NCBI GenBank assembly: GCA_011364925.1
Contig: RDOA01000014.1
Coordinates: 1-64,000 of the forward strand
Length of the DNA stretch: 64,000 nt
Reading direction: 5' to 3'
Source: Promethearchaeota archaeon
GTDB lineage: Archaea > Asgardarchaeota > Lokiarchaeia > Sigyniarchaeales > SOKP01
Notes under the pieces: model-generated
What the model was told of the DNA's origin: nothing
The model's input: the letters and a program-made list of their open reading frames with translations, nothing else
Databases searched by the model: none
Shown: positions 1 through 64,000 of the stretch, piece by piece
How the letters are laid out: each line of letters starts with the position of its first letter
Position numbering within the stretch: the stretch's first letter is position 1
Position numbers and translations under genes: made by a program

Positions 1-139
1 CAATAATTTCAGTTAATTTCATTTCAATCCCATTAGGTTTACAATGATTTTATATTTAATTAGAACGCATGAAAATATTAACTTTATTCTTTCATATTCC
101 AAAATTTTCTAAAACTGAATATCAAGGAAAAAAAGAATG

Positions 140-288
140 TGGCGGGAGGGAGATTTTCGATGTTAGGTATATCCTTAACAATTTCGAACTCCCGAAGGCC
201 TTTGCCACTGGATCTTAAGTCCAGCACCTATAATCGGTCTTGACCCTTCTAAACCAAAAGACCTTTGACCATACTCGGTAATCCCGCC
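140..288 (-). tRNA. tRNA-Leu(UAA) with two non-canonical introns (D-loop 21/22 at 230-264, 35 nt; T-loop 59/60 at 154-182, 29 nt)
   Basis: Spliced sequence is GGCGGGA UU ACC GAGUAUGGUCAAA GGU G CUGGA CUUAAGA UCCAG UGGCAAAGGCCUUC GGGAG UUCGAAU CUCCC UCCCGCC A. It has a 7-bp acceptor stem, UAA anticodon and a long variable arm. Both inserts form bulge-helix-bulge motifs. An oligo-T run follows on the minus strand. Confidence 0.93.
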
Positions 289-599
289 ACGTAAGAATAA
301 TTTTTATGAAATTCTGCTATGAATGAACTAAGTTTTTTATTCAATCTACTAGGTTTTAAGTGTACTATTGAGAAATTTTAGTTTTAATTTAAATTTTTAC
401 CTTAAAATTCAGCCTTCTAATGACTGTTTTATTTAATTAGAAAGATATGTGCGTATTAATTCTATTTTTAAAATAGTTTTAAAATTTGATTAATGAAAGA
501 GATACCTATTAAAAATAAAAATTAATAAATACTAACAAGATATTAATTTTATAAGAAAACAAATATAAGGATTTTTAGATCTTCTACGAGGTTTATGTC

Positions 600-977
600 A
601 TGCCAGTTGGAATACTAATAATTCGGTGGGATAACGAGATTGGACCTATTAACGAGGGTTTTTATCCCAATAACTTAAAAATTACTAATAACTTGCTCAC
701 GCAAGTATATTCTTCACATCGATACCAGAGCTTAAAACCGGGATTTGCATCAATAAGCCTCAAAAATAATAAAGTTGTCTCCTTCTTCTCTGGCGTAGGA
801 GATGACCATATAAGCGTAGAAAATTACGTGGTTGCTTTATTATTACGAAGAGACGAAAAACCGGGTAAATATCGAGAGATTCTTAAAACTATAGCAGCTG
901 AAATTCTCGATCAGACTCAAGATGGTAAGTTTTTAAAACTTCTTCCTGACCTATATAAGGATTTAGCTAAGATCTAA
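600..977 (+). CDS. Small stand-alone longin/uDENN-like domain protein
   Basis: 125 aa; N-terminal hydrophobic strand then WDNEIGP...FYP, resembling the FDxxxGP...YP signature of uDENN/longin domains; beta-beta-alpha-beta-beta-beta-alpha-alpha pattern; SD-like GAGGT upstream. Confidence 0.6.
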   Translation: MPVGILIIRWDNEIGPINEGFYPNNLKITNNLLTQVYSSHRYQSLKPGFASISLKNNKVVSFFSGVGDDHISVENYVVALLLRRDEKPGKYREILKTIAAEILDQTQDGKFLKLLPDLYKDLAKI

Positions 978-1019
978 ATTAGGGATTCTGAAATTTGGAA
1001 GGAAATAATAAATGCATAC

Positions 1020-2051
1020 TTACTCGATTTTCTTTACGAAAATTTTTCCCGCATCATTAATTTCAACAAGTTGTGCATCCTGTAAGTTTTGTACTATCTT
1101 TTTAACCATTATTATTGGAGATCCAAGAGCGTTTCTTAGATCTTCGATCGCCATTGATCCGACCTGTTCCAAAATTAAGAAGGCTTTGAATTGAGCCTCG
1201 TGTTCCATCAATCCAGTTAATTTATCGTAATATACGATTTTTTTCAGGTTATTCTTTTTAAATTCTCTTAATTCTTCGATCTCTTTATTAAGTCTCCTTA
1301 CTGCTTCATCTGCTTCTCGCTTTTTATCGAGAGCATCTTCTAACTTTTTTAACAGATTATCTTGCTTTTCTCGTATTTCAGCAAACCGAGATTTTAAGTC
1401 TTTAGCTTCTGATGTAGCCTCAGTAGATGTAAGTTTACTATCTAAAAGAAAGTTATCCAAAGCTGCAATTTTAGTTGCCATTTCTTTCTTTTCTTCAAAA
1501 TGATCTAACCTTAACTGTTCAAGTTCTTTCTTCCATTTTTGATCCATATCAGATAATAATTTTACTTGTTCATCTTGAAGCTTGTCAGCAAACGCTTGAA
1601 TTTCTTGGATCTTATTTTCTAAGGATTTATTGTTTTCTTCTTTTATCAATAATTCAGAATTTTTTTCTGCGATTTCTGCCTTGAGATTTCCAATCGTTTC
1701 ATAGCTTTCATCAAGCTTTCTTTGAGTTGGGATACTTTGCCTCTTCATAAACTCCATTTCCTTTTGGATAGCTAAGACTTCTCCCTTAGCAAGGTCCAAA
1801 TCCGTTTCTTTTTGGTTAAGCGTTGCTCTTTGGGTGCCTACCAATTCTTTCAATTCTAAAACGTCTTCAGGCACATCGTACATCCGTTTAATTTTTACCT
1901 CTTGTTTTGCAATTACAGTTTCAAGTTCAGTGATGGTTCGCTTATGTTTTTCGATAACTTCTTGCAACCTATCGATCTTGGATTGAAGAACAGCGGTTTC
2001 TTTTTCGCTAGATTCTATATTATCAATTGCATCTCTAAGATTAGTGGGCAT
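1020..2051 (-). CDS. Long coiled-coil protein with C-terminal winged-helix domain
   Basis: About 280 aa of heptad-rich E/K/L sequence, then FKAFLILEQVGSMAIEDLRNALG...VKKIVQNLQDAQLVEINDAGKI (wHTH pattern). ATG at 2051 preferred over TTG at 2066. Confidence 0.7.
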   Translation of the reverse strand: MPTNLRDAIDNIESSEKETAVLQSKIDRLQEVIEKHKRTITELETVIAKQEVKIKRMYDVPEDVLELKELVGTQRATLNQKETDLDLAKGEVLAIQKEMEFMKRQSIPTQRKLDESYETIGNLKAEIAEKNSELLIKEENNKSLENKIQEIQAFADKLQDEQVKLLSDMDQKWKKELEQLRLDHFEEKKEMATKIAALDNFLLDSKLTSTEATSEAKDLKSRFAEIREKQDNLLKKLEDALDKKREADEAVRRLNKEIEELREFKKNNLKKIVYYDKLTGLMEHEAQFKAFLILEQVGSMAIEDLRNALGSPIIMVKKIVQNLQDAQLVEINDAGKIFVKKIE

Positions 2052-2237
2052 AGTTAAATTCCTCAATTTTTTTTAAAATTACTGTTAGATACTTAATGTT
2101 ATTAAATTAAATATCTGTAATTACAAATTATAATCAATAATTTTTAATAGTGAAATAATAGAAACAATTTATATACTTATCGAATTATCAAATATCTTGT
2201 ATTTTACAATTATTTAAAGAAAAGGAGGTAGCATGTA

Positions 2238-2816
2238 ATTCCCATTTTTTACTTTAAACCAACGAGTATTGAGCCACTTATTTTAATATCCTATAATTAT
2301 CAACAAGACCGACAAAAAATCAAATTAAATAAGATTACCTTCTTTAAAAAGGAGTCAGAAATCCCAGAAGACCTAATGGGATCAAAATTCAATCTACAAA
2401 GAGCTATAGATGATACTGAACAATCTATTCTTCTTCAATTACAAAACATGATTAATGAGTATTTATCAAATGGAAAAATAGATCTTTTTGAGAAATTGAA
2501 GGAGCTGGACATCGAACTCGATTTAAAAGGAAAATTTAAAACCGACTTCTCGGAAAAGGTTATGAAGGCTCTCTTAAACGTTAAACCAGGCGATTATATT
2601 ACTTACTCAGAGCTTGCTGAAAGAATTAACTCGAAAGCGTATAGAGCTGTTGGAGGTGTTCTTAAAAACAATCCATTTCCTCTTATTATACCATGTCATC
2701 GTGTAGTAAGTAAAGGTGGTAAAATTGGAGGTTTTATGGGAAAAACGAACAAGGGCTGGCAAATCAATCTAAAACAGACTCTGTTAGAACTTGAAGGAAG
2801 TACAATAACAGAGTAA
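2238..2816 (+). CDS. ogt: Methylated-DNA--protein-cysteine methyltransferase (O6-alkylguanine alkyltransferase)
   Basis: TYSELA...RAVG...NPFPLIIPCHRVV active-site motif. The frame is open back to 2232 and an AGGAGGT SD lies at 2223-2229, so the start may be ATT 2238 rather than ATG 2376. Confidence 0.9.
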   Translation: MPIFYFKPTSIEPLILISYNYQQDRQKIKLNKITFFKKESEIPEDLMGSKFNLQRAIDDTEQSILLQLQNMINEYLSNGKIDLFEKLKELDIELDLKGKFKTDFSEKVMKALLNVKPGDYITYSELAERINSKAYRAVGGVLKNNPFPLIIPCHRVVSKGGKIGGFMGKTNKGWQINLKQTLLELEGSTITE

Positions 2817-2884
2817 TTGAGTAATTCTAATTAATTAAGTGTAATAGAAATTAATTTAATACGTAAAAACTTCTAATTCATATC

Positions 2885-4090
2885 ATGGTTAGAATATCAG
2901 CTCTTCGTCCTTATTGTCCTAATAATCCAAGCCAATTCACTACAAATCCCTACGATGTTATTGGAAAAGAAGAAGAAAAAGAATTAAAGCAAAATCCGAA
3001 TTCGTTAATTCATCTAATTCTACCTAATGGCGAGGGTGACGAAGTTTACAATAATGCTTTAAAAGCTTACAAAAGGTTCAAAGCATCTAATATTATTACT
3101 AAAGAAGAAAAACCAAGCATTTTTGTTTACCGACAAGAATCACCTCATTTTAATCAGGAAGGGTTAATTTTGGGAATTGCGCTTCAAGATTATGAAGAAA
3201 ACAACATTGTTAAACACGAATATACTAGAGTTGAGCCACTTAAAGATCGAATTATGCATATTAAAACTACTAATGTAGCAGCGGGGCTCGTTTGGACCGT
3301 TTTTCGCCATGATATCAAAATTAAGAATGTAATAGAGCAGATTAAACAAAAAAAGCCTAAATTTGACTTTAACAAATATGGTTATCGCCAGATTGTCTGG
3401 CAGGAGGATGATCTTAATACTATTTCTACATTATCTGTTCTTTTTAAAGATAAAAAAGTTTACATAGCTGATGGGCACCATCGAGCAGCAAGTGCTGCAG
3501 AATATCGTAAGGTTCAAATTGAAAATGCCAAAGAAAAAGAAAATTCCAATTCTCCTTGGCAATTTTTATTATCTTATGTTGCATCAGACGATCAGATTAG
3601 AATTCTACCTTATAACCGGGTTATTAGAAGGTTAAAAGATGGTAAGGAAGATTTTTTAGAAAGGCTAAAAGAAATCTACGAGTTAACAAAGGTTGAAACA
3701 GCTTTTAATCCAAAAAGAAAGAATCAAGTGGCTCTCTGCATAAGAGGACAATGGTATAGGCTAGAAACTAAAGAAAAATCTTTTGAATCAACACTGGACA
3801 GTTTAGATGTGGCAATTCTTCAAGATAAAGTATTAGGGCCAATATTGCGGATTATTAATATTCGTACTGACGACAACATCTTCTTTGTTGGTGGATTACA
3901 AGATCCAAAGTTGATGGAAGAGTATACCACTAAAAAAGGTAACGATGCATTTATAAACCTATATCCCGTTGACATAGAGGATTTGGAGGCAATCGCTGAT
4001 TCAGGAGGTGTAATGCCCCCAAAATCGACATGGTTTGATCCTAAACTTTTATCAGGTTTGATTCTTCACGACTTAAGCGAAGAATGGTAA
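2885..4090 (+). CDS. DUF1015 family protein (ParB/Srx-like core; putative serine kinase)
   Basis: PYDVI, HEYT, YIADGHHR, ILPYNRV and MPPKSTWFDPKLLSGL motifs typical of DUF1015. Confidence 0.88.
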   Translation: MVRISALRPYCPNNPSQFTTNPYDVIGKEEEKELKQNPNSLIHLILPNGEGDEVYNNALKAYKRFKASNIITKEEKPSIFVYRQESPHFNQEGLILGIALQDYEENNIVKHEYTRVEPLKDRIMHIKTTNVAAGLVWTVFRHDIKIKNVIEQIKQKKPKFDFNKYGYRQIVWQEDDLNTISTLSVLFKDKKVYIADGHHRAASAAEYRKVQIENAKEKENSNSPWQFLLSYVASDDQIRILPYNRVIRRLKDGKEDFLERLKEIYELTKVETAFNPKRKNQVALCIRGQWYRLETKEKSFESTLDSLDVAILQDKVLGPILRIINIRTDDNIFFVGGLQDPKLMEEYTTKKGNDAFINLYPVDIEDLEAIADSGGVMPPKSTWFDPKLLSGLILHDLSEEW

Positions 4091-4117
4091 CAATTAATTA
4101 AATTAGAGCCTTATAGA

Positions 4118-6151
4118 ATGAATAAAAATATTGAAATTACAAAAAGGTTTGGGACTTGTTCCAAAGATTGTTATGGGTCTTGCGTATTTGTAGGAGAATG
4201 GAACGATCAAGCTCATGAGAAGAAACTAATTAAAACTATTCCCTTAGAAACCCATCCTTTAACTAATGGATTTTTTTGCCCTAAATTCAATTATAGGGAA
4301 GAGTTGCTATATCATCCTAATCGATTGAAGTCACCATTAATACGGACAGATTCTAAAGGTACTAACTTGTTTAAGCAAATTAGTCTAGAAAGTGCGTTAA
4401 ATCTTACTATAGAAAAATTAAATTATGCTATAACTCAATTTGGTTCCTCCTCTATTGTAGCCGCATATTATGCAGGAAATTGTGGTTTAATCTCAAAATT
4501 ATCACCAATAAGATTCTTCGATGAACTCGGTGCCACAATAAGAACAGGGGGCATCTGTAACGAAGCGGGAAATTACGCTCTAAGTCAGATGTTTGGAACC
4601 TATTCTACTACAAATCCTTTTCAGATAATTAATCCTAACAATCGACTAATCGTTATTTGGGGTAGTAATTTATCAGATAGAAATAATCACGCGTATTTCT
4701 TAGTTAAACAAGCAATAAAAGGTGGATCGAGGGTGGTTGTTGTTAACCCTATTAAAACAAATCTGGCAAAAAACGCGACTTTACATTTACAATCTCTTCC
4801 TGGAACTGATTATTTAGTAGCAAAATATGTGATAAACAAAATCTTGGAAGCTGAAAAGTTAGATAGGGATTTTCTTACCCAATATGTTGATAATTTCGGT
4901 GAAATCTTTGATAAAGTCAGAAATTTTAATAAAGAGCAAATTCTTCTCCACACCGGGTTAACTGAAGGAGAACTAGATAATTTTACAGAATTACTCTTAG
5001 AACATAAACACAAAACTCTTTTCATTGTAGGATTTGGACCACAGAAATATTTTTACGGTGGAAAAAATTTGAATACTATAGCACTAATCCAAATTCTTCT
5101 TGGGAATTTCGGAAAACCAGGAACAGGATTTCTATTCTCTCAGAGTGGTTTTAATCACACATATTCAGATTTACTGATCCAGTACATTACTCAACAAAAA
5201 AAAGAACCTCAGCGAAATAGCTTTCCACTAGCAACACTTGGTTCCTCCTTAAACTCAAACAAGTATAAAATGCTATTCATATACAATCTCAATCCTGCGA
5301 GTTCTCTCCCAAACCAAACTATTTTAAGGAAGGCTTTATTAAGAAGAGATCTCTTCGTCGTAGTATTAGATATGTTCCTCAACGAAACAACAAAATACGC
5401 AGATCTTGTCATCCCTGTAAAGTTTGATCTTGAATGCGACGATTTTATAACCCCTTATTTTACACCAGGGATATCAATTAATCAAGGAGGTCCATGTCCG
5501 TATTCAGATTGCTTGTCAAGTTACGAATTCTTTCGGTTATTAGCTAATAGATGCAAATGGATAGACAAAAACCTTTTTCAAGAAACTCAAAGGGAATTAT
5601 ATGAAAAATGTATTGATTTATTACCTAAAGAAATTCAACAAAAATTAAAACTGAATGGATATTATATCCCGTTTGGATTAAACGATATTCCCTATCAAAA
5701 TCTAAATTTTCCCACTTTTAATGGAAAAATTCAAATTCACAGTTCTCTTTTAGATTTATTTGATTCTAATCCAGATCTTCTCTCACCTCGAGGTCAAAAC
5801 GAGTTTTATTTGCTTTCTCCTGCTCATAAATATTTCATTCATTCTCAAATGGGTGAAATCCATCATGAATTTGAGGACGACTTTAAAAAAGTCTTTCTTA
5901 ATCCGTCTGATATTGACTATATTAATTTAAAAGTAAACGATGAAGTTCTAGTATCGAATGAATTTAGTAATGGAAAATACATTTTGGATCAAAATACGGC
6001 TTTAAAATCAGGAATAGCTCTAATCTATTCTGGATTTCCATTTGCTAACGCTCCGATAAAGAATGTTAATTTTTTCACATCAGATAAACCCGAGGAATCA
6101 GAGCTGTCAGGAGCGTATTTTTCCACAAAAATCACGATATCTAAAATATAA
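4118..6151 (+). CDS. Molybdopterin-dependent oxidoreductase (DMSO reductase family, cytoplasmic, uncharacterised subfamily)
   Basis: N-terminal CSKDCYGSC...C Fe-S motif, RLKSPL, IWGSN, NPASSLPN, ETTKYADLVIP, C-terminal molybdopterin-dinucleotide domain; no Tat signal. Confidence 0.88.
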   Translation: MNKNIEITKRFGTCSKDCYGSCVFVGEWNDQAHEKKLIKTIPLETHPLTNGFFCPKFNYREELLYHPNRLKSPLIRTDSKGTNLFKQISLESALNLTIEKLNYAITQFGSSSIVAAYYAGNCGLISKLSPIRFFDELGATIRTGGICNEAGNYALSQMFGTYSTTNPFQIINPNNRLIVIWGSNLSDRNNHAYFLVKQAIKGGSRVVVVNPIKTNLAKNATLHLQSLPGTDYLVAKYVINKILEAEKLDRDFLTQYVDNFGEIFDKVRNFNKEQILLHTGLTEGELDNFTELLLEHKHKTLFIVGFGPQKYFYGGKNLNTIALIQILLGNFGKPGTGFLFSQSGFNHTYSDLLIQYITQQKKEPQRNSFPLATLGSSLNSNKYKMLFIYNLNPASSLPNQTILRKALLRRDLFVVVLDMFLNETTKYADLVIPVKFDLECDDFITPYFTPGISINQGGPCPYSDCLSSYEFFRLLANRCKWIDKNLFQETQRELYEKCIDLLPKEIQQKLKLNGYYIPFGLNDIPYQNLNFPTFNGKIQIHSSLLDLFDSNPDLLSPRGQNEFYLLSPAHKYFIHSQMGEIHHEFEDDFKKVFLNPSDIDYINLKVNDEVLVSNEFSNGKYILDQNTALKSGIALIYSGFPFANAPIKNVNFFTSDKPEESELSGAYFSTKITISKI

Positions 6152-6176
6152 AATAAAATACAAAAAAAATCGTGGT

Positions 6177-7118
6177 TTACAAATTTTTTAAAAAATTTGA
6201 CATTTTTTCAGCGATTTTTGTTGCAGCATAAACCTGCGTCTCAATGGTTTGAGCTCCAATATGAGGCGTAAGAATTAAATTTCCTTCGCAATTTATTAAG
6301 TCCATATCTTTTAAAGGTTCTTCTCTATAGACATCTACTGCGGCTCCACCGATTTCTTTTTTAATTAAAGCATCAATTAGAGCTTTTTCTTCAATAAGCT
6401 GACCTCTAGCAGTGTTAATTAATATAGAATCTTTTCTCATCAGTTTTATATTTTCAGTATTAATGGTATTCTCTGTTTGAGGAGTTGCGGGAAGGTGCAA
6501 CGATATAATCTGTGCTTCCTTAAGTAATTCATCAATAGATGAGTATATCACGCAACCCATATTTTTTGCCTCTTCTATAGCTTTAGGACCTTTACTAAAT
6601 CTTGAATAGACTCCTACTTCCATCTCTAAAGCAAGAGCTCTTTTAGCAAGTTCTTTTGCTATGTTACCAAATCCAATTAAACCTAATTTCTTTCCTTTCA
6701 ATGTATAACCAAGATATTGATTTTTATTCCATTCTCCATTATGCATAGTTCGATCTGCGTTAGAGATGTGCCTCGCTAAGGTAAACATTAATCCTAAAGC
6801 CAGTTCAGCAACCGAAACAGAAGGAGCATCTGGCGTATTTAAGACTTCAATACTTAATTCTGCTGCTTTTTCTCTATCCACATTATCTAATCCTACTCCC
6901 GCTCTACCAATTACTTTAAGATTTTTTGCATTTTCCAATACTTCTGCTGTCAATTTAGTTCTAGAACGAACGACAATTCCATCATAATTTCCTATTTCTT
7001 TTTTAAGTTGTTCATTAGTAATTTCAAAGTCCTTTACGACTTCAAATCCATTTTTTTCAAAAATCTCTATTCCTTCTTCTTCTAACTTATCGCTAATTAA
7101 AATTTTCACATCAATCAC
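6177..7118 (-). CDS. serA: D-3-phosphoglycerate dehydrogenase (short form, no ACT domain)
   Basis: VVRSRTK, GRAGVGLDNVD, SVAELA, GFGNIA, INTARG, DVYREEP, LTPHIGAQT. Confidence 0.85.
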   Translation of the reverse strand: MIDVKILISDKLEEEGIEIFEKNGFEVVKDFEITNEQLKKEIGNYDGIVVRSRTKLTAEVLENAKNLKVIGRAGVGLDNVDREKAAELSIEVLNTPDAPSVSVAELALGLMFTLARHISNADRTMHNGEWNKNQYLGYTLKGKKLGLIGFGNIAKELAKRALALEMEVGVYSRFSKGPKAIEEAKNMGCVIYSSIDELLKEAQIISLHLPATPQTENTINTENIKLMRKDSILINTARGQLIEEKALIDALIKKEIGGAAVDVYREEPLKDMDLINCEGNLILTPHIGAQTIETQVYAATKIAEKMSNFLKNL

Positions 7119-7277
7119 GAATAGTGTATTAAATCAGATTACTAATTTTATAAGTACAATTATGTTTTAAGTACTTTTGTTGCTTTATATAGATAACCTT
7201 AGTGATCCCAACTATTTCTCATAGCCTTTAATTAAAGTATATTCAAATAAAAAAAGAATAGGTTAAAAATTTTAATT

Positions 7278-8399
7278 TTATTTGTTCAATCTTATATCAG
7301 ATACTATTTCAGTAAGAACTTTTAGCATCTCTTCAAGTTCTTCTAATGTAATTTCACCCATATGACCGATGCGGAAGGTTTTATTTTTCAGATCCCCGTA
7401 TCCATTAACAATACGATATCCCCTTGACAAAAGCGTCGAAACCATTTTTTCAATGTCAATATTTAAGGAATTTCTCATAGTTGATACCGTATCTGATTCA
7501 TAACCTTTTTCAGGAAACATTTCAAAATTAACATCTCGCGCCCAAATCCTTGTGCGTTTTCCTAGCTGAGTATGTCTTTCAAAACGTTTTTCTAATCCTT
7601 CCTGATTCAAGATGTAATCTAATTGTGCTGCTAAGGCTCTTATTTGAGGGATTGGTGGAGTTGTTGGTGTTTGATGTTTTTCGTTGTATTTTATTAAATC
7701 AAGAAAATCAAAGTAGAGTCCTCTACTTTTAACTTGAGGTACTTTTTCGATTGCAGCGGGAGAGATAGAACAGACAGCTAACCCCGGGGGAATAGTCAAA
7801 GCTTTTTGAACTGAAGCTAAACACACATCAATACCTAACTTGTCAACTTCAATTTTTATGCCTCCCATGGATGAAGTTGCATCAACACATACTAACGCTC
7901 CAGAGTCTTTAATAACAGGAATTACTTCGTCCATAGGATTATAAACACCGGTAGAAGTTTCGTTTGCTTGTATAAAAACAACTGCGTACTTATCTTTATT
8001 CAATGCTTCTTGAGCAACTTCAGGAGTAATCGCTTTACCCCACTCTACTCCTTCTTTTATAGCAACTTTCCCGTTATTAACTCCAATCTTGTACCAACGA
8101 TCTCCAAATGCCCCAATCGAAAAAAATAAGGCTTTTTCATCCGCTTTTACTAAATTCCTAACGCAAGCTTCCATTAAGCCCGTAGCACTTGATGTGGAGA
8201 TTAGAATGGTGTTAGAGGTATATAAAAGCTTTTTTAAACCTTCTTCTACACGCTGATGCATTTCCGAATAGGGTTTTGATCTATGAGTGTCGTTCGGTTT
8301 TGCCATTTCAGCTAATATCCTCTCTGGAACATGTACAGGTCCAGGAGTAAAAAGCTTTAGTTGAGACCCTTTTTCTTTATTGAAGTGAATTTCAGACAT
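7278..8399 (-). CDS. Class V PLP aminotransferase (serine-pyruvate / archaeal phosphoserine aminotransferase type)
   Basis: LFTPGP, NETSTGV, VDATSS, SVQKAL (PLP lysine), PPGL, FRIGHMG; adjacent to serA. Confidence 0.88.
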   Translation of the reverse strand: MSEIHFNKEKGSQLKLFTPGPVHVPERILAEMAKPNDTHRSKPYSEMHQRVEEGLKKLLYTSNTILISTSSATGLMEACVRNLVKADEKALFFSIGAFGDRWYKIGVNNGKVAIKEGVEWGKAITPEVAQEALNKDKYAVVFIQANETSTGVYNPMDEVIPVIKDSGALVCVDATSSMGGIKIEVDKLGIDVCLASVQKALTIPPGLAVCSISPAAIEKVPQVKSRGLYFDFLDLIKYNEKHQTPTTPPIPQIRALAAQLDYILNQEGLEKRFERHTQLGKRTRIWARDVNFEMFPEKGYESDTVSTMRNSLNIDIEKMVSTLLSRGYRIVNGYGDLKNKTFRIGHMGEITLEELEEMLKVLTEIVSDIRLNK

Positions 8400-8520
8400 T
8401 TTTTAATCTAACACTATTTTCTAGTTTAAATTTTGATTTCATATATTATGTATTAATAGAAGGCTATCATATATTCTTTATCCTATAATCGAGAATTAAA
8501 ACGAAAAATTAGAATTTATT

Positions 8521-9168
8521 TTACGATTCAGTTTGGTTCTCTTGTTGGGGCATAGGAATGGAATCCATGATATACCAAACCAATCTAAAATTTCTAAAAC
8601 TATTAAGTTTCAGGCCATATTCGCTTAAATATAAAGCAGATCTCAATATTATATTAAGAGCCATTGTAGTCGATAGAGTGATTAAATGAAATATAACATT
8701 TACTTCAGCAAAAAATGTAGCAATAACGGTAAAAAATACCGTGACTGCCCCGATTAGTACATTTAAATATCGAAAAAGAGGAGAATACACATTAACCATC
8801 AATCCCTTTAAAAAGCCAGCAAGTCCTACAAGAAACATAGGTATCGAAAGAAAGTATACGAAAAAACTTGGTGGAATATTAGGACGAGTGAACATATAAA
8901 TAAGAACATAGCCTGAACTACAAATAAATACGATTCCAAATATGATATTTAAAATCCGGTGTAATAATTTTAAATCTTTGTCAAAGATACCCTTTTGAGC
9001 CCGATATATAGCGTAAATAAATAATACAGTAAGACAATACACACCTAATGTCATTATAGCTAATAATGTAGCATAAAAAGATATATAAACGAGGATTATA
9101 ATGAGTAATATTGAAATGATGTCATCAACACGTCGTTTTTTCTTATTCAAAAAGGATCGAAAACTCAT
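8521..9168 (-). CDS. Hypothetical multi-pass membrane protein
   Basis: 215 aa with about 6 hydrophobic segments. Confidence 0.7.
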   Translation of the reverse strand: MSFRSFLNKKKRRVDDIISILLIIILVYISFYATLLAIMTLGVYCLTVLFIYAIYRAQKGIFDKDLKLLHRILNIIFGIVFICSSGYVLIYMFTRPNIPPSFFVYFLSIPMFLVGLAGFLKGLMVNVYSPLFRYLNVLIGAVTVFFTVIATFFAEVNVIFHLITLSTTMALNIILRSALYLSEYGLKLNSFRNFRLVWYIMDSIPMPQQENQTES

Positions 9169-9270
9169 AATTAATCATCACTATTTCTATAGATAATAAC
9201 TTTATATTTTTTATTATTTAATATGCTTTTACATAGAAGTTTAATTATTAAAAGATGAGTATAACTGCGT

Positions 9271-10311
9271 TTACATTAAATTATTCTCCTCATTAAAAGA
9301 GAAAGTTGTACCTACGCTAACATTGAAAGCTTTTATCTTGTCATAATTAGGCGTATTAGCTATTTTAGCGAATTTCTCGCCGCTACAATGAATCGGAAAT
9401 AAATAAAGCGTATCATTGAACATTTCTAGCGAATTCAAATAATCTAATGTGATTCTAATCCTTCTATCTGATGCGCTTGCCATATGAAAACCCCCTATAA
9501 TATGAGTTATTGGTTTATCGGAATGACTTTTTACATAATCTATAGTATTCATTATACCAGAATGACAACACCCATTTAATAGCACGATTCTTTCATCAAA
9601 CTCTAAAATAAGGCACTTATCATCTAAAATTTTATCCATTTTTACAATCCCTGATTGCAGTGAAAAGAAATTATCAAAATCTTCATCGTGGTGAACTCTT
9701 GGAATTTCTCCACTTACAATAACTTTTAAGCCCTTAATATTTGGGATTTCAAAAGTATCCTTTGTAAAATGAACAAGTCCATTTAAAGATTCAATTTGTT
9801 CAAAGTTAATTGACTCTTGATTTACAATTTTAGAAGATGTAAGTAAAGGTGAAAGGTCGTGTTTTGTTTTTCCAATTAGGTCTTGATTTCTTAAATTTTT
9901 ACTGCGTTTAAATAATCTCTCAAATTTTGCGCTTTCGTGACAAATAACTGGCACTTTTTGATCTGTTCGCTCTAATATCTTAATTAATCCTCCTGTGTGA
10001 TCATAATGCCAGTGTGATAGCACAATGTAATCTAAATCGTATAAAGGATATCCTCGGATATCTAAGTTATGTAAATAAGTAAGATTCGAACCTCCTGTAT
10101 CAAATACTATTTTTTTTAATAATATTTCTTCATGTTTTGAATCTCCAATTTTATATACATTAATTAAGAAACCTAAACCGTGTTCAGCCAGAGATTTTGA
10201 CGCAAATAATTTGTCTAATTCAAGAAAATCTAAATTGTGTTCTTCTCGTAAACTTTGGAAAGGTAAAACAATATTGTTTGTCAATAAAATTATTTCTACT
10301 TTAATTATAAT
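9271..10311 (-). CDS. MBL-fold metallo-hydrolase (MJ0301/Tflp-like subfamily)
   Basis: AEHGLG, FDTG, LSHWHYDHTGG, GCCHSG, GGFH and PIHCSG motifs. Start uncertain: ATT/ATA at 10311-10305, or the overlapping TTG at 10356. Confidence 0.85.
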   Translation of the reverse strand: MIIKVEIILLTNNIVLPFQSLREEHNLDFLELDKLFASKSLAEHGLGFLINVYKIGDSKHEEILLKKIVFDTGGSNLTYLHNLDIRGYPLYDLDYIVLSHWHYDHTGGLIKILERTDQKVPVICHESAKFERLFKRSKNLRNQDLIGKTKHDLSPLLTSSKIVNQESINFEQIESLNGLVHFTKDTFEIPNIKGLKVIVSGEIPRVHHDEDFDNFFSLQSGIVKMDKILDDKCLILEFDERIVLLNGCCHSGIMNTIDYVKSHSDKPITHIIGGFHMASASDRRIRITLDYLNSLEMFNDTLYLFPIHCSGEKFAKIANTPNYDKIKAFNVSVGTTFSFNEENNLM

Positions 10312-10327
10312 AACTCTACCTTTAGTT

Positions 10328-11266
10328 TTATAAAAATAATATAATATAATTACCAATTATTATTAAGCTGACAGCTATTATAAATCTCTTACGAAATTTC
10401 TCTTTCAAAATTAATATTGATAAACTTTGCTGAACCATTGGCGTAGTTGCTGTAAACGTTGATGTTAAGACTAAACCGTTTATTTCTACTGCTTTATAAA
10501 ATAGTGTGTCTGCTAATCCTAAGGATAAGGCTCCCGCAATCCCGATATATATGAAATATCTAATCTTTTTCCTATTGTCTTTTGAAAAACTAGAGTAAAA
10601 ATCTTTCCGAAAAATACCAATTATTAAAAATAATATAGTTCCAAAAAAGACTCTCACGAAATTAGTGGTGAATACATCATTAGTAATATTTTTCGTTACA
10701 TAATTGAATGCTACTATGGCTAGTCCCCAAAAAAACGCGACTCCAATTGCTAATACAACGCCTAGAAACAAGTTTTTGGCTTCCTTTTTTTCTTTTTCAG
10801 AATTAACTTCGTTCGAATTTGGTTTATCCTTTGAGCTTAAAAAAAACACACTACTTAGAATCAATAATCCACCTAAAAACAAGGATATTTTTAATTCGTC
10901 CCCAAACAAAATAATAGCAAAAGGGTATACAAATATCAGGCTTAATTGAGTAAGAGGATACACGCGTGAGACATCAATTTTTTCTAAAGAGGTGAAATAT
11001 AAAAAATCTCCAATAGTAACAGAAAATCCAGAAATCAAACAAGCTATTAAAAATCCTAATAAATTTATAGTGTTTAATGAAAATATTGACGACAAAGAAC
11101 CAAACAGCAAAGAAAGTAGAAATGTCCAACACGATACACAGATTAACCTAAATAATATGCTTGGTTTTGACTCAACTTTACCTAAACCAAACTTATATAC
11201 TAATGAAGCTATACCCCATGTAAATAAAGCATCTAATGTTAAAATATACCCAACTAATTCTGCCAT
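10328..11266 (-). CDS. EamA/DMT family transporter
   Basis: Two EamA-like repeats, about 10 TM segments. Confidence 0.85.
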   Translation of the reverse strand: MAELVGYILTLDALFTWGIASLVYKFGLGKVESKPSILFRLICVSCWTFLLSLLFGSLSSIFSLNTINLLGFLIACLISGFSVTIGDFLYFTSLEKIDVSRVYPLTQLSLIFVYPFAIILFGDELKISLFLGGLLILSSVFFLSSKDKPNSNEVNSEKEKKEAKNLFLGVVLAIGVAFFWGLAIVAFNYVTKNITNDVFTTNFVRVFFGTILFLIIGIFRKDFYSSFSKDNRKKIRYFIYIGIAGALSLGLADTLFYKAVEINGLVLTSTFTATTPMVQQSLSILILKEKFRKRFIIAVSLIIIGNYIILFL

Positions 11267-11342
11267 TAACTTAAAATTATTTAGTATTGCTTTAAAATTA
11301 TTTTAAAATTCAAAAGACTAAAGATTAGTTAGCAAATCGGCT

Positions 11343-11951
11343 TTAAATCTTATAATATAACATATAAGCTGAGATTAGAGTAATCCAAACTGCTACTGCT
11401 AACGCCATAGTCCATTCGGTAATTGGAATCCATGTGAATAAGAAAACAACTATTGTTACTGTTGTTATTAAAGCTAAATACACAAAAAACCTTGGAAAAT
11501 TATTACTTTTAGATATTAAGTAACCAAAGAGGGTTAAGTATAGAATTGCACTCAATAAACTTATTAAGGTGAAGGTTCCATGTAGTAAGAATATTATCGT
11601 ATTTTTTGAAGTTGGGAAAACACCAATCAGTGAAAAGAGAATGCATGAAATAATTGTAAAAATACTCCATGCTTTGTATAATTTTCTATCATTTGTTTCT
11701 TTTCCCATTACCTTTATTAGATGCAAATAGAATAGTAAAGCAAAAATCCCTGATAGAAATGTTCCCATGTTGAAAAATATCCCTCCAGGACCTGTTCCAA
11801 GAGCGCTCATCATGTGATTTAAATTATATCCTTGGAAGAGCAGAACAGATATAACATCTCCACTCAACCCTACTATAGCTGATAATAATCCATATATCGG
11901 GGCTGGGATTAAATTGTAGATGTAAAGGATATAAATCTTAATTTTTTCCAT
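11343..11951 (-). CDS. DUF998 / Frag1-like membrane protein
   Basis: Y...MSALG...FN, IGVFP...H and C-terminal EW motifs; 5-6 TM segments. Confidence 0.7.
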   Translation of the reverse strand: MEKIKIYILYIYNLIPAPIYGLLSAIVGLSGDVISVLLFQGYNLNHMMSALGTGPGGIFFNMGTFLSGIFALLFYLHLIKVMGKETNDRKLYKAWSIFTIISCILFSLIGVFPTSKNTIIFLLHGTFTLISLLSAILYLTLFGYLISKSNNFPRFFVYLALITTVTIVVFLFTWIPITEWTMALAVAVWITLISAYMLYYKI

Positions 11952-12030
11952 GGTAACTCAGATTAGTAAATATGAAAATCCCTTTAAACCTTATTTTAGC
12001 TCCAAGAATGGAAAGTTTTTTCAAATATCT

Positions 12031-13203
12031 CTAAGATTTAATTCTTAAGAGCAATTCTTTCGAGGGAGGGCTATTAGATAAGAACATACTAATAATTTCT
12101 TCTCTTACAGAATCATCTCTCTCAGCCAATTCTAACATTTTCGAGAGGTTTTGACCCTCATTTTCGAATAAAAACTCTACTATTGAAACCTTGATCTTAA
12201 AATTTCTAATTATTTTTTTAATATTTGGATATTGTTTATACTTCTTTAAGCTCTGACTCGAAACATCACCATGTGTCAATGCATCACAAGCAATCTCACC
12301 CGCAGCATTCCCTGATACTACACTCGAGTGAATACCCTCTCCACTTATAGGAGAAACGAAACCGGCAGCGTCTCCAATTATTAGAACATTATCTCCATAC
12401 AGACATTCCTCTTTTACGCCTAAAGCTGGAAGTGGATAAGATCCTTCCCAAATTTCTTTATATTCTGCTTTAGGAAAGAATTTCTTTATGAATGGCTCAT
12501 TTATGAACTCGTGATATGCTTGATTTAAATTTTTCTTTAAATTTCCCTCTAACCAAGTGCCACAACCAATATTGAAACGCTTTTCACCAAGAGGGAATAT
12601 CCAACCATATCCTTTGTATTTTCTAAAAAAGAAAGATATAATGTCTTTATCTAAATTATTCTCCCCTTCCATTATAGCACATTTTGCTAACCCTATTTCT
12701 TCAATTTGCCATTTATTTCTTAACCCCGTTTTAAGAGCTAACCTAGAGCTCATACCATCCGCAATAACCAGGATTCTTCCGAAATACTCTTTAGTCCCCT
12801 CTGGTGTTCTTGTTTTTATACCGATTCTTTTGTTATCTTTCGTAATGAAATCAGTCGCGAGATTTTTATCAAATAATTGAGCTCCCGCATCAATCGCTAT
12901 ATTTCTAATAAAATTGTCGAATTCTAGGCGATCCACATTTATAGAATAATTCTTAATATCCTTCCAAGGATATTCGATTTTGTGATAATCCCCGGAATAG
13001 ATCGCTGTTCCAGAGATACGGTGAAAATTTTGTGTTCGCAATTGTGGATAATATTTAAAAATCCGAGAGCTAACTGCACCCCCACATGGTTTTCTCCAAT
13101 TAGCATCTCTTTCAATTAGTGCAACTTTATATCCTTTTTCAGCTATAACTTGAGCACATCTAGAACCTGCGGGACCTGCTCCAGAGATCACGACATCATA
13201 CAC
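12031..13203 (-). CDS. Geranylgeranyl reductase family flavoprotein
   Basis: GAGPAG, KPCGG, RLEFD, ADG, GYGWIFP, IGDAAGFVSPISGEGI. Confidence 0.9.
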   Translation of the reverse strand: MYDVVISGAGPAGSRCAQVIAEKGYKVALIERDANWRKPCGGAVSSRIFKYYPQLRTQNFHRISGTAIYSGDYHKIEYPWKDIKNYSINVDRLEFDNFIRNIAIDAGAQLFDKNLATDFITKDNKRIGIKTRTPEGTKEYFGRILVIADGMSSRLALKTGLRNKWQIEEIGLAKCAIMEGENNLDKDIISFFFRKYKGYGWIFPLGEKRFNIGCGTWLEGNLKKNLNQAYHEFINEPFIKKFFPKAEYKEIWEGSYPLPALGVKEECLYGDNVLIIGDAAGFVSPISGEGIHSSVVSGNAAGEIACDALTHGDVSSQSLKKYKQYPNIKKIIRNFKIKVSIVEFLFENEGQNLSKMLELAERDDSVREEIISMFLSNSPPSKELLLRIKS

Positions 13204-13337
13204 GAGAGTTCACTTGGTGTCTGTAGCAAATTTACATGTAAAGTATGAAAGATTATATTTTGCTTCTTTATAAGTTATTATAGTTAAAATTTGGTTATAA
13301 CAAAAATAATTAATTATTTTTTTCCTTATTTCAAACT

Positions 13338-14552
13338 ATGACTAACAGTAATTCGACGAATTATGATTTTGTAATCGTAGGAGCCGGACCAGCGGGTTTA
13401 ACCGCGAGCATAGTAGCGGCTCGTGGAGGCTTGAAGGTAACTGTTTTAGAAAAAGGTGAACAGGCTGGTCCAAAACCTCGTGGCGAAGGTATGGGTTATT
13501 ATTCAATTGTGGATGAGATATTAGGTGATAATTATTTACCTTCGATTGGGCTTAAGTCTAATGGGGGTAGGGTTTGGCATTCTCCCGGTGATCTACAAAT
13601 AACAACAACGTACCGCGAATATCCTCATTATTTTTTTGAATGGCGGACATTTATTGATAGATTTGTTGAAAAAGCAAATGAGGCAGGCGTTGAAATTTTA
13701 CTCAACTCCGAGGTTATAGAACCTGTTGAAAAAAATGGAAGATGCGTTGGTGTAAAGTATAAAGATAAATCCGGAAATGTAAGTGAAATCCACGGTAAGG
13801 CAATATTGGACTGTAGTGGGTATTCTGGTGTAATTGGAAGATATTATAACGTACCTTACGACGAAGAAATTAACTGTCCTATTGTTAAATGCTTAATTAG
13901 CGAAGCGAATATTGATATAAAAGAGACTCCGGATTTAAACTTTTATTTCATTGGAAATGGTGATTTGGATTATTCGCCTGAGTTTCCTCAATGCGTAGCG
14001 TATATCTTTCCATTAGAAGAGAAAAGAGTGGAAGTAGGTTTAATGCTAAGAATGGCTCAAGTTCCTCAAATGAAAACTGTCAAAATCCCTACGAACAAAG
14101 AAATTTTGATAGTTTGGGAAAAATTAAAAACCAGTTATCCTGGTTTTAGCGAGTTCTTTAAGGGAGCTAAAATCGATTATGAAGAAGTAACGTGGCTCCC
14201 TAACGCTCGAATGGTTGAAAGCTTTGTACCGTTTCCAGGTGTTGTTCTTATTGGAGATAGTGCTGGTTTTGTGAACCCTTTTGGTTCTTCGGGTTTATAT
14301 TACTCCATGGAAATGGCGAAATTTTGGGTTAAAAGCGTAGCAAGTAAATTGAAAGACGAATTTGTGTGGAGTTCTGAAAACATAGATAATTTTAAGAGTA
14401 GTTTCGAAGAATTTGAGGTATACAAGGATGTGAAAGGACTTTATAACTTAATTGGAGCGTTCGAGTATAAAATATTCAATCGATTACGGACTGCTGAAAA
14501 GATCAATAAGAAGTGGGATTATATATCCTCTCTGCTAAAGCAAGCTTCTTAA
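13338..14552 (+). CDS. Geranylgeranyl-reductase-like NAD(P)/FAD oxidoreductase
   Basis: VGAGPAG, KPRGEG, AYIFP, IGDSAGFVNPFGSSG. Confidence 0.85.
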   Translation: MTNSNSTNYDFVIVGAGPAGLTASIVAARGGLKVTVLEKGEQAGPKPRGEGMGYYSIVDEILGDNYLPSIGLKSNGGRVWHSPGDLQITTTYREYPHYFFEWRTFIDRFVEKANEAGVEILLNSEVIEPVEKNGRCVGVKYKDKSGNVSEIHGKAILDCSGYSGVIGRYYNVPYDEEINCPIVKCLISEANIDIKETPDLNFYFIGNGDLDYSPEFPQCVAYIFPLEEKRVEVGLMLRMAQVPQMKTVKIPTNKEILIVWEKLKTSYPGFSEFFKGAKIDYEEVTWLPNARMVESFVPFPGVVLIGDSAGFVNPFGSSGLYYSMEMAKFWVKSVASKLKDEFVWSSENIDNFKSSFEEFEVYKDVKGLYNLIGAFEYKIFNRLRTAEKINKKWDYISSLLKQAS

Positions 14553-14586
14553 CATATTCAATAATATCTTCTTAAAATATCCTCTC

Positions 14587-16212
14587 ATGCAAGATAATAA
14601 AATTAGCATCATTCCTAAACCAGTAAACTTAACTTTTAGAGAAGGTAATTTCATTCTTACAGAACAGACCACAATTGAATCAGAGAAGGGACTCAAAGAC
14701 ACGGCAGAGTATTTTAAAAACCTAATTTCAACTGCTACGGGTTTTAATTTGGCAATGTCTGATCTTACTTCTGGATTGAACAAATCCAATACGATATCTT
14801 TAGAACTCACCGAAAAATTGGACAACCTGGGTGAAGAAGGATATTGTTTAAAGATTAATCAAAATAGAATTATTTTAACTGCACATAAATCAGCCGGAAT
14901 TTTTCATGGTATTCAAACCATTCGTCAGTTGCTACCAATTGAAGTAGAGAAAAAGGCAAAATTATCTAGTTTCGAATGGGTGATTCCCGCTCTTGAAATT
15001 GAGGATTATCCTCGTTTCTCTTGGAGAGGTTTTATGTTGGACGAAGGACGCCATTTCTTTGGAAAAAATGTGGTAAAACATATTCTCGATTTGATGGCGT
15101 ATTTTAAAATGAACGTGTTTCATTGGCACCTTACAGAAGATCAAGGGTGGAGAATTGAAATAAAAAAATACCCTAAACTTACTGAAGTTGGATCAAAGAG
15201 AAAAGAATCGCAAATTGGTGGTTTCCTCAGCAAAAACACTGATGGTACACCTCACGAAGGATATTATACTCAAGAAGAAATAAAAGAGATAATTTCTTAT
15301 GCGGACAAACTTTTTATTAAGATTGTCCCAGAAATTGATATTCCTGGTCATTCAATGGCAGCTTTAGCTGCTTATCCTGAATTTAGCTGTACTGGGGGTC
15401 CATTTGAAGTATCAACTACTTTTAGTGTTAAGCAAGATGTTTTTTGCGTAGGTAAAGAAGCAACTTTTAAATTCTTAAATAATGTCTTAGACGAGATTGT
15501 TGGGCTCTTTCCATCTGACATTATCCATATAGGTGGGGATGAGGTCCCTAAAAAAAGATGGGAAACGTGTCCTGATTGTCAAGAAAGAATAGAAAAAGAA
15601 GGTTTAAAGAACGAGAAAGGACTTCAAGCGTATTTCACTGATCGAATCATGAAGTCTTTATCTTCTCATGGTCGTAGAATCATGGGTTGGAATCAGATTC
15701 TAACTGAAAGTTCAAATAAAGAAATCATCGCTCAAAAATGGCTTTTTGGAAAAAATTTGATTAAAAATCATTTAACAAAAGGAGGAAACGTGGTTTTTTC
15801 TCAATTTGGTTATACTTACCTCGACTACTCTTATGCACTAACATCCCTTAGTAAAACCTACTGGTATGAACCTATTCCTAAAAGCTTGCTAAAAAATTAT
15901 CACATCAACATTCTTGGTATTGAGGCTCCAATGTGGACAGAATGGGTGAGGAATGTGAAAGAACTAGACTGGCAAACCTTTCCACGCCTAATCGTTTTTG
16001 CAGAATCCAATTGGACTCCCAGAGAACAAAAAAACTTTAAATCTTTTAAAAATCGACTTGAATCTATCCTTAAACGATTAGATATTATTGGAGTACAATA
16101 CGCTCATAAAAAAGAGTACCAGCCTTCTATTGTTAAGAGAATTTTTGGGTTTTTTACAATATTTCGAGAGCCAAAAAGAAGTTCTCTCCATTCTAGATGG
16201 AAAGCTTTTTAA
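14587..16212 (+). CDS. Beta-N-acetylhexosaminidase (GH20)
   Basis: IIPKP, DYPRFSWRGFMLDEGRHF, HWHLTEDQGWR, PEIDIPGH, HIGGDE catalytic motif, WTEW; no signal peptide. Confidence 0.95.
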   Translation: MQDNKISIIPKPVNLTFREGNFILTEQTTIESEKGLKDTAEYFKNLISTATGFNLAMSDLTSGLNKSNTISLELTEKLDNLGEEGYCLKINQNRIILTAHKSAGIFHGIQTIRQLLPIEVEKKAKLSSFEWVIPALEIEDYPRFSWRGFMLDEGRHFFGKNVVKHILDLMAYFKMNVFHWHLTEDQGWRIEIKKYPKLTEVGSKRKESQIGGFLSKNTDGTPHEGYYTQEEIKEIISYADKLFIKIVPEIDIPGHSMAALAAYPEFSCTGGPFEVSTTFSVKQDVFCVGKEATFKFLNNVLDEIVGLFPSDIIHIGGDEVPKKRWETCPDCQERIEKEGLKNEKGLQAYFTDRIMKSLSSHGRRIMGWNQILTESSNKEIIAQKWLFGKNLIKNHLTKGGNVVFSQFGYTYLDYSYALTSLSKTYWYEPIPKSLLKNYHINILGIEAPMWTEWVRNVKELDWQTFPRLIVFAESNWTPREQKNFKSFKNRLESILKRLDIIGVQYAHKKEYQPSIVKRIFGFFTIFREPKRSSLHSRWKAF

Positions 16213-16217
16213 CTTTC

Positions 16218-17111
16218 TTAATCTCCTCTAAGAACATCTCTGATTTCTCTATATCCAATTATTTTTAAATCAAGCTCTTTAACGCATTCTTTAAGTTTTG
16301 GATCAGTAAAAGCTTGATAATCCAGATCTCGCCATTTTGCTGAATCTGGTGTTATAGATTCTAATTCAGGGCTCATTTTTGCGGGGTGGAATAAAAAATG
16401 TGTAATCCCCGGTTTAATCTCTTTAAGCATTTTACAATAGTATTCTGTTTTATTAGAACTATCTCCCATTGTTTCAGTAAGTATATTATCGATTAATGGA
16501 GTCCCTTTTTTCTCCAAATTATCAAGCAATTTTAGGTAAAAATCTGCTAGTGCTCCTAATCCTCTAACTTCTAATTCATTTCTCGAAATTCGAGGTAAAA
16601 ACGCTGGAACGTTAAACTCTCGGGCTATCTTCAAATAAGAAGGGAGAAATTTAGGTGCCATAACCGTACTCATATGCGTATCAATGTGAGTTACATCGAT
16701 ACCGTTATCAATCGCCATTTGGACTTGAGCTCGCATTTCCGCTTCTGCTGCTTGAGAGGATATGTGACCAATTGCTTCTTCCGTCGTTCGCCATAAGGAT
16801 CCCTCAGAGTCGAGCAAACCAGTTTTAGGGTCTACACTACTCAAAGCTCGCCATCTGTAAAGATCATATTCACTGGTTAGAGTCATATGAACGCCAATAT
16901 CATAGGAGGGCTTTTTTCTGCAAATTGATGCGGTCTCCAAAAACCAAGGAGCAGGAACTATTGCTGCACCACAACTAGCAACACCAAAATCCAAACATTC
17001 AAAAGTAGCTACATTCGAAGCGTGAGAAAATCCAACATCATCTATGTGTAAAATGACAACCTTATCCGTACTTTCAAAACCAAGTTTATCAATAAGCATG
17101 GTTAAATACAT
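16218..17111 (-). CDS. ChbG/YdjC-family carbohydrate deacetylase
   Basis: ILHIDDVG, IGVHMTLTSE, THIDTHM and FHP motifs. Confidence 0.88.
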   Translation of the reverse strand: MYLTMLIDKLGFESTDKVVILHIDDVGFSHASNVATFECLDFGVASCGAAIVPAPWFLETASICRKKPSYDIGVHMTLTSEYDLYRWRALSSVDPKTGLLDSEGSLWRTTEEAIGHISSQAAEAEMRAQVQMAIDNGIDVTHIDTHMSTVMAPKFLPSYLKIAREFNVPAFLPRISRNELEVRGLGALADFYLKLLDNLEKKGTPLIDNILTETMGDSSNKTEYYCKMLKEIKPGITHFLFHPAKMSPELESITPDSAKWRDLDYQAFTDPKLKECVKELDLKIIGYREIRDVLRGD

Positions 17112-17165
17112 CCTTTTTTGCTTAAAAAATGATATGATAATTTTTATTTCTAAAAAACTCTATGG

Positions 17166-18674
17166 TTATAGAATCCCATTCCAGGCTTTAAGTAGTGGAT
17201 CATCATTAGTTTCTATTAATTCTGGATTCACACTCAATTTCATTACAGATCGCTTTTCTAAATTATATCCAAGCCATTTTGGAATTTTTTCATTATCGGG
17301 ATTGCCTGTGCGAGCAAATGTTATCCAAGTATTCATCATAATGTTTGTTAATTTCTTTGACTCCTCGCTAATCTCCACAGCTCCTTCTGCAGCATCGTTT
17401 TTATCAATTGTATTAAACACAAACGGGATTTCAAAAGTATGAAGCGCAAATCCGAATTTAGGAGACTTATAGGAAAAAACATAGCAATAGATTTTCGACT
17501 GATGAGTGGCGTGTGCTTCGAGTTGACGGACAATTGGAATTTTAAACATCGAATCGGATAAAATTTCGCTCCAGAATAGCATTGGATTATCAGGATATCT
17601 CTTTTCCAAAATTTCTCTATAAAGAACAATAAGTTTTTCTAAATCTTCTTTACTCATCATATCTTTTTGTATAGATGACCGGACAAACTTTAAAATTACT
17701 TTTTTCTTCACAACATTTGAGTTGTTCAATATTTCAGATAAAAATCCTAATTCGTTTTCGTTGTAACCTATCATAACTGGAACTTGATGATTATCGCCCT
17801 TACGAATTATTTCAATAGGCTGTTCTGGAATGATTTTACCATCCATCCAAGGCCAGAAGGGGCTACTTTTAACATTTAATATGCCACCCACGATCTTTTT
17901 TTGTGTCGCAATTATCTTTTCTAATGCCACGCTCCTCAATTCATCAACATTTTCCTTATCAATACCTAACTTGACAATAAATTCCTTACCACCATCTATT
18001 GATCTTTTCGGTTCAAAATTTTTTGGATTTGCGTTTCCACTTTGAATAATAGCTCTGTGAAATAAATCCTTCGAAGAAGGTATAGCAAGCAGTATAGCAA
18101 CTGATTGTCCACCAGCTGATTCACCGAAGATTGTTACGTTATCTGGATTCCCTCCAAAAACTTCAATATTTTCTTTAATCCATTTTAAAGCTAAGATTTG
18201 GTCTTGAATTCCAAGATTGGGAGGTATACCCGGTAAATTGAGAAATCCTAATGCTCCTATGCGATAATTGAAGCTAACTACTACAACATTTCCATAAGAA
18301 GCGAGCTTTGCTCCATCACTTCGAGGCCTACTTCCTGCTCCAATAAAGAAACCTCCTCCATGTATCCAAACCATGACAGGTCTTTTTTTATTGTCCGAAG
18401 CCGGTGTCCATATGTTAAGAAATAAACAATCTTCATCCTCGGGCAACTCAATTTTTGGATCGTCGTTTTGATGCTGAGGTGCTATTGGACCAAATTGGGT
18501 ACAATCTCTTATTTCATCCCATTTTTCTTTTGATTGAGGCTCTCTAAATCTAAGATCACCAATAGGCGCTTTTGCGTACGGAATTCCTTTATAACTTTCT
18601 ACTCCCTCTTCTATAAATCCTTGAACTCTTCCCGATTTAGTGAGAACCACTCCTGTCTTATTCATCTTCTCCAC
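17166..18674 (-). CDS. Type B carboxylesterase (para-nitrobenzyl esterase family)
   Basis: GIPYA..P.G.LRF, EDCLFLNIW, WIHGGGF, FGESAGG nucleophile elbow, H.FEIPFVF. Confidence 0.93.
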   Translation of the reverse strand: MEKMNKTGVVLTKSGRVQGFIEEGVESYKGIPYAKAPIGDLRFREPQSKEKWDEIRDCTQFGPIAPQHQNDDPKIELPEDEDCLFLNIWTPASDNKKRPVMVWIHGGGFFIGAGSRPRSDGAKLASYGNVVVVSFNYRIGALGFLNLPGIPPNLGIQDQILALKWIKENIEVFGGNPDNVTIFGESAGGQSVAILLAIPSSKDLFHRAIIQSGNANPKNFEPKRSIDGGKEFIVKLGIDKENVDELRSVALEKIIATQKKIVGGILNVKSSPFWPWMDGKIIPEQPIEIIRKGDNHQVPVMIGYNENELGFLSEILNNSNVVKKKVILKFVRSSIQKDMMSKEDLEKLIVLYREILEKRYPDNPMLFWSEILSDSMFKIPIVRQLEAHATHQSKIYCYVFSYKSPKFGFALHTFEIPFVFNTIDKNDAAEGAVEISEESKKLTNIMMNTWITFARTGNPDNEKIPKWLGYNLEKRSVMKLSVNPELIETNDDPLLKAWNGIL

Positions 18675-18788
18675 TTTTCAGTATTTATTTAGGAATAAAA
18701 CTCATCCTATTATTAAAACTCTCCTCTTAAAATTATTCTTTAATTTCAAATTAGAAAAAAAAAGAGGATAACTCTTTTAAGACGATTT

Positions 18789-19403
18789 TTACCAAATAGA
18801 AAAGTCTTTTTCTTTGGAAAAATCTCTCTTTAAAGGCTTTCCAGTTAATAAAGTGAGATACCGTATACGTGCTGATTGTTCTGCCCCAGTAACATACTGT
18901 AGTGCGTCTTCTAATGTCATTCCCTTAGCAAAAATCCCATGACCTCTCACTACGACGAATGGATAGTTTTTAAGCATTTTAGGCACCTCAATTGATGTGT
19001 AATATGCACCTGCTGGGATTTCTACATCAATAATTGGAATTTTTTTGTACAGCGCGAAACCTTCAGCGTCTATGCACGTGATCTCATCTTCAATTAAAGA
19101 TAAAGCTACGCAGTAAGGATTATGAGCGTGAATCACAGCCATTGCGTCAGTTTCTAAGTAAATAGCTCTGTGAACTCCAAGCTCGGTACTTGCGATAAGC
19201 GAACTAGAGTCTTCTTCTTTTAATTCACATTCGACCAAATCTTCTATTTTCAAATCACCTAACATTGCAGCTCTTCTTTTAATAATAATTTTACCTCCAC
19301 TTTTAATGGAAATATTCCCTGAATGTGAAGTATTATAACCATGTCTTACTAAATGCTTCCCAACTTTCTTGAATATCTTATATATTGATTCATCAACAAC
19401 CAT
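18789..19403 (-). CDS. Class II aldolase (FucA-like); probable rhamnulose-1-phosphate aldolase by context
   Basis: GNIS, STELGVHRAIY, IHAH and GHG zinc-ligand motifs; last gene of the rhaA-aor run. Confidence 0.85.
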   Translation of the reverse strand: MVVDESIYKIFKKVGKHLVRHGYNTSHSGNISIKSGGKIIIKRRAAMLGDLKIEDLVECELKEEDSSSLIASTELGVHRAIYLETDAMAVIHAHNPYCVALSLIEDEITCIDAEGFALYKKIPIIDVEIPAGAYYTSIEVPKMLKNYPFVVVRGHGIFAKGMTLEDALQYVTGAEQSARIRYLTLLTGKPLKRDFSKEKDFSIW

Positions 19404-19422
19404 AATTTAATTCCTTTTTTAA

Positions 19423-33128: not shown

Positions 33129-33296
33129 TTAAACCTAATTAAAATTATCTTCTATTATTCTGAAGTAAGGTGAGAGAATCTTGTTTCTCCGCATATATGA
33201 GATTAAGATTATTTAAAGATGAGAAAATAATATGAATTATGAGAATAAGTCATTTTTTATTGAAACTCTCAAAACTGGTAATAGAGGTGATTAAAT

Positions 33297-33623
33297 ATAC
33301 CAAGTGATTTCACTCAAGATGTAATTAAAATTATAAAAAATATACCGGTTGGGAAAGTACTAACCTATGGAAAAATTGCTAAACTGGCTGGGAATCCAAG
33401 AGGTGCTAGACAAGTATCATGGTTGTTACATTCTTCATCCAATAAATACAATCTACCATGGCATCGTGTCATTAATTCGCAAGGAAAAATAGTATTGAAA
33501 GCCGAAGATGGTAAAGAATTTCAGAAGATTTTGCTTGAAAAAGAAGGAATAGAGATTGTCGGGGAAAATAAGGTTGATCTTAAAAAGTATCTTTGGGAAA
33601 TTGACTCATTATCTAACATTTAA
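33297..33623 (+). CDS. Alkyltransferase-like protein (ATL/YbaZ, PWHRV type), apparent ATA start
   Basis: The frame extends upstream of the ORF-track start as IPSDFTQDVIKIIKNIPVGKVLTYGKIAKLAGNPRGARQV...LPWHRVINSQG. In-frame TGA at 33288-33290. SD GAGGTGA ends 6 nt before ATA 33297. Confidence 0.88.
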   Translation: MPSDFTQDVIKIIKNIPVGKVLTYGKIAKLAGNPRGARQVSWLLHSSSNKYNLPWHRVINSQGKIVLKAEDGKEFQKILLEKEGIEIVGENKVDLKKYLWEIDSLSNI

Positions 33624-33686
33624 AGGAATTTCCTTTTATAAAAAATTAAAAAAAAATTATTAAGATAAGAGAATTTTAATGAAATT

Positions 33687-34385
33687 ATGAGAAACGAAGA
33701 ATTAGTAAAACCATCAAAATCTGTTTTTACACGAGATACTAGAATTATAACTAAAGATAATTCTCAAACGAGTGAAACTCGTACAGTAAAAACGGGCACT
33801 ACTACCGTTGGATTAGTTTGTAAGGACGCCGTTATCCTAGGAACCGATAAACGTGCATCCATGGCTTATTTTGTAGCAAGTAAAACGTCAGAAAAACTGC
33901 ATAAAATACAAGATCATTTATATATGACTATAGCTGGAATGGCAGCTGACGCCATGTACTTAGTTGATGTTTTAAGAGCTGAAACTACATTATATCAATT
34001 GAAAGAAGAGAAACCTATTAAAGTAAAAAGTGCCGGGAAATTGCTCTCTAACATTTTATATCAAAATAAAATGTATCCGTATGAAGTAGGTCTCATGCTT
34101 GGAGGAGTTACAGAAGAAGAAGGTCCTGTTCTATTGGACATTGGAGCTTACGGTTCAGTTTTACCAGAAAAGTTTTGTGCAGTTGGAAGTGGACAAAATT
34201 TTTCTTATGGTGTGCTTGAAGCAAAATTTAAAGATGATTTGACGGTAAAAGAAGGAAAAGATATAATAATTAAAGCAATTACCACATCAATAATTCGAGA
34301 CATGGCTAGTGGGAATGGTATTGATATTGCTGTCATCAAAAAAGAAGGTCCAGCAGAAAAGGAATTTATTTCTATAAAGGAATAA
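33687..34385 (+). CDS. psmB: Proteasome subunit beta
   Basis: Propeptide followed by KTG/TTTVG, DKRAS, GSG and RDMASG. Confidence 0.95.
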   Translation: MRNEELVKPSKSVFTRDTRIITKDNSQTSETRTVKTGTTTVGLVCKDAVILGTDKRASMAYFVASKTSEKLHKIQDHLYMTIAGMAADAMYLVDVLRAETTLYQLKEEKPIKVKSAGKLLSNILYQNKMYPYEVGLMLGGVTEEEGPVLLDIGAYGSVLPEKFCAVGSGQNFSYGVLEAKFKDDLTVKEGKDIIIKAITTSIIRDMASGNGIDIAVIKKEGPAEKEFISIKE

Positions 34386-34612
34386 ATCGTTCTCTTTTTT
34401 TACTCAACTCGATCTTTTATATATTCTCCTCTTAGTATTTAAATTTTGCGTTAGATGTGTTGCGATTTAGAAACCTTTAATAATAATACCATATCTTTAA
34501 AAATAAAAATTATATTATTTTAGATAGAAGAATTTACACATTCAACAACTTAGAATATACTTTTACTCGTTGTTAATAGCAAATTTGTAATCGAACTTGG
34601 TGACACATCAAA

Positions 34613-35341
34613 ATGACCTATAATATCATAGTAGATTTATCACATAAAGAAAAAGTCGAGGAATTTCCAGATTTTACTTTAGGGGATGACGATTTAGAAG
34701 TAGACTACATCGATAAGAATGAGGGGCCTATTGACTATGATTTACTTGAGGATTACGATATTTTATTCATTGGTAATATTCAACAAACTAAAGATGGCAA
34801 GGAAGACAAACTCACTAAAGACGAACTACTAGCAATCAAACGATACATTGGAGAAGGCGGAGGTCTCTTCCTAACCACTGGTGATGGAGGAGATAAAGAC
34901 ATTCCAATGAAATCAGGATCTATTAGAGTTCTTTATAAAATGACAGGAGTTAAAAGGTATTGGAATGGATTAATCCAAGAGGCTCCGTCACACTTTTTAG
35001 TAAATAAGCAAAATATTCTGATCACTGAGTTATTTAACCACCCTATTACCGAAAAAATTTCCGAAGTGGTTCTCCCTAACTGCACATTCTTTACTATTAC
35101 TGAAGAGGATGTTGAGGATATAATTGTAACTTCGGATAAAGCTGAATTCAAATATTTCATTGATGATGAGATAGGAGGAATTGGAACGGTTCCAGTTTGT
35201 GTTGTAAGCGAATTTTTTAGTGGAAGGTGCGTTACTATTGGCTCATCGGATTGGCTAATAGAAGATGAATTCGGTCTTGACGCTGGAGACAATATTTCTT
35301 TTCTTTCTAATATTATAAAATGGCTAAGTTTTGAAATATGA
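34613..35341 (+). CDS. GIFT (GldG/IFT52)-like / DUF4350 GATase-fold protein
   Basis: DLSHKE, YDILFIG, ELLAIKRYIGEGGGLFL, HPIT, GRCVTIGSSDWL...DN..FLSNIIKWL. Confidence 0.65.
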   Translation: MTYNIIVDLSHKEKVEEFPDFTLGDDDLEVDYIDKNEGPIDYDLLEDYDILFIGNIQQTKDGKEDKLTKDELLAIKRYIGEGGGLFLTTGDGGDKDIPMKSGSIRVLYKMTGVKRYWNGLIQEAPSHFLVNKQNILITELFNHPITEKISEVVLPNCTFFTITEEDVEDIIVTSDKAEFKYFIDDEIGGIGTVPVCVVSEFFSGRCVTIGSSDWLIEDEFGLDAGDNISFLSNIIKWLSFEI

Positions 35342-35433
35342 ATAATTCTCTACTGTTATACTGAGATTTCTTTCTTAAGTAAATGGTACCTTTAGCGATA
35401 ACCATTATAACAACTAATGTATATATATTATTC

Positions 35434-36546
35434 ATGGTCTTTAGAATACTTCGACCCGACTCATCTTTAGTCTGGAACAACAAAGAGCTTCGCAAACGGT
35501 TTCCTAGGTATCGTGGCATTATTGATGACAAGGAAGTCGCGAGATATATCATTGCTAAATCTTTATGCTGTGAATTTGATTCGAATTATACAATTGAAGA
35601 CCTTGAAAAATTATTGGAAGAAAAGTCAAGAGAGTTTAACGAGCTACTCAAAACATCTACTGAAGAAATCAAAAAGAGGAATGTTGCTTCAAAGAATTTT
35701 ATTGATTTAACTGAGCAATTAGCTCTAAGATATCTTGAGGATTGCATGTTTTGCGAAAGACAATGCTCCGTTAATCGAATTACTGGTGAAAAAGGTTTTT
35801 GCCTTCTTTCTAAAGATTCATATGTTTCTTCTGCGTTCCTCCATATGGGAGAAGAAGCACCTTTAATCCCAAGTGGAACCATTTTTTTCCAAAGCTGCAA
35901 TTTTGGATGTGTGTTTTGTCAAAACTATGATATCTCTCAAAAATGGAAGGAAAGTAAAAAAATAGAGGATCTTGCTCAAAAAGTTGATGTTAAACAATTA
36001 GCAGCACTAGCAGATAGGTTAGTTGAGAAGGGTGCTATTAACATTAATTATGTAGGAGGGGATCCTATTCCCAATATTCATGCTATCGTTGGGAGTTTAC
36101 AGCATCAAACTTCAAACATTACTCAACTTTGGAACTCAAATTTCTATCTGACTAATAAGGCCTTATCCCTAATAATTGACCTCATAGATTTTTGGTTGCC
36201 AGATTGGAAGTGGGGCAATAATGAGTGTGGAAAAAAATATTCGGGTATTGACAAGTATTTCGATGTTATAGCCAGAAATCATAAAAGAATCCACGATGAG
36301 GGGAGTGGTGAAATAATAATTCGACATCTAATCATGCCAAATCATGTAGAATGTTGTTCTAAACCAATCCTAGATTTTGTTTCTAAAGAACTTCCGAAAG
36401 TAGTTATGAACCTGATGGGTCAATATAGGCCTGAATGGAAAAGTTTTAAATACCCAGAAATTAACAGACGCCCCACAATGGAAGAAATTCATGAAGTAAA
36501 GAATTATGCTGATGATTTAGGGATTTTATATGAACCAGTCTCCTAA
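35434..36546 (+). CDS. PflX-like radical SAM protein
   Basis: CMFCERQCSVNR...GFC, H.GEE.PL.PSGTIFF..CNFGCVFCQNYDISQ, IRHLIMPNH..CC, NLMGQYRP; ATG 35434 preferred. Confidence 0.9.
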   Translation: MVFRILRPDSSLVWNNKELRKRFPRYRGIIDDKEVARYIIAKSLCCEFDSNYTIEDLEKLLEEKSREFNELLKTSTEEIKKRNVASKNFIDLTEQLALRYLEDCMFCERQCSVNRITGEKGFCLLSKDSYVSSAFLHMGEEAPLIPSGTIFFQSCNFGCVFCQNYDISQKWKESKKIEDLAQKVDVKQLAALADRLVEKGAININYVGGDPIPNIHAIVGSLQHQTSNITQLWNSNFYLTNKALSLIIDLIDFWLPDWKWGNNECGKKYSGIDKYFDVIARNHKRIHDEGSGEIIIRHLIMPNHVECCSKPILDFVSKELPKVVMNLMGQYRPEWKSFKYPEINRRPTMEEIHEVKNYADDLGILYEPVS

Positions 36547-36616
36547 ATTTAGAAAAAATAATAAGTAATGGACTATTCCCAAATCTAAGTATCTTACACT
36601 TGACTAACATAAATTT

Positions 36617-37744
36617 ATGGTTTTAGTAATGAAATTAGACGATGTAAAAGGACTTGGCAAAAAACAAGAAGTATTGATAGAAGCTGGGATTGATACGGTG
36701 GAAAAATTAGCAAACGCAAAACTGGATGATTTAATTAATCTTAAAGGTATTGGAAAAGCTACAGCAGAAAAGATAATTGAAAACGCGAAGCAACTATTAG
36801 GATCATCTGCTAATGGGACTACTGTAGAACCTAAAGAACCCACATTGGAAGAAAAACTCGAGAAAGAGATAGAAGAAGAATTCCAAAAGCTTAAAGAGAA
36901 AAAAGAACGACTTGCTGGCAAAAAGCTTGAAGAAGGTGATTTTGTTCTCTTAAAAATGACTGCGAAAACTCAAAATGGAAAAATATTTCGAGTATCTTCT
37001 GAGGAAGACGCGAAGACAGCAGGGATTTACGAGGAAGAAAAAGCTAAACAAGGATATTATACCCCTGAATTTGTCATAGTTGGAAAACCCGGATTTTTAA
37101 ACGAAGGACTCACCGAAACATTAAAAGATATGAACTTTTTCGAAAAAAAATCAGTAAGAATTCCTCCTACTAAGGCATTTGGTAAAAGAGATCCTCAAAA
37201 AATTGAAAGAATTGGCATAGCAAAATTTAGAAAATTAAACGATGGTAAAAATCCTGAATACGGACAAGACTTTACAAATAAGAAAGGCCAAAGGGGAGTT
37301 ATAACTAATATCATTCAAGGAAAAGTAGTTATTGATTACAATCATCCGCTAGCAGGGCAATCCATAGATTATAACCTCGAAGTTATTGATAAAGTAGAGG
37401 AATTCAACGAAAAGATCGAATACTTTATGATCTCAAAGGGAATTCCTAAAGAAAACGCTTCTGAGTTTACAGTAAATTACTTGAAGGATAAAACTCTTGA
37501 AATTACAATTCCTAAGATGTTCTTATTCCAAAACTTAACCTATTTAAAATTCGGGTTAGCTATGGATCTACAAACCCATATGGGCGACGAAATCGAGGAT
37601 GTAAAATTCATTGAAATATACGAGAAAATGCCAATTCCTCAAACACCAGCAGAATCAGTAATGCAAAAGGTAGAAGAATATAATAAGGAACACGACCACG
37701 ATCATGACCATGATCATAATCATGATAAAGTAGGAAATGATTAA
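36617..37744 (+). CDS. slyD: FKBP-type peptidyl-prolyl isomerase (SlyD-like long FKBP) with N-terminal helix-hairpin-helix domain and His/Asp tail
   Basis: VKGLGKK and LKGIGKATAEKII HhH motifs; IPPTKAFGKRD and IDYNHPLAG FKBP motifs; HDHDHDHNHD tail. Confidence 0.88.
   Translation: MVLVMKLDDVKGLGKKQEVLIEAGIDTVEKLANAKLDDLINLKGIGKATAEKIIENAKQLLGSSANGTTVEPKEPTLEEKLEKEIEEEFQKLKEKKERLAGKKLEEGDFVLLKMTAKTQNGKIFRVSSEEDAKTAGIYEEEKAKQGYYTPEFVIVGKPGFLNEGLTETLKDMNFFEKKSVRIPPTKAFGKRDPQKIERIGIAKFRKLNDGKNPEYGQDFTNKKGQRGVITNIIQGKVVIDYNHPLAGQSIDYNLEVIDKVEEFNEKIEYFMISKGIPKENASEFTVNYLKDKTLEITIPKMFLFQNLTYLKFGLAMDLQTHMGDEIEDVKFIEIYEKMPIPQTPAESVMQKVEEYNKEHDHDHDHDHNHDKVGND
37691..37726 (+). repeat. CAY-GAY hexamer repeat encoding the His/Asp tail
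   Basis: cacgaccacgatcatgaccatgatcataatcatgat. Confidence 0.8.
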
Positions 37745-37771
37745 TAATTCCTTCTTTGTAATATATTAATT

Positions 37772-38554
37772 CTATTTCTTTATTTCGCTATATTTTTTCA
37801 TTATTAAATTACAAACACTCGAGATGGGATTGATTTTTTGTTTCCAGTTTGAAAATTCTGGAAATGTACCTGCATCCACCACATATAATTGATTAGTTTT
37901 ATTCTCTCTTACAAGATCTAAATGACCAAATGATAAATTATACTTATTTTTCCATTTTCTTAGATATTCTTCAATTTCTTCGTCAAATTCGATTTTTATC
38001 ATTTGACTATGCTCATTTGATAAAGGTTTTTTCTCACAAATACAGGAATTATCCCCTATAAAGTATGCTAAATAATGCACTCCATCAATATATTTTTCTA
38101 AATAGAGGGGTTCCTCGAAATCTTTATTAATATCTTTCGTGCTGTTAAGAATTCTAATATCATTACTACCTGATCCAAAAATTGGTTTAGAAATTAGGGG
38201 AAAATAGGAATTCTTGAGTAACTTTTTTAGAATTTTAAGATATCCCATATATACTTGAGGATATGCGAGGCCAGTATTTTTAATAGCATAATACGATTCA
38301 ATCCGATCTTTATGAGTATGACTTAGACTCGTATTTGGTATAACTGGAACCATATTTGCTTCTAAAAAATACCCAGCATAAAGATAAAGCATACGTTTTG
38401 ACTTCAGTATATAAAAATCGTTCTCTAAGAGTGAATCGTTTATACAAAGATTATCTGCCGTAAAAATTTTAACTTGATGGCCTATATTTTCGTAGTAATC
38501 CTTTATTTTCCAAGTGAAACCTCCAGTTCTTTTCGATAAAATCCCTATCTTCAT
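37772..38554 (-). CDS. ATP-grasp protein, ITPK1/RimK-like (degenerate metal-binding motif)
   Basis: FYILKSK, FPLISKP.FGSGS, LEKYIDG, FGHLDL, YVVDAGTFPEF. Confidence 0.75.
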   Translation of the reverse strand: MKIGILSKRTGGFTWKIKDYYENIGHQVKIFTADNLCINDSLLENDFYILKSKRMLYLYAGYFLEANMVPVIPNTSLSHTHKDRIESYYAIKNTGLAYPQVYMGYLKILKKLLKNSYFPLISKPIFGSGSNDIRILNSTKDINKDFEEPLYLEKYIDGVHYLAYFIGDNSCICEKKPLSNEHSQMIKIEFDEEIEEYLRKWKNKYNLSFGHLDLVRENKTNQLYVVDAGTFPEFSNWKQKINPISSVCNLIMKKYSEIKK

Positions 38555-38567
38555 TTCTTTATTAAAT

Positions 38568-39395
38568 TCAACCTTTAGCTTGTTTTATTAAGTAATCTAC
38601 TACATATTTTGGTCCATTCTTAATGTAATTAAAATTAGGTGAAGAATTTATATCAGATAAATAAAAGGCACCGTTTTCTAATTTTAGAAAATCCATGGAA
38701 CAAATTTGTAATCCAATTGCTTCTGCCGCTTTAAATGCAATTTCAGTCAATTCTGGAACATTTTCAATTTCTATCCTAGATTCCATCTTGTTAGGATTTA
38801 TTAACACAGGTACTTGTTTATAGTAAAATATGTCCTCACCGATAATGTATATCTTAAATTCCCATTTACTCCTCACAAAATCCTGAAAATATACATGTGA
38901 ATATTTAGGTTTAATGCCACTGGATTCATCAATAGCTCGCATATCACTAACTTCAAAAAACCCTTCCTTTTCTTTAATTTGAGGTTTGAAGGCATAATTT
39001 TTTTGATCAATGATATTTTTCATAATGTATTCCTTGTAAGGAGGAGAAGTCCCTATAGGATTTAATGTGAAACTGGGAATGCAAATACCCGCTTTTTTTA
39101 AATAAACACTATTCAAAAATCTATTAAACGCGAGCGAAATGCTTTTCGATGAATTAATAACAGGAATGTTAGTTTCTCTCTCGATTAATTTAACCAGACT
39201 TATAATCAAATCTCCTTTTGCTTTAACAAAAAATATGTTTTCATTAAATTCATAATGAGAGAAATCTATAAAGTATTCTTCTTCAAGATATATAGATACT
39301 TCTACTTTATTCTTGCAATAATCCAAAAATTGGGATGATTTCTTTTCCAAATGATAATTGTCAGTAATCAAACCAATTTTTATCAAATGACTCAC
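38568..39395 (-). CDS. ATP-grasp protein, ITPK1-like
   Basis: IGLIT...EKK, FFVKAK, IPVIN, FQDFV...EFKIYIIG, IGLQICSMDF, LSDINSSPNF. Confidence 0.75.
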   Translation of the reverse strand: MSHLIKIGLITDNYHLEKKSSQFLDYCKNKVEVSIYLEEEYFIDFSHYEFNENIFFVKAKGDLIISLVKLIERETNIPVINSSKSISLAFNRFLNSVYLKKAGICIPSFTLNPIGTSPPYKEYIMKNIIDQKNYAFKPQIKEKEGFFEVSDMRAIDESSGIKPKYSHVYFQDFVRSKWEFKIYIIGEDIFYYKQVPVLINPNKMESRIEIENVPELTEIAFKAAEAIGLQICSMDFLKLENGAFYLSDINSSPNFNYIKNGPKYVVDYLIKQAKG

Positions 39396-39543
39396 AATAT
39401 TCTAAGTTATTTGGGGAAAATTGAATATTTTGTATTAGTGATTAGTATAATTCTAATTTACATTAAAAGAATTGCGTGAATCAATAATTACATTTATATA
39501 TTTTAATTTGTTTTAAAGAAATCAAATTGATCGGGTTTTTTAA

Positions 39544-40455
39544 ATGGCGAATAATATAAAAAGAAAATATATCGGAGCCATTTGCAATAGGGATCTTGAA
39601 GTAATGGAAAATATCAAGAAGTTCCTTATCAAAAATTATAATATTACTATAGTAAATTTGATGAAAAATGGATTTGAATCGTTTAATGCTAAATATTTAG
39701 AAAAAAAAATGAAAAAGTATCCATTTTCTTTTTTAATCGTTAAACTTGTTTCTCAACAAGAAAATAAACGAATATATGATATTCTTGATGACCTTTGCCC
39801 AGATATTCCGATGCTGAATGATTTAGAGTCTGTTCAAATTTGTGAAAGTAGATTTGATACTTTTAAAAAAATTCAAAGTGTATATAAAAAAATTAGTATT
39901 CCACAATTATTTAATTCTAAAATTGATGCTTTAGAAGCATCTCGTAATGGTGTTGACATAATCGTTAAACTTGATACTCATAATATACCCGATCTTCCTA
40001 AAAACGATAGGATTATTGGAATTGCTAAAAGTCCTTCAGAGTTAAGCGATTTAATTAATAATCGGGACGAAAAGAACTTATTTTTTCAGGAATATTTAGG
40101 AGAGCATGATATTATATATAAGGTATATGTAGTAGGTAATTGGGTTATCTCAATCACAGCTCAGAATCGTTTACACCAACTTTCTGAATTATCACCATTA
40201 GATTTGATGCATATTCGAGTTCCAGTAGAGGAGAAATTTAAAAGGAGGATTATCCGTCTTGGTCGTAAACTTGGATTATCAGTTTTTGGCGTAGACTATA
40301 TTCTAACTGAAAATGGACCATATATAGTTGATATCAACGATTTCCCTAGTTTTAATAACATTCCTGAAGGTGTGAGCTTAGTCTCAGATTATATATATAA
40401 TCTAATTAGTATGAGAGAAGTTTATCAAAAAGCTTTCCTTAAAGTTAAGAGTTAA
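39544..40455 (+). CDS. ITPK1-like inositol phosphate kinase (ATP-grasp)
   Basis: LIVKL, FQEYL..HDIIYKVYVVG, LGLSVFGVDYI and YIVDINDFPSF closely parallel ITPK1 QNFINH..VLYKVFVVG / LGVSLFGIDII / VIDINAFPGY. Confidence 0.8.
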   Translation: MANNIKRKYIGAICNRDLEVMENIKKFLIKNYNITIVNLMKNGFESFNAKYLEKKMKKYPFSFLIVKLVSQQENKRIYDILDDLCPDIPMLNDLESVQICESRFDTFKKIQSVYKKISIPQLFNSKIDALEASRNGVDIIVKLDTHNIPDLPKNDRIIGIAKSPSELSDLINNRDEKNLFFQEYLGEHDIIYKVYVVGNWVISITAQNRLHQLSELSPLDLMHIRVPVEEKFKRRIIRLGRKLGLSVFGVDYILTENGPYIVDINDFPSFNNIPEGVSLVSDYIYNLISMREVYQKAFLKVKS

Positions 40456-40459
40456 AAGT

Positions 40460-40903
40460 TTATTTTCTCTTTTTTTCTCTTTTCACCATCTCCAATAGTT
40501 CAATTACTGCCCCAAATACTTCCACAGTATCCATATAAGCATACTTCAATCTTGGTGGAAACAAGCCCGATTGTACAACCTCTATTCCTTCTTGTTGAAA
40601 TCTGTTAATATTTTTTTCCAAGTCCTCAACAAACACTCCAAAATGGTGGAGTCCCACTTTCTGACTGTCGACAAACTCTTTATATATAGAATCGCCTTTA
40701 AGCCATTGAAATATTTCTATCGATGTAGATAAGCATCGACTAACGCCCATCTTTATTGAAAATTTCGTTTCTCTGCCCCTATAAATAGCGGGATGATCTA
40801 AATCTTCAGAAAATTCAAATTTAGGCATGTTAAATAGGGATTCCATCCTTAATGCGTGTTTTTCCGGTTCTTGATATATATAACATATATGCTGAATCTT
40901 CAA
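40460..40903 (-). CDS. VOC family protein (methylmalonyl-CoA epimerase / glyoxalase-like)
   Basis: IQHIC, IEIFQ, GLHHFGVFV, YAYMDT...G..IELL. Confidence 0.88.
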   Translation of the reverse strand: MKIQHICYIYQEPEKHALRMESLFNMPKFEFSEDLDHPAIYRGRETKFSIKMGVSRCLSTSIEIFQWLKGDSIYKEFVDSQKVGLHHFGVFVEDLEKNINRFQQEGIEVVQSGLFPPRLKYAYMDTVEVFGAVIELLEMVKREKKRK

Positions 40904-41068
40904 GTTTGAAAAATCTACTTCTAAATTGGTTTCTATATTTTGTCCCCTCTACAAACAAATTAAAGTTTTTATGAAAATATTATATGTGTTTGAATTTAAA
41001 CCTATTAGAGAAATATTTTTCTTCCTCAAAATTTACATTCAAACCAAACAATATTTGAAATAAGTATC

Positions 41069-41593
41069 ATGGTACGCAGAATTGAAGTAGTTCCACACGA
41101 TCCAAATTGGAAAAATAAGTTTAATTTAGAAGCAAGAATTATCAGATCGATATTTAACAAGGAAATTATAGCGATTCACCATATAGGAAGCACTGCCATC
41201 CCGCAAATTAGTGCTAAACCTATTATTGATATTTTAGTTGAGGTACATGATATTGATAAAATAGATGATTACGATTTTAAAATGATTGAACAAGGATATA
41301 TTCCCAAAGGAGAGTCTGGTATTCCTAGAAGGAGACTTTTTATAAAAGGAAGCGAAGAAGTTAGAACATTTCACATCCATATCTTCGAGAAAGGGAATTC
41401 AGAAATAAAACGACTTTTAAATTTTAGAAACTATATGATCGCGCATCCTAACGAGGCACAGAAGTATAGTCGATTAAAAGAGAATCTTGTGCGAGAGTAT
41501 CCCGAAGATATTAGTGGCTATATAGATGGAAAAGATAAGTTCGTTAAAAATATTGATAAAAAAGCCAAAGATTGGAAAGAAAAGCTAAAATAG
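41069..41593 (+). CDS. GrpB family protein (nucleotidyltransferase-like)
   Basis: HHIGSTAIP...AKPIIDI, HIHI, FRNY, Y..LK, Y.DGK. Confidence 0.92.
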   Translation: MVRRIEVVPHDPNWKNKFNLEARIIRSIFNKEIIAIHHIGSTAIPQISAKPIIDILVEVHDIDKIDDYDFKMIEQGYIPKGESGIPRRRLFIKGSEEVRTFHIHIFEKGNSEIKRLLNFRNYMIAHPNEAQKYSRLKENLVREYPEDISGYIDGKDKFVKNIDKKAKDWKEKLK

Positions 41594-41614
41594 GTACAAA
41601 AAGAGACAGGTAAA

Positions 41615-42355
41615 ATGTCGTTTGCTATCTTTTTTGATGATGGGGGTGTACTTAATGATAATGATATACGTGGTCCCCAATGGAGTGCATTCTGTGGAGA
41701 ATTCTTTCATTCAAAGTTTGGAGGAGATCCGAAAGTATGGGGTGAAGCAAACCGTAAAATAACCACATCATTAGCAACTATTTTTTGGGGTGATACGAAA
41801 GTGATTTCTCAAGATTACATTACGTTTTACGCTAACTATAAGAGTGAGTGGGTAAAGCAGATGTTTGAAGAATATGGAAGATCTGTACCACCTGAAAAGG
41901 ATCGTGAAAGAATTTTCGATACTACGATAGAATATGTATGGCCAAAAATCCATTCGGCTATACCTGGAATCGTTGAGTGTGTTAAGGAACTCTTTTCAAA
42001 AGGTTTTCTTCTTTACACTTCTACTGGTTTGCATTCAAAAGAAATAAAGATGGTCCTCGAAGGGATGGGCATAAAGCAATTTTTTAGTGAGTTTTTTGGT
42101 CCAGATTTGATAAATACTCGAAAGCGAAATCCCAAATTCTTTGATCATATCTTCAAAAAGGTAAATATTGACTCAAGTAAAGTGATTGTTATTGAAGATA
42201 ACCCGGAATTTATTGGTTATGCTCTTAAAACAGGAGCTCAGGTAATTCAAGCATGTGTAACGGGGGAATATCCTCCTCAATTTCCTTTATATGTTGAAAA
42301 TATGCATGAACTTCCTAATATAATTGAAAATCTTATAAAAACGCACGATCTATAG
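41615..42355 (+). CDS. HAD-family hydrolase
   Basis: FFDDGGVL motif I, ST motif II, K.NP, VIED motif IV. Confidence 0.85.
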   Translation: MSFAIFFDDGGVLNDNDIRGPQWSAFCGEFFHSKFGGDPKVWGEANRKITTSLATIFWGDTKVISQDYITFYANYKSEWVKQMFEEYGRSVPPEKDRERIFDTTIEYVWPKIHSAIPGIVECVKELFSKGFLLYTSTGLHSKEIKMVLEGMGIKQFFSEFFGPDLINTRKRNPKFFDHIFKKVNIDSSKVIVIEDNPEFIGYALKTGAQVIQACVTGEYPPQFPLYVENMHELPNIIENLIKTHDL

Positions 42356-42491
42356 TTCTCACAATTTTTTGGTACTTCAAGCGACCTCTTACCTTACATT
42401 TTTAAACAGTTCCGAATTTTATTATTTTAATAATCAATCTTAAATGGTTCTAAATTTTATTATTATAATCGTATTTAGGGAGTCCATATTA

Positions 42492-43760
42492 ATGACAATA
42501 TCAAGTAAAATTGTACAGAACGAAAAAGTGCGAACTATAGTTAATAAGGATTACGAGGATAAAGAATTTCTAAATCTAATGAAAAACATCACAGCTGATT
42601 CCATTAATTCTAATGCCTATTACAAAGAACTCGCTGTTAAAAAAAACTATAATATTGATGATGTGAATCAAAGGGATGATTTAGCTCTAATACCGTATAT
42701 TACGGCATCTACTTTCAAAGAATCTGTGGGAATGTATAAGAAATTATTGAAAATTCCCTTAGAATCCCCTGAGTTTAATACTTGGAACGTGTCGTCTTGT
42801 ACAACTGGGGATCCCTCATTAGTAGGGAGATCTTCAGACGATTTAGATTTTTTAGCCAGTATGACCATAAAGTGCATTTATGAGTTCATCCCAATACCGG
42901 TGGAGGAACACAATCAATACGGGACTATCTCAATGAATTTTGCTCCTAATGTTAAGTTCTTAGATCGGATTGCGATGAGATACACTGAAATGAGACCAGT
43001 GAAATTATATACCAGCACATTGAACGATATTACTACTAGAATCACCAAACCAATGTATTTGATCAAGTTCTTTATCTTCAAAGCGTTAAAAGAGATAATC
43101 AAGAAACGTGGTTTAAGAGGTGCTTTCGGAATTAATGCTCAACATGTTATAAAAACAATTAACAACAACTCAAGGTTACCACCAGATGATCAAAAAAACA
43201 TTTCAATTGGGGGAAGCCTTCAATTATTAAACACATTTATGAATAAATATTTAAAAGAGGCAAACATAAAATTTGACTTACCAAACTGTTATATAACTAC
43301 TGGTGGTGGTGGATGGAGTGGACATAAATCTCAACTAAAATATCCTCCCATTGAGAAAAAACGGTTTGTTTCAGACTGTATTGAGTATTTTGGAACAAAA
43401 AGTGAAAATATTACTGATATGTATGGTTTTACAGAAACACCAATAGTATTTGGAAGTCATTGGTCAGAAAAGCATCAGGATTTTATATTTCACTGTCCAC
43501 CTCAAGCTAGAACTATAATTCGAGACATTAATAATCTAGAACCTCTAAAAAGTGCGGGAGACACGGGATTTTTGGAAGTTCTTACCCCTTTTGGTGTGTC
43601 TGCCTCAGTAAATCATGCTATTCTCGTTGATGACCTTGTACAACTTATTTCTAAGCATAAGTGTCTTGAATGTGGTTATGAAGGTTGTACTTTCATAGTT
43701 CAAGGAAGAATCAAAGACAAAACAGGACTAGGATGCTCCTCTCTCGTTGAATGGATCTAG
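42492..43760 (+). CDS. LuxE-like acyl-protein synthetase (ANL adenylating superfamily)
   Basis: IPYI...FK, SSCTTGDPS P-loop, TGGGGW, DMYGFTE, GFLEVLTP, DD, and C-terminal GR...GCS carrying the acyl-acceptor Cys. Confidence 0.8.
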   Translation: MTISSKIVQNEKVRTIVNKDYEDKEFLNLMKNITADSINSNAYYKELAVKKNYNIDDVNQRDDLALIPYITASTFKESVGMYKKLLKIPLESPEFNTWNVSSCTTGDPSLVGRSSDDLDFLASMTIKCIYEFIPIPVEEHNQYGTISMNFAPNVKFLDRIAMRYTEMRPVKLYTSTLNDITTRITKPMYLIKFFIFKALKEIIKKRGLRGAFGINAQHVIKTINNNSRLPPDDQKNISIGGSLQLLNTFMNKYLKEANIKFDLPNCYITTGGGGWSGHKSQLKYPPIEKKRFVSDCIEYFGTKSENITDMYGFTETPIVFGSHWSEKHQDFIFHCPPQARTIIRDINNLEPLKSAGDTGFLEVLTPFGVSASVNHAILVDDLVQLISKHKCLECGYEGCTFIVQGRIKDKTGLGCSSLVEWI

Positions 43761-43831
43761 ATTATGTTAATATTTTTCTTTTATAAAAAAAGATTAATTT
43801 CGAACCATTGATTTTAAATCGGACTCAAGAT

Positions 43832-44923
43832 TTACCTTTCGCGTCTATTCTGTATGAACTTTATCAATCGTCTTTTTGCTATATTATCGTCCAATTGTTC
43901 GACAGGATGCTTATTAAAGAACGAGCAAGCAGAGTGTAATATCCCACCAATTTTGCGATCTCTAGCAATTTTGGAAATACGGACACAATCAGCTATAATT
44001 CCCGCTGAATTATTTCCATCTTCTACGAACATAGTAATATCAACTCTTACTGGAGCTCCTCCAAAAACCCTGCCTTCGAGTCTCATATACGCTTCTTTCT
44101 GATTCTTTAAAAACGGGATGTAATCAACAGCAGACACTTGACATTCCACATCCTCCTTATTTTGAAGATTAGCAACGACAGCTTCAGTTTTAGACTGTCG
44201 TTTTCCCTTTTCGTAAACCAAATTTCCATTAGGTTGAGGTGTTAATAAGTTACAAAAATCAGACGATCCACCCCAATCGAGTTGAATTGTGCGATCGAGA
44301 ATTGCCCCTCTCATAGGAAACAAATTTGTTAATGAGCGATGAATAATAGTTGCTCCGATTTGGGATTTTACATCGTCTCCTATCAAGGAAAGGTTTAACT
44401 CTTGAGCTTTTTTCACGATTTCTGCATCATGTACTACTGGAGAAGGCATACCATTAACGATACAAGCACCAGCATTAAGAGCAGCCATTGCATAGTATTT
44501 TACTGCCTGATGACATCCCGTCGGCAATAAAATAACGGCAACATCAACATTTTTACATCTCATTTCTTCGGTTACATCAGATACGAGCTGTTTTTCGTCA
44601 GTAGGAATTATATTTTTTATATTGCTATTTAAACCGTCCATTATCGGTCCTTTTAACACTGAAGCATTTAGGAGATTGGGTTCATATCTTTTCGTATTAC
44701 AATTTGGGCTAACAAAAATCGCTTCACTTAAATCTTTACCAACTTTATTCGAATTAACATCAAATCCTAAGACGAAATTAATATCATCAACCTGGTATTG
44801 AGTAATTTCCGGTAACAGACCGATGATATCGTTAGGATCTCTCTTATATTTTTCAACACCTTGAACTAAGGCGCTCGCAACATCTCCTATACCGATAAGA
44901 CAAGTGTTGATTTTATTCGCCAT
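43832..44923 (-). CDS. ino1: Myo-inositol-1-phosphate synthase (archaeal/actinobacterial type, divergent)
   Basis: GIGDVASALVQG, FDV...KVGKDLSEAI, LPTG, GDDVKSQIGATIIHR, SKTEAV, DYIPFL..QK, NSAGII.D.VR..K.A.DR.IGG. Confidence 0.9.
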   Translation of the reverse strand: MANKINTCLIGIGDVASALVQGVEKYKRDPNDIIGLLPEITQYQVDDINFVLGFDVNSNKVGKDLSEAIFVSPNCNTKRYEPNLLNASVLKGPIMDGLNSNIKNIIPTDEKQLVSDVTEEMRCKNVDVAVILLPTGCHQAVKYYAMAALNAGACIVNGMPSPVVHDAEIVKKAQELNLSLIGDDVKSQIGATIIHRSLTNLFPMRGAILDRTIQLDWGGSSDFCNLLTPQPNGNLVYEKGKRQSKTEAVVANLQNKEDVECQVSAVDYIPFLKNQKEAYMRLEGRVFGGAPVRVDITMFVEDGNNSAGIIADCVRISKIARDRKIGGILHSACSFFNKHPVEQLDDNIAKRRLIKFIQNRRER

Positions 44924-45098
44924 GATAAATCATTTATTTTGATCGTATTAAAAACTTACAGAATGACCTAAAGTTAAAAATGCAATATATTAGCATTATG
45001 ACACATTTAATAATATTTTGAAAATGAAATCTCAAAGTTCTTAAATTTATTGATATTAATAGTTTCAATTTAAACCCATAAATTCGAGTTTAGAGCAA

Positions 45099-47936
45099 AT
45101 GGAAACATCAAAAAAGAAGATATATTTAGCGTTATCACCACATATTAATTATTATCATTCATATAGAGGCGATTCTAAAGGAGAAACGGGATTTGGTAAA
45201 GATCTCGCAATGATGAGGGGGATCATTGATGAGTTAGATAAAATTGAAGATATGGGATTAGGGTCGATAAAAATATCATGGGATTATGGTGATACCTTCT
45301 GGTCAATTCAGCTCCAAAAGGAGTTTCAACCAGATGTGCTTGACAGAGTCATAGAAAGGTGTAAAAAAGGTAAAGATGAGGTTTTAATTGGTTCTTGGGG
45401 AAATGTAATGCAACCTGTTATGGACACTGAAGAATTCTTGCAACAACACCAATGGTTTTTAGAGAATTCAATGGGTATAGGTGTCAATCAATTATTTCCC
45501 GGAAGAGTAGCTCCATACGCACGAACTCAAGAATCGATGTTTTCTCAAGGAATGATTGAGCTTTACAACGATATTGGTGTAAAAGGAATATGCAACTACT
45601 ATTCTGTTTATGGATTTGATGTAGCAAGACCCTTCCTCAATCCTCGATTAGATTGGAATCAAAGATACGGTTTGGTAAAATTTAAATCTACTTTGTCAGA
45701 CGCCTCGTGCTTAATGATACCCACGTACGGATTTGGGGACATTCTTGATTTTTGTTCAATGAAAAGATGGTTTAAAATTATAAGGGAAAAACAGTTAGGT
45801 GGAGAAATCAAAGGTCACGCTCTTCTTTTTCTAAACTTTGATATGGATTATGAAAATTGGCTTGGAATGAAGTTACCAAACTTTTTGAGCTGGCTACCGA
45901 ATTCTCGGGGTTTAATGGAATTTGCAGAGGTTGTAAATCAATTAGAATATGTCGAGTTTACCAACTTGTTGGAAATTGTACCTAAATTGGAGGTACATGG
46001 TGAGACAACTCTTAGAGAGGATGTTGCTGATGGGATGTGGAATGGATATTATAATTGGTCTCAAAAGTTTAACAACACGAGGTTTTGGACAGTAGGACAA
46101 CGGGCACGATGGTTGAAATGTATCTCAGATACATTTACTACTAAAAAAATTATCGAAAACTCTGCTTCGGATATTAATAAGTTAATAAGGGACAAAAGTG
46201 AATCTCCCGAGACTTATTTTAAAAATAAAATCCTACTTAATTCAACAACTAATTTTGGAATGGCTATGCCATTTCTTCACTCTGATAGGCGAAAAACAGC
46301 TATTAGTTATGCATTGAAAGCTTTTGATAGTTCTCAAAAAGCATTTGAGATAGTTTTGAAAGAATATTCAACTGAACTAGACAAAAATCTTAAAAAATAC
46401 GAAAATATGCTATTAATTTTACCTATAACTAAGAGAGGAGTATCTGAGAAGGAAACTATACCGTTAAATGATTATATATTAGCTCAATCGATACTACCCT
46501 CAAAAATTTGCGACTTAATAAAAGAAAATGATAAAAAAATTAGACTGCTGAACATTTCTTCAGAAAAAGCATTAATATCTTTCTCCATCTATAAAAAACG
46601 TGATGGAGATCGCTCAAATTTCTGGTTCGAAGCACTGATACCTCGATCAGATTTTAACTTCGATGACTCGAACAGTGCTGCCTATGCTTTAACGATTTTC
46701 GAATCAAATCAAGAACAAAGTAAATCAGAAGGAAATGAATTAACAGCAACGAAAAATTCATTAAAAAACAAATTTCTCTCATTAGAATTTAATGAACTTG
46801 GAAAGATAAATTCCTTTAAATATAACGACACTGAATTCGCATGTCCGAACTTTTTAGATTCATCGATAACCTACGGTAAAGCAAAGAATCCGAAATCGTA
46901 TTATTCAAATAAAGATGAAATCATTGTCCATCGAAAAGGTGACGATGGATTTTCTGCTTCAATTTCTATTACCAGCGAATTTCTTATAGAAAAAGAACAC
47001 AAAGTTCAAGTTGAAAAAGTGCTCAAGTTATATGCAGATTTACCATACTTATTCATATCTGTTACAATGAAAATACCCGACATTAGAGGTGAAACAACGA
47101 CTATTGGAAAAAGCGACGGAACTTCTTATTTTGTAGAGGAACAGTTTCAAGAAAAATGGCAAGAAATCATACCTTGTGAGATTAGATCAAACATTATCGG
47201 CTTAAATGAACCTCTAAAAATCTGGAAGCGTAATTTCTTAGGGGTTGTAGATCATTTTAATCTTGACATGAAAGAGGTTGATCCTAAAAACGCTAATATA
47301 GATTGTTTAGTAGCAAATATATCAGATGGATGGATGGCTCTATCAAATGAAGAAAAAGGAATACTCGTTGGTTTTAATTCACTGAAAGCCTCAAATTTTG
47401 CATTTTCCCCGATTAAAATAAGAGATAAAGGTTTTGGAGATCTTGCGATTAAAGGTCAACAAGTAAGAATTAATCCGTTTGGAACATATTATGGAAAATT
47501 GCTTCATTACTGGTCGGAAGGAAACGCTCACGCACAAAAGATTGTTTCCAAGTTAATTGGTACCAATGAATCTACAGCTGCGACATTCAGTGGTAAGAAT
47601 GTTTCGTTTGATTTACTAATATCTCCTTACTTAGCGAATTCCCCTCCTGAACCTGTTAGAAATTTTGCAGATCATTACTCTTTCGAACCATTAGTCTTAT
47701 TCAAACAAAAGGAAGAAAGTCAAATCTGCTCTAATCACGCTCCTTATGTCAAAGAGAAAGAGAAGATGATTGAAGAATTTGGGGTCGAAGATGTAATGAA
47801 AATGACTTATATTGAATGGGTGAAAAAAGTAAATGAGGGATATAAACCCTCTGAGTCAAGATCCAGTGGAGGATTACCGAATATATCGATTGTTAACATG
47901 ATAAGAGTTTTAATTGATGGGATAAAAGGAAGGTAA
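45099..47936 (+). CDS. Large GH38/GH57-like glycoside hydrolase-fold protein
   Basis: N-terminal H-x-N-x-x-H-S-Y barrel start, R.QE and NFDMD.E.W; C-terminal beta-supersandwich pattern (LKNKFLSLEFNELGKINSF; LKLYADLPYL) as in alpha-mannosidases. Confidence 0.55.
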   Translation: METSKKKIYLALSPHINYYHSYRGDSKGETGFGKDLAMMRGIIDELDKIEDMGLGSIKISWDYGDTFWSIQLQKEFQPDVLDRVIERCKKGKDEVLIGSWGNVMQPVMDTEEFLQQHQWFLENSMGIGVNQLFPGRVAPYARTQESMFSQGMIELYNDIGVKGICNYYSVYGFDVARPFLNPRLDWNQRYGLVKFKSTLSDASCLMIPTYGFGDILDFCSMKRWFKIIREKQLGGEIKGHALLFLNFDMDYENWLGMKLPNFLSWLPNSRGLMEFAEVVNQLEYVEFTNLLEIVPKLEVHGETTLREDVADGMWNGYYNWSQKFNNTRFWTVGQRARWLKCISDTFTTKKIIENSASDINKLIRDKSESPETYFKNKILLNSTTNFGMAMPFLHSDRRKTAISYALKAFDSSQKAFEIVLKEYSTELDKNLKKYENMLLILPITKRGVSEKETIPLNDYILAQSILPSKICDLIKENDKKIRLLNISSEKALISFSIYKKRDGDRSNFWFEALIPRSDFNFDDSNSAAYALTIFESNQEQSKSEGNELTATKNSLKNKFLSLEFNELGKINSFKYNDTEFACPNFLDSSITYGKAKNPKSYYSNKDEIIVHRKGDDGFSASISITSEFLIEKEHKVQVEKVLKLYADLPYLFISVTMKIPDIRGETTTIGKSDGTSYFVEEQFQEKWQEIIPCEIRSNIIGLNEPLKIWKRNFLGVVDHFNLDMKEVDPKNANIDCLVANISDGWMALSNEEKGILVGFNSLKASNFAFSPIKIRDKGFGDLAIKGQQVRINPFGTYYGKLLHYWSEGNAHAQKIVSKLIGTNESTAATFSGKNVSFDLLISPYLANSPPEPVRNFADHYSFEPLVLFKQKEESQICSNHAPYVKEKEKMIEEFGVEDVMKMTYIEWVKKVNEGYKPSESRSSGGLPNISIVNMIRVLIDGIKGR

Positions 47937-47954
47937 TATAAAAGGCGATCTTGT

Positions 47955-48968
47955 GTGAAAGAAAAAATGAGAGCGTTATTATTTCCCGAACCATGGGTTG
48001 TGAAAATAATTAATATAGAAATCCCAAAACCAAAACCCAACGAGATTTTGGCTCAAATGATATCGGTTGGCATCTGTGGTAGTGATGTAGGAATTTTTGA
48101 GGGTGAACATTGGATAGTTGCTAACGAACCAGGAGGACATGGACACGAAACGGGTGCAATTGCGGTTGAAGTGGGAAGTGAAGTAGAGGGAATATCTATA
48201 GGAGATCATTTAGCCCGGATGGGACAAGGATATGCAGAGTATTCCACTCATGTAAATGTGATTGGACATGGTAAGGATGAATTCATTGGGGCTTTACCTA
48301 TTGTGAGAAATGATCTCTCCATGGACGAAATCTCTTTTGCAGACGCTGTAGGTTGCGCGATTAATTGTTATGAAAGAGCTGAATTTGAGAGAATAGAAGG
48401 CGAGAAGAAGGCTATTGTTCTAGGTCTTGGACCCATAGGACTTATTCTTACTCAAATTTTGCTAAAAAATGGGATTGAAGTTGCAACATCCGAACCATAT
48501 CATCATAAAAGAGATCTGGCAGAAAAATGGGGTGCTAAAGTATTTAATCCTAATGATTTTAGTCGAGTGACTCATGGAAAAGAGACTGTAGCTGATGAGA
48601 TTAAAAAAAGTTTTGGTGAGGCTCAAGCGGTTTTTGAGATGGTGGGTCTTAATGAAACTCTCCTAAATGCTATAGATTTGGTTAAATCTGGATTTCGAGT
48701 AATGGTATTTGGCGCTCAAAAAATGCAACAAGTGCCATATGTTAACTGTAGAAGGAAAGGTGTAGAACTAGTTTATCCCGAAGCAATGGTAAACTCGAAG
48801 ATAGATAAAGATTACTGGAACGATGCTTTAAACTTAATTGCAAGCAAAAAACTTGATTTAAATAGCCTTATTTCAGACAGAATAACCTTAGAACAAGCAG
48901 TTGATGCATTCAAATACTATGATCGGGAAAAATGGATAAAAATAATTGTAGAACCTCAAAAAAAGTAA
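47955..48968 (+). CDS. Zinc-dependent medium-chain (polyol/cyclitol) dehydrogenase
   Basis: GICGSD, GHE, GLGPIG, FEMVG; lacks the structural-zinc four-Cys loop. Confidence 0.88.
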   Translation: MKEKMRALLFPEPWVVKIINIEIPKPKPNEILAQMISVGICGSDVGIFEGEHWIVANEPGGHGHETGAIAVEVGSEVEGISIGDHLARMGQGYAEYSTHVNVIGHGKDEFIGALPIVRNDLSMDEISFADAVGCAINCYERAEFERIEGEKKAIVLGLGPIGLILTQILLKNGIEVATSEPYHHKRDLAEKWGAKVFNPNDFSRVTHGKETVADEIKKSFGEAQAVFEMVGLNETLLNAIDLVKSGFRVMVFGAQKMQQVPYVNCRRKGVELVYPEAMVNSKIDKDYWNDALNLIASKKLDLNSLISDRITLEQAVDAFKYYDREKWIKIIVEPQKK

Positions 48969-48991
48969 ATAAAATTATTATCAATTAATAA

Positions 48992-50266
48992 TTAATACTC
49001 TAACTTTAAAGTCTCCTTTACTTTCATAAATATCGGAATTGAACCGATAAAAAAGAAGGGTCCTAAAAGAAATATCCATTGAATTCCAAATAGAGTTGCT
49101 ACTATCCCTCCTGCGATGGAACCAATAATTTGAGAGGCAGTATTAACTATGTTTAATATTCCTGTAAATTTACCACGCTTTTCTTCAGGTAACAAATCTT
49201 GTGACCAAGCATTAAATGGCGTCATCATCGATAATAATCCTACTAATACAAAAGGTAATCCAATCATAAATAGAATAAAGTTTCCCAAAGCAAACGGCAT
49301 TATAGAAAATCCTATACTAATTAAAATAATTACCAGAGGAATGTATTTTTTTCTACCAAATTGATCTGATAATTTACCTAATGATATCGTCGCTACGAAT
49401 ACAACTGGAAATGCGACGCCTATTCCTAATAAGAGTTGCCATATTTCTAATCCTTGCCGTTGGATGAAGATCATTAGAAAAGGCATTATCGAACCAATCC
49501 CCGATTGGAAAATTACTAATGCTAAAAGAATCTTGAAGAATTCTTTTTGAGATTTCAACTCTTTCAAATTAAAAGTTTGCCTTATTTCATCGAGAAACCT
49601 TTTCTTCTCTGGAAATTCTGAAATCGGTCTTTCTCTTATGAATGTAAAACCTAAAGTACCAACTGACAAAAATACAAATCCTCCAATAAAAAAGATGAAA
49701 ATATGACCCTGTTGACTTATAATTATGTTGTTAATATCCCGAGGATCATTGACCCCAAATATTTGACTTCCGAGCATAAAAAACGCAACACCGACTATTA
49801 AACCTATATAGCTAATTGAGTTTACTATTCCATTTGCCCTACCTCTTTTTTCAACCTCAAATGTATCGGGGATAAGAGATCTTTCAGCAACGAGAAACGC
49901 ATTGGAAGCTATTCCGATAATCACCACATCGATTATTAAACATAGAATATAATTCCCGGAAAAACCAAAAAAGATCATTGCTATACCAGCAATCGTTCCA
50001 CCAAATAATAAATACGGTCTTCTACGCCCAAATCTAGTTCTCGTATTATCACTTATAATACCCCATACAATCATGATTATAAGTCCCATCGCAGCTGATA
50101 AAGAGACCATCAATGAGATGTATAGTTCTGGTAAAAAAAGGACATCATACAAGTACGTATTAAAAAAATTTTGTTCAAAAAAAAAGAAAAGATAATCTCC
50201 CAAATATAGTAAACCAATAAAGAATATCTGTCTTCGAAGAAATTTGCTAAATGTTTTTTCATTCAT
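48992..50266 (-). CDS. MFS sugar transporter
   Basis: GIISDNTRTRFGRRRPY, RGRANG, GKLSDQFGRK; 12 TM segments. Confidence 0.9.
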   Translation of the reverse strand: MNEKTFSKFLRRQIFFIGLLYLGDYLFFFFEQNFFNTYLYDVLFLPELYISLMVSLSAAMGLIIMIVWGIISDNTRTRFGRRRPYLLFGGTIAGIAMIFFGFSGNYILCLIIDVVIIGIASNAFLVAERSLIPDTFEVEKRGRANGIVNSISYIGLIVGVAFFMLGSQIFGVNDPRDINNIIISQQGHIFIFFIGGFVFLSVGTLGFTFIRERPISEFPEKKRFLDEIRQTFNLKELKSQKEFFKILLALVIFQSGIGSIMPFLMIFIQRQGLEIWQLLLGIGVAFPVVFVATISLGKLSDQFGRKKYIPLVIILISIGFSIMPFALGNFILFMIGLPFVLVGLLSMMTPFNAWSQDLLPEEKRGKFTGILNIVNTASQIIGSIAGGIVATLFGIQWIFLLGPFFFIGSIPIFMKVKETLKLEY

Positions 50267-50372
50267 TTTGAAATTCTAACGCTTTAATTATATTTTTAAA
50301 ATGTAAAATGAAAAACAAAGTAAGTATTGAAGGAAAATTTAAGAATATTCTGCGCTTCTTTAAAGTTAATTT

Positions 50373-51266
50373 ATGATAAGAAATGTCGTTTTTTCAGCAA
50401 GGGAGGATCATGATGTAGTGAAAGGCGTGATAAATAGGCTTAAGAAATTACCTAATATTAATTTGCATTTTCATGACCCCACAAAACAGTTTTTTAATCT
50501 TTCTAGAATGCCTAAATCAATTAAAGAAGCTGATTTAATAATTGTTAAGGTGAGAAACGATTGTTCGATCGATTTATTACATTATGCGAAAACAAATCAT
50601 ATTCCTACGCTACATAGTATAGATACAGTGCTTATGTGTAAGAATAAAATATCCCTTGACTATGCTCTTAGAAAAGTGTTATCAACTTATCCTACAATTA
50701 GAAAAAAGTTTTCATTTCCTAACTCTTGGAATAATAACATTACAGATGTTAATGTTTTTAAAAAATGGGCTTCTAATAAACTTCCAATTGTAATTAAAAG
50801 CCATTACCAACACGACAAGTATAATAGATTCAACTTTCTGGTCAGAAAGATTGAAGAGATTGATACATTTTGCGAGAGATATAAACATCTTTTATATTAC
50901 GATGTATACATACAAAAATTTATCGAGTGTGATGGTTTTGAAAGAAAAGTTTATGTGATAGGAGAAAAAGTTTATGGAATCATCCGAGAAAATCCGATTT
51001 ACATATTTTTGCGAGACAAACCTAACCAGATTAATGTAGATGATATTAAAAGAAAGGAATTTAAGATATCTGATGAAATTAGAGAGTTAGCTGAACTTTT
51101 GGCTCATGAGCTTAAACTTAAAATATTCGGTTTCGATTTAGTAAAACCTGTAGATAAGGATCGTTATTATCTAATTGATTTAAACGATTTCCCTGGATTT
51201 AGAGGAATAAAGAATGTAGAAGATCAAATAACTAATTGTTTGCTTGATGTTATTAGCAACTTGTAG
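50373..51266 (+). CDS. ITPK1-like inositol phosphate kinase (ATP-grasp)
   Basis: DLIIVKV, LPIVIKSH, IQKFIECDGFERKVYVIG, LKLKIFGFDLV, YYLIDLNDFPGFRG. Confidence 0.8.
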   Translation: MIRNVVFSAREDHDVVKGVINRLKKLPNINLHFHDPTKQFFNLSRMPKSIKEADLIIVKVRNDCSIDLLHYAKTNHIPTLHSIDTVLMCKNKISLDYALRKVLSTYPTIRKKFSFPNSWNNNITDVNVFKKWASNKLPIVIKSHYQHDKYNRFNFLVRKIEEIDTFCERYKHLLYYDVYIQKFIECDGFERKVYVIGEKVYGIIRENPIYIFLRDKPNQINVDDIKRKEFKISDEIRELAELLAHELKLKIFGFDLVKPVDKDRYYLIDLNDFPGFRGIKNVEDQITNCLLDVISNL

Positions 51267-51269
51267 AGC

Positions 51270-52124
51270 TTATCCCACGATCATAAAAGGTACAATTATT
51301 ATGAATGATATTATTCCATATAAGATACAGAAATAGCTAAAATTAACCTTTTGAGCAACCTTTAATAAAACTTTCATCGAGAGGTATCCTACTATGAAAC
51401 TAATTATAGTAATAGTTAGTATTGTAATTATATCAAGGGTACCAAAGACAGAACCTTCTCCAAATAATATGTCAACTCCAATAGAAGCGATTACAACGGG
51501 AACAGACATGAGAAAACTCAATTTCAAGCTTTGATTTTGTTCATATTTCTCGAATAAAATTGTAGACACAGTGAAACCAGAGCGCGAAATTCCTGGGAGT
51601 ATGGCAATCCCTTGGATCAGTCCACTTATACTCGAATCCTTTATAATTTCTTTAGATGACGTTGTATCAACAGTCTTTTTACCAAATGTTCGCTTAAAAA
51701 TCAATAGCGCAATTCCGGTTACAATTAACAAACCAGAAATCACCAAAGTTAATACGTCGCCATTAGTTGCATTAAAACCTTCTATTATGACAACTTTAAA
51801 CAAAAAATACAGTGGTATCGCAGTTATTGCGGTTCCAAGCGTAGCAAAAATTAACCAATTTCTTTTCTTAATATCGCTTTCGTTAACTTCAAACTTTTTT
51901 GGAATAAAAGATTTAATGATTTGAATATAATCTTTTCTTAATTTGATCAAAACAGCTAATGAAGTCCCTAAATGAACCCAAATACTTAAACTAAAAGCTT
52001 CATTAGGAGGGATTCCAAATAAGCTTGTTGAAACAATCATAACCTGCCCTGAGGAAGATATTGGCAGCCACTCAAATAATCCTTGTAATATTGCTATAAT
52101 TATATATTCAATCAATTTTATCAC
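51270..52124 (-). CDS. uppP: Undecaprenyl-diphosphate phosphatase (BacA/UppP family)
   Basis: QGLFEWLPISSSG, HLGT, QGIAILPGISRSG, SFLMS.P. Confidence 0.93.
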   Translation of the reverse strand: MIKLIEYIIIAILQGLFEWLPISSSGQVMIVSTSLFGIPPNEAFSLSIWVHLGTSLAVLIKLRKDYIQIIKSFIPKKFEVNESDIKKRNWLIFATLGTAITAIPLYFLFKVVIIEGFNATNGDVLTLVISGLLIVTGIALLIFKRTFGKKTVDTTSSKEIIKDSSISGLIQGIAILPGISRSGFTVSTILFEKYEQNQSLKLSFLMSVPVVIASIGVDILFGEGSVFGTLDIITILTITIISFIVGYLSMKVLLKVAQKVNFSYFCILYGIISFIIIVPFMIVG

Positions 52125-52591
52125 TCAAATCTTTTAAGTCCCTTTTCTATACAATATTTTATTTCATTACGTGTTTTACGGAAACCATCAAACCCTTTCA
52201 TTGACGGGTCTTCAATATCTCCGCTTTCTCCAGCAAATTCTCTTAAAGTAAAAACCTTAATATGGTTTAAAGTAATGTACCTTAGGACTTCTTTTTTGTG
52301 GTCTTCAGTAAGGGTAAGAATTAAATCCGCTTTCTTAATTAATTCCGGTCTTTTTTTAAGGTCAATTGAAACTGAATCGTTGGGCAAATTTATATCAACT
52401 TCGTTCATAACTAACTTAGCATCTTGAGATATAAGCATACCATCTCTGGCATTCGAAGCTATTCCTCCAGAAGTAACCTCAACATTCATTTTATTTTTTT
52501 TAAAGTAATCCTTTAAAAAACCAACAGTCATTGGGCTTCTTGCAGTGTTAACACTACAAACAACTAAAATGTTTGTATAAGGAAAACTCAT
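52121..52591 (-). CDS. Low-molecular-weight protein-tyrosine-phosphatase family protein
   Basis: VCSVNTARSP (CX5R), ADLILT, DIEDP; stop overlaps the uppP start (GTGA). Confidence 0.88.
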   Translation of the reverse strand: MSFPYTNILVVCSVNTARSPMTVGFLKDYFKKNKMNVEVTSGGIASNARDGMLISQDAKLVMNEVDINLPNDSVSIDLKKRPELIKKADLILTLTEDHKKEVLRYITLNHIKVFTLREFAGESGDIEDPSMKGFDGFRKTRNEIKYCIEKGLKRFE

Positions 52592-52674
52592 TAATATAGT
52601 GATAAATATTTTTTCTAAAATATTTATTATGGATTTAGCCATAAAATTTGAAAGGACATTAATGTTTCCTTATG

Positions 52675-53349
52675 CTACAGAAGATTATCTTTTGTGGCAA
52701 ATTTAACACCCTTTTCTCTCAAGTCCTGTAGAGATTTGGAGATGTTTCCCGGTGGCAAGTCAATTCCTCTCGTTAAATTAACTAAAAAATACACTTCAAA
52801 TCCAAAATTGATCCCATCTAAGGCCGTAAAGTAGCAACAGTAGTCTAAAGCCAACCCGCAAATAAAAATTCGCTCTATTTTCAGAGATCTCAATAATCCC
52901 GCTAAACCAGTTTCAGATTTCTTATCGTTCTCAATGAAGCCCGAATAACTATCAACTTTAGGATTATAACCTTTGCGAATTATAGCATGTGCTAAATCTA
53001 CTTTTAATTTACTATGAAAATTTGCGCCTTCAGAACCTTGAACACAATGATCTGGCCATAATACAGGTCCTATGCCTTCGGATTGAAAAGTATCACCTGG
53101 TTCTTTGCCAGGGTGAGCGCTAGCAAAGGACATGTGATCTTTTGGATGCCAATCCTGTGTTAGGACAATCAATCCGTTATTCTTATTGAAGATCTCTGCA
53201 ATTCTGTTCACATTATCAATAATCTGATCTCCTTCTTTGACAGGTAAAGCACCCCCCGGCATAAAGTCGTTTTGCATGTCAACGATAAGCAGTGCGTCCT
53301 TATTGCTTAAAATGATATTTTTTTGAAATTGCATGTTCTCAATATTCAT
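52675..53349 (-). CDS. pncA: Nicotinamidase/pyrazinamidase
   Basis: ALLIVDMQNDFMPGGAL, TQDWHP..H.SF, WPDHCVQG, KG....DSYS.F, GLALDYC. Confidence 0.95.
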   Translation of the reverse strand: MNIENMQFQKNIILSNKDALLIVDMQNDFMPGGALPVKEGDQIIDNVNRIAEIFNKNNGLIVLTQDWHPKDHMSFASAHPGKEPGDTFQSEGIGPVLWPDHCVQGSEGANFHSKLKVDLAHAIIRKGYNPKVDSYSGFIENDKKSETGLAGLLRSLKIERIFICGLALDYCCYFTALDGINFGFEVYFLVNLTRGIDLPPGNISKSLQDLREKGVKFATKDNLL

Positions 53350-53409
53350 ACCATCTTATAAAATAACAAGAAAGATAAATTTTTATCAAACTAATTAAAA
53401 ATATCCTTT

Positions 53410-56400
53410 TTAAGATAATGCATCCTTCTTATTTTTAGGGAGTTTAATAAAGAATGTGGATCCTTTGTTTCTTCCTTCAGATTCAACCCAAATATGACCT
53501 TCGTGCAAATCAACTATTTCCTTTGAAATATACAAGCCCAATCCTGATCCTTCAATGTCAACATCCATTTTCTGACCGTATCGCTCTATTTTTCCGAACT
53601 TAGTAAACAACTTTTCCATTTCTTGTTCTATCAGACCTATTCCCGTGTCTTTAATTGAGAAATAAACACTATTTCCTCTTTCCTCAAGCTTTATTTTGAT
53701 AATTCCTAATTTAGGCGTGTTTTTAATAGCATTTGATAATAAATTCGTAACCACTTGTTCGATTCTCATTTTATCAATTTCGAGGTTTATCACATCGGGT
53801 AAATTTAATTCTACAATTATATTTCGCTTAGTTGCTAAGTAGCGATTGTCGTTTACGCAATTTCTTATGATTTCAGAAACATTCACGTTTTGAAGGTTCA
53901 GTTTTAGTTTATCTGACTCGATTCTAGAAGCATCAAGTAAATTTTCAATTAATAATTTTAATCGTTTCCCGCCACGATTAATTAATTCGATAAATTCTAT
54001 CGCATCTGAGCAAGTTTGGTCTTTATAAAGTTCCAATAGTATTTGTGTTCCACCAAAAATGGAAGTGATGGGTGTTTTTAATTCGTGAGACACTCTTGAA
54101 ATTAATTCAGATTTCATCATATTTAATTCGAGAAGTCTCTTGTTCTCTTCTATTATGAGGTTTTCTGCCTTTTTTTTATCAGTAATATCTTGTGCTATTG
54201 ACTCAACAATTATCTCGTTATTTAATTTAATCATTGAATTTTGAAAGAATATCCATGCCGTACTTCCATTTTTTTTTTTGATCTGAAGTTCTATAGGTTT
54301 TGGTTTTTCTCCTTTAATAAGCTTCTTATACATATTTTTTATTAAGGATACTTGTTCTGTATTCACGATATTAAATTCAAGATAGTTCCTTCCTAACATC
54401 TCATTCTTGCTATAGCCTAAAATTCTCTCAGCTGATGTATTCATATCTAAAATTAGACCATTTTTATTTGTTAAAAAGACACCATTAGGCGAGTTTTCGT
54501 ACAAATTTCGATATTTTTCTTCAGATTCCATTAATGCTAGCTCTGTTTGTCTTCTCTCAGTGATATTTCGAGATATAAATAAATACTTTTGATTCCCCTT
54601 ATCATCAGAAAACATCTTTGCTTTTACTTCAAACCATAAATAATGCCCATTTTTATGTCGTATTCTTGATATGTGAATTCCTTCCTTATTTTTGAACAAG
54701 TCAAGCATGTATCTTCTTATTTTTCGGTAATCTTCGGGATGGTTCAACTTAATATCGTACTCTCCAATTAAATCCTCACTTGTATACCCTAGTACTTGTT
54801 GATGCGTTCTTTCGTTAAAATATTCTACTTTGAAGTCTTTTGAGAGTACTCTTATCAAATCGTTTGAATTTTCGGTGATTAATCGATAATTTTGCTCTGA
54901 TTCTTTTAAAGCTTTTTCAGCTTTTATTCTATCACTGACATCACGGGAAATAAATAAATATTTTTTATTACCTTGTTCATCGGTAAACACTTTTGCTTTA
55001 TTCTCAAACCACACATAATAACCATTCTTATGCTTTATCCTAGTATTATGAATATTTTCTCCATCCTTGAATAATTTGAGCATAAATCGACGGACTTTAT
55101 TGTAATCATCTGGGTGGTTTAGAATTAAAGAATTTAGCCCTAAAATTTCATCTTTTGAATAACCCAATAAGTTTTTGACAGCAACTTCGTTTACATATTC
55201 AACTTCAAAATTGCTATTTAAGACTCTTATCAAATCATTTGAGTTTTCAGTTATAAGCCGATAATTTTGTTCTGATTCTTTTAATCTTTGTTCTGTGGTT
55301 TTTCTAGCAGTAATGTCCTTAAGAGTAGAAATAAATCCTATAACCTTTCCATTGTCATCGTAATAATTTTTAGAGGAACTTGAACACCAGATGTAATCTC
55401 CAATTTTAGGTAAAATTCTGAATTCTACAGGTTTTTCGGAAAAAGATTTTTCTTTAAGCACAGTTTTAAAGTAAGAGATCAATAAATCAACATCATCTTT
55501 ATGGATATAGCGAAAAAATCTGCTATTCTTGTTGATTTTTCGGCCCTTTAACATCTTAGAAAGTTGAGGAGATATATAGAGCAATTTCCCTTCAAAATCG
55601 ATTATGACAATCGCATCCTTAGTGTTTTCGATGATATTTCGAAATTCCTTTTCGGATTTCTTCAATCTAATTTCAGATATTTTTTTTTCAGTGATATCTT
55701 TTAGAATAGTTACTACTTGGACGACTCTTCCTTCTACAAAAATAGGGATCTTTCTTGTTTCTGTGTAGATCTCTTTATCATCTAGATATGTGAGTTCTTC
55801 ACTTAATCGCTTATTCCCTGTCTCAAAAACTTCTTGATATTCTTTGATAACTTTATCTGGTAAAAAAGGAAAGACTTTTGATACTTTTCTGCCTATAATG
55901 TTACTGTTGATATTAAATCTAACTATCCAATCAGTTAAAGCTGTATTTGTAAGAATAATTCTTAAATCTCTATCAATAACATGAATTGGGTCTCCCATCG
56001 ATTCAATGATAGTTTGGTATTGATATTCTGAATCTTTTAATCTCGTTTCTGTGATCTTTTTCTCAGTAATATCTCTGACTACTGCTATCAATTTTGTTTT
56101 ACCATTACGCTTGATGCTTCCTGCTTTAGCTGCGACATGAATATAACTACCATTTTTATGTTTTGCTCTATATTCATATGTTATATGCTTTTTATCTTCA
56201 ATTGCGGTTCTCATTGTGTTTATTACAGTTAATAAATCATCAGGATGAACGAATCGAAGAGCCTTTCTTCCGATAACTTCATGTGGCTTATAACCAAACA
56301 TATTATAACTCTGAGGACTCACATATGTAAAATTGCCGTTTAAATCAATCTCTACAATCGTATCCAAAATATCATTTATAATAGTATGGTTTATATCGTC

Positions 56401-56454
56401 AGGTACCTCAAGTGGTTTTTGTTCGCTTTTATCGTCTGAAATCAATCTCAACAA
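53410..56454 (-). CDS. Multi-PAS sensor histidine kinase (about 6 PAS domains, soluble)
   Basis: Repeated PAS/PAC units (HPDD, RDIT); H-box SHELKTP, N-box NLLSNAIK, G-boxes DTGIG and GSGLGL. Confidence 0.95.
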   Translation of the reverse strand: MLRLISDDKSEQKPLEVPDDINHTIINDILDTIVEIDLNGNFTYVSPQSYNMFGYKPHEVIGRKALRFVHPDDLLTVINTMRTAIEDKKHITYEYRAKHKNGSYIHVAAKAGSIKRNGKTKLIAVVRDITEKKITETRLKDSEYQYQTIIESMGDPIHVIDRDLRIILTNTALTDWIVRFNINSNIIGRKVSKVFPFLPDKVIKEYQEVFETGNKRLSEELTYLDDKEIYTETRKIPIFVEGRVVQVVTILKDITEKKISEIRLKKSEKEFRNIIENTKDAIVIIDFEGKLLYISPQLSKMLKGRKINKNSRFFRYIHKDDVDLLISYFKTVLKEKSFSEKPVEFRILPKIGDYIWCSSSSKNYYDDNGKVIGFISTLKDITARKTTEQRLKESEQNYRLITENSNDLIRVLNSNFEVEYVNEVAVKNLLGYSKDEILGLNSLILNHPDDYNKVRRFMLKLFKDGENIHNTRIKHKNGYYVWFENKAKVFTDEQGNKKYLFISRDVSDRIKAEKALKESEQNYRLITENSNDLIRVLSKDFKVEYFNERTHQQVLGYTSEDLIGEYDIKLNHPEDYRKIRRYMLDLFKNKEGIHISRIRHKNGHYLWFEVKAKMFSDDKGNQKYLFISRNITERRQTELALMESEEKYRNLYENSPNGVFLTNKNGLILDMNTSAERILGYSKNEMLGRNYLEFNIVNTEQVSLIKNMYKKLIKGEKPKPIELQIKKKNGSTAWIFFQNSMIKLNNEIIVESIAQDITDKKKAENLIIEENKRLLELNMMKSELISRVSHELKTPITSIFGGTQILLELYKDQTCSDAIEFIELINRGGKRLKLLIENLLDASRIESDKLKLNLQNVNVSEIIRNCVNDNRYLATKRNIIVELNLPDVINLEIDKMRIEQVVTNLLSNAIKNTPKLGIIKIKLEERGNSVYFSIKDTGIGLIEQEMEKLFTKFGKIERYGQKMDVDIEGSGLGLYISKEIVDLHEGHIWVESEGRNKGSTFFIKLPKNKKDALS
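54535..55284 (-). repeat. Tandem 375-nt PAS-domain duplication inside the histidine kinase
   Basis: LKESEQNYRLITENSNDLIRVL occurs twice, 125 aa apart, and the rest of each unit is similar (LNHPxDY, RIxHKNG, GNxKYLFISR). Confidence 0.8.
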
Positions 56455-56716
56455 TCCCTGTTATTATTTGCTAAGAATACAATAAATTGCATCTTTAAAA
56501 GCAAATCTATAATCGAGGAAAATTAAACTAGTTATCCTTACGAAATACTAATTTTCCTCTTTAATTGTAGATATAGTAATAAACGATTATAACAATTTTC
56601 AAAAAAGTGATTTGTTCGTTAATTTGATACGAAAATTAATTCATTAAAATTTCACTGACATTTTAAAAAAAATTTATTTGCGAATCGTCATTAATAATTA
56701 GTACTTTTCAATTTTT

Positions 56717-56787
56717 GCGCTTGTAGTATAGTGGTAATATGCTGGCTTCCCAAGCCAGCGTCCCGGGTTCAATTCCCGGCAAGCGCA
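56717..56787 (+). tRNA. tRNA-Gly(CCC)
   Basis: GCGCTTG/CAAGCGC acceptor stem, CTGGC-TTCCCAA-GCCAG anticodon arm, CCGGG-TTCAATT-CCCGG T arm; no intron. Confidence 0.96.
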
Positions 56788-56802
56788 TTTTATAATTCGT
56801 TT

Positions 56803-58992
56803 TTACCAAGTTAATCCTTTAATAAATCGTAAATCGCTAATTAATTTGTTTGCTTCATGTTCTGGTACTTCCAAGAAAGCGTGAAATGTATTCTGCCAAA
56901 AGGCTCTTCCTGAGGTGCTAGAACGTATGTCTTCCGCAAATTTTATTGAGTTTCTTACAGGTAAAAGAATTTCTATTATGGCTTGATAATCATTTTCTTG
57001 ATCAACATTTTGTATCTTAGCAGAATATTTAGAGAGGAGCGTTAGAGCATTTTTAATATAATCTGGTGGTAATTGAATTGTAGTATGATATATTGGTTCA
57101 AGTAGGATTAATTCGGCCTGATTCAATGCTTTTTTTACAGCATCATAGAATAGAGAGGAAAGCTCTGTAAATGCGTTTTCTTCATCTAACTTAACAATTT
57201 TAAAACTTTCAATTATAAGTTTTATCTCTGTGAGTTTTTCCCCGCATAGAATTCCATGTGACAAGATTTTTCCAATAATTTCTATAATTGCATCTTTGTA
57301 AAAAGGGCTTAATTCTCCATTGGAATGGTATATCAATAAATTATCGTTCTCATAGTAAGTCCAAAAGTCTTGGATTTCGGATTCTGTTAAATTTGTATTT
57401 TCTTTTAATAATTCTAACAATTGAGCTCTAGGTTTTATAGCTTTAAAATCATGTGTATGAAAAAATTTAACTGTTTTTTCGTCTATCCTCTCAATTTTAA
57501 TGTTAAGAGCATTTTTATAAACAGGCGATTCTACTGATACTAAGGAGGAACTATGGCGACAAGATTCTTTAAACACAGCTCTTGGTTCTGATATTGAGAC
57601 CCTAACACCACGTTTTTCTATTTCATTTGCAGTTATTTCCAAATGTAAGGGGCCTACTCCAGATAATAGAAATTCACCATTTTCTTCATTAATCTCAAAC
57701 CTCAAATTAGGATCTTCAATGAGTAAATTTTCAATCAGTTCTTTCATTTTATCTAATTCTCGTAAATATTCTGGCTCGATTGAAACAGTTATTACAGGCG
57801 TAGATACATATTTGACATCTTCAAAAGGTATCATTCTTCCTGCGTAATCTGTGTCAATTATCGTTTCACCACTTTGAATTCGTTTTAATCCTTCAATTGC
57901 CACAATGTTCCCAACTGGAATGTGTTCAACCTGTTCCCTTCTTTGTCCCATAAATATAGCAGTTCTACGGATGGTGTCGTAATTGTTTTCCCTTAATAAG
58001 AACACTTCTTCTTTCATAGAACAGTTTCCAGCAAATATTCTTCCAGTACCTACCAAATTATGCTTATCTGCTTGTACTTTGCTTAAACAGATGATTAATG
58101 GTCCCTTTGGATCACAGTTACTCATAGCTTTTCCTAAGTCTGAGTTTAAATCCCCATCCCATATTTTACTAATTCTATACAACTGTGCTTCTTTAGGATT
58201 CGGGAGGTGATCTACAACCATTTCCAAAATCGCGTTGTATACTGGAAAATAAACCGCTAAATCAGCGTAACTTTCCTTAGTGTACGTCTCTTTCTGATAT
58301 CGTGCTCTAATGTCTGAAAACTTTAACTCGTTATTCTCGAGCAGATTTAAAGTAAATCCCCATTTATGGAGTGCTGAACCAAATGCGACGTTTCCATCTG
58401 CGGGAGATACTTGCCATTCAGTCTTAAATGGCTTATCAGCGTACCTTTTAACAAGAGTATTAAAGTTATTGATAATCCGGGTATATTTCTTTCTAATTTG
58501 GTCATCTGTTAATTTTAATTCTCTAATAAGACGATCGACTTTATTGATGTAAAGCACAGGTTTTACACCTTCTTGAAGAGCTTGTTTAATAACGGTTTCA
58601 GATTGAGTAATGATCTCTTCTACAGCGTCAACAACCACCACTACTCCATCAATTAATCTTAAAGCTCGAGTGACTTTCCCACTAAAATCTAAGTGACCCG
58701 GTGTATCTACTAAATTTATTAGAAAAGGATCGTGGGCTTCAAGCGATTTTTCATAATAGAGTGAAATGTTAGTTGATTTCATTGTAATTCCACGCTTTTG
58801 TTCTTCTTCTAAATAATCCAGAGCACGTGCTTCGCCCGCTAAATCGGGCGATAGTAATCCTGCTTCACTTAAGAGTGAATCTGAGAGAGTTGTTTTACCG
58901 TGATCTATATGACCAACTAATCCGATATTTCTAATATTTTCAATTTTCTCCATCATGTTCAGTATTTCTGAAATCTCCTTTCTACGGGGCAT
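56803..58992 (-). CDS. Elongation factor EF-2 paralog (aEF-2p-like) lacking the diphthamide HRG motif
   Basis: GHIDHGKTT, RGITM, DTPGH, NKVD, FGSA, GPLHLE, LLEP, IRSSTSGRAFW; the domain IV loop reads VKLDEENAFTEL instead of HEDxxHRG; not in an S12-S7 operon. Confidence 0.9.
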   Translation of the reverse strand: MPRRKEISEILNMMEKIENIRNIGLVGHIDHGKTTLSDSLLSEAGLLSPDLAGEARALDYLEEEQKRGITMKSTNISLYYEKSLEAHDPFLINLVDTPGHLDFSGKVTRALRLIDGVVVVVDAVEEIITQSETVIKQALQEGVKPVLYINKVDRLIRELKLTDDQIRKKYTRIINNFNTLVKRYADKPFKTEWQVSPADGNVAFGSALHKWGFTLNLLENNELKFSDIRARYQKETYTKESYADLAVYFPVYNAILEMVVDHLPNPKEAQLYRISKIWDGDLNSDLGKAMSNCDPKGPLIICLSKVQADKHNLVGTGRIFAGNCSMKEEVFLLRENNYDTIRRTAIFMGQRREQVEHIPVGNIVAIEGLKRIQSGETIIDTDYAGRMIPFEDVKYVSTPVITVSIEPEYLRELDKMKELIENLLIEDPNLRFEINEENGEFLLSGVGPLHLEITANEIEKRGVRVSISEPRAVFKESCRHSSSLVSVESPVYKNALNIKIERIDEKTVKFFHTHDFKAIKPRAQLLELLKENTNLTESEIQDFWTYYENDNLLIYHSNGELSPFYKDAIIEIIGKILSHGILCGEKLTEIKLIIESFKIVKLDEENAFTELSSLFYDAVKKALNQAELILLEPIYHTTIQLPPDYIKNALTLLSKYSAKIQNVDQENDYQAIIEILLPVRNSIKFAEDIRSSTSGRAFWQNTFHAFLEVPEHEANKLISDLRFIKGLTW

Positions 58993-59084
58993 CTTAACTT
59001 TTATCTCTTACAAAGTGATATAAATATATTATTTAACCATGATTTATTTGATTAAAATTTACGGTTTATTCCAAATTAGTAGGA

Positions 59085-59186
59085 GCGGGAAATGATCGTC
59101 TCATTACTCAAGATCTTCTTCATTAAGTGGCAGAATTGCACCGAACTTTCAGTTGGGTCAGAGTTCTCAAAGAAATCATTTCCCGC
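59085..59186. ncRNA. Candidate structured non-coding RNA closed by a perfect 12-bp terminal stem
   Basis: GCGGGAAATGAT (59085-59096) and ATCATTTCCCGC (59175-59186) are perfect inverted repeats; inner helices are possible; GC-richer than the flanks. Confidence 0.5.
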
Positions 59187-59204
59187 ATGATTATTAAATG
59201 AATA

Positions 59205-59840
59205 TTATAGGTTAACAATGCCCTCTATCACAACTAATCGTCCTTTTACCTTTAATCTGTTATCGCAAAACAACTCAATCGCTTTTGGGAATATTTTGTG
59301 CTCCCATTCTAACACTCTTGTTCCTAAGGTATCTTCAGTATCAGTATCATATACTGGTACACATTTTTGGATAATTATAGGCCCATGGTCAGATTCAACA
59401 TCAACAAAATGAACGGTGCATCCAGTTATTTTTACTCCATATTCTAGTACATCTCGATGGGCATGCAAACCTTTGAAAGATGGTAATAAAGCGGGATGAA
59501 TATTCATTACATTTCCATTAAAGACCTGAATAAATTTCTTGCTGACTAATCTCATATATCCTACCAAGACTATTAATTCGCAACCGTGATTTTTGAGAAC
59601 TTTAATCATTCTTTCATCAAATTCCTCTCTTGGAAGGTGAAGAAATTTATCAGATTCAATTAGTTCGAAGGGAATATTGTGATTCTTCGCTCTCTCCATA
59701 CAAAATGCGCCAGCTTTATTACATACAAGGACTTCTACTCTTGCTTTGTTTTTTAATATACCTTCTTCGCAAGCTTTAACGATTGCTTCAAAATTTGAAC
59801 CAGAGCCGCTAGCAATCGCACCAATTTTTAATATTGACAT
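59205..59840 (-). CDS. purN: Phosphoribosylglycinamide formyltransferase
   Basis: ASGSGSNF, L.GYMR, NIHPALLPSFKG, GCTVHFV...D.GPII.Q, EH. Confidence 0.95.
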   Translation of the reverse strand: MSILKIGAIASGSGSNFEAIVKACEEGILKNKARVEVLVCNKAGAFCMERAKNHNIPFELIESDKFLHLPREEFDERMIKVLKNHGCELIVLVGYMRLVSKKFIQVFNGNVMNIHPALLPSFKGLHAHRDVLEYGVKITGCTVHFVDVESDHGPIIIQKCVPVYDTDTEDTLGTRVLEWEHKIFPKAIELFCDNRLKVKGRLVVIEGIVNL

Positions 59841-60199
59841 TTCAAATTCTACCGTATGTAGTTTAAAAGTAGTTTACGTAAATAATCATTAGATATACTT
59901 TTTAACACAGTCTATAATGAAAATGTTTTTATTTGATTAACTTATATATTATATAGAAATTAGAATTAATTCATTCTTAAATTTAATCTCTGGTATTAGT
60001 ATTAATCTAAGAATTATTCTATTTGTTTAAAACCGTCATTTAAAGAACCAAAATAACTATATATACAATTTTAAAGGAGATTGTAATTAGATTATTACAA
60101 TTGAATCAATTTAACGATCAGATTAAGATACTATTAAGTAAGAGCTAATCATTTTTAATTAGAAATAGTAAAACAGAAATATAAATAAATTGACTGAAT

Positions 60200-62110
60200 A
60201 TGAGTTTTGAAGGAGAATTACAAAGAATTAAGGAAGAAATTATCCAACATCTTCCGCCTGAGATAGAAATAAAAAAAATTGAGTTTGAAGGTCCAGAAAT
60301 AGCAGTTTATTCTGAGAATACGAACCTCGACGCAATTGAAAGTTCTGAAGTACTAAAAGACCTAGCAAAAACTATGAGAAAGAGGGTCGTATTCCGTTGG
60401 AACGTAGAAAAACGGAAAGATCCTTCTGAAACAGAGGATTATATTCGAAGTTTAGTTGGTGAAGAAGCCGAAGTCTCTAATATTGAGTTTGATCATACCC
60501 GTGGCGAAGTTATTATAGAATCGGGTAAACCAGGGCTAGTGATTGGTAAGAAAGGAATTAATTTGAAAGAGATAAGGATGAATACCTTTTGGCAACCAAA
60601 AACAATACGAACACCTCCCTTAGAATCAAAAACCATAAGCCTAATTAGACAAATGTTAACTAAAGAACGACAGACTCAAAAGGAGATTCTTCTTAATATT
60701 GGTAAAAGAATTCACCGACCTACGCTTTTCAACGATTTAGACATCCGTTTAACCTGTTTAGGAGGTTTTAGGGAAGTTGGAAGGTCGTGTATCCTAATGC
60801 AAACAAGAGACAGCAATATCTTATTGGATGCTGGTCTGAATGTTGGAAATAAAAACGATCAATTTCCTCATTTTGATGTCCCAGAATTCTCGGTAAGAGA
60901 TTTAGATGCCGTAATTATATCTCATGCTCACTTAGATCACTGTGGTATGGTTCCATACTTATATAAATATGGGTATAGAGGACCGGTATATTGTACCTTA
61001 CCCACACGCAATCTTGCAACTATGCTACAACTGGATTTTGTTCAGATATGCGAAAAAGAAGGTATTCCTCTCCCTTATTCCAAAAGAGATGTAAAAAATA
61101 CGGTACTTCATACTATACCTCTTTCTTGGGGCAAAGTTACAGATATTGCGCCTGATATCAAATTAACACTTCACAATTCTGGGCATATCTTAGGATCTTC
61201 GATTGTCCATCTACACTTTGGAAAAGGTGGATTTAATTTCATTTACTCTGGTGACATGAAGTATCAAAAAACAAGGTTACTTGAAAAAGCTGCTGTGAAA
61301 TTCCCAAGAGTTGAGGCTCTACTAATAGAAGCTACCTATGGAGGACCCCAAGATCGAATTCCAAGTAGACAAGACTCCGAGCGGGAACTACGGCAGATTT
61401 TAAATTCAACGATTAAGCGGGGTGGAAAGGTTCTTATACCTGTTTTAGCAGTTGGAAGAGCGCAAGAACTTATAATAGTATTAGAAGAACTTATTTCAAA
61501 AGCGATTATAGATCAAGTTCCAATCTTTCTTGATGGTTTAATCTCAGAAGCCACGGCAATTCATACAGCGAATCCGGATTTTCTTAGTTCGGATTTAAGA
61601 GAGAAAATATTACATCAAGGGAAAAATCCATTTTTAAGCGAATTTTTTACGACAATTTCGACCCAAGATGAAAGAAACGATGTTATTATGGGAGGTCCTT
61701 GTATAATTTTGGCGACAAGTGGGATGTTAATTGGCGGTCCATCAGTACAATATTTAAAAGCGTTAGCGGAAGACAAGAACAATTCTTTAATTTTTGTGTC
61801 ATACCAAGTAAGTGGTACGCTAGGAAGTCGAATTCAACGCGGATTTAGGGAAATTCAATATACAAACGATAAAGGGAGAACTCAACTAGTTAGATTAAAC
61901 CTAAATGTGTTTACATTGGAAGGATTCAGCGGTCATTCTTCTCGTAGTCAAATTTCTCAATTTCTCAGAAGAATCCAACCTAAACCAAAATTGGTTATAA
62001 CGAATCACGGAGAAGAAAGTAAATGCGTGAGTCTGTCAACTATGATTCATAAAAAATTAAGAAAAGCGACTAAAAGTCCAAAAAATAGAGAAACTATACT
62101 CCTAAAATAG
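60200..62110 (+). CDS. fttA: Beta-CASP ribonuclease aCPSF1 / transcription termination factor FttA
   Basis: N-terminal KH domains (EFEGPEI, KPGLVIGK), LGGFREVGRSC, SHAHLDH, GHILGS, EATYG, GFSGHS, NHGE. Confidence 0.96.
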   Translation: MSFEGELQRIKEEIIQHLPPEIEIKKIEFEGPEIAVYSENTNLDAIESSEVLKDLAKTMRKRVVFRWNVEKRKDPSETEDYIRSLVGEEAEVSNIEFDHTRGEVIIESGKPGLVIGKKGINLKEIRMNTFWQPKTIRTPPLESKTISLIRQMLTKERQTQKEILLNIGKRIHRPTLFNDLDIRLTCLGGFREVGRSCILMQTRDSNILLDAGLNVGNKNDQFPHFDVPEFSVRDLDAVIISHAHLDHCGMVPYLYKYGYRGPVYCTLPTRNLATMLQLDFVQICEKEGIPLPYSKRDVKNTVLHTIPLSWGKVTDIAPDIKLTLHNSGHILGSSIVHLHFGKGGFNFIYSGDMKYQKTRLLEKAAVKFPRVEALLIEATYGGPQDRIPSRQDSERELRQILNSTIKRGGKVLIPVLAVGRAQELIIVLEELISKAIIDQVPIFLDGLISEATAIHTANPDFLSSDLREKILHQGKNPFLSEFFTTISTQDERNDVIMGGPCIILATSGMLIGGPSVQYLKALAEDKNNSLIFVSYQVSGTLGSRIQRGFREIQYTNDKGRTQLVRLNLNVFTLEGFSGHSSRSQISQFLRRIQPKPKLVITNHGEESKCVSLSTMIHKKLRKATKSPKNRETILLK

Positions 62111-62231
62111 ACTTTATTCAGAAATATATATTTAATTTTCAATTTTTTTGCGTATTTATCCTTGGTACTTTAATTTTTAATAAATTTTAAGTATAGATTA
62201 AAGATAATTAAATTTCAAAAGAGATGATTTT

Positions 62232-62666
62232 ATGCCAATTGTAGAACTAAAAAAAGAGATTCTATCCCCAGTGGAAAAAGTCTACGAGATTTTAAATGAT
62301 TATCTCGCTTTACCCAAATGGAATATCGTAGTAACTGAAATTTCTCAACTCGAACCTAAAAAGTATTTTTTAAAAACTAATGTTGGTGATATAACCAACA
62401 TAGAAGTAGAAAATGTTCCCAATGAAAAAATGACTTCAATTCAAGAGGGAAGTCCTATGCAAAAAATTGGATATATTTTCGAACCTAAAGGTAATACGAC
62501 TGTAGTTACTCTCTGGGCAGAATTTGAGTTAGAAGACCAAAGGAATGTAATGGAAATGGCAGGAGACCTGTTTTTAAAGAGTTTAAAAGTTTACTCTGAT
62601 TATATAAGTGCTGGAGGCAATCCAGAAGAATATAAAAAATCCTTCGGTAAAATTAATAAAGCATAA
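62232..62666 (+). CDS. SRPBCC/START-fold protein
   Basis: I.SPVEKVYEILND...PKWN pattern; C-terminal helix FLKSLK. Confidence 0.75.
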   Translation: MPIVELKKEILSPVEKVYEILNDYLALPKWNIVVTEISQLEPKKYFLKTNVGDITNIEVENVPNEKMTSIQEGSPMQKIGYIFEPKGNTTVVTLWAEFELEDQRNVMEMAGDLFLKSLKVYSDYISAGGNPEEYKKSFGKINKA

Positions 62667-62767
62667 GTATAGTATTATTATTTTTTTTTATTTCTTGCTT
62701 TTCAACTTCCTCTTGAGAAGATCAATTTTTTTAACCAGCAACTATTTATTAATTTAAAATTTATTAT

Positions 62768-63718
62768 GTGATTTCATTGAGATTAAAAAGGTTAAAGATA
62801 AGAGAAAATGCTATTAAGATCAGTCGTAGAACAATTCAGATTATTGCGTTTTTACTTGTAAATTATATAATTCTTGAGATAATTTTACCTATTAATCTCA
62901 TAGGTTTCGAAGGAATCGTGAAAGTGCTGCCAATATTAAATTCACCACGAAATCCTTTATCTGATGGATCTGGAATTCTGGAATATATTTTCTTTTCCAT
63001 GGCAGAAGGAGTTTTTCCCTTCTTTCTTTTAGCAGTATTAATTATAGTATTGTTACTCACAAATCGAATATTTTGCGGTTGGATTTGTCCGATCGGTTCA
63101 ATCCAAGATTTATGTGCCGCTATCCCAACCAAAAAAAGAAAATTCAAGATATCTACGCATAAAAGTCTTCTTAACATCAAGTATGTTATCATAATTATTA
63201 CTATAATTATTATCTTTCCCTTAGGGATCACAAAGAACGCAAACATATTGTTTTATAACGATTTTAAGGCCCAAATAGGTGCTTTTGCTAATCAACCAAT
63301 AGGATTTTTCTCATTATCAGAATACATTTTTGTGTTTTTCCCTTATGTATTTGAGAATGTTATAATACCAGTACAACTTGGTGCATTGGATTTTGGAGGA
63401 TGGATTATCTTTATTGTTTATATTTTAATCATAATTCTCTCAGTTTTTTACCCACGATTTTATTGTAGATATATCTGCCCTTTTGCTGCTGTGTCTTCTG
63501 CTGTAACAGATTTTTCCTTTTTAAAATTAGCTAGAAATCCCGTAAGATGCGTAGGTCGGTCAGAATGCGGAATTTGTGAAGAAGTTTGTCCTAAACAAAT
63601 ACGAATACTGGAAGAACCATTCGATTTCTTCACTGGACGTGGTGAATGTAATTTTTGTTTGGAATGTAAAGAAAAATGTCCTTACGATGCTATAATAATC
63701 AAATTTGGAAATGTATAA
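62768..63718 (+). CDS. NapH/MauN-type membrane 4Fe-4S ferredoxin protein
   Basis: RIFCGWICPIG, RFYCRYICP, CxxxxxCGICEEVCP and ECNFCLECKEKCP motifs; TM helices. Confidence 0.9.
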   Translation: MISLRLKRLKIRENAIKISRRTIQIIAFLLVNYIILEIILPINLIGFEGIVKVLPILNSPRNPLSDGSGILEYIFFSMAEGVFPFFLLAVLIIVLLLTNRIFCGWICPIGSIQDLCAAIPTKKRKFKISTHKSLLNIKYVIIIITIIIIFPLGITKNANILFYNDFKAQIGAFANQPIGFFSLSEYIFVFFPYVFENVIIPVQLGALDFGGWIIFIVYILIIILSVFYPRFYCRYICPFAAVSSAVTDFSFLKLARNPVRCVGRSECGICEEVCPKQIRILEEPFDFFTGRGECNFCLECKEKCPYDAIIIKFGNV

Positions 63719-63760
63719 AACGTTTCAAATACTTTTATTAATGTAAAAGTGATTAATTGC

Positions 63761-64000
63761 GTGGATCCTAAAAATCTAAAAATTTATACTTTACATATGA
63801 GAAGAGATTCGGATATTGGTGATTTAGCGATATCTGATTCTCAGGCAACAAGGTATTACGAAGAAGACGATGAATCGAACATTGATATTAGACCAGCTTT
63901 TTTCAGAGATGTCGATCGAATTGTGCACAGTAAAGCTTACGCACGATATATCGATAAAACTCAAGTATTTTTCGGAATTAATAATGCAAATATCACACAT
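63761..64000 (+). CDS. dgt: dGTP triphosphohydrolase-like HD protein (5' part; truncated by window edge)
   Basis: Open frame from GTG 63761 encodes RPAFFRDVDRIVHSKAYARYIDKTQVF, the dGTPase N-terminal signature; absent from the ORF track. Confidence 0.85.
   Translation, partial: MDPKNLKIYTLHMRRDSDIGDLAISDSQATRYYEEDDESNIDIRPAFFRDVDRIVHSKAYARYIDKTQVFFGINNANITH

Follow-up and report, generated by a model that had tools for sequence, protein, structure and literature searches.

Myo-inositol-1-phosphate synthase and ATP-grasp gene cluster in a Lokiarchaeial genome, orthologous to the published Lokiarchaeum LcIK/IPS locus

Gene content and linkage of the locus

The window analysed comprises 64,000 nucleotides of contig RDOA01000014.1 (assembly GCA_011364925.1) from a Promethearchaeota archaeon of the Lokiarchaeia. 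A preliminary description of this DNA had claimed five open reading frames, four ATP-grasp paralogues (K1 to K4) with a gene for myo-inositol-1-phosphate synthase (MIPS) lying between them, and all five were present where it had placed them. The features of the locus are:

37772-38554, minus strand: K1, ATP-grasp protein (260 aa)
38568-39395, minus strand: K2, ATP-grasp protein (275 aa)
39544-40455, plus strand: K3, ATP-grasp protein (303 aa)
40460-43760: cargo genes, namely glyoxalase-like, GrpB, HAD hydrolase and LuxE-like acyl-protein synthetase (Pfam)
43832-44923, minus strand: MIPS (363 aa)
45099-50266: variable cargo, namely a GH57/GH38-like 945-aa protein, a Zn-dependent dehydrogenase and an MFS/GPH transporter
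50373-51266, plus strand: K4, ATP-grasp protein (297 aa)

K1 to K4 are deep paralogues with pairwise identities of 19-29%, and BLAST of K1 against K2-K4 gave E values of only 0.002-1. The cluster is not one operon, as the strands of K1, K2, K3, MIPS and K4 alternate (- - + - +). A scan for sigma-70-type promoters and terminators, a model type unsuited to archaea, stayed at chance level.

MIPS is separated from K3 (3.4 kb) and from K4 (5.4 kb) by seven unrelated genes, which are cargo. Those between K3 and MIPS were present in 0/80 related loci, that is, in the window genome only among those compared, which excludes the HAD, LuxE-like, GrpB and glyoxalase genes as pathway members. The GH57/GH38-like, Zn-dependent dehydrogenase and MFS/GPH transporter genes were detected in 11, 8 and 20, respectively, of 48 loci with enough flank, and were rejected on this count as an inositol uptake and catabolism arm, for which the top NCBIfam match was IolM with 74 bits (cut-off 450).

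In a comparison of 80 related loci, the clustering of MIPS with ITPK-like kinases proved to be kept. K3 adjoins MIPS in 67 of the 68 loci with enough flank, and wherever the gap between them is shown (74 loci) it never exceeds 71 bp; K1, K2 and K3 together are linked to MIPS in 57/58 loci, and K4 is linked to the MIPS cluster in 47/48. The linkage is not by chance. Genes for SlyD, a rSAM protein, a GIFT-domain protein and the proteasome beta subunit are conserved in the family as much as the K3-K2-K1-MIPS cassette, but mere background synteny was ruled out, since MIPS-K1-K2(-K3) linkage is kept in marine Thermoplasmatota, and the arrangement K2-K1-MIPS in another Promethearchaeota MAG, in different and unrelated neighbourhoods.

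Correspondence with the Lokiarchaeum GC14_75 locus

Four ITPK1 homologues flanking IPS genes have been described in Lokiarchaeum GC14_75 (Desfougères et al. 2019 PNAS, PMC6900528), where the clustering is presented in Fig. 2C. Contig JYIM01000498 of GC14_75 carries SlyD-(HAD)-K1-K2-K3-MIPS-K4-UppP, with the five cluster genes in the same order as in the window and identities of 51/56/57/73/59% for K1/K2/K3/MIPS/K4. The K3 orthologue, KKK40178.1 (57% identity), is annotated as inositol 1,3,4-trisphosphate 5/6-kinase. The window locus, with ITPK1 homologues around IPS and orthologues of the GC14_75 genes, thus belongs to the published LcIK/IPS cluster, for which the same route from glucose-6-phosphate through Ins3P to higher InsPs has been proposed, and the clustering with the synthase, taken in the preliminary description as possibly undescribed, is already in print. 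The window genome differs in its seven cargo genes and in lacking the usual HAD gene (322-326 aa) after K1.

According to PMC6900528, LcIKC restores IP6 in part in plc1Δ yeast, a rescue that depended on downstream yeast kinases, and Arg156 is cited for this protein. Arg156 is present in K3 and K4 of GC14_75 and absent from its K1 and K2; LcIKC is the orthologue of K3 or K4. Both the physical clustering and this partial rescue by an orthologue agree with the preliminary description. The paper refers to 'two pairs of LcIK genes flanking two IPS genes', but there is one IPS on JYIM01000498. LcIKA-D may correspond to K1-K4, or else to K3/K4 in copies from two strains. A literature search found no report of inositol polyphosphate measured in any Asgard archaeon.

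The synthase and the four ATP-grasp proteins

MIPS matched PF01658 with 74 bits (cut-off 27), its best PDB match was M. tuberculosis Ino1 (E 4e-75), and it keeps D183, D184, K186, D222, K241, K245, K276, D302 and K338 of canonical MIPS. Short-type MIPS/Ino1 (M. tuberculosis 1gr0; TIGR03450) matches it over the full length, with the catalytic lysines and aspartates retained; however, the window protein belongs to a cluster-linked, long-branch clade of its own (support 1.0), which in the sets compared occurs solely next to K1/K2, and in which QLNxGG of the short type is QLDWGG and, among the Lokiarchaeial members, GxGN is GxGD. The clade has an N-to-D change at position 216. Identity as an Ari2-like five-membered cyclitol synthase, based on the KRQSK common to PDB 6k96, was rejected, as canonical Asgard MIPS also have K-R-x-S-K and Ino1 outscored Ari2 (256 vs 141 bits). 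No second MIPS was found in the window genome (100% complete), which encodes elsewhere six CDP-alcohol phosphotransferases as well as one protein of the IMPase family; being the sole MIPS, it probably supplies inositol lipids too.

As in the preliminary description, an hhhK lysine was found in all four ATP-grasp proteins (K1 K51, K2 K58, K3 K67, K4 K59), and the K(V/I)Y(V/I)(V/I)G strand together with D-x-N in three of them (K2 KIYIIG/DINSSP, K3 KVYVVG/DINDFP, K4 KVYVIG/DLNDFP). K3 and K4 scored 36.3 and 44.9 bits against PF05770, above the curated cut-off of 23; the top PDB matches of K4, and all those of a K3 profile search, were ITPKs. ITPK residue columns were mapped via the ITPK homologue P0240. 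The metal ligands and the K199 equivalent are present in both (K3 D251/D263/N265/K193; K4 D255/D269/N271/K192). K67, R103, K142, R156, K193, D251 and D263 are invariant in K3, which is divergent from K2, and K4 retains K59, H147, R152, K192, R205, D255, D269, N271 and G275. At the InsP-contact columns H167/K199/R212, assigned by sequence alignment only, K4 is basic throughout (R152/K192/R205), while K3 is basic in the first two (R156/K193) and has A206 in the third.

The ATP-grasp fold, the K-x-Y/F-x-x-G strand and the D...D-x-N ligands are common to these proteins and eukaryotic ITPK1 (PF05770; PDB 2qb5, 1z2n, 7pup, 8oxe), with which K4, by alignment, shares basic residues at all three contact columns. 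The differences are an identity of about 20%, the lack of a match to the N-terminal domain PF17927 and of a K18 equivalent, the absence of the R212 equivalent from K3, and the scores of K1 and K2 under the family cut-off. K3/K4 were sister to eukaryotic ITPKs in one tree (SH-aLRT 90/UFBoot 76) and grouped with them in another (UFBoot 94/SH-aLRT 97), just below the support threshold; the group takes in bacterial and Thermoplasmatota K3. K3 and K4 are classified as putative ITPK-family kinases, the only two of the four that are clearly so by sequence; K4 is the most ITPK1-like paralogue, and the trees moderately support K3/K4-type proteins as the prokaryotic proteins closest to eukaryotic ITPK. 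The window genome yielded no IPK-family kinase; a search for IP5 2-kinase gave no match, but no control matched either.

K1 and K2 share a strand, with K2 13 bp upstream; the two were always found together, and in 64/64 loci no more than 24 bp separate them. K2 had no PF05770 match and scored 22.5 bits with the RimK Pfam profile; its best profile match was ArgX (E 5e-5; EhITPK1, E 0.015), and its fold matches were ArgX (Z 22.3), RimK (22.2), PPIP5K2 (20.5) and ITPK1 (18.6). It has D-x-N and the K199-equivalent lysine (K181, D235, D248-x-N250), with K58, K60, R92, K126, K181, K203, R207, D235, D248 and N250 invariant. K1 scored 22.2 bits against PF05770, under the cut-off, and its best fold match was LysX/ArgX (Z 25.0, rmsd 2.6, 251 aligned; ITPK1 Z 18.6). 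D213 and D227 are kept in K1, D-A-G-T-F-P stands in place of the D-x-N motif, Gly229 replaces the metal-binding Asn within an invariant D227-x-G229-x-F-P-E-F, the strand is without its K, and Leu/Ile occupies the K199 column. The description of the locus as having four ITPK1-like kinases thus stands for K3 and K4, and is unsupported for K1 and K2, both LysX/ArgX/RimK-like in sequence and fold.

The predicted K2-K1 heterodimer scored 0.89, against 0.00 for the best of three controls, which included neither homodimers nor K3/K4 partners. Contact agreement between runs was at least 97%, partner pLDDT was at least 88, and the complex-score mark was reached by 58/80 solved pairs and 2/110 mismatched pairs. 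LysX and RimK are homo-oligomers, and the score may stem from resemblance to them. The K2-K1 pair is conserved and probably forms a heterodimeric ATP-grasp enzyme, as modelled, in which K2 would be the probable catalytic subunit and K1 a divergent ATP-grasp protein and predicted partner.

The full model of the preliminary description, in which all four proteins are inositol-phosphate kinases dividing the ring positions and building InsP5/InsP6, is considered unlikely. In its favour are the best trees, in which K1-K4 join the D-x-N ATP-grasp proteins and the eukaryotic ITPKs and RimK/LysX stand separately (100/99), the linkage of all four to MIPS, and the conserved metal, lysine and basic residues of K2. 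Against it are the invariant Gly and the missing lysine of K1, the PF05770 scores of K1 and K2, their folds nearer to LysX/ArgX/RimK, and a grouping of K1 with RimK/LysX that was not rejected (p-AU 0.24). The AU tests did not discriminate, since one clade uniting the four K families was not rejected either (p 0.20).

An equally improbable reading takes K2-K1 as an ATP-grasp ligase of RimK/LysX-like acyl-phosphate chemistry, which would couple an amino acid or an amine with some small molecule, a cofactor or a protein, with the link to MIPS incidental or due to a modified inositol. RimK/LysX/ArgX ligases (TIGR00768; PDB 3vpb, 5k2m, 4iwx) resemble K1 and K2 in compact size as well as in the matches given above, and the ligase-typical K-P-x-x-G-S-G-S loop is kept in K1. 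Moreover, K3-K2-K1 of a Burkholderiales MAG is without MIPS within 10 kb and K2-K1 stands alone in one Thermoplasmatota genome, so the substrate need not be MIPS-derived. However, K1 and K2 reached only 24.9 and 48.5 bits against the TIGR00768 cut-off of 143, far below the true RimK-family gene of the genome (220); RimK/LysX have R and E-x-N, whereas K2 has K and D-x-N (as do K3 and K4 for D-x-N) and K1 D-x-G; and no LysW-like carrier was seen next to K2-K1.

Proposed route, distribution and meaning

The window locus is best explained, with a fair degree of confidence, as an LcIK/IPS orthologue in which MIPS feeds the InsP kinases K3 and K4 and K2-K1 forms a heterodimer. MIPS, judged by family knowledge and its conserved catalytic residues, would cyclise glucose-6-phosphate with NAD+ to inositol-3-phosphate. 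K3 and K4 would then move the ATP gamma-phosphate onto ring hydroxyls of InsP1, a step partly shown for the orthologue LcIKC in yeast, giving low inositol polyphosphates with no lipid intermediate. Some product of this route would be further modified by the K2-K1 enzyme, with K2 likely catalytic and K1 a non-canonical partner. Two layers are proposed, K4 having long occupied the SlyD-UppP site and K3-K2-K1 with its MIPS clade being a cassette gained or lost en bloc. Counting against this explanation are the partial yeast rescue with its reliance on yeast kinases, the lack of inositol polyphosphate measurements from Asgard archaea in the papers found, the negative IPK-family search in the genome, A206 of K3, the K3-K2-K1 and K2-K1 loci without a neighbouring MIPS, the possible likeness of the heterodimer score to that of homo-oligomers, and the probable second use of the sole MIPS for inositol lipids.

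That the kinases use another polyol or cyclitol phosphate, or free inositol on its way to lipids or solutes, rather than making signalling polyphosphates, is unlikely: Acidobacteriota relatives with four ATP-grasps arrayed around a mannitol dehydrogenase-family gene, other bacterial relatives arrayed around MIPS together with an MFS transporter and a kinase of the APH family, and the long-branch MIPS clade with its change at position 216 point to it, but LcIKC supports yeast IP6 synthesis and free inositol was not phosphorylated by recombinant ITPK1s (PMC6900528, whose text does not list the orthologues tested).

Literature searches for bacterial ITPK clusters found none, and the bacterial arrays may have been described before. 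Bacterial ATP-grasp gene neighbourhoods were reportedly treated by Iyer et al. in 2009.

Searches placed K3 in a single Lokiarchaeia family and in 0/93 other Asgard genomes, and K3-K2-K1 also in marine Thermoplasmatota and the Burkholderiales MAG, a recurrence that makes it look like a mobile cassette. Sister genera (g3 and g4) have K4 alone at the SlyD-UppP site, without K1-K3 and the cluster MIPS. Neither K4 nor any PF05770 match turned up in a single-contig genome (4.4 Mb) from the sister family, so cultured Lokiarchaeia may lack the cluster. That the cluster was an Asgard-wide forerunner of signalling in eukaryotes is not supported: among the samples searched it is confined, within Asgard archaea, to part of the Lokiarchaeia, and it extends to Thermoplasmatota and a bacterium, which makes it weak evidence that the archaeal ancestor of eukaryotes had InsP signalling.

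Since the linkage and the pathway proposal are already published and the locus is one of dozens of orthologues, the headline claim adds little. Two points are of lasting use. One is the conserved, probably heterodimeric K2-K1 enzyme, which has no assigned reaction; the other is the distribution, which corrects a common interpretation of the 2019 paper (PMC6900528). The five-gene set is also small enough for in vitro reconstitution, which would give the extent of prokaryotic inositol phosphorylation without yeast kinases. It is tentatively suggested that an undescribed K2-K1 heterodimer (K2 catalytic, K1 with degenerate D-x-G), K3 and the MIPS clade may form a horizontally moving cassette of Lokiarchaeia, marine Thermoplasmatota and Betaproteobacteria for a soluble inositol polyphosphate or modified inositol phosphate, within wider prokaryotic ITPK-like arrays around polyol-phosphate synthases. 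If this is true, soluble inositol-phosphate chemistry would be no signature of Asgard archaea and eukaryotes.

Organization and conservation of the cluster

The cluster comprises four ATP-grasp genes (K1 to K4) and a gene for myo-inositol-1-phosphate synthase (MIPS), all confirmed at the positions of the preliminary description:

37772-38554, minus strand: K1, ATP-grasp protein
38568-39395, minus strand: K2, ATP-grasp protein
39544-40455, plus strand: K3, ATP-grasp protein
43832-44923, minus strand: MIPS, synthase
50373-51266, plus strand: K4, ATP-grasp protein

The motifs quoted there are present, with the hhhK lysine in all four ATP-grasp proteins. Pairwise identity among K1-K4 was only 19-29%, and K1 scarcely matched K2-K4. 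Since the strands alternate, the cluster is made of divergent pairs and is not a single operon.

Synteny was surveyed in 80 loci anchored on cluster-type MIPS, the denominators being loci with enough flank. K3 adjoins MIPS tail to tail in 67/68 loci, K1, K2 and K3 are present together in 57/58 and K4 in 47/48, so the linkage of the ATP-grasp genes to MIPS holds in related genomes. In the window 3.4 kb separate MIPS from K3, against no more than 71 bp in each of the 74 loci that show the gap; the interval holds four genes (glyoxalase-like, GrpB, HAD and LuxE-like) present in 0/80 related loci. A GH57/38-like gene (11/48 loci), a dehydrogenase (8/48) and an MFS gene (20/48) are also infrequent; by these counts the seven genes intervening in the window are cargo. 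The LuxE-like acyl-protein synthetase (42444-43760) belongs to a set of at least four paralogues in the genome, itself included. Positions 45099-47936 encode a 945-aa protein without Pfam match, whose Atlas features suggest a GH57/GH38-like glycoside hydrolase.

A different HAD gene, missing in the window, follows K1 in 48/60 loci and is a candidate phosphatase of the pathway. Its product (e.g. L139:1709-2677, a related locus) has 322-326 aa, a DFGG motif and a very lysine/arginine-rich C-terminal tail. At 34613-35341 a weak IFT52 GIFT-domain match (20.6 bits, below cut-off) was detected; in nearly all related loci the GIFT-domain-like gene lies beside a proteasome beta-subunit gene.

Identity of the ATP-grasp proteins

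The proposal of four ITPK1-like kinases holds for K3 and K4, both over the PF05770 cut-off (36.3 and 44.9 bits) and with ITPK structures as top matches of their family profiles. Their residues were mapped via the full ITPK homologue P0240 (PF05770, 166 bits), using the human metal-ligand numbering. In the sequence alignment K4 is basic at the three InsP-contact columns (R152, K192, R205) and also has D255, D269 and N271; K3 has R156 and K193 at two of them and Ala at the third. The human ITPK1 contacts are H167, K199 and R212, as named by Desfougères et al. 2019 (PMC6900528).

In maximum-likelihood trees, with eukaryote-type rows chosen by motif and Pfam score and not by name, K3 and K4 joined the eukaryote-type ITPK clade with moderate support (UFBoot/SH-aLRT 94/97; 76/90 with a larger set), and K1 and K2 fell among bacterial sequences outside it. 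The grouping with RimK/LysX named as contrary evidence in the preliminary description was not seen in these trees: the four proteins formed a group (100/99) with eukaryote-type ITPKs and bacterial D-x-N ATP-grasps that excluded RimK/LysX. In AU tests a placement of K1 with RimK/LysX was not rejected. None of the four reached the RimK-family cut-off (25-49 bits against 143; the genome's real RimK-family gene scored 220). Another ITPK-like family, the P0140 group (D-x-N-D-F-P-G, about 320 aa), is sister to K4; PF05770 matches over cut-off in two genomes of a sister Lokiarchaeial family (L176, L177) possibly belong to it.

For K1 and K2 the proposal was not supported. K2 (K181, D235, D248 and N250 invariant) gave no PF05770 match in the profile search, and K1 has an invariant D-x-G and lacks the strand lysine. 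The K2 model (pLDDT 89.5) matched ArgX (Z 22.3, rmsd 3.2, 257 aligned), RimK (22.2), PPIP5K2 (20.5) and ITPK1 (18.6); the K1 model (pLDDT 92.9) matched LysX/ArgX (Z 25.0) and ITPK1 (18.6). A position-specific InsP kinase role for all four proteins is unlikely given these features of K1 and K2. A ligase role for K2-K1, which would agree with folds nearer LysX/ArgX, is equally unlikely.

K1 and K2 are a stable genomic pair: they co-occur in every locus examined and lie no more than 24 bp apart in 64/64. Complex prediction supports a K2-K1 heterodimer (score 0.89, best control 0.00; partner pLDDT at least 88; runs agreeing in at least 97% of contacts), by a mark passed by 58/80 solved and 2/110 mismatched pairs; since the predicted interface is pseudo-symmetric, the pair may have passed through its resemblance to homo-oligomers of LysX/RimK.

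Relation to Lokiarchaeum and proposed pathway

The cluster is real, conserved and already published, although the preliminary description thought the synthase-kinase clustering undescribed. PMC6900528 reports four ITPK1 homologues in Lokiarchaeum (LcIKA-D), two IPS (MIPS) genes flanked by two pairs of LcIK genes, a proposed link to Ins3P synthesis, Arg156 in LcIKC, and partial restoration of IP6 by LcIKC in plc1-deleted yeast, dependent on the yeast downstream kinases. In that genome (GC14_75), contig JYIM01000498 has the order SlyD-HAD-K1-K2-K3-MIPS-K4-UppP, with identities to the window of 51% (K1), 56% (K2), 57% (K3), 73% (MIPS) and 59% (K4); it carries one IPS, whereas two are mentioned in the paper. 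LcIKA-D may be K1-K4, or else two strain copies of K3/K4. Arg156 occurs in GC14_75 K3 (KKK40178.1, annotated inositol 1,3,4-trisphosphate 5/6-kinase) and K4 and in neither K1 nor K2, from which we infer that LcIKC is an orthologue of K3 or K4.

MIPS would convert G6P to Ins3P, which K3 and K4 would phosphorylate to low inositol polyphosphates, a route we consider more likely than not; K2-K1, as a predicted heterodimer, would act on a related substrate. A search of the window's genome for IPK-family kinases gave no match (the control genome, Methanosarcina acetivorans, matched) and the rescue needed yeast kinases, so that any archaeal InsP6 route is hypothetical. The IPK family (PF03770) is usually regarded as eukaryotic, and the over-cut-off match in the archaeal control was unexpected.

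The closest MIPS relatives are 73-86% identical and nearly all from Promethearchaeota/Lokiarchaeia MAGs, a lineage to which the window is thereby assigned. Cluster MIPS forms a clade of its own (support 1.0), recognizable by QLDWGG, and retains the Lys and Asp catalytic residues of canonical MIPS. No second MIPS was found in the window's genome, and most genomes of the genus have the cluster type only, which suggests that it took the place of the housekeeping enzyme and supplies inositol lipid synthesis as well. Most Asgard families have a second, degenerate paralogue (QLDxGGGxES; K186 to Q/M/E/L, D222 to E, K276 to R; MIPS regions L096-L125), which is conserved throughout the phylum and frequently sits in tandem beside canonical MIPS; one Lokiarchaeial contig (L052:44-3648) has degenerate, canonical and cluster-type genes in tandem.

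Distribution of the cluster

All counts given here come from samples of incomplete genomes, where a gene that was not found may still be present. Among 110 other Asgard genomes, strong K3 matches occurred in 9/17 of the window's family and 0/93 from 24 other families. A survey within the class, after removal of three weak K4 cross-hits, detected K2 in 56/75 of the family's genomes and 0/15 from five other families. K1-K4 were found in 0/37 Asgard MIPS regions outside the window's family; in sister genera the SlyD-UppP site holds only K4. Marine Thermoplasmatota carry MIPS-K1-K2-K3 (profile scores 572, 260, 263 and 175 bits), K2 occurring in 3/151 genomes of the phylum, one with K2-K1 only. The divergent arrangement of K3-K2-K1 recurs in a Burkholderiales MAG, where a MIPS gene is lacking within 10 kb. 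A mobile cassette accounts for this distribution better than a pathway ancestral to Asgard archaea, and the pattern lends no support to reading the cluster as an Asgard-wide precursor of eukaryotic signalling.

More remote relatives in bacteria are arrayed around MIPS or, in Acidobacteriota, a mannitol dehydrogenase-family gene. In L083:2942-8804 (GCA_040960765.1; Acidobacteriota by cluster names), two pairs of ITPK-like ATP-grasp genes flank such a gene and an MFS transporter, preceded by a DUF5916 gene, possibly a polyol-phosphate parallel of the synthase-kinase cluster. A bacterial operon (L090:380-8855) encodes ATP-grasp, MFS, DUF5916, long-type MIPS, APH-family kinase and ATP-grasp proteins, sharing DUF5916 and MFS with L083.

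What remains beyond the published work is the K2-K1 pair and the spread of the cassette outside Asgard archaea.
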